NCBI GenBank assembly: GCA_030754595.1
Contig: JASLZZ010000051.1
Span: 1-12,276 of the forward strand
From: Nitrospinota bacterium
Lineage (GTDB): Bacteria; UBA8248
DNA length: 12,276 nt
Direction: 5' to 3'
This document shows positions 1 to 12,276 of the stretch, one piece after another. The notes under the pieces are model-generated. The model saw only the letters and a program-made list of their open reading frames with translations, was not told where the DNA came from and made no database searches. Made by a program: the position numbers and the translations under genes. Positions within the stretch are counted from its first letter, which is position 1. The number at the start of each line of letters is the position of its first letter.

Positions 1-48
1 ACGTGCCGGTCGAAGCACCCGGATTAAGCATGTAGCCGGTTGCGTCCG

Positions 49-66
49 CTCCGCCTGACGGCGGAG
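49..66. repeat. Short perfect inverted repeat (hairpin)
   Basis: CTCCGCC-TGAC-GGCGGAG, 7-bp GC-rich stem with 4-nt loop. No U-tract on either strand, so not called a terminator. Confidence 0.45.
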
Positions 67-156
67 GAAGGTGGAAGGAAATGACCATGCAACTTTTTAA
101 ACCCTTTAGTCTTGAGCGAAGGCCAGAATCGGCAAGCCAGGATTATTATGTGCAAC

Positions 157-192
157 CTCGGATTAGGGATTATTCTCGGATTAGGGATTATT
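157..192 (+). repeat. Perfect 18-bp tandem duplication containing the likely RBS of the pentaheme cytochrome gene
   Basis: CTCGGATTAGGGATTATT at 157-174 and 175-192. AGGGA of the second copy (183-187) lies 8 nt before ATG 196. Confidence 0.9.
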
Positions 193-195
193 TCA

Positions 196-1986
196 ATGTT
201 CTGGCAACCGAAGTTACTATTCGCGATCATTCTATCGTTGGCAATGGCGGTCGCCAGCTCGGCGCAGGCACAAAAGGCCGATGACAAGGCGCCAGAGGAT
301 CAGTTTCGAAACAAGCAGTTCCCCTCGGCCTTCGAATGCAAACCCTGTCATGCGTTGCAGTTCCGCCAATGGTCCGCCTCGCCCCACGCCTATGCCAACC
401 TGAGCCCCGTCTTCGTCGCGGTCGAGAATCAGACCAAGGACAAGACCAACGGCACCTCGGGCACCACCTGTTCGCGGTGTCACGCGCCGTTGGCGGCGGT
501 GCTGGATGTGATGCAGATTTCCAACATGAAGCGGGCGCAATTTGCCCGCGAGGGCGAGGACTTCCTGGGTCCGGTGGTCGAAGGGATTACCTGCGTCGTC
601 TGCCATCGGTTCGACAAACGTTACGCCAAGCGAAGCGCCCGCGCGTTGATCACCGAAGGCGACATCTTCGCGCCGATTTTCGGGCCGACCAACAACGATA
701 TCCAGGCGGAAACCCAGAAGGACACCAGGTTGGCCCTGGTCACCGAGCCCGGCAAGAAGGGGCGGCCGATCCATAAGCGGGTCGAGCACTATCCGTTTCT
801 CCGGGCCTCGATCTTCTGCGGCAATTGCCATTCCTCCAGGCTGCCGACGGGATTCCACAACGAGGAAACCTTCGATGAGTATCGGACCTCGCCGTCCGCC
901 GTCGCCGGCGTAACCTGCCAGGATTGCCATATGGGCAAGGTGCCGGGCGAGGCCAAGGGCTTCGACAAAGGGCCCGCCGCAGTGATCGGCAAGACCGAAA
1001 CCAAGCACCGGCGCCTATCGAACCATTCTATGCCCGGCCCGGATTTCTCGGTGCTGCACCCCGGCATCTTCCCACACAATCAGGATGCGGTGAAGCTGGC
1101 CAACTACGAGCAATGGCTGCAGTTCGATCATGAAAAGGGCTGGGGCACGGACGAGTTCGAGGACAACGTCGCCGACGACCATAAGTTCCCGCAATTCTGG
1201 CAGGATCAGGATCTGCGCTACGAGGCCCGGGATATCCTGGACGAGCAATTCAAGACCTTGAACTATGCCAATGAGCAGCGTCTGGCGGTCATGAAAGCGG
1301 GCTACAAGGTCGAGGACTTCGTTGTCGAAAAGGCCAATCTGAGTGACGGCCTGAAGTTCAAGATCAAGCTCAGGAACGCGGTCCTCGGTCATAACGCGCC
1401 AACCGGCTTCATCCACGAAAGGATGGTATTTTTCCAGATCACGGTAACCGATAGCCGGGGCAATGTCGTCTTCCGCTCGGGAGACCGCGATCCGAACGGA
1501 GATTTGCGCGAGCGGCCGTCGCGATACGTGCGTGCCGGAAAGCTACCGCTGGATACGCAGCTTTTCAATTTGCAGAGCCATTTCATGGTCCATAATTTTT
1601 TCGGCGGCGAGCGCACGCAGCAACGGACCACTCCCTTCTCCAGGACGACCCGACCGTTCGTTCGACCGCCGATAAATCCGACTGCCATCCTCATGCGCCC
1701 CAACGGCACCCGCACCAAAAAGTCTGGAATTGAACCGGGCGGGTTCCGTTGGGCCGCCTACGAGGTCGATGGGGACAAACTGAAAGCCGGGGAAACCTAC
1801 ACCTTGCACATGAAGCTGATTGCTCAAGCGGAGCCGGCTTTCTTCATAGACGTCCAATCCAGTGCCGGCGTGGGGCTCGACTACAACTTCAGTTTGCGGG
1901 AGCTCACCAAGAGGGTGGTCGATGTAAGCATTGATATCTGGGAACAAACGCAAAGCGTGACAATCAAACAAGAAGGAGGCGTATGA
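196..1986 (+). CDS. Exported pentaheme c-type cytochrome (cytochrome c554/c552-related N-terminal domain plus large heme-free C-terminal region)
   Basis: Five CxxCH motifs (CKPCH, CSRCH, CVVCH, CGNCH, CQDCH) and a c554-family-like W-x2-S-x-H after heme 1. Start moved from 112 to in-frame ATG 196 because it has an SD-like AGGGA and gives a Sec signal (MFWQPKLLFAIILSLAMAVASSAQA). Confidence 0.88.
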   Translation: MFWQPKLLFAIILSLAMAVASSAQAQKADDKAPEDQFRNKQFPSAFECKPCHALQFRQWSASPHAYANLSPVFVAVENQTKDKTNGTSGTTCSRCHAPLAAVLDVMQISNMKRAQFAREGEDFLGPVVEGITCVVCHRFDKRYAKRSARALITEGDIFAPIFGPTNNDIQAETQKDTRLALVTEPGKKGRPIHKRVEHYPFLRASIFCGNCHSSRLPTGFHNEETFDEYRTSPSAVAGVTCQDCHMGKVPGEAKGFDKGPAAVIGKTETKHRRLSNHSMPGPDFSVLHPGIFPHNQDAVKLANYEQWLQFDHEKGWGTDEFEDNVADDHKFPQFWQDQDLRYEARDILDEQFKTLNYANEQRLAVMKAGYKVEDFVVEKANLSDGLKFKIKLRNAVLGHNAPTGFIHERMVFFQITVTDSRGNVVFRSGDRDPNGDLRERPSRYVRAGKLPLDTQLFNLQSHFMVHNFFGGERTQQRTTPFSRTTRPFVRPPINPTAILMRPNGTRTKKSGIEPGGFRWAAYEVDGDKLKAGETYTLHMKLIAQAEPAFFIDVQSSAGVGLDYNFSLRELTKRVVDVSIDIWEQTQSVTIKQEGGV

Positions 1987-3431
1987 TGTTTAAAAAGCTG
2001 ATCGGCATCGGGATCATCGCCGCCGTGGGGATGGTCGCCGGGATTACCGACCCCGCCCTGGCCCAGGATAAGGGCTTGCAGGAGACCCAGGATAAGGGCT
2101 TGCGGGATAAAGGCTTGGTGGATCGGGATCCTCTCCGCTACTCCGACGAGGTGAAGGGAATGAAAGAGGTGATAGAACGCCCCAAACCCCTCGTCGAATG
2201 GGGGCAGGGTTATCTCAAGCCGGGGCCCTATTGTTGCGAGTTCGAGCTTCCCACCGGAATGGTTATTTCGCCGAACCTCTTGATCTTCGGCAATTTTCGC
2301 ACCGGGCCGCAGGCCATCGATAACGGCGTCGACCCATCGAGCATCGAGTGGGTCAATACCTTCGACGTTTTCGCCAACCTGAGACTCACCGGAACGGAAA
2401 GAATCTTCTTCGGCATGTCTCCCCTCACGAAAAAGAGCGGCAGCAAGACGAGGTATGTTTTCCAGCCCGACGATACACTCGACACCGAGTTTAACGCCCG
2501 CTTAACCACCGCTTTTTTCGAGGGCGAGCTGAGCGAGATGTTTCCCAAGCTGGATTGGTTCGGCACAAAGCCTCATGATTGGGAAATTGCCGTCGGCCGC
2601 CAACCGGTCTTTATCCACGACGGCCTTCTCATCCAGGACACCATGGATTCCATTGCCATTACCCGCAGCACCGTTCCCTTACCGGGGACGCAATTCGCAC
2701 GCATTGGCGGCATCTTCGGTTGGGACGGCGTCAACAGGAGCAACAACAAAGAGGATACTGAAGCCTACCTATTAGGGCTGTTTTCCGCCATGGACGTGGG
2801 CCACCATACGTTGGATTTCGATATGGTCTATGTGGACAGCGATCAGGACCAGGGCGATCAGTTCAACATAGCCCTCGGGGCCACACAACGCATAATCCTG
2901 TTTAATACCCACTTCGACACCACATTCCGAATCGCCGGCTCCCTTGAGACGGACAACGAAACCAAAATCGCCGACGACGGCGCGTTGTTGTTTTCGAGTA
3001 TCGCGTTTGCGCCCCCAACCACCGATCCCTGGGATAACATCGCCTATGTCAATCTGTTCTTGGCGATCGATAGCTATAAAGTGGCATCCCGCAAATCCGG
3101 CGGACCGTTGGGACTGACCGGGCTTCTGTTCGCGGGCAACGGATTGGCCTCCTTTACGCCGATCAGCAATCAGGCCACCGAATCCTACGGCGGCGCAATC
3201 GGCTACCAGATGTTTTTCTCGCCGACGCAGCGCACCAACCTGATAATGGAAATTGGCGGCCGTAAGGATGACTCGCCCACCGGCTTCAACGCTTACGGCA
3301 TCGGGGCCAAGATATCGCAAGCGATCGGTCAGCACACCTTCGTCTCCCTGGACGTGTTCGGAATCAAGCAGGAAGGAAAAAAGCGGGATACACGCCACGG
3401 CTTGCGCAGCGAGTTGAATATCATCTTCTAG
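1983..3431 (+). CDS. Putative outer-membrane beta-barrel (porin-like) protein
   Basis: SD AGGAGG, ATGA overlap with the upstream stop, Sec signal ending ALA. Many alternating amphipathic strands rich in G/F/D, no internal TM helix, no CxxCH, and a C-terminal BamA-type strand ending in Phe (LRSELNIIF). Confidence 0.72.
   Translation: MMFKKLIGIGIIAAVGMVAGITDPALAQDKGLQETQDKGLRDKGLVDRDPLRYSDEVKGMKEVIERPKPLVEWGQGYLKPGPYCCEFELPTGMVISPNLLIFGNFRTGPQAIDNGVDPSSIEWVNTFDVFANLRLTGTERIFFGMSPLTKKSGSKTRYVFQPDDTLDTEFNARLTTAFFEGELSEMFPKLDWFGTKPHDWEIAVGRQPVFIHDGLLIQDTMDSIAITRSTVPLPGTQFARIGGIFGWDGVNRSNNKEDTEAYLLGLFSAMDVGHHTLDFDMVYVDSDQDQGDQFNIALGATQRIILFNTHFDTTFRIAGSLETDNETKIADDGALLFSSIAFAPPTTDPWDNIAYVNLFLAIDSYKVASRKSGGPLGLTGLLFAGNGLASFTPISNQATESYGGAIGYQMFFSPTQRTNLIMEIGGRKDDSPTGFNAYGIGAKISQAIGQHTFVSLDVFGIKQEGKKRDTRHGLRSELNIIF
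2062..2117 (+). repeat. In-frame short repeats at the mature N-terminus of the barrel protein (DKGL x3)
   Basis: CCCAGGATAAGGGCTTGC at 2062-2079 and 2086-2103 (24-bp period), then degenerate GGGATAAAGGCTTG at 2104-2117. Encodes QDKGLQETQDKGLRDKGL. Confidence 0.85.
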
Positions 3432-3542
3432 GACCCGCGTTAGGGGGGCCGTTTTTCCCCTGATCCCTTGCGCCTTGGCGTCCAATAGGGTTAAGCAAGC
3501 CGTCAAGGTAATGACCACAAATACTTAGTCGAGGAGGGAGTC

Positions 3543-4481
3543 GTGTCGGTTTCATCCATCGGACGCCAGGCTTTGCTATTGGCGATCATGATCGCGGCCT
3601 TCGCATGGACGTCATGGGCGATCGCCGAACCCTATTATCAGGGCCCGAAATCCTGTCAGGATTGCCACAAGGAGGAATACAAGGCCTGGGAGGAATCGAA
3701 GCACTTTACGTCCTACCGCACGGCGCACAAGGAGAAGGACGCGAAGAAGATCGCCAAAGCCGTGGGCGGCAAGAAGAACATGAAGCGGAACAAGAATTGC
3801 AAGGTCTGCCACTATTCGACCGAGCAGAAAAAGGCCGAGGACAAGCCCAAGGTGAAGTACGGCCCGTCCTGCGAACACTGTCACGGCGCCTCTTCCGAAT
3901 GGGAACCTATCCACGCCGACTATGGCGGCAAGGACGTCAAGCGGGAGGAGGAGACGCAGGACCACAAGGCCAAGCGGATCGCCGATTCCACTGCCACCGG
4001 GTTGGTCTGGGCCTCGATGACCTATGATATCGCGGTCAATTGCATGAAGTGCCATGGCTTGGCTCGCTCGGAAATCAGCGGCGAGGCCTTCGCCAAGATG
4101 CTGGAGGCCGGACATCCGATCAACCAATCCTTCGAGATCGTCATGTTCTCCCAGGGCAAGATGCGTCATTGGCTCAAGGAACGTTCGCCGCCGCGATTGG
4201 CCAATCTGTTTGTCGCCGGCCAGGCCGCGAAGCTGGTTTCCGCCACCGAGGCGGCGGCGAAGACCGAGGACGCCAAATACAAGGAGGCGCAAGTGAAGCG
4301 CGTCGCCGATGCCAAGGCCGTCCTGCGGGCTGTGCCCCAGGCGGCGGCGTTGATCAAATCGCCCAGCGACGCCAACGCTCGCAAGATAATGCAGGCGATC
4401 GGCCAGCAGGACCTCTCAGGCCTGGTCGGCGGACTGATCCCCTGCGCCGGCCCAGACAAGAAGAACCTGAGGCAGTGCTAG
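3543..4481 (+). CDS. Periplasmic tetraheme cytochrome c554-family protein with Ala/Lys-rich helical C-terminal extension
   Basis: Strong SD (GAGGAGGGAG 3531-3540), GTG start, signal peptide. Four CxxCH (CQDCH, CKVCH, CEHCH, CMKCH) with the c554-type pattern G-x3-CxxCH-x6-W-x4-H ... CxxCH ... CE-x-CHG ... CxxCH. Confidence 0.88.
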   Translation: MSVSSIGRQALLLAIMIAAFAWTSWAIAEPYYQGPKSCQDCHKEEYKAWEESKHFTSYRTAHKEKDAKKIAKAVGGKKNMKRNKNCKVCHYSTEQKKAEDKPKVKYGPSCEHCHGASSEWEPIHADYGGKDVKREEETQDHKAKRIADSTATGLVWASMTYDIAVNCMKCHGLARSEISGEAFAKMLEAGHPINQSFEIVMFSQGKMRHWLKERSPPRLANLFVAGQAAKLVSATEAAAKTEDAKYKEAQVKRVADAKAVLRAVPQAAALIKSPSDANARKIMQAIGQQDLSGLVGGLIPCAGPDKKNLRQC

Positions 4482-4503
4482 TGGTAGCCGTACGGCAATC
4501 TAT

Positions 4504-4542
4504 GCCAGGTCTAAGCCAAGGCTGCCTGGCTCAGACCTAGGC
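4504..4542. terminator. Imperfect stem-loop downstream of the tetraheme cytochrome gene (possible terminator or mRNA 3' stabiliser)
   Basis: GCC-AGGTCT-A-AGCCA ... TGGCT-C-AGACCT-A-GGC pairs over ~14 bp, starting 23 nt after the stop. No U-tract. Confidence 0.35.
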
Positions 4543-4560
4543 TGCGGACGCAGGCCCGAT

Positions 4561-4590
4561 TGTCATGCCCGGACTTGATCCGGGCATCCA
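4561..4590. repeat. REP-like palindromic element of the (C/T)GTC-tagged type common in Alphaproteobacteria
   Basis: TGTC-ATGCCCGGA-CTTGA-TCCGGGCAT-CCA: 9-bp perfect stem, 5-nt loop, GTC tag and CCA tail, resembling the GTCATG(G/C)CCGG..CCGG(G/C)CATCCA repeats of rhizobia and relatives (recalled, not searched). Confidence 0.75.
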
Positions 4591-4600
4591 CAAGCGCGGA

Positions 4601-4852
4601 CCACCGAATTTTCATTCTCTTGACGATTCTTCTCGCCTCTTTTCTTTGTGTCAGCTTCCGAAAACCCGAATAATGCTTCGTTTTTCTCCAAAACTCCGCG
4701 GCCGCCTTGTGGCATTCGCCGCAGGCCTTGGGGCCAGCCACGAACCTTGGATCCGGCGCCGCATCAGCCACCGACGGCATCCATACAACCCCGAAAACAA
4801 ATATCACCGAAAATACAACTCATCCCAGTCGGTTTCTGATGATTTCAATCAA
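4601..4852 (-). pseudogene. 5' fragment of a second cytochrome c554-family gene (nonsense codon plus 3' truncation)
   Basis: From TTG 4852 it reads MIEIIRNRLG*VVFSVIFVFGVVWMPSVADA-APDPRFVAGPKACGECHKAAAEFWRKTKHYSGFRKLTQRKEARRIVKRMKIR, aligning with GPKSCQDCHKEEYKAWEESKHFTSYRTAHKEKDAKKIAKAVG of 3543-4481. In-frame TGA at 4820-4822. Similarity ends at ~4604, before heme 2. Confidence 0.8.
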
Positions 4853-4904
4853 AGGCGTTGGACAATCTTTCCAGGCTTGAAGAAACTGCTGAAAAAGTCT
4901 CTTT

Positions 4905-5096
4905 TCAGGCCGCCAGCGGCCGAAGCAATGTATATTTGGGCATCCCCCGCCCGCTGGAGCCCCTCTCATACTTGGGCGCGATTCCACGCAAAGAAGCTTC
5001 TTCGACCCGGCGCCTTATGGCCCCTTGATCGAGCCGGATCACTTCCTGAAGCGTCTCGACGCACTCATCGACTTCCGCTTCGGCTTCTGTTGGCAT
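4905..5096 (-). CDS. Small hypothetical protein (63 aa) or gene remnant
   Basis: Co-oriented ORF filling the gap between the decaheme gene and the c554 fragment, with an acidic helical-looking N-half. No clear SD and no recognisable motif. Confidence 0.25.
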   Translation of the reverse strand: MPTEAEAEVDECVETLQEVIRLDQGAIRRRVEEASLRGIAPKYERGSSGRGMPKYTLLRPLAA

Positions 5097-5188
5097 CGGG
5101 ATTCACTTATGTTGGTCATTGATCGGTTAATGGCTGAAATATTCGCAAAACTCCCAAGGACCCAAATATCAGAACAAACAGGCCAGAA

Positions 5189-7297
5189 TTATTGGGATTT
5201 TTCCGGCATCCGCATGGGCGCGTTACTAAGCGCCGGTTTCACTTCGCCGATGTGGTAATTGTGGCAGGTGAGGCATTTATCCGAAGCCCCGTTCCGCGTG
5301 TGGCACGTGGTGCACACGGCCTTCGGTATGGGATGGAAGTTGCTCGCATAAGTAGCGGGATTTAAATCCTTGAAGCCGCCGAGATACTTCGCCCCCGAGT
5401 CGAGCCTGTGGCAGGTGAGACACCCCTTCTCGTCAAGCAGGTTGAAATGCGGGGCGTGCCGGTAGCGGGTAAAACCCCTGACGTTCATAGTGGGGCCCTT
5501 CGCCCGCCAGTTCACTCGCCGGACCTTTTCCCCGGCCCGGTCGACGCTGTGGCACTTGGCGCAAAGGCCGGGCGATTTTTTTCCTGAGAGGGACTTGAAC
5601 ATATCCCCGCGCGCGCCGCCCGAGGCCGCACCGCCCGAGGCCAGATCCAGCCACCCGCGAATGAAGCGGTCCTCATGACCCGTGGGCCGGTAGTAGAGGG
5701 TGAAATCCTGTTCGTACCATCCGCCCGCGACGCTCACTTCCTCGGGAAGGGGAAGCTCTTCGCCTTCTTTCTCTTCGGGCTCTTTTTCCCCTTCTTCCTT
5801 TTCCTTCCCGGGGGCCTCGCCATCCTTGCGCCGCTCGATTTCGGCGGAGAGCCCTGGGAACCAGGCGGCCATCGCCCCGCGCATCACCCCGACGGGTAGC
5901 TGCGCGCTCAGGCGGGAGAGCTCGGCGGCGCCGAGCGGGCGGGCCAGCGCTTTCTCGAGCCGGGCCTTGAGCGCTTTTTGACCGCCGGCAGCGATCTCGT
6001 GGACGAGCCCCTTGATTGCCCAGGCGAGGCGGCCAGCGGCCTTTCGTACATCGTCTTTCGCCTCGGCGAGGTCGAGAAGGTCGACGTCCTCGAGCGCCTC
6101 CTCGGCTTTTTTGAACTCCGAATCCGCCGATAGCAGAAGCCCGAGGAACGGAGTCAGCTCTTCCCCCTCGGCGTCCTGGGGCCAATGGCCTACATCGATC
6201 TTGGCTTTCTGGAGGCCCTCGGCATCGAGCCCCGGCAGGGTGATGAAGGGAATCCCCTTGGCGCCCGCGCTGCTCTCGCCGAGTATCTGCCCTTCGTGGC
6301 ATGCGGCGCAGGCCGACTCGAACCGCCGGGTCTTCATGTACGTTCCGGCCGGATCGGGAAGATGACAACTCTTGCAACTTGTGGGCGCGCGATTCTTCGC
6401 CTCACCCGTGAAATGTTTGTTCAGGTGAGAGGCGTGGTCGAATATCAGCCGCGTTCGCCGGCTATAGGGAAAACGCTTGAATTCAGGGTGATCCTCGCCA
6501 AGGCTCATGAAGCGCGCGGTGTGGCATGACTGGCAGCGCCGGGAATTCATTTCGGCCAAATCCGCACCTTTGCCACGGTGTTCCTGATGGCAGGTGGCGC
6601 ATGCGACGGTGCCCTCAGGCCCATGCCCACCTCTCAATCCAAGCGTGTCGGCCAGAAGCATGTCGATCGAATCCGGTTCGGCTTTTTGCTTTTGGGCGAT
6701 TCGCTCGCTGATCTGAACGAGCGATTGCGGGGATAAGCTGTGCGGCGAGCCGCTGTTATCGCCCAGGACATGGCACGACACGCACAGGCGGCTGTCCTTG
6801 GCGCCCGAATGCGGGGTAAACGCGGCGGCTAGCCACCCTGCGGGACCGCCTTCGAAAGTCGAATGACAATTTCCGCAGGAGCTGGCCGCCGTCTGATGCT
6901 GCGAGGTCAGGGCGCCGGGCGAGATGAACTCAGGGCCCGCGGGCCCGGCGATGAAGAGCAACACGAGCCCCAGCACAAAGAGCGCCGACCACCGGGAGAG
7001 AGCGCCGCGCCGCGCCCGGATGCTCATTACCGGCTGGCAGGGCGGAATCGGATGGCAGCATGTGCCATCGGGCAGCGGGCCCTGGGCACATCGGCCGCCA
7101 AACTCTTTCGACCGCGCACACGACCAGCGGTCCCTCTTATTGATGGGTGTGCATTCATGCCGGGCGATGCACCGTCCCCCGCCGTCCGGGCCGACATGGC
7201 AGGCCCGTCCTTCGGCGGCCCATCCGCAGACCCATTTCCCGCCGGGCCGGTCGTATTGCGACTGATCGAATTTGAAATTCTGGAACCACTTAATCAT
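5189..7297 (-). CDS. Membrane-anchored decaheme c-type cytochrome (c3/c7-like modules) with N-terminal Cys-rich domain
   Basis: Ten CxxCH (CGNCH, CVSCH, CATCH, CQSCH, CKSCH, CAACH, CAKCH, CLTCH, CTTCH, CLTCH), c3/c7-type distal-ligand motifs FDHASH and YRHAPH, and one TM helix (WSALFVLGLVLLFIA). Start moved to ATG 7297, which overlaps the upstream TGA (ATGA), giving 702 aa. Confidence 0.9.
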   Translation of the reverse strand: MIKWFQNFKFDQSQYDRPGGKWVCGWAAEGRACHVGPDGGGRCIARHECTPINKRDRWSCARSKEFGGRCAQGPLPDGTCCHPIPPCQPVMSIRARRGALSRWSALFVLGLVLLFIAGPAGPEFISPGALTSQHQTAASSCGNCHSTFEGGPAGWLAAAFTPHSGAKDSRLCVSCHVLGDNSGSPHSLSPQSLVQISERIAQKQKAEPDSIDMLLADTLGLRGGHGPEGTVACATCHQEHRGKGADLAEMNSRRCQSCHTARFMSLGEDHPEFKRFPYSRRTRLIFDHASHLNKHFTGEAKNRAPTSCKSCHLPDPAGTYMKTRRFESACAACHEGQILGESSAGAKGIPFITLPGLDAEGLQKAKIDVGHWPQDAEGEELTPFLGLLLSADSEFKKAEEALEDVDLLDLAEAKDDVRKAAGRLAWAIKGLVHEIAAGGQKALKARLEKALARPLGAAELSRLSAQLPVGVMRGAMAAWFPGLSAEIERRKDGEAPGKEKEEGEKEPEEKEGEELPLPEEVSVAGGWYEQDFTLYYRPTGHEDRFIRGWLDLASGGAASGGARGDMFKSLSGKKSPGLCAKCHSVDRAGEKVRRVNWRAKGPTMNVRGFTRYRHAPHFNLLDEKGCLTCHRLDSGAKYLGGFKDLNPATYASNFHPIPKAVCTTCHTRNGASDKCLTCHNYHIGEVKPALSNAPMRMPEKSQ
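5613..5642 (-). repeat. 15-bp in-frame tandem duplication (ASGGA x2) in the decaheme gene
   Basis: GCGCCGCCCGAGGCC followed by GCACCGCCCGAGGCC on the + strand, one mismatch. Confidence 0.7.
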
Positions 7298-8163
7298 GAG
7301 GCACCGATCGAAAACGCATAAACGACGGCCACATGCACGACCATCAGAATTAACAGGCACCAGGTCAGGGGGATGTGAAAAAAGAGCCAGCGCTTCAACA
7401 TCCCCTGAAGGGCGTATTGATAGTCCAGTTGATTTTTGATCCGGATGAGCTCGGTCAGCTCGGCGAGGACACTCAGCTCCTTCTCGCTCAGATACCGGCG
7501 AAGAACGAGCACGTCATTCAACAGCGCGTTGAGAGGGCGCCTCGACTCGATGTTATGCAGCCAAAAGTTCCTCGGCCCGGCGAAATAGGCGTGGAGTTTG
7601 TCGGCGTAAAAATCAGCGATGCTCGCGGACTTCGACTCTTCACCGGATTGAACCACCAGCGCTTCGACCTCCTCGCGGACCCGGAGGTAGAAAGCCGGCA
7701 GTCGCTCGTAAATCAACTCTTCCCCGAATTTTCGGCGAATTTCCCCGCCTTCCACCGCGCCCACCCGATCGTGCCGGGTGATTCGCGACGGATAGCCTTT
7801 CGAGATCCACAGACCCAGGGCGCCGCTCAGCGCCACCGCCAGATAGAGCATTGCCAACAGCGATTCGATAATCCCGTTCGGAATACGGAATTCGACATGC
7901 ACCAAGAACAGAAAAAACGTGAACCACCCGACGTATATATGAAGCTGCAGCCAGGCTGCGGATGAGCCCAGGGGGATGAACGACAGCTTCTTGCGGACAT
8001 TATACCCCGCCAGGAACACAATCGCGGCCAGAAGCGCCCACCCGCTCAAGTACTGGGAGCGGGAAAGGGTGACGGCGTAGGCCCGAAAAACAAAAAGCGC
8101 GACCGAGGAGACGATCACGAGCGCGGAGAGACTGAATAGGCGCCGGGCCGCGAATGTGATCAT
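7294..8163 (-). CDS. 5-TM inner-membrane protein, putative di-heme cytochrome b (ferric-reductase/NOX-like transmembrane domain)
   Basis: Start moved to ATG 8163 (ATGA overlap with upstream stop), giving 289 aa. Five hydrophobic segments, with H-x13-H in TM3 (LHIYVGWFTFFLFLVH) and TM5 (FHIPLTWCLLILMVVH). Confidence 0.75.
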   Translation of the reverse strand: MITFAARRLFSLSALVIVSSVALFVFRAYAVTLSRSQYLSGWALLAAIVFLAGYNVRKKLSFIPLGSSAAWLQLHIYVGWFTFFLFLVHVEFRIPNGIIESLLAMLYLAVALSGALGLWISKGYPSRITRHDRVGAVEGGEIRRKFGEELIYERLPAFYLRVREEVEALVVQSGEESKSASIADFYADKLHAYFAGPRNFWLHNIESRRPLNALLNDVLVLRRYLSEKELSVLAELTELIRIKNQLDYQYALQGMLKRWLFFHIPLTWCLLILMVVHVAVVYAFSIGAS

Positions 8164-9878
8164 CTGTTGATCCACTCCACGAGCATTTCCACATCGCGCA
8201 TGTCCACCCGCTTTAGCGCGTCGTGCGGGCAGGCCCGCTCGCAGGCGGGACCGCCGAGCTGATCCACGCACAAATCGCACTTCGTCGCCTTCTCGACCGG
8301 AACGTTCGTGCTCTGGGCCAGAATCAGCTCCCCACGCCCGTCCCGGATGGAAACCATGCGGATATTGTCGTACGGGCAGCTGTTAGCGCAGGTGACGCAG
8401 CCGATGCACGTCACGTCGTTAATCACCACCTGCCCCTGGTGCGATTCGCGGTGAATGGCGCCGGTCGGGCATCCGATCATGCAGACCGGATCGACGCAGT
8501 GCATGCAGGCGTTCGCAACGATGTAGTTTTGAAACCGCTTGCCGTGCCGTATAAAACGAGGATTGTTGTCGTGGGCGCTCGAGCAGGCGCGAACGCAATC
8601 GTCGCAACGCGTGCACCTGTCGATGTCGATAATCATGGCCGCCGTGCCGTTGATGTAGCGGTTGTCCGCCTGAAATTCCATGAAACCCGTGGCGATCTCC
8701 CCGCCCGAGCGTTCCCCCTTCCAGGCGGATTGCGCAAACCCGCGGGGAACGATTCTCGGCGGATACATCTCTTCGGAATAATGAGGCAGGACATATTTTT
8801 CGATAATCGACGTCGGCACCCGGAGGACGTCAATATAGCCCAGGGCGCGGAGGCTGCTCTGAAGGCTGACTTTCTCCTCGAAACGGTGGTTATGGGCGAT
8901 CTCGCCAAACCCGAACACCCCCCCCCGGCCCAGATAGCCGATCGTCCGCTGGCCGAAATCCACTCTTTCGGTGACATGAGCGAACCCGGCGCGGATCATG
9001 ATCAGCCCGTCAGCGTAATTGCCCTCCCCGGCGATGAGGGGCTCCTTTTCATAACGGTCGGCGGCCGACTGGCTGGCGATTTTCTTGTAGCTCGCATGCC
9101 AGTCGAATTCCCCGTAAGTTTCGAACAGTGTGTGCTCGGCGACGACGTCAATTTCTTCTTCGCTCAGGTTGCTGAACGCCGAGGTCGCCATGAGGTGAAC
9201 CTTCAGGCTCCGCTCGCGGTAAATCCGATCCACATAATTTCTGATTTCCTCCGCCCGCCGGCGAATGTCGCGAAGCCCCTGCCACCTGATTTCAAGCAGT
9301 ACGCAATCGTCCCGGGCGATAACGGTGGCGGTCCGGGGGGTTCGGCCCAGCGCGGCGATTTCGCCGAACATGGTCCCCTCTTCGAGGGAAACCGATTGAT
9401 GTATGTCGAGAAAAGCGGGCACGTCCTGGAGGAACACCCGCGCCTCCGTTCCTTCTCCCCGGATGTTGGTGCCGGAAGATTTTCCGTATTTCGATATGTC
9501 GCGGTACTCGGCCAAGGGGGAGTTGGACCATAGCTGTCTCAAGGATTGAAAAAATCCTTTTTCTCCGGATGCTTGGCGTCCGAGGGATTCGGTCCCGAGT
9601 TCGTCGAGAAAAACGGTGACCGAGCCTTCCATGATCAGAAAGGCGGAGTTTCCGTAGTCCCCCTCGCGCACCACGATCTCGTCGTCCGTGTAGCGCATGA
9701 CGCGCGTGTCGTTCAGGATGATATCGTGAAGGGAGGTCTTCGGCGGAAATTTGGAGGGGTCAATTTTATCGAAAGGCGGTTTGGTGAGCACCCAGTCCAC
9801 GTCCGCAGCAGTCATGTCGAGATCGAACGGCTCGTCCCAGCGCTGTGGCCTCTCGATGGCCGTGGGAGTCTGTGCCAT
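8160..9878 (-). CDS. Tandem cyclic-nucleotide-binding domains fused to a DmsB/NrfC-like 4x[4Fe-4S] ferredoxin
   Basis: CNB1: IVVREGDYGNSAFLIMEGSV...FGEIAALGRTPRTATV. Degenerate CNB2: EGNYADGLIMIRAG...LGRGGVFG. Sixteen Cys in four groups: CTRCDDCVRAC, CMHCVDPVCMIGCP, CIGCVTCANSCP, CDLC-x8-CERACP. SD-like AGGGG upstream. Confidence 0.9.
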   Translation of the reverse strand: MAQTPTAIERPQRWDEPFDLDMTAADVDWVLTKPPFDKIDPSKFPPKTSLHDIILNDTRVMRYTDDEIVVREGDYGNSAFLIMEGSVTVFLDELGTESLGRQASGEKGFFQSLRQLWSNSPLAEYRDISKYGKSSGTNIRGEGTEARVFLQDVPAFLDIHQSVSLEEGTMFGEIAALGRTPRTATVIARDDCVLLEIRWQGLRDIRRRAEEIRNYVDRIYRERSLKVHLMATSAFSNLSEEEIDVVAEHTLFETYGEFDWHASYKKIASQSAADRYEKEPLIAGEGNYADGLIMIRAGFAHVTERVDFGQRTIGYLGRGGVFGFGEIAHNHRFEEKVSLQSSLRALGYIDVLRVPTSIIEKYVLPHYSEEMYPPRIVPRGFAQSAWKGERSGGEIATGFMEFQADNRYINGTAAMIIDIDRCTRCDDCVRACSSAHDNNPRFIRHGKRFQNYIVANACMHCVDPVCMIGCPTGAIHRESHQGQVVINDVTCIGCVTCANSCPYDNIRMVSIRDGRGELILAQSTNVPVEKATKCDLCVDQLGGPACERACPHDALKRVDMRDVEMLVEWINR

Positions 9879-10011
9879 TGGCCCCTAATTTCTACAACGA
9901 GAAATGGTCAGCCTATTTCGCCTAGGCTTGAAAGTAACCGGTCCATGAGTGATCTGGAATCGCCATGTACATGTCAATTTCTTCGGTTTGGAAACACCGG
10001 ATAAGCATCCT

Positions 10012-11304
10012 TCAAGCATCCAGCGTCAGGTCTCCGTTGGGAGCAGAAATGCAAGTCAGGCAGGTGCCTGCCTCGGGAGCGGTCCCGGGTTCTTGAATGT
10101 AAGTCACCTGCCCCGATTTAATGGCCGTCACGCATGTTCCGCAATTTCCCGCCCGGCAACCCGAATCGATATTCACTCCGTTAGCTAGCGCGAAATCCAT
10201 AATCGAGCCGCTCGAAGTATCCCAAGGCAGGGTTTTGTTGCTCTTGGCGAAAACGATCTTGTGTTTGGGTCCCGCATCCGCCCCGTCCTTCTCGGTTTCG
10301 GCAGGCTCTTTCTTCACGCTGGCGGGGCCAAAGGCCTCGAAGTGGACATGGTTACCGGGCACACCCCATTTCTTGAGACCTTCGGTGAGAGACTTCATCA
10401 TGGGCGGCGGACCGCAGATATAAAAATCGTAGTTATTCGAGGGAAGGATTCGCTTGAACAAATCCACGCTGACCTGCTCGCCGTGCTGGTAATCCCTTCC
10501 TTCAACATCGTTGTCGGTGGGATCGCTGTAGCACACGTTCAGACGGATATTTTCATGTTCCAGGGTGAGATTATGGAGATGTTCCTTGAATATATGGTCC
10601 CTCTGGTTGCGCACCCCGAGGAAGAACCAAACCTCGCGATGCGATCTCGATTCGGCAATCGTGTTCAGCATGCTCAGAACCGGCGAGATGCCAATTCCGC
10701 CGCCGATGAGAACAATCGGGCTCTGCTGGGACGTATCCAGAAAAAAGTTTCCTCTCGGCGCCTTGACGTCGAGAATGTCGCCTTCGATAAGGGAGTCATG
10801 GAAAAAACTCGAGGCCACGCCCGGCGGGAGATCCGGTTTATCCCTCGGGGGGGGGACCTTCTTGATGGAAACGCGGTAGTAATCCGCATGTCCCGACCTG
10901 TCGGATAGAGAATAGCACCGGACAACCTCTTTTTCGGCATCCCGACCCCCTCCTTGGAAATGCAGGTTGAAGGTCAAAAACTGTCCGGGCTTGAAGGAGG
11001 GCAGGGGTTTGCCGTCATGGGGAGCGAGATAGAATGAGCAAACGCCGCCACCCTCGGGCACCTTGCGCTGAACGGTGAATTTCCGGTAGCCGGGCCAAGA
11101 AAACTCCGAGGACTGGACTTCCTTGAAAACCCCTTTGGCGATATCGACCTGGGTCTCCAGAAGTTCGAGGGCAAGATTTTGCTGGACGCTTTCACGCGAG
11201 TAACGGCGAAAGGATGTAACCAACAGGACCAAGACCTGCACCATGACCGCCGCGACGATCACCGCCCCGGCGGCCTGGAAGGCTGCGGGTGTCATGCGCT
11301 CCAT
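10012..11304 (-). CDS. Membrane-anchored FNR-type FAD/NAD(P)H oxidoreductase with C-terminal [2Fe-2S] ferredoxin (PDR/PaaE/Hcr-like domain order)
   Basis: FAD motifs PGQF, RCYSL, GVASSF. NAD motifs GGGIGISP, YICGPPPMM, HFEAFG. Plant-type Fe-S motif GCRAGNCGTC...CLTC. N-terminal hydrophobic helix followed by RRYSR. SD AAGGAGG. Confidence 0.92.
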   Translation of the reverse strand: MERMTPAAFQAAGAVIVAAVMVQVLVLLVTSFRRYSRESVQQNLALELLETQVDIAKGVFKEVQSSEFSWPGYRKFTVQRKVPEGGGVCSFYLAPHDGKPLPSFKPGQFLTFNLHFQGGGRDAEKEVVRCYSLSDRSGHADYYRVSIKKVPPPRDKPDLPPGVASSFFHDSLIEGDILDVKAPRGNFFLDTSQQSPIVLIGGGIGISPVLSMLNTIAESRSHREVWFFLGVRNQRDHIFKEHLHNLTLEHENIRLNVCYSDPTDNDVEGRDYQHGEQVSVDLFKRILPSNNYDFYICGPPPMMKSLTEGLKKWGVPGNHVHFEAFGPASVKKEPAETEKDGADAGPKHKIVFAKSNKTLPWDTSSGSIMDFALANGVNIDSGCRAGNCGTCVTAIKSGQVTYIQEPGTAPEAGTCLTCISAPNGDLTLDA

Positions 11305-11702
11305 GCCTCCTTTTCAGATTAGCCTTTTGGTGGAAAACCCACCCTCTCGGACAATCGGCTCATGAAACTCAGGCGATACGTGCCAAATTCCGCCGCTGAT
11401 CGATCAGAAATGAAATTATGCCGCAACGCTCTTCATTTAGCAAAATACGACCTATTTATCCTTATCAGCGGCCTTGTTGCACAATTCCAACTGTGGTCCG
11501 ATCCGTGCCATCTTAAATCACGCTTTACCGGATCCGGACGGAATCAGGCATCCCAATGCCCATCATTCAATTCAGCGTGGCACATTTCACCATTACTTCC
11601 ACATGTTGACTATCAGGCCCTCGAGCGGCGAGGCGCCCGCCAAACAGTGCCTTGAATCGTGAGAAGGCATTCTCCGCGAGACTCTGCCGGGTACACCCGC
11701 TT
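11305..11702 (-). promoter_or_regulatory. Relatively AT-rich upstream region, probable promoter of the minus-strand operon
   Basis: About 400 bp without a credible ORF in front of the first operon gene. Contains palindromes CTGATCGATCAG (11396-11407) and CCGGATCCGG (11528-11537). No convincing -35/-10 assigned. Confidence 0.4.
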
Positions 11703-12276
11703 GGCGTTGGTGCATGAATGGCGTCAGCCCTACGCTAGCATCGGCTCGCCCTCCCGATCAATCATGGAGGCTGAGGGGGCGACGCCATGGCCGCAGGGAA
11801 GTCGAGCCGAGTCAATCGCAAATACAAGACGAAGTACAGAATCCGGAACTGGGGAGAGTACGAGCGTGGCCTCAGGAGCCGTGGCGATGTCACAATCTGG
11901 CTGAGCCAGGAGGCGACCACCGCGTGGACACTACCGAATAACGGTCTCCGCGAGGCCAGCTACGGTACTCGAACCTCGCGATCTTGACCGCGTTGACGCT
12001 GCGGGTCCTCTTCCGCCTGCCGCTTCGCCAGACCGAGGGTTTCCTTGAATCGCTGCTCCGCTTGATGGGCCTCGACCTCAAGGCCCCGGACCACACCACA
12101 CTCTCGCGCCGGAACCAGACCGTTGAGGTGCCGCTCCTGACCCGAGTCCACGACGGCCCGATCTCCCTGGTCGTCGATTCCACGGGGCTCAAGATCCTGG
12201 GGTCCGGCGAGTGGAACGTGCACAAGTACAAGGCGTCGAGGAAACGCCGGGACTGGCGGAAGCTGCACATCGGAGT
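11703..12276 (+). mobile_element. IS5-family (IS903 group) insertion sequence, left part
   Basis: Candidate left IR GGCGTTGGTGCATGAA (11703-11718) resembles the IS903 end GGCTTTGTTGAATAAA as I recall it, and is followed by the transposase. The right end lies outside the window. Confidence 0.8.
11787..12276 (+). pseudogene. IS903-group DDE transposase, frameshifted at ~11952 and cut by the window edge
   Basis: First frame: YRIRNWGEYERGLRSRGDVTIWL. A shifted frame from 11954 continues GQLRYSNLAILTALTLRVLFRLPLRQTEGFLESLLRLMGLDLKAPDHTTLSRR...VVDSTGLKILGSGEWNVHKYKASRKRRDWRKLHIG, typical IS903-type motifs. Confidence 0.9.

Follow-up and report, generated by a model that had tools for sequence, protein, structure and literature searches.

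The seven redox and envelope genes of the window, by which we mean the whole analysed stretch of 12,276 nucleotides, are real, belong together and form a rearranged copy of a published gene cluster. This cluster was named PCC4 by He et al. in 2017 (Front Microbiol 8:1584, PMC5566968) and ptdABCDEFG in a preprint of 2023-24 (bioRxiv 10.1101/2023.11.21.568154), both of which describe its function as hypothetical or unknown. It probably encodes a putative transfer of electrons through the inner membrane. Its identity as Ptd/PCC4 follows from the same seven families, an order in relatives that is the one of the preprint, and a PtdF that has the traits of the PCC4 inner-membrane protein, namely five helices, a duplicated W-x3-H-x13-H motif and SGxxG. 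The preprint lists a pentahaem cytochrome with beta-sandwich, a porin, an FAD/NAD(P) oxidoreductase, a tetrahaem cytochrome, a cNMP-binding Fe-S protein, a ferric-reductase-like membrane protein and a decahaem cytochrome, in hosts that are, like ours, marine or saline. Subgroup II of PCC4, from marine Proteobacteria and Planctomycetes, likewise has a porin and three multihaem cytochromes, which carry 4, 5 and 10 haems. Upstream of its five-helix protein with the signature motifs lies a pfam13247 Fe-S gene, and another redox gene is situated upstream of the tetrahaem one (PMC5566968). The main text of that paper nowhere uses 'cyclic nucleotide', 'FAD' or '2Fe-2S'.

An earlier note on this DNA, made from the letters alone, had proposed an undescribed, cNMP-regulated electron conduit through the cell envelope. 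Its conserved unit and its relay were supported and its cNMP idea was strengthened, and the same holds for its description of seven intact genes with redox or envelope features, which Pfam, CxxCH counts and AlphaFold2 models bore out (Table 1). 'Undescribed' has to be dropped in view of the two published names, and the analogy to MtrAB/PioAB turned out to be weak. The note had also held that a match to an already characterised complex would speak against it: description and naming are indeed in print, but we found no experimental characterisation of the Ptd/PCC4 complex in the literature.

Table 1. Features of the window, with positions counted from its first nucleotide.
Feature	Positions	Strand	Description
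ptdA-type ('A2' lineage, diverged)	196-1986	+	secreted pentahaem cytochrome c with C-terminal Ig-like beta-sandwich; 5 CxxCH
ptdB-type ('B2')	1983-3431	+	outer-membrane beta-barrel, ~18-20 strands (model)
ptdD-type ('D2')	3543-4481	+	secreted tetrahaem c554-like cytochrome; 4 CxxCH; Cytochrome_C554 E 1.2e-10
original ptdD remnant	4604-4881	-	upstream spacer and first 68 codons, inside ORF 4511-4807
ptdG	5189-7297	-	membrane-anchored decahaem cytochrome c with N-terminal cytoplasmic 8-Cys domain
ptdF	7294-8163	-	putative dihaem cytochrome b of the inner membrane, with five helices
ptdE	8160-9878	-	cytoplasmic; two cNMP-binding domains and DmsB/NrfC-type four-cluster ferredoxin domain
ptdC	10012-11304	-	FNR-type NAD(P)H/FAD reductase, anchored in the membrane; plant-type [2Fe-2S] domain at the C-terminus
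short dispersed repeat	11413-11470		where canonical-operon homology stops; ptdB expected there
IS5-family transposase fragment	11984-12274	+	runs off contig end; DDE_Tnp_1_5 E 8.4e-25; NF033579 IS5 E 5.3e-31

The seven families are co-conserved. Among 24 loci seeded with PtdE, seven carried all genes in the canonical order A-B-C-D-E-F-G, which was also found in two genomes of the same genus (G003, G004). The core PtdE-PtdF-PtdG was adjacent wherever the contig allowed it: PtdF came after PtdE in 23 loci and PtdG did so in 22, the misses being contig ends. PtdC occurred in 17 of the 24 loci, PtdD in 14 and PtdA together with PtdB in seven; in three loci with full flanks (L015, L017, L021) no PtdC was found within 10 kb. 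PCC4 subgroup I is described without the Fe-S gene (PMC5566968), so that not every such cluster has the NAD(P)H/Fe-S input. Strong matches to PtdA (E<1e-100) and to PtdF (E<1e-90) fell in the same eight of 41 related genomes. After correction of gene starts, ATGA stop/start overlaps were present at A/B, E/F and F/G, and the 150 best PtdF relatives included fused PtdE-PtdF (P0140) and PtdF-PtdG (P0118) products. In one locus (L014), ptdG has a gene for an animal-type haem peroxidase immediately downstream.

Unlike the copies of the preprint, the one in the window consists of a diverged A-B-D module of another lineage facing C-E-F-G in convergent orientation, and it retains a remnant of its original ptdD. 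Identity to the same-genus copies was 31-46% for A, B and D and 62-89% for C, E, F and G. The ptdA product was 87% identical to that of G014, a genome of another genus, versus 44-46% to those of G003 and G004, and that of ptdD 85% to the G014 copy versus 31-36% to canonical PtdD. DNA homology with G014 stops exactly at the stop of the ptdD-type gene, position 4482. The remnant showed 87% DNA identity to positions 7638-7915 of locus L001, that is the ptdC-ptdD spacer and the 5' end of ptdD, and its first 68 residues were 81% identical to L001 PtdD; the window lacks the remainder of ptdD in the interval from ptdC to ptdE. At the other end, homology to L001 ends at 11412. The 50-59 bases past this point recur on four contigs of the same genome (C27, C100, C26, C5) and upstream of ptdA in G014, and the IS5 fragment has copies 92-93% identical on contig C49.

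These features raise the question whether A-B-D and C-E-F-G are independent systems, juxtaposed by rearrangement or by chimeric assembly. The modules are convergent and differ in lineage, the A-B-D module in seawater metagenomes had an about five-fold higher contig depth and other downstream sequence, the contig is flanked by the dispersed repeat and IS5 pieces, and contamination of the source genome bin was estimated at 6.4%. We nevertheless consider this explanation very unlikely. A 1756-base contig from a separate DNA run spans 4421-6176 without any difference and equals the right-hand part in depth, and G014 has the same split, with C-E-F-G lacking D and A-B-D apart. Moreover, the seven canonical loci hold both modules side by side in a single operon, and the shared distribution of strong PtdA and PtdF matches speaks against independence as well. 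Since A-B-D does stand apart from C-E-F-G in G014 and in seawater metagenomes, it may take electrons from elsewhere.

Concerning the function, we tentatively propose, with slightly less than even confidence, that electrons from NAD(P)H are exported across the inner membrane and reach a pentahaem protein in the periplasm that is served by its own porin. Membrane-anchored PtdC would pass electrons from NAD(P)H via FAD to its [2Fe-2S] cluster. Its product matched FAD_binding_6, NAD_binding_1 (E 1e-20) and Fer2 (E 7.9e-10) in Pfam and the reductase part of flavohaemoprotein NF009805 (E 1.3e-73, under the family cut-off). All 18 homologues that were aligned have the hydrophobic N-terminal anchor; R-C-Y-S-L-S, a partly invariant GGxGxxP loop and the cluster-Cys segments G-C-R...C-G-T-C and C-L-T-C were conserved.

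From there, electrons would run along four [4Fe-4S] clusters of PtdE, which has no signal peptide. All 16 cysteines of its four CxxCxxCxxxC-type motifs were invariant in 22 of 22 sequences, whereas two [4Fe-4S] clusters are given in the preprint. In addition to Fer4_11, Pfam cNMP_binding was matched over three stretches (E 3.6e-21, 75.4 bits against a cut-off of 27.5). The canonical phosphate-binding cassette of domain 1, like the four cluster motifs a new observation, comprises F171-G172-E173 (25 of 25), R182 (23 of 25), T/S183 (22 of 25) and A184 (23 of 25). Furthermore, a divergent class III nucleotide cyclase gene adjoins ptdC in all five loci of one Planctomycete subclade, and the source genome itself encodes two PF00211 cyclases. 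The cassette and the subclade cyclase lend support to the idea of a cyclic nucleotide control; taken with the cyclases of the genome itself, they lead us to infer that PtdE probably adjusts or gates the relay through its two cNMP-binding domains.

PtdE would then dock on the cytoplasmic face of PtdF, whose two putative bis-His hemes b would carry the electrons across the membrane. The AlphaFold2 model of PtdF (pLDDT 85.8) shows five membrane helices, with W71-x3-H75-x13-H89 on helix 3, W259-x3-H263-x13-H277 on helix 5 and S113-G114-x2-G117 on helix 4. The four histidines, both tryptophans, G114 and G117 were invariant in 22 of 22 sequences, S113 nearly so (90% or more); the invariance of the four His in the repeated motif is new. 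PtdF had no Pfam match at E<=0.01. Sub-threshold matches were to DUF4405 (18 of 22 members), Ni_hydr_CYTB (10 of 22) and Ferric_reduct (8 of 22), and the fold search returned generic helical bundles only, the weak likeness to CybB (5OC0, Z 8.2) and HyaC (4GD3, Z 7.8) lying inside the noise range of such bundles. A new, controlled model of the PtdE-PtdF complex reached an ipSAE of 0.66 (0.69, 0.66 and 0.66 in the individual runs) as compared to 0.00 for the best of three controls. Of 157 solved complexes 116 attained this mark, and of 215 mismatched pairs 2 did, but the score is the model's own confidence, and alignments and riding haems differ from those of the calibration set. At least 91% of contacts were common to the runs, with partner pLDDT of at least 79. 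In PtdE the contacts lie at 419-435 and 537-554, where the first and the last cluster motif are found; in PtdF they lie in loops 58-72, 121-129 and 253-257, flanking His75 and His263 on the cytoplasmic side of the model. The relay of FAD/2Fe-2S, 4x[4Fe-4S], bis-His dihaem b and haems c that had been postulated fits the motif conservation in PtdC, PtdE and PtdF, and the modelled PtdE-PtdF interface supports it.

On the periplasmic side, decahaem PtdG would act as electron collector. An 8-Cys domain is followed by the anchor helix (99-117), six haems, a ~250-residue linker and four haems, the ten CxxCH motifs falling in residues 141-330 and 579-675. The cytoplasmic domain had previously gone unnoticed and has no match in Pfam. 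Of 23 aligned sequences, 18 match its motif, and in these the cysteines C24, C33, C43, C49, C60, C70, C80 and C87 were all invariant; the domain is missing in the other five. The preprint describes PtdG as periplasmic; with its N-terminal anchor, which PtdC has too, we place it in the membrane.

The membrane potential aids electrons that leave the negative side of a membrane for the positive one, and NAD(P)H is a low-potential donor. For these reasons an outward direction appears plausible. The path may also do without a quinone step. The PCC4 paper models the inverse, a flow from an extracellular donor to quinone (PMC5566968). Donors outside the cell or in the periplasm, such as Fe(II), Mn(II) or reduced sulfur, would be oxidised by PtdA/D/G, and PtdF would deliver the electrons to the quinone pool, or to NAD(P)+ via PtdE and PtdC. 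Such a direction would suit the occurrence of PCC4 in Zetaproteobacteria, other iron-oxidiser genomes and metal-oxidising filter communities (PMC5566968), the hosts from chemolithoautotroph lineages in need of reducing power (bioRxiv 10.1101/2023.11.21.568154), the electron exchange with quinones of dihaem b proteins, of which hydrogenase cytochrome b is one (PMC5566968), and, within noise, the resemblance of PtdF to CybB and HyaC. We regard it as improbable, however. By established bioenergetics, electrons would move against the membrane potential, and NAD(P)+ reduction with Fe(II), Mn(II) or nitrite as donor would be strongly uphill; the cluster has no proton-coupled component. A cytoplasmic FNR-type flavoprotein and a four-cluster ferredoxin would have no role in a donor-to-quinone path, and many hosts are aerobic heterotrophs (Roseimaritima, Mariniblastus, Opitutales). 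PtdF may nonetheless have a quinone site, which would weigh against the proposed export path; dihaem b proteins often react with quinones.

In the export reading, tetrahaem PtdD would pass electrons on to PtdA as the likely terminal reductase, and PtdB would be an outer-membrane channel for its small substrate or product. A PtdA profile from eight homologues matched the pentahaem cytochrome c552 of T. tepidum (PDB 5ZE8, E 3.7e-13), a match that takes in the GH..PTG strand within the C-terminal domain, and a score of 40.1 bits against NF040886 (cut-off 250) indicates a weak relation to ExtKL. Neither this kinship nor the haem density it goes with had been pointed out before: five haems in about 570 mature residues with an Ig-like domain, one per ~115 residues. 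To judge from the sequence, this build resembles enzyme-type pentahaem cytochromes (c552/ExtKL) and not a slim haem wire such as MtrA. PtdB, with a signal peptide and a C-terminal Phe, had no match in Pfam or NCBIfam. Its AlphaFold2 model, of moderate confidence (mean pLDDT 69.5), has 19 long strands by DSSP. The top Foldseek matches in the PDB were C. jejuni MOMP (E 4.3e-11), BenF-like, OprD/Occ porins, chitoporin and AlgE; the best 48 matches listed were all substrate channels, with no MtrB among them, so that the model newly presents PtdB as a substrate channel and not an MtrB-like sheath. Barrels of ~20 strands have been reported for Geobacter porin-cytochrome complexes, and PtdB may therefore still act as a sheath.

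The earlier note and the preprint both read the system as a conduit. Keeping the same outward path through the inner membrane, PtdA and PtdB would then form a trans-outer-membrane porin-cytochrome conduit of the MtrAB, PioAB or Geobacter Pcc type, leading to acceptors outside the cell, for instance Fe(III), Mn(IV) or O2. The pair is interpreted as a porin-cytochrome complex in PMC5566968 as well as in bioRxiv 10.1101/2023.11.21.568154, its genes are translationally coupled by their ATGA overlap and accompany each other in all seven canonical loci, and the haem peroxidase of L014 may be a hint of extracellular oxidant chemistry. The channel-like barrel and the enzyme-like, haem-poor PtdA render this interpretation unlikely in our view. 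A precedent points the same way: ExtKL of Geobacter sulfurreducens, encoded beside the porin ExtI in ExtHIJKL (gene context in PMC11976967) and once read as part of such a conduit, is MccSep, a periplasmic polysulfide reductase (PMC13510729). It is the kinship to 5ZE8 and ExtKL, the reductase finding and the channel matches of PtdB that lead us to favor a catalytic PtdA with its own channel.

Several known systems share parts of this design. In NADPH oxidase and ferric reductases, and in E. coli Fre-MsrQ, NAD(P)H reduces an outside acceptor via flavin and two stacked bis-His haems b. Ptd has this logic in common with them, as well as His pairs, one on helix 3 and one on helix 5, spaced by 13 intervening residues. 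Unlike in NADPH oxidase, however, the flavin module is separate and a four-cluster Fe-S protein with cNMP domains stands between flavin and haems. PtdF also differs from the ferric reductase family by its five helices and a cytoplasmic helical domain of ~110 residues; it stayed below the Pfam Ferric_reduct threshold, and no FRD structure was among the fold matches listed. The Tmc, Hmc and DsrMK-type complexes of sulfate reducers similarly combine periplasmic multihaem c, membrane dihaem b and cytoplasmic Fe-S proteins, but their cytoplasmic partner is HdrD-like, the flow is inward to cytoplasmic sulfur metabolism, and they have no flavoprotein, cNMP domain or outer-membrane part. With MtrCAB, PioAB/MtoAB and Geobacter Pcc, Ptd shares a multihaem gene adjoining a barrel gene and additional periplasmic multihaem cytochromes. 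PtdB is much smaller than the 26-strand MtrB, though, its neighboring cytochrome is haem-poor and globular, and the electron input is not a CymA/NapC-type quinol dehydrogenase. These conduits are cited in both PMC5566968 and bioRxiv 10.1101/2023.11.21.568154. ExtHIJKL resembles PtdA/PtdB in that a gene for a protein with pentahaem cap and Ig-like beta-sandwich lies beside an outer-membrane porin gene; in place of the haem-ligating Cys and Sec/Cys that define ExtKL, PtdA has an invariant His in the GH..PTG motif of its Ig-like domain.

The seven genes of the window are real, belong together and form a new, rearranged member of a kind of cluster that has been described twice. The redox and envelope genes listed in the earlier note proved right in every item when open reading frames, Pfam, NCBIfam and CxxCH counts were compared (see table). 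ATGA overlaps, with starts corrected by homology, were present in three gene pairs, ptdA/ptdB, ptdE/ptdF and ptdF/ptdG, and the contig, which at 12,276 bases is identical with the window, ended in an IS5 transposase fragment (Pfam, NCBIfam). Rfam gave no match at gathering score over the whole window, and the promoter/terminator signal at 4300-5300 was no better than in shuffles.

Genes of the window and nucleotide cyclases beside ptdC in homologous loci (L numbers)
Feature	Position	Strand	Basis
Pentahaem cytochrome (ptdA-type)	196-1986	+	5 CxxCH
Protein without family match (ptdB-type barrel)	1983-3431	+	Pfam, NCBIfam
c554-like tetrahaem cytochrome (ptdD-type)	3543-4481	+	4 CxxCH, Pfam
FNR-type FAD/NAD(P)H reductase with [2Fe-2S] domain (ptdC)	10012-11304	-	Pfam, NCBIfam
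cNMP-binding domains and four-cluster ferredoxin domain (ptdE)	8160-9878	-	Pfam
Membrane protein without family match (ptdF)	7294-8163	-	Pfam, NCBIfam
Decahaem cytochrome (ptdG)	5189-7297	-	10 CxxCH
Cyclase next to ptdC	L013 5541-7274; L014 about 5634-7349; L018 2473-4458; L022 5506-7419; L024 1-1584	-	

The proposal that the cluster was undescribed did not hold, since it is in print under two names. A preprint (bioRxiv 10.1101/2023.11.21.568154) names, in its accessible part, exactly this operon ptdABCDEFG and presents PtdA as a pentahaem cytochrome with a beta-sandwich, PtdB as a porin, PtdC as a FAD/NAD(P) oxidoreductase, PtdD as a tetrahaem, PtdF as a ferric-reductase-like membrane protein and PtdG as a decahaem cytochrome; the function of ptd, it states there, "remains completely unknown". 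In the part of He et al. 2017 available (PMC5566968), the same cluster appears as "PCC4"; its inner-membrane protein, with five helices, SGxxG and two W-x3-H-x13-H motifs, is taken as a dihaem cytochrome b, and in a hypothetical model an extracellular donor feeds electrons into the quinone pool. Searching the literature on ptd and PCC4, main texts only, we found no characterisation of the cluster; the only later literature found was one mention of PCC4 in 2026. All seven families (5-haem, porin, FNR-type reductase, 4-haem, cNMP/Fe-S, five-helix, 10-haem) were present in the window, and PtdF carried the PCC4 five-helix signature, with W-x3-H-x13-H in helices 3 and 5 and SGxxG in helix 4. The co-directional order A-B-C-D-E-F-G, kept in the same-genus genomes G003 and G004, was absent from the window, where A-B-D lay on the forward and C-E-F-G on the reverse strand. 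This split was common to the window and G014, a genome of another genus, and is a variant arrangement of Ptd/PCC4, not another system.

A PtdE scan with one genome per species yielded 24 loci from Nitrospinota, Planctomycetota, Opitutales, Gammaproteobacteria, Gemmatimonadales and Myxococcota. The seven proteins of the window were mapped by reciprocal tblastn onto these loci and onto 8 genome regions. Directly after ptdE stood ptdF in 23/24 loci, followed by ptdG in 22/24, the missing cases being contig ends; ptdC was present in 17/24, ptdD in 14/24 and both ptdA and ptdB in 7/24. Seven of the 24 loci had all genes on one strand in the order A-B-C-D-E-F-G. Strong matches to PtdA (E<1e-100) and to PtdF (E<1e-90) fell in the same 8 of 41 related genomes, counts that are descriptive and not a test because the genomes are kin. 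The co-occurrence of the families, which the earlier note had named as a check, was borne out. In a set of 1.84 billion proteins, 525 cluster representatives matched a PtdF profile at E<=1e-30, and the hosts of Ptd/PCC4 comprise marine nitrite oxidisers, Planctomycetes, Verrucomicrobia and Proteobacteria. No further universally conserved partner emerged when neighbouring genes at 28 loci were scanned (118 of 186 listed ORFs, namely those within 3.6 kb), with three near-duplicates and a distant paralogous cluster left out. This paralogous cluster (L043, contig C2 of genome G008, 5341-10495) consisted of a c554-like cytochrome, an FNR-like protein, a cNMP/Fe-S protein (36% identity), a five-helix protein (34%) and a shorter decahaem cytochrome (29%), with no pentahaem cytochrome or barrel nearby. 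At locus L014, and there only, an animal-type haem peroxidase (PF03098, E 6e-144; 15488-17179, forward strand) lay directly downstream of ptdG. In a single-contig genome (L039, G010:C1), ptdA (13420-15069) and ptdC (10459-11738) were found in several out-of-frame pieces with internal stops, which may be broken genes or sequencing errors.

The rearrangement could be traced against the homologous locus L001, identical to a 15,567-base contig of G004 (C399) and counted once. Colinearity with this reference was kept for ptdC (87% DNA identity) and for ptdE-F-G (72%). The original ptdD was deleted between ptdC and ptdE (window 9879-10011), and a 278-base piece made up of the C-D spacer and the first 68 ptdD codons (87% DNA identity) was now located downstream of ptdG, at 4604-4881 on the reverse strand. 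Homology to L001 ended at 11412, at the expected place of ptdB, and gave way to a dispersed repeat, about 58 bases long, and to IS5 pieces. The repeat (11413-11470), which may be a recombination or mobile-element end, also occurred on contigs C27, C100, C26 and C5 of the same genome, in L035 (12114-12163) and upstream of ptdA in G014. The A, B and D proteins of the window were 31-46% identical to those of the same-genus G003 and G004, versus 87%, 74% and 85% identical to those of the A-B-D module of G014, in which C-E-F-G, also lacking D, was on a separate contig. A diverged A-B-D module has replaced the canonical A, B and D.

We considered whether the module junction was mainly the product of a chimeric assembly and rejected this, since a 1756-base contig from DNA run X4 spanned 4421-6176 with zero differences and so crossed the junction unchanged. 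Each of 14 sequencing runs contained at least half of the sampled words of window 3000-6000. In contigs from X4 and a second run, X8, depth was about 42-137 on 1-4510 versus 2-18 on 4511-11480, and an alternative sequence, starting with a hairpin-like stretch, continued from 4483. The A-B-D genes are therefore also carried by more abundant populations, in which their neighbour differs. The same genes were covered by RNA-library contigs from seawater runs. In RNA run X16 the contigs covered 1-4376, one of 2213 bases passing from ptdA through ptdB into ptdD, and 5331-11480 had no X16 contig and only short pieces in run X15; such contigs reflect presence in the library and are not readable as a single transcript, a level or an absence of expression. 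High transcription of ptdAB is reported in the accessible part of the preprint (10.1101/2023.11.21.568154). Taken together, the system looks like an inner-membrane module and a periplasmic/outer module that can be exchanged, which fits with PtdD working with PtdA and PtdB.

On the inner-membrane side, PtdC had an N-terminal anchor in 18/18 homologues, with conserved flavin, nucleotide and cluster motifs. In PtdE, the 16 cysteines of four cluster motifs were invariant in 22/22 sequences and therefore account for four [4Fe-4S] clusters, not two; the preprint, in the part available, assigns two clusters to this protein (10.1101/2023.11.21.568154), whereas four motifs were seen here. The protein belonged to the DmsB/NrfC-type four-cluster ferredoxins (PF13247; Fer4_11 E 5.2e-10). 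NrfC/DmsB partners are exported, whereas PtdE lacked an export signal and is probably cytoplasmic. It also belonged to the CAP/CNB domain family (PF00027; 75.4 bits versus a cut-off of 27.5). In its first cNMP domain the phosphate-binding cassette was well kept (FGE 25/25, R182 23/25, T/S183 22/25, A184 23/25), and in the second G323, E326 and R344 were kept around a longer loop. Judged from these residues, domain 1 has a canonical phosphate-binding cassette and is a predicted cNMP binder. An orthologous class III adenylate/guanylate cyclase (PF00211) stood divergently upstream of ptdC in 5/5 loci of one Planctomycete subclade; these loci are kin and represent the linkage of one lineage, maintained at protein identities of 47-59%. 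Two PF00211 cyclases were also present in the genome of the window, elsewhere. The cyclase linkage is compatible with cNMP gating of Ptd.

For PtdF, eight residues were invariant in 22/22 sequences (H75, H89, H263, H277, W71, W259, G114 and G117), and S113 of the motif S113-G114-x2-G117 was nearly so (>=90%). The AlphaFold2 model (pLDDT 85.8) showed five membrane helices, the last two separated by a helical domain of about 110 residues; by the positive-inside rule this domain would be cytoplasmic, as would the loops that precede helices 3 and 5. PtdF shared with ferric reductases (PF01794; NOX, FRE, MsrQ) the two histidine pairs 13 residues apart in helices 3 and 5, and its Ferric_reduct score of 12.6 bits stayed below the cut-off of 28. 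Sub-threshold Pfam matches among the 22 members were to DUF4405 (18/22), Ni_hydr_CYTB (10/22) and Ferric_reduct (8/22, best E 5.5e-4). As to the six-helix fold of the ferric reductase domain, Foldseek found no match to the model in the PDB at E<=0.001, and a wide VIA-align search returned generic helical bundles only (best Z 10.9), so that we make no fold claim. Z scores for two dihaem b proteins, 5OC0 (8.2) and 4GD3 (7.8), were within the noise range for helical proteins. PtdF is thus predicted from its conserved residues to work like a dihaem cytochrome b, and membership in the ferric reductase family is left unclaimed.

The relay from NAD(P)H through flavin and Fe-S clusters to haem b, as proposed in the earlier note, remains the best-supported mechanism for the inner-membrane half. 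The interface check suggested there, when run for PtdE and PtdF, gave a predicted contact. Full-length PtdE and PtdF, with alignments of 22 rows each and two haems riding along, were modelled at an ipSAE of 0.66 (runs 0.69, 0.66 and 0.66) versus 0.00 for the best of three controls. This mark had been attained by 116/157 solved complexes and 2/215 mismatched pairs, counts that apply roughly here, own alignments and ligands having been used. At least 91% of the contacts were common to the runs, and the pLDDT of the partner was at least 79. The interface brought PtdE 419-435 and 537-554, which hold the first and fourth cluster motifs, against PtdF 58-72, 121-129, 149-152 and 253-257, the cytoplasmic loops flanking His75 and His263. 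In this model, whose score expresses the confidence of a prediction and is no measurement, the geometry is that expected for cluster-to-haem transfer, with the C422/C425/C428/C550 cluster predicted beside the H75/H263 haem. Two joined chains among the best 150 PtdF relatives, PtdE-PtdF (P0140, 843 aa) and PtdF-PtdG (P0118, 886 aa), may be true fusions or gene calls merged across ATGA overlaps.

PtdG is not simply periplasmic. Its anchor helix (99-117) was preceded by some 90 residues forming a domain that has eight cysteines in two four-Cys repeats (C24, C33, C43, C49, C60, C70, C80 and C87 within residues 1-98), and this domain is cytoplasmic. The eight cysteines were invariant in the 18/23 aligned sequences that matched the domain motif; the domain was missing in the other 5/23, all from one Planctomycete subclade and from those loci in which the cyclase lies beside ptdC. 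For four N-terminal domains Pfam returned no meaningful match at E<=10, and PtdG residues 1-125 gave no usable match in the ESM Atlas. In the accessible parts of 10.1101/2023.11.21.568154 and PMC5566968 we found no mention of the 8-Cys domain. A variable linker, about 250 residues long, separated the haems of PtdG into groups of 6 and 4.

Sequence alone fixes no direction of electron flow. From established bioenergetics we favour outward flow, because the cytoplasmic side has a pyridine-nucleotide flavoprotein and a ferredoxin-like relay, because the membrane potential aids electrons moving from the negative to the positive side, and because reduction of NAD(P)+ by Fe(II), Mn(II) or nitrite is strongly uphill and the cluster has no coupling device. 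NAD(P)H input is perhaps not universal, since no ptdC was found within 10 kb in three loci (L015, L017 and L021) and, in the part of He et al. available, subgroup I of PCC4 lacks the Fe-S gene (PMC5566968). PtdF may also have a quinone site, which would count against a universal NAD(P)H input.

The outer-membrane analogy was the weakest part of the proposed relay. AlphaFold2 modelled the 482 residues of PtdB, with moderate confidence (pLDDT 69.5), as a barrel with about 19 strands. Its best PDB matches were 18-strand substrate channels, with C. jejuni MOMP (E 4.3e-11) ahead of OprD/Occ porins, chitoporin and AlgE, and no MtrB was among the best 48 matches listed. The MtrB barrel has 26 strands. 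The pair did not show the hallmark of MtrAB/PioAB, a large barrel that sheathes a slim, haem-dense cytochrome, PtdB being modelled with about 19 strands and PtdA having 5 haems in 596 residues. At one haem per about 115 residues, PtdA has the build of an enzyme rather than of a wire, and we therefore favour it as a periplasmic terminal protein with PtdB as its substrate or product channel; PtdA-PtdB may still be a true trans-outer-membrane conduit.

A single-sequence PDB search with PtdA gave nothing at E<=0.01, and a profile was needed; with 8 sequences the profile matched T. tepidum c552 (5ZE8, E 3.7e-13) in two stretches, covering the haem cap and the C-terminal beta-sandwich, a relation of the c552 pentahaem type. 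The match of the window's PtdA to the ExtKL model NF040886 was weak (40.1 bits versus a cut-off of 250). According to the text available, ExtKL, encoded beside the porin ExtI, was long taken as part of a porin-cytochrome conduit (PMC11976967); it has since proved to be a periplasmic polysulfide reductase, MccSep (PMC13510729). In the part of the latter source available, a loop of the Ig-like domain of MccSep extends into the distal pocket of haem 2, which has His/Cys ligation, and the family is marked by five CxxCH, a haem-ligating Cys that is strictly conserved, and a Sec/Cys in the Ig-like loop (PMC13510729). PtdA has the five CxxCH but, unlike MccSep/ExtKL, neither the ligating Cys nor the Sec/Cys: its only invariant cysteines among 8 sequences were the ten of the haem motifs. 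A role as MccSep-type polysulfide reductase was rejected on these grounds. The invariant histidines outside the motifs were H64, H193, H277 and H399, the last in a GH..PTG motif of the Ig-like domain. Canonical PtdA (L004, L008, L010 and other loci) carried acidic Asp/Leu/Gly-rich repeats of DDLLGGDLL type after the signal peptide, and the diverged PtdA of the window lacked them.

Taken jointly, these features allow a tentative reading that we regard as rather doubtful as a whole: Ptd as a second-messenger-gated, quinone-independent exporter of electrons from NAD(P)H to the periplasm. The Fe-S relay would be switched directly by cAMP or cGMP, the exported electrons would power PtdA as a new pentahaem enzyme, and PtdB would be a dedicated porin admitting the small substrate of PtdA. 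Substrate specificity would be set by the exchangeable A-B-D module, and PtdG would contribute, through its cytoplasmic 8-Cys domain, one more metal or redox site to the complex. If quinone-free NAD(P)H export under cyclic-nucleotide control were true, it would provide a new periplasmic or extracellular redox route in oxic and low-oxygen oceans, and this route could involve iron, nitrogen oxides, sulfur species or reactive oxygen. All in all, Ptd/PCC4, itself already described, is widespread and mechanistically unusual, and as such an exporter it would be a bacterial counterpart, built of several subunits, to NADPH oxidase.

Follow-up and report, generated by a model that had tools for sequence, protein, structure and literature searches.

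A cyclic-nucleotide-binding tandem fused to a four-cluster ferredoxin in a rearranged ptd cluster of Nitrospinota: PtdE as a candidate ligand-set wire to a putative membrane cytochrome b

Introduction

Electron transfer between a four-cluster ferredoxin and a transmembrane dihaem b subunit takes place in the NarH-NarI and FdnH-FdnI pairs, of which NarH is cytoplasmic. The NOX/FRE enzymes move electrons out of the cytoplasm by another route, from NAD(P)H over FAD to two transmembrane b haems, and in NOX5 and DUOX this is regulated by a cytosolic sensor domain. To our knowledge, switching by a cyclic nucleotide is known for no respiratory or extracellular electron-transfer chain.

The closest described relatives of the locus studied here are the PCC4 and ptdABCDEFG clusters. 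PCC4 subgroup II comprises a porin and three multihaem cytochromes, which carry 4, 5 and 10 haems (He et al. 2017, Front Microbiol 8:1584, PMC5566968). According to the same paper, PCC4 occurs in Zetaproteobacteria, and its conserved inner-membrane protein has five helices, a pair of W-x3-H-x13-H motifs and an SGxxG motif; directly upstream of the gene for this protein lies a pfam13247 Fe-S gene. Its authors drew the comparison with NADPH oxidases and ferric reductases, and modelled an inward flow of electrons from Fe(II) to quinone. A ptdABCDEFG operon including PtdE was named in a preprint (bioRxiv 10.1101/2023.11.21.568154), and the passages of both sources drawn on here term the function of ptd or PCC4 unknown or hypothetical. 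The combination of cyclic-nucleotide-binding (CNB) domains and Fe-S clusters is as such not new, being that of the PCC4 subgroup II Fe-S gene and of PtdE of ptdABCDEFG. In the main text of He et al. the words ‘cyclic’ and ‘cNMP’ occur zero times each and cyclic-nucleotide domains go unmentioned, though Supplementary Figure 4 may show them; gating is not taken up in the passages of the preprint considered. The PCC clusters of Manganitrophaceae (PMC9040806) were considered as well and belong to a different system.

Results

Gene content and layout of the window

The DNA analysed, referred to as the window, is a stretch of 12,276 nucleotides from a member of the Nitrospinota. It carries all seven ptd genes, split into two convergent units, in contrast to the single ptdABCDEFG order of the preprint. 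The gene at 8160..9878 on the reverse strand was assigned to PtdE, the Fe-S subunit of the PCC4/ptdABCDEFG cluster, on the basis of the matching description and of colinear relatives. The same strand bears ptdC, ptdF and ptdG. The product of ptdC (10012..11304) is an FNR-like reductase that binds FAD and NAD(P), is anchored in the membrane and has a 2Fe-2S ferredoxin domain at its C-terminus. A membrane protein is encoded by ptdF (7294..8163), and by ptdG (5189..7297) a decahaem cytochrome c that has a single transmembrane helix and, at the N-terminus, a cytoplasmic region rich in Cys. The start codon of ptdF overlaps the stop codon of ptdE, and that of ptdG the stop codon of ptdF, each as ATGA.

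The forward strand bears a divergent copy set: a ptdA-like gene for a pentahaem cytochrome c (112..1986, five CxxCH motifs, start codon uncertain), a ptdB-like gene (1983..3431), whose product, a putative porin of the outer membrane, has a signal peptide and ends in ...NIIF, and a ptdD-like gene for a tetrahaem cytochrome c (3543..4481, four CxxCH motifs). The porin label of the ptdB-like gene was taken from PMC5566968 and bioRxiv 10.1101/2023.11.21.568154. With haem counts of 5, 4 and 10 for the ptdA-like, ptdD-like and ptdG products, a porin and the FAD/NAD(P) reductase, every component listed for PCC4 subgroup II was found in the window, in a rearranged order. In the nearest relatives, L001 and L043, the gene order is exactly A-B-C-D-E-F-G. 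In the window ptdD has been excised from between ptdC and ptdE, and a relic of the 5' end of the ancestral ptdD was recognised at 4604..4881 on the reverse strand, with 87% DNA identity to positions 4915-5192 of L001 and an in-frame stop.

A scan of the window with Rfam gave nothing at gathering score. Between 4300 and 12276, four promoter-like sites (2.3±1.3 expected) and 12 terminator-like sites (8.4±3.2 expected) were counted, neither above chance. One site of this promoter-like set, itself not above chance, lies at 11443-11415, 5' of ptdC. Metatranscriptomic contigs from four libraries of four studies, which can contain DNA, were also aligned to the window. In each of the four libraries, near-identical contigs covered large parts of ptdA, ptdB and ptdD, with DNA carry-over possible. 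The cover of ptdE came from one contig of 247 bases (8566-8812, run X1), and contigs of this kind cannot rank genes; small pieces lay over ptdC and the spacer between ptdC and ptdE (9911-10140, run X2). These contigs were not counted as evidence of transcription, and the parts left uncovered are uninformative.

Domain architecture of PtdE

The ptdE frame is uninterrupted from an ATG start and codes for 572 amino acids, and the product matched a database cluster of 26 members at 100%. Pfam cNMP_binding was found in three stretches (E 3.6e-21, 75.4 bits against a cut-off of 27.5), and Fer4_11 (pfam13247, 39.9 bits against 26.2) together with further Fer4 models, so that CNB domains and Fer4_11 are joined in one chain, both above cut-off. 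The layout CNB-CNB-4x[4Fe-4S] consists of a tandem like that of PKA-R and PKG, a variable linker and a module of the DmsB/HycB type. None of the 13 Pfam families matching PtdE at E≤0.01 is a helix-turn-helix (HTH) family, and Pfam gave no output domain either. A hydrophobic segment and a signal peptide are absent from PtdE, and inspection of its N-terminus found no twin-arginine motif. A profile scan of 11 open reading frames (ORFs) of the window, the non-shadow ones of 45 listed, gave no match to a molybdopterin, tungsten or hydrogenase catalytic family. The preliminary description of this DNA had reported two CNB domains with 16 cysteines, no HTH, no signal peptide and no such catalytic partner, and on all these points the profile matches, the Cys motifs and the scans bear it out.

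Two other identities were considered for the gene and ruled out. A CRP/FNR-type regulator does not fit a protein that is devoid of an HTH and ends in an Fe-S module, and a periplasmic subunit of the NrfC/HybA type does not fit one that lacks a Tat signal and is fused, in some lineages, to the cytoplasmic start of PtdF.

The first CNB domain (CNB1, 9258..9698, reverse strand, residues ~61-207) is split by a conserved insertion into halves at 9573-9698 (residues 61-102) and 9258-9389 (residues 164-207). The insertion of about 60 residues (~103-163) was modelled with low confidence, and the invariant residues listed for it are L99, G100, Q115, W117, E124 and R126. The phosphate-binding cassette of CNB1 (9321..9368, reverse strand, residues 171-186, FGEIAALGRTPRTATV) is canonical, with both the Gly-Glu and the Arg-x-Ala-Thr/Ser elements. 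Among 120 PtdE relatives, E173 was conserved in 120, R182 in 119 and T/S185 in 120, and both Glu and Arg were kept in 22 of 24 loci from several phyla, at 43-81% identity. A loss of these two residues in most homologs, which the preliminary description had named as evidence against a nucleotide sensor, was not seen. The second domain (CNB2, 8808..9056, reverse strand, residues ~275-357) is a cNMP_binding stretch with an atypical cassette, in which E326 and R344 are retained at a spacing of 17 residues against the usual 8.

In a structure model of PtdE (mean pLDDT 73.9, pTM 0.71), most CNB blocks outside the insertion reached 75-95. The best Foldseek matches were the tandem CNB-A/B domains of PKA-R and PKG (6rsx, 1.7e-15; 4z07, 6.6e-15), and nucleoside-binding PKA-R homologs (6hyq, 6flo) were also among the matches. 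PtdE thus has the tandem fold in common with PKA-R/PKG (E 1e-15 to 1e-12) together with a canonical CNB1 cassette, but differs in its large CNB1 insertion and lengthened CNB2 cassette. The regulated partner also differs, being a kinase in PKA-R/PKG and, in PtdE, presumably the Fe-S wire on the same chain. The CNB1 cassette suggests a functional cyclic-nucleotide binder; CNB2 is only partly canonical. Domains of the CNB fold can take other ligands, or none. FHA domains were found in nine of the 22 long PtdE variants scanned and, given these additions, the N-terminal part of PtdE appears to be regulatory in character.

The ferredoxin module (8163..8684, reverse strand, residues ~399-572) holds 16 Cys in the C-terminal 150 residues, arranged as CxxCxxCxxxC, CxxCx4CxxxCP, CxxCxxCxxxCP and CxxCx8CxxxCP. 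Each of them was retained in 117 to 120 of the 120 relatives and in all 23 loci that cover the region. These are four complete motifs, whereas the preprint, in the passage concerned, counts two 4Fe-4S clusters. HycB3 (7qv7_A) matched residues 415-567 with an E-value of 1.2e-16, and NarH (1q16_B, 2.2e-9) and FdnH (1kqf_B, 2.9e-6) also matched the module. In the structure model, the Fe-S part of PtdE has low confidence (block means 40-81). By sequence, the best matches were HycB3, HydN and AegA-type modules, with scores below those of the named equivalogs (AegA 61.8 bits against 1003, DmsB 60 against 214, HydN 58 against 260). Subunits of the DmsB/NrfC/HybA type have four Cys groups for four cubanes, as in PtdE, but work with a Mo/W or hydrogenase catalytic partner, and none stands by ptdE among the 11 ORFs scanned. 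A four-cluster ferredoxin without a Mo partner is not unusual.

The membrane partner PtdF

PtdF has 289 amino acids and five predicted helices, and is a putative dihaem cytochrome b. Its motifs, W71-x3-H75-x13-H89, SG113xxG and W259-x3-H263-x13-H277, place two His pairs on two transmembrane helices, and H75, H89, H263 and H277 were invariant in 20 of 20 sequences. PtdF from the window scored 12.6 bits against Pfam Ferric_reduct, below the threshold of 28; among 20 members of the PtdF family, 15 matched DUF4405 (best E 1e-3) and seven Ferric_reduct (best E 5.5e-4). The PtdF model (pLDDT 88) had no Foldseek match in the PDB at E≤0.001 (best 0.49). A wide VIA-align comparison gave helical sensor domains as best hits, with a Z-score up to 9.9, a range common for helical bundles; a designed two-haem bundle (7ah0_A, Z 8.1) and the cytochrome b of hydrogenase-1 (4gd3_A, Z 7.6) fell within the same common range.

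Distribution, synteny and fusions

Clustered at 50% identity, the relatives of PtdE found at E≤1e-30 fell into no fewer than 581 groups, and members are known from six or more phyla. The 24 loci compared came from Nitrospinota, Planctomycetota, Opitutaceae, Gammaproteobacteria, Gemmatimonadales and Myxococcota. PtdF lies directly 3' of PtdE in 23 of them and is followed by PtdG in 22, the misses being contig ends; ptdE-ptdF-ptdG is an invariant syntenic core. PtdC adjoins in 17 of the 24 loci and is not an obligatory neighbour, because three Pirellulaceae-type loci (L015, L017, L021) have no adjoining PtdC despite a full 6 kb of upstream sequence. L017 comes from a cultured bacterium, Roseimaritima sediminicola JC651.

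Fusions of PtdE with PtdF were found in P0131 (843 aa), whose residues 578-842 align with PtdF (35% identity, E 3e-50), and in P0158 (856 aa, 34% identity, E 2e-48), each represented by two full-length sequences on separate contigs. He et al. (PMC5566968) list the Fe-S protein and the inner-membrane protein of Oceanospirillum beijerinckii as a single gene call. Fusions with a flavoprotein were looked for in the 22 long variants, and no flavin domain was detected at E≤1e-3 or 1e-4; in P0163, P0169, P0173, P0177 and P0195 no domain was assigned to the N-terminal ~350 residues.

The host genome gave two matches to class III cyclases. Nine of 51 genomes of the phylum carry ptdE, and each of the nine has at least one such cyclase; this co-occurrence does not discriminate, since cyclases were found in 45 of the 51.

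Discussion

The placement of PtdE between PtdC and PtdF, the putative membrane b-type cytochrome, is well supported on sequence grounds, because synteny, the stop/start overlaps, the PtdE-PtdF fusions and the invariant His residues of PtdF all point to it. The preliminary description had proposed a redox switch, gated by a ligand, that stands between the flavin reductase and the membrane cytochrome b: its placement has held, while the gating part is pure inference. As a whole, the best explanation is that PtdE serves as an Fe-S wire docked on PtdF, with an electron flux set by a cyclic nucleotide, to which we give a probability of about 0.5.

The probable role of the ptd cluster is to move electrons across the cell envelope, with NAD(P)H as their source. 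They would pass from NAD(P)H to the FAD and then to the 2Fe-2S cluster of membrane-anchored PtdC, and from there to PtdE, whose C-terminal module is predicted to be loaded with four [4Fe-4S] clusters and to serve as a wire that docks on PtdF from the cytoplasm, at its inner face. The two putative PtdF haems would take them through the membrane to decahaem PtdG, and tetrahaem PtdD would then deliver them to the pentahaem/porin pair PtdA/B. In a cytoplasmic site PtdE resembles NarH. It differs from NarH and FdnH, which have a molybdoenzyme partner, in that its donor is apparently the flavin/2Fe-2S reductase, and from both NarH-NarI and FdnH-FdnI in carrying sensor domains, which these lack; PtdF showed homology to NarI or FdnI by no test applied. 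The ptd system would share its overall logic with the NOX/FRE enzymes, with b haems on His pairs of helices 3 and 5. In the ptd system, unlike NOX/FRE, the flavin and haem domains are separate proteins, bridged by the 2Fe-2S and four 4Fe-4S clusters, and the acceptor would be a multihaem cytochrome instead of O2 or an Fe(III) chelate.

Since the CNB sensors are fused to the Fe-S wire, a second messenger may switch the electron path. The N-terminal two thirds of PtdE would act as a tandem module like that of PKA-R/PKG, in which at least the first site would bind a cyclic nucleotide, presumably supplied by a class III cyclase of the genome. Ligand binding and gating by the tandem we purely infer: a ligand-driven rearrangement of the CNB domains could alter how the Fe-S wire docks or how far it is exposed, and the flux of electrons along a quinone-independent, non-conserving path would be set in this way. 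That a cyclic nucleotide on the wire actually opens or closes such a path, leading from cytoplasmic NAD(P)H across the inner membrane and on to the multihaem cytochromes and porin, is a tentative proposal, with the odds somewhat against it.

PtdE could instead be a constitutive wire, in which the CNB tandem is a scaffold or docking element, or takes some ligand that is not a cyclic nucleotide, so that no second messenger gates the flow. The non-canonical CNB2 cassette fits this, as do the nucleoside-binding PKA-R homologs among the fold matches and the ~60-residue CNB1 insertion, which with its invariant residues looks like a protein-protein interface. Such a wire is nevertheless unlikely: the FGE...R-x-A-[TS] signature of CNB1, kept in 119 to 120 of 120 relatives and across phyla, would hardly be expected unless a phosphate-ribose ligand were bound, and the recurrent FHA domains, signalling modules present in 9 of 22 long variants, mark this part as regulatory. 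The wire itself is called into question by a reading of PtdE as a sensor subunit, whose clusters would read the redox state and, together with a nucleotide, regulate PtdF/G or another target outside the main flux. Signalling domains, CNB and in variants FHA, are combined here with redox cofactors, as such a sensor would have it; but the DmsB/HycB four-cluster chain acts as a wire in all matched relatives of solved structure, PtdE is devoid of an output domain, and in some lineages it is fused end-to-start with PtdF, all of which makes this reading highly improbable.

The direction of flow is a separate matter. Electrons from an extracellular donor such as Fe(II) or Mn(II) could run inward through PtdA/B, PtdD and PtdG to PtdF and quinone, with PtdE/PtdC as a side branch that leads to or from NAD(P). 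This follows the model of He et al. 2017 (PMC5566968), and the occurrence of the cluster in lithoautotrophs, namely the Zetaproteobacteria of that paper and the Nitrospinota sampled here, agrees with it; PtdF also weakly resembles quinone-reactive b cytochromes (DUF4405 in 15 of 20, Ferric_reduct in 7 of 20). Judged by standard potentials, however, the reduction of NAD(P)+ (-320 mV) from donors at the level of Fe(II) or cytochrome c would be strongly uphill, and electrons moving inward would oppose the membrane potential. With the cluster also present in heterotrophic Planctomycetota and Opitutaceae, and the quinone site putative, we consider inward flow quite improbable.

What the window adds is a Nitrospinota member with a rearranged operon, a modest gain. 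The arguments that go beyond the passages of PMC5566968 and bioRxiv 10.1101/2023.11.21.568154 considered here are the independently supported PtdE-PtdF fusions, the four clusters instead of two, and the invariant cassette. If a cyclic nucleotide does set the flux through the Fe-S wire docked on PtdF, PtdE would be without precedent as an Fe-S electron-transfer protein gated by a ligand, and a redox valve under second-messenger control would be spread over hundreds of lineages, Planctomycetota and marine nitrite oxidisers among them. If the sensors work as their sequence suggests, cAMP or cGMP could switch a whole trans-envelope path post-translationally. The holders of the module include marine Nitrospinota, Planctomycetota, Verrucomicrobiota and Zetaproteobacteria, and because it is widespread in such environmentally important groups, it would bear on how electrons are disposed of or acquired in low-oxygen water and sediment.

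Domain architecture and distribution of PtdE

The ptdE ORF (8160-9878, minus strand) encodes a protein of 572 residues, in which the Pfam families cNMP_binding (E 3.6e-21, three stretches) and Fer4_11 were both found above their curated cut-offs. Mapped to the DNA, the Pfam matches place the first cyclic-nucleotide-binding domain (CNB1) at residues 61-102 and 164-207, the halves being parted by an insertion, and CNB2 at residues 275-357. A little-conserved linker (about residues 367-398) separates CNB2 from a module of 16 cysteines in four motifs (CxxCxxCxxxC, CxxCx4CxxxCP, CxxCxxCxxxCP and CxxCx8CxxxCP). No HTH family was found by Pfam, and neither a hydrophobic segment nor a twin-arginine motif is present. 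Family scanning covered 11 of the 45 ORFs listed for the window, namely those outside the shadow of a longer gene, and no molybdo-, tungsto- or hydrogenase catalytic subunit was found among them. The preliminary description of two CNB domains and 16 Cys, without HTH, signal peptide or molybdo-subunit partner, was thereby borne out.

PtdE belongs to a large and tightly conserved family. By word-indexed search, 5024 of 8000 scored candidates had E<=0.001. When 1.84 billion representatives were searched exhaustively, 6280 matched at E<=1e-3, of which 1598 reached 1e-10 and 581 reached 1e-30. All 120 matches listed are of about 570 residues or slightly longer, show 53-100% identity and carry both CNB and Fer4 families; one source name among them is 'Fe-S-cluster-containing dehydrogenase component/CRP-like cAMP-binding protein'. 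In species-representative genomes, 24 ptdE loci were found, the nearest in a Nitrospinota MAG (81% identity) and others in Planctomycetota, Opitutaceae, Gammaproteobacteria, Gemmatimonadales and Myxococcota. Within the phylum of the window, ptdE is present in 9 of 51 genomes, which represent 5 of 15 genera, with a single copy in the window's genome.

At loci L008, L009 and L010 (Gammaproteobacteria and Planctomycetota MAGs), the homologs measure about 710-730 aa and the N-terminal part of the query aligns twice, first as residues 5-131 and again within 47-572; judged from this alignment, a third CNB-like unit seems to be present.

Genomic context and relation to published gene clusters

The window's proteins were compared with the 24 loci by tblastn. 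A PtdF-type membrane protein is encoded 3' of PtdE in 23 loci and a multihaem cytochrome next to it in 22, the misses being L012 and L009, where the contig ends at that point. Stop and start codons overlap as ATGA in the window, both between ptdE and ptdF (7294-8163, minus) and between ptdF and ptdG (5189-7297, minus). Given this synteny and these overlaps, ptdE-ptdF-ptdG is regarded as the core unit. The FNR-like reductase PtdC (10012-11304, minus) adjoins ptdE in 17/24 loci, on the opposite strand in both Opitutaceae loci. Seven loci lack it: in L007, L009, L019 and L023 the upstream DNA is short, but L015, L017 and L021 lack it despite 6 kb of upstream sequence. A tetrahaem cytochrome occurs in 14/24 loci, and a pentahaem cytochrome with a putative porin in 7/24.

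Upstream of ptdE in Roseimaritima sediminicola (L017), one gene encodes a PAS-GGDEF protein and another a DUF2293 protein. The PAS-GGDEF diguanylate cyclase gene (L017:3255-5072) lies directly 5' of the ptdE-F-G unit, with no ptdC adjoining, and hints at a possible role for other nucleotide messengers in this lineage.

PtdE is a member of a family already named twice in print. The ptdABCDEFG cluster was described as encoding a pentahaem cytochrome (PtdA), a porin (PtdB), an FAD/NAD(P) oxidoreductase (PtdC), a tetrahaem cytochrome (PtdD), a ferric-reductase-like membrane protein (PtdF) and a decahaem cytochrome (PtdG), its function being called 'completely unknown' (bioRxiv 10.1101/2023.11.21.568154). 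He et al. 2017 (PMC5566968) describe PCC4 as encoding a porin, tetrahaem, pentahaem and decahaem cytochromes, and an inner-membrane protein of five helices that contains SGxxG and two W-x3-H-x13-H motifs; its subgroup II also has a pfam13247 Fe-S gene 5' of the membrane protein gene. Both descriptions apply to the window, whose cytochromes have 5, 4 and 10 haems and whose PtdF contains W71-H75-H89, SG113ALG and W259-H263-H277. Cyclic-nucleotide domains receive no mention in the main text of PMC5566968, and no further paper on the combination of CNB and Fe-S domains was found in the full-text literature searched, which excludes most subscription journals.

PtdF as the probable partner of PtdE

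Two database proteins, P0131 (843 aa; 35% identity to PtdF, E 3e-50) and P0158 (856 aa; 34%, E 2e-48), unite a PtdE and a PtdF part in one chain with about eight residues between them. The two fusions fall in independent database clusters, each occurs twice at full length on separate contigs, and a similar single gene call is noted by He et al. (PMC5566968). A one-base sequencing error could also fuse genes overlapping by ATGA; four sequences from two lineages make such an error less likely, though not impossible. In the fusions, the end of the Fe-S module meets the cytoplasmic start of PtdF helix 1. Four His of PtdF are invariant in 20/20 sequences and its structure model is confident (pLDDT 88). 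Profile and fold comparison linked PtdF weakly to ferric-reductase/DUF4405 proteins. The basis for reading it as a dihaem protein is thus the motif, as with He et al. (PMC5566968).

Rearrangement of the operon in the window

In the nearest relatives, L001 and L043 (same-genus genome G048), the genes are colinear as ptdA-B-C-D-E-F-G. In the window, ptdD was excised exactly from between ptdC and ptdE (9879-10011; homology junction 9921/9922), and a 278-bp relic of the ptdD 5' end, 87% identical to L001 with an in-frame stop after codon 11, lies 3' of ptdG (4604-4881). The ORF orf185 (4565-5122, plus), antisense to this relic, is probably not a gene; it has no family match, nor do ORFs 11362-11904 (plus) and 11890-12276 (minus). 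The window's ptdA (112-1986), ptdB (1983-3431) and ptdD (3543-4481), together spanning 112-4481 on the plus strand, are convergent to ptdC-E-F-G. Identity to L001/L043 is 44% for ptdA, 37-38% for ptdB and 31-34% for ptdD, compared with 62-89% for ptdC, ptdE, ptdF and ptdG. It seems that the original ptdA/B/D gave way to a divergent outer-membrane/periplasmic set. A chimeric contig is a possible alternative for these divergent genes, which are the sole copies in an assembly of 97% completeness.

The Fe-S module and the CNB tandem

Each of the 16 Cys is conserved in 117-120 of the 120 relatives and in all 23 loci reaching them. The closest solved relatives of the module are HycB3 from the hydrogen-dependent CO2 reductase (7qv7_A, matched over residues 415-567 at E 1.2e-16), ArrB, HycB and NarH; all are electron wires. 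We consider PtdE an electron relay with a probability of about 0.75. Since no NCBIfam equivalog cut-off was reached, the module is assigned to a separate family, distinct from DmsB and NrfC.

The structure model of PtdE (mean pLDDT 73.9, pTM 0.71; CNB blocks outside the insertion mostly 75-95) matched best the tandem CNB-A/B of PKA regulatory subunits and PKG (E 1.7e-15 downward). The CNB1 phosphate-binding cassette, FGEIAALGRTPRTATV, is canonical, with G172 in 119, E173 in 120, R182 in 119 and T/S185 in 120 of 120 relatives. Both Glu and Arg are kept in 22/24 loci, His replacing Arg in L019 and a frameshift affecting L024, so that the loss in most homologs considered in the preliminary description did not appear. 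CNB2 has E326 in 110/120 and R344 in 120/120, spaced by 17 residues against the usual 8. The CNB1 insertion, modelled with low confidence, holds the invariant residues L99, G100, Q115, W117, E124 and R126, which suggests contact with another protein. Class III cyclases are matched twice in the window's genome, which also encodes at least 11 further CNB proteins; as 45/51 genomes of the phylum have such cyclases, their presence is only permissive as regards a ligand source. Nucleotide binding by PtdE is, on balance, probable.

FHA is a phosphothreonine-binding domain. One or two FHA domains occur in 9 of 22 longer PtdE variants scanned (P0128, P0130, P0133, P0147, P0213, P0245, P0227, P0229 and P0179), before the CNB part or within it, N-terminal or after CNB1, and would give these variants additional signalling inputs. 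Five further variants of about 875-900 aa (P0163, P0169, P0173, P0177 and P0195) have some 350 N-terminal residues without family assignment.

Proposed electron path

Electrons would pass from NAD(P)H to the FAD and 2Fe-2S of PtdC, through the four clusters of PtdE to the two haems of PtdF, and on to the decahaem PtdG, PtdD and PtdA/B. PtdC has an N-terminal helix as anchor, and since basic residues follow it the rest is placed in the cytoplasm; PtdG has a single-helix anchor. Outward flow is favoured on standard potentials, being downhill in potential and along the membrane potential, whereas inward flow to NAD(P)+ would run against both.

The first 95 or so residues of PtdG (7012-7297, minus) contain about 11 Cys and two G-x2-C-x2-GP-x3-G-x-C repeats, and are predicted to be cytoplasmic from their position before the single transmembrane helix. 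Of 20 loci matched in tblastn by PtdG residues 1-150, 17 align over the Cys-rich region; in L014, L018 and L022 the match starts only at the helix. This region, not mentioned in the accessible text of bioRxiv 10.1101/2023.11.21.568154 or PMC5566968, is a candidate site for metal or cluster binding and for docking of PtdE.

The observation on PtdE is real, and its first reading, as a candidate ligand-gated switch between flavin reductase and membrane cytochrome, is right in outline. The outward path would bypass the quinone pool without conserving energy. Close regulation of it would accordingly be reasonable, with the CNB tandem as the obvious candidate. Gating by a nucleotide is a tentative proposal, somewhat short of even odds; if true, nucleotide-gated electron transfer would be of high interest.
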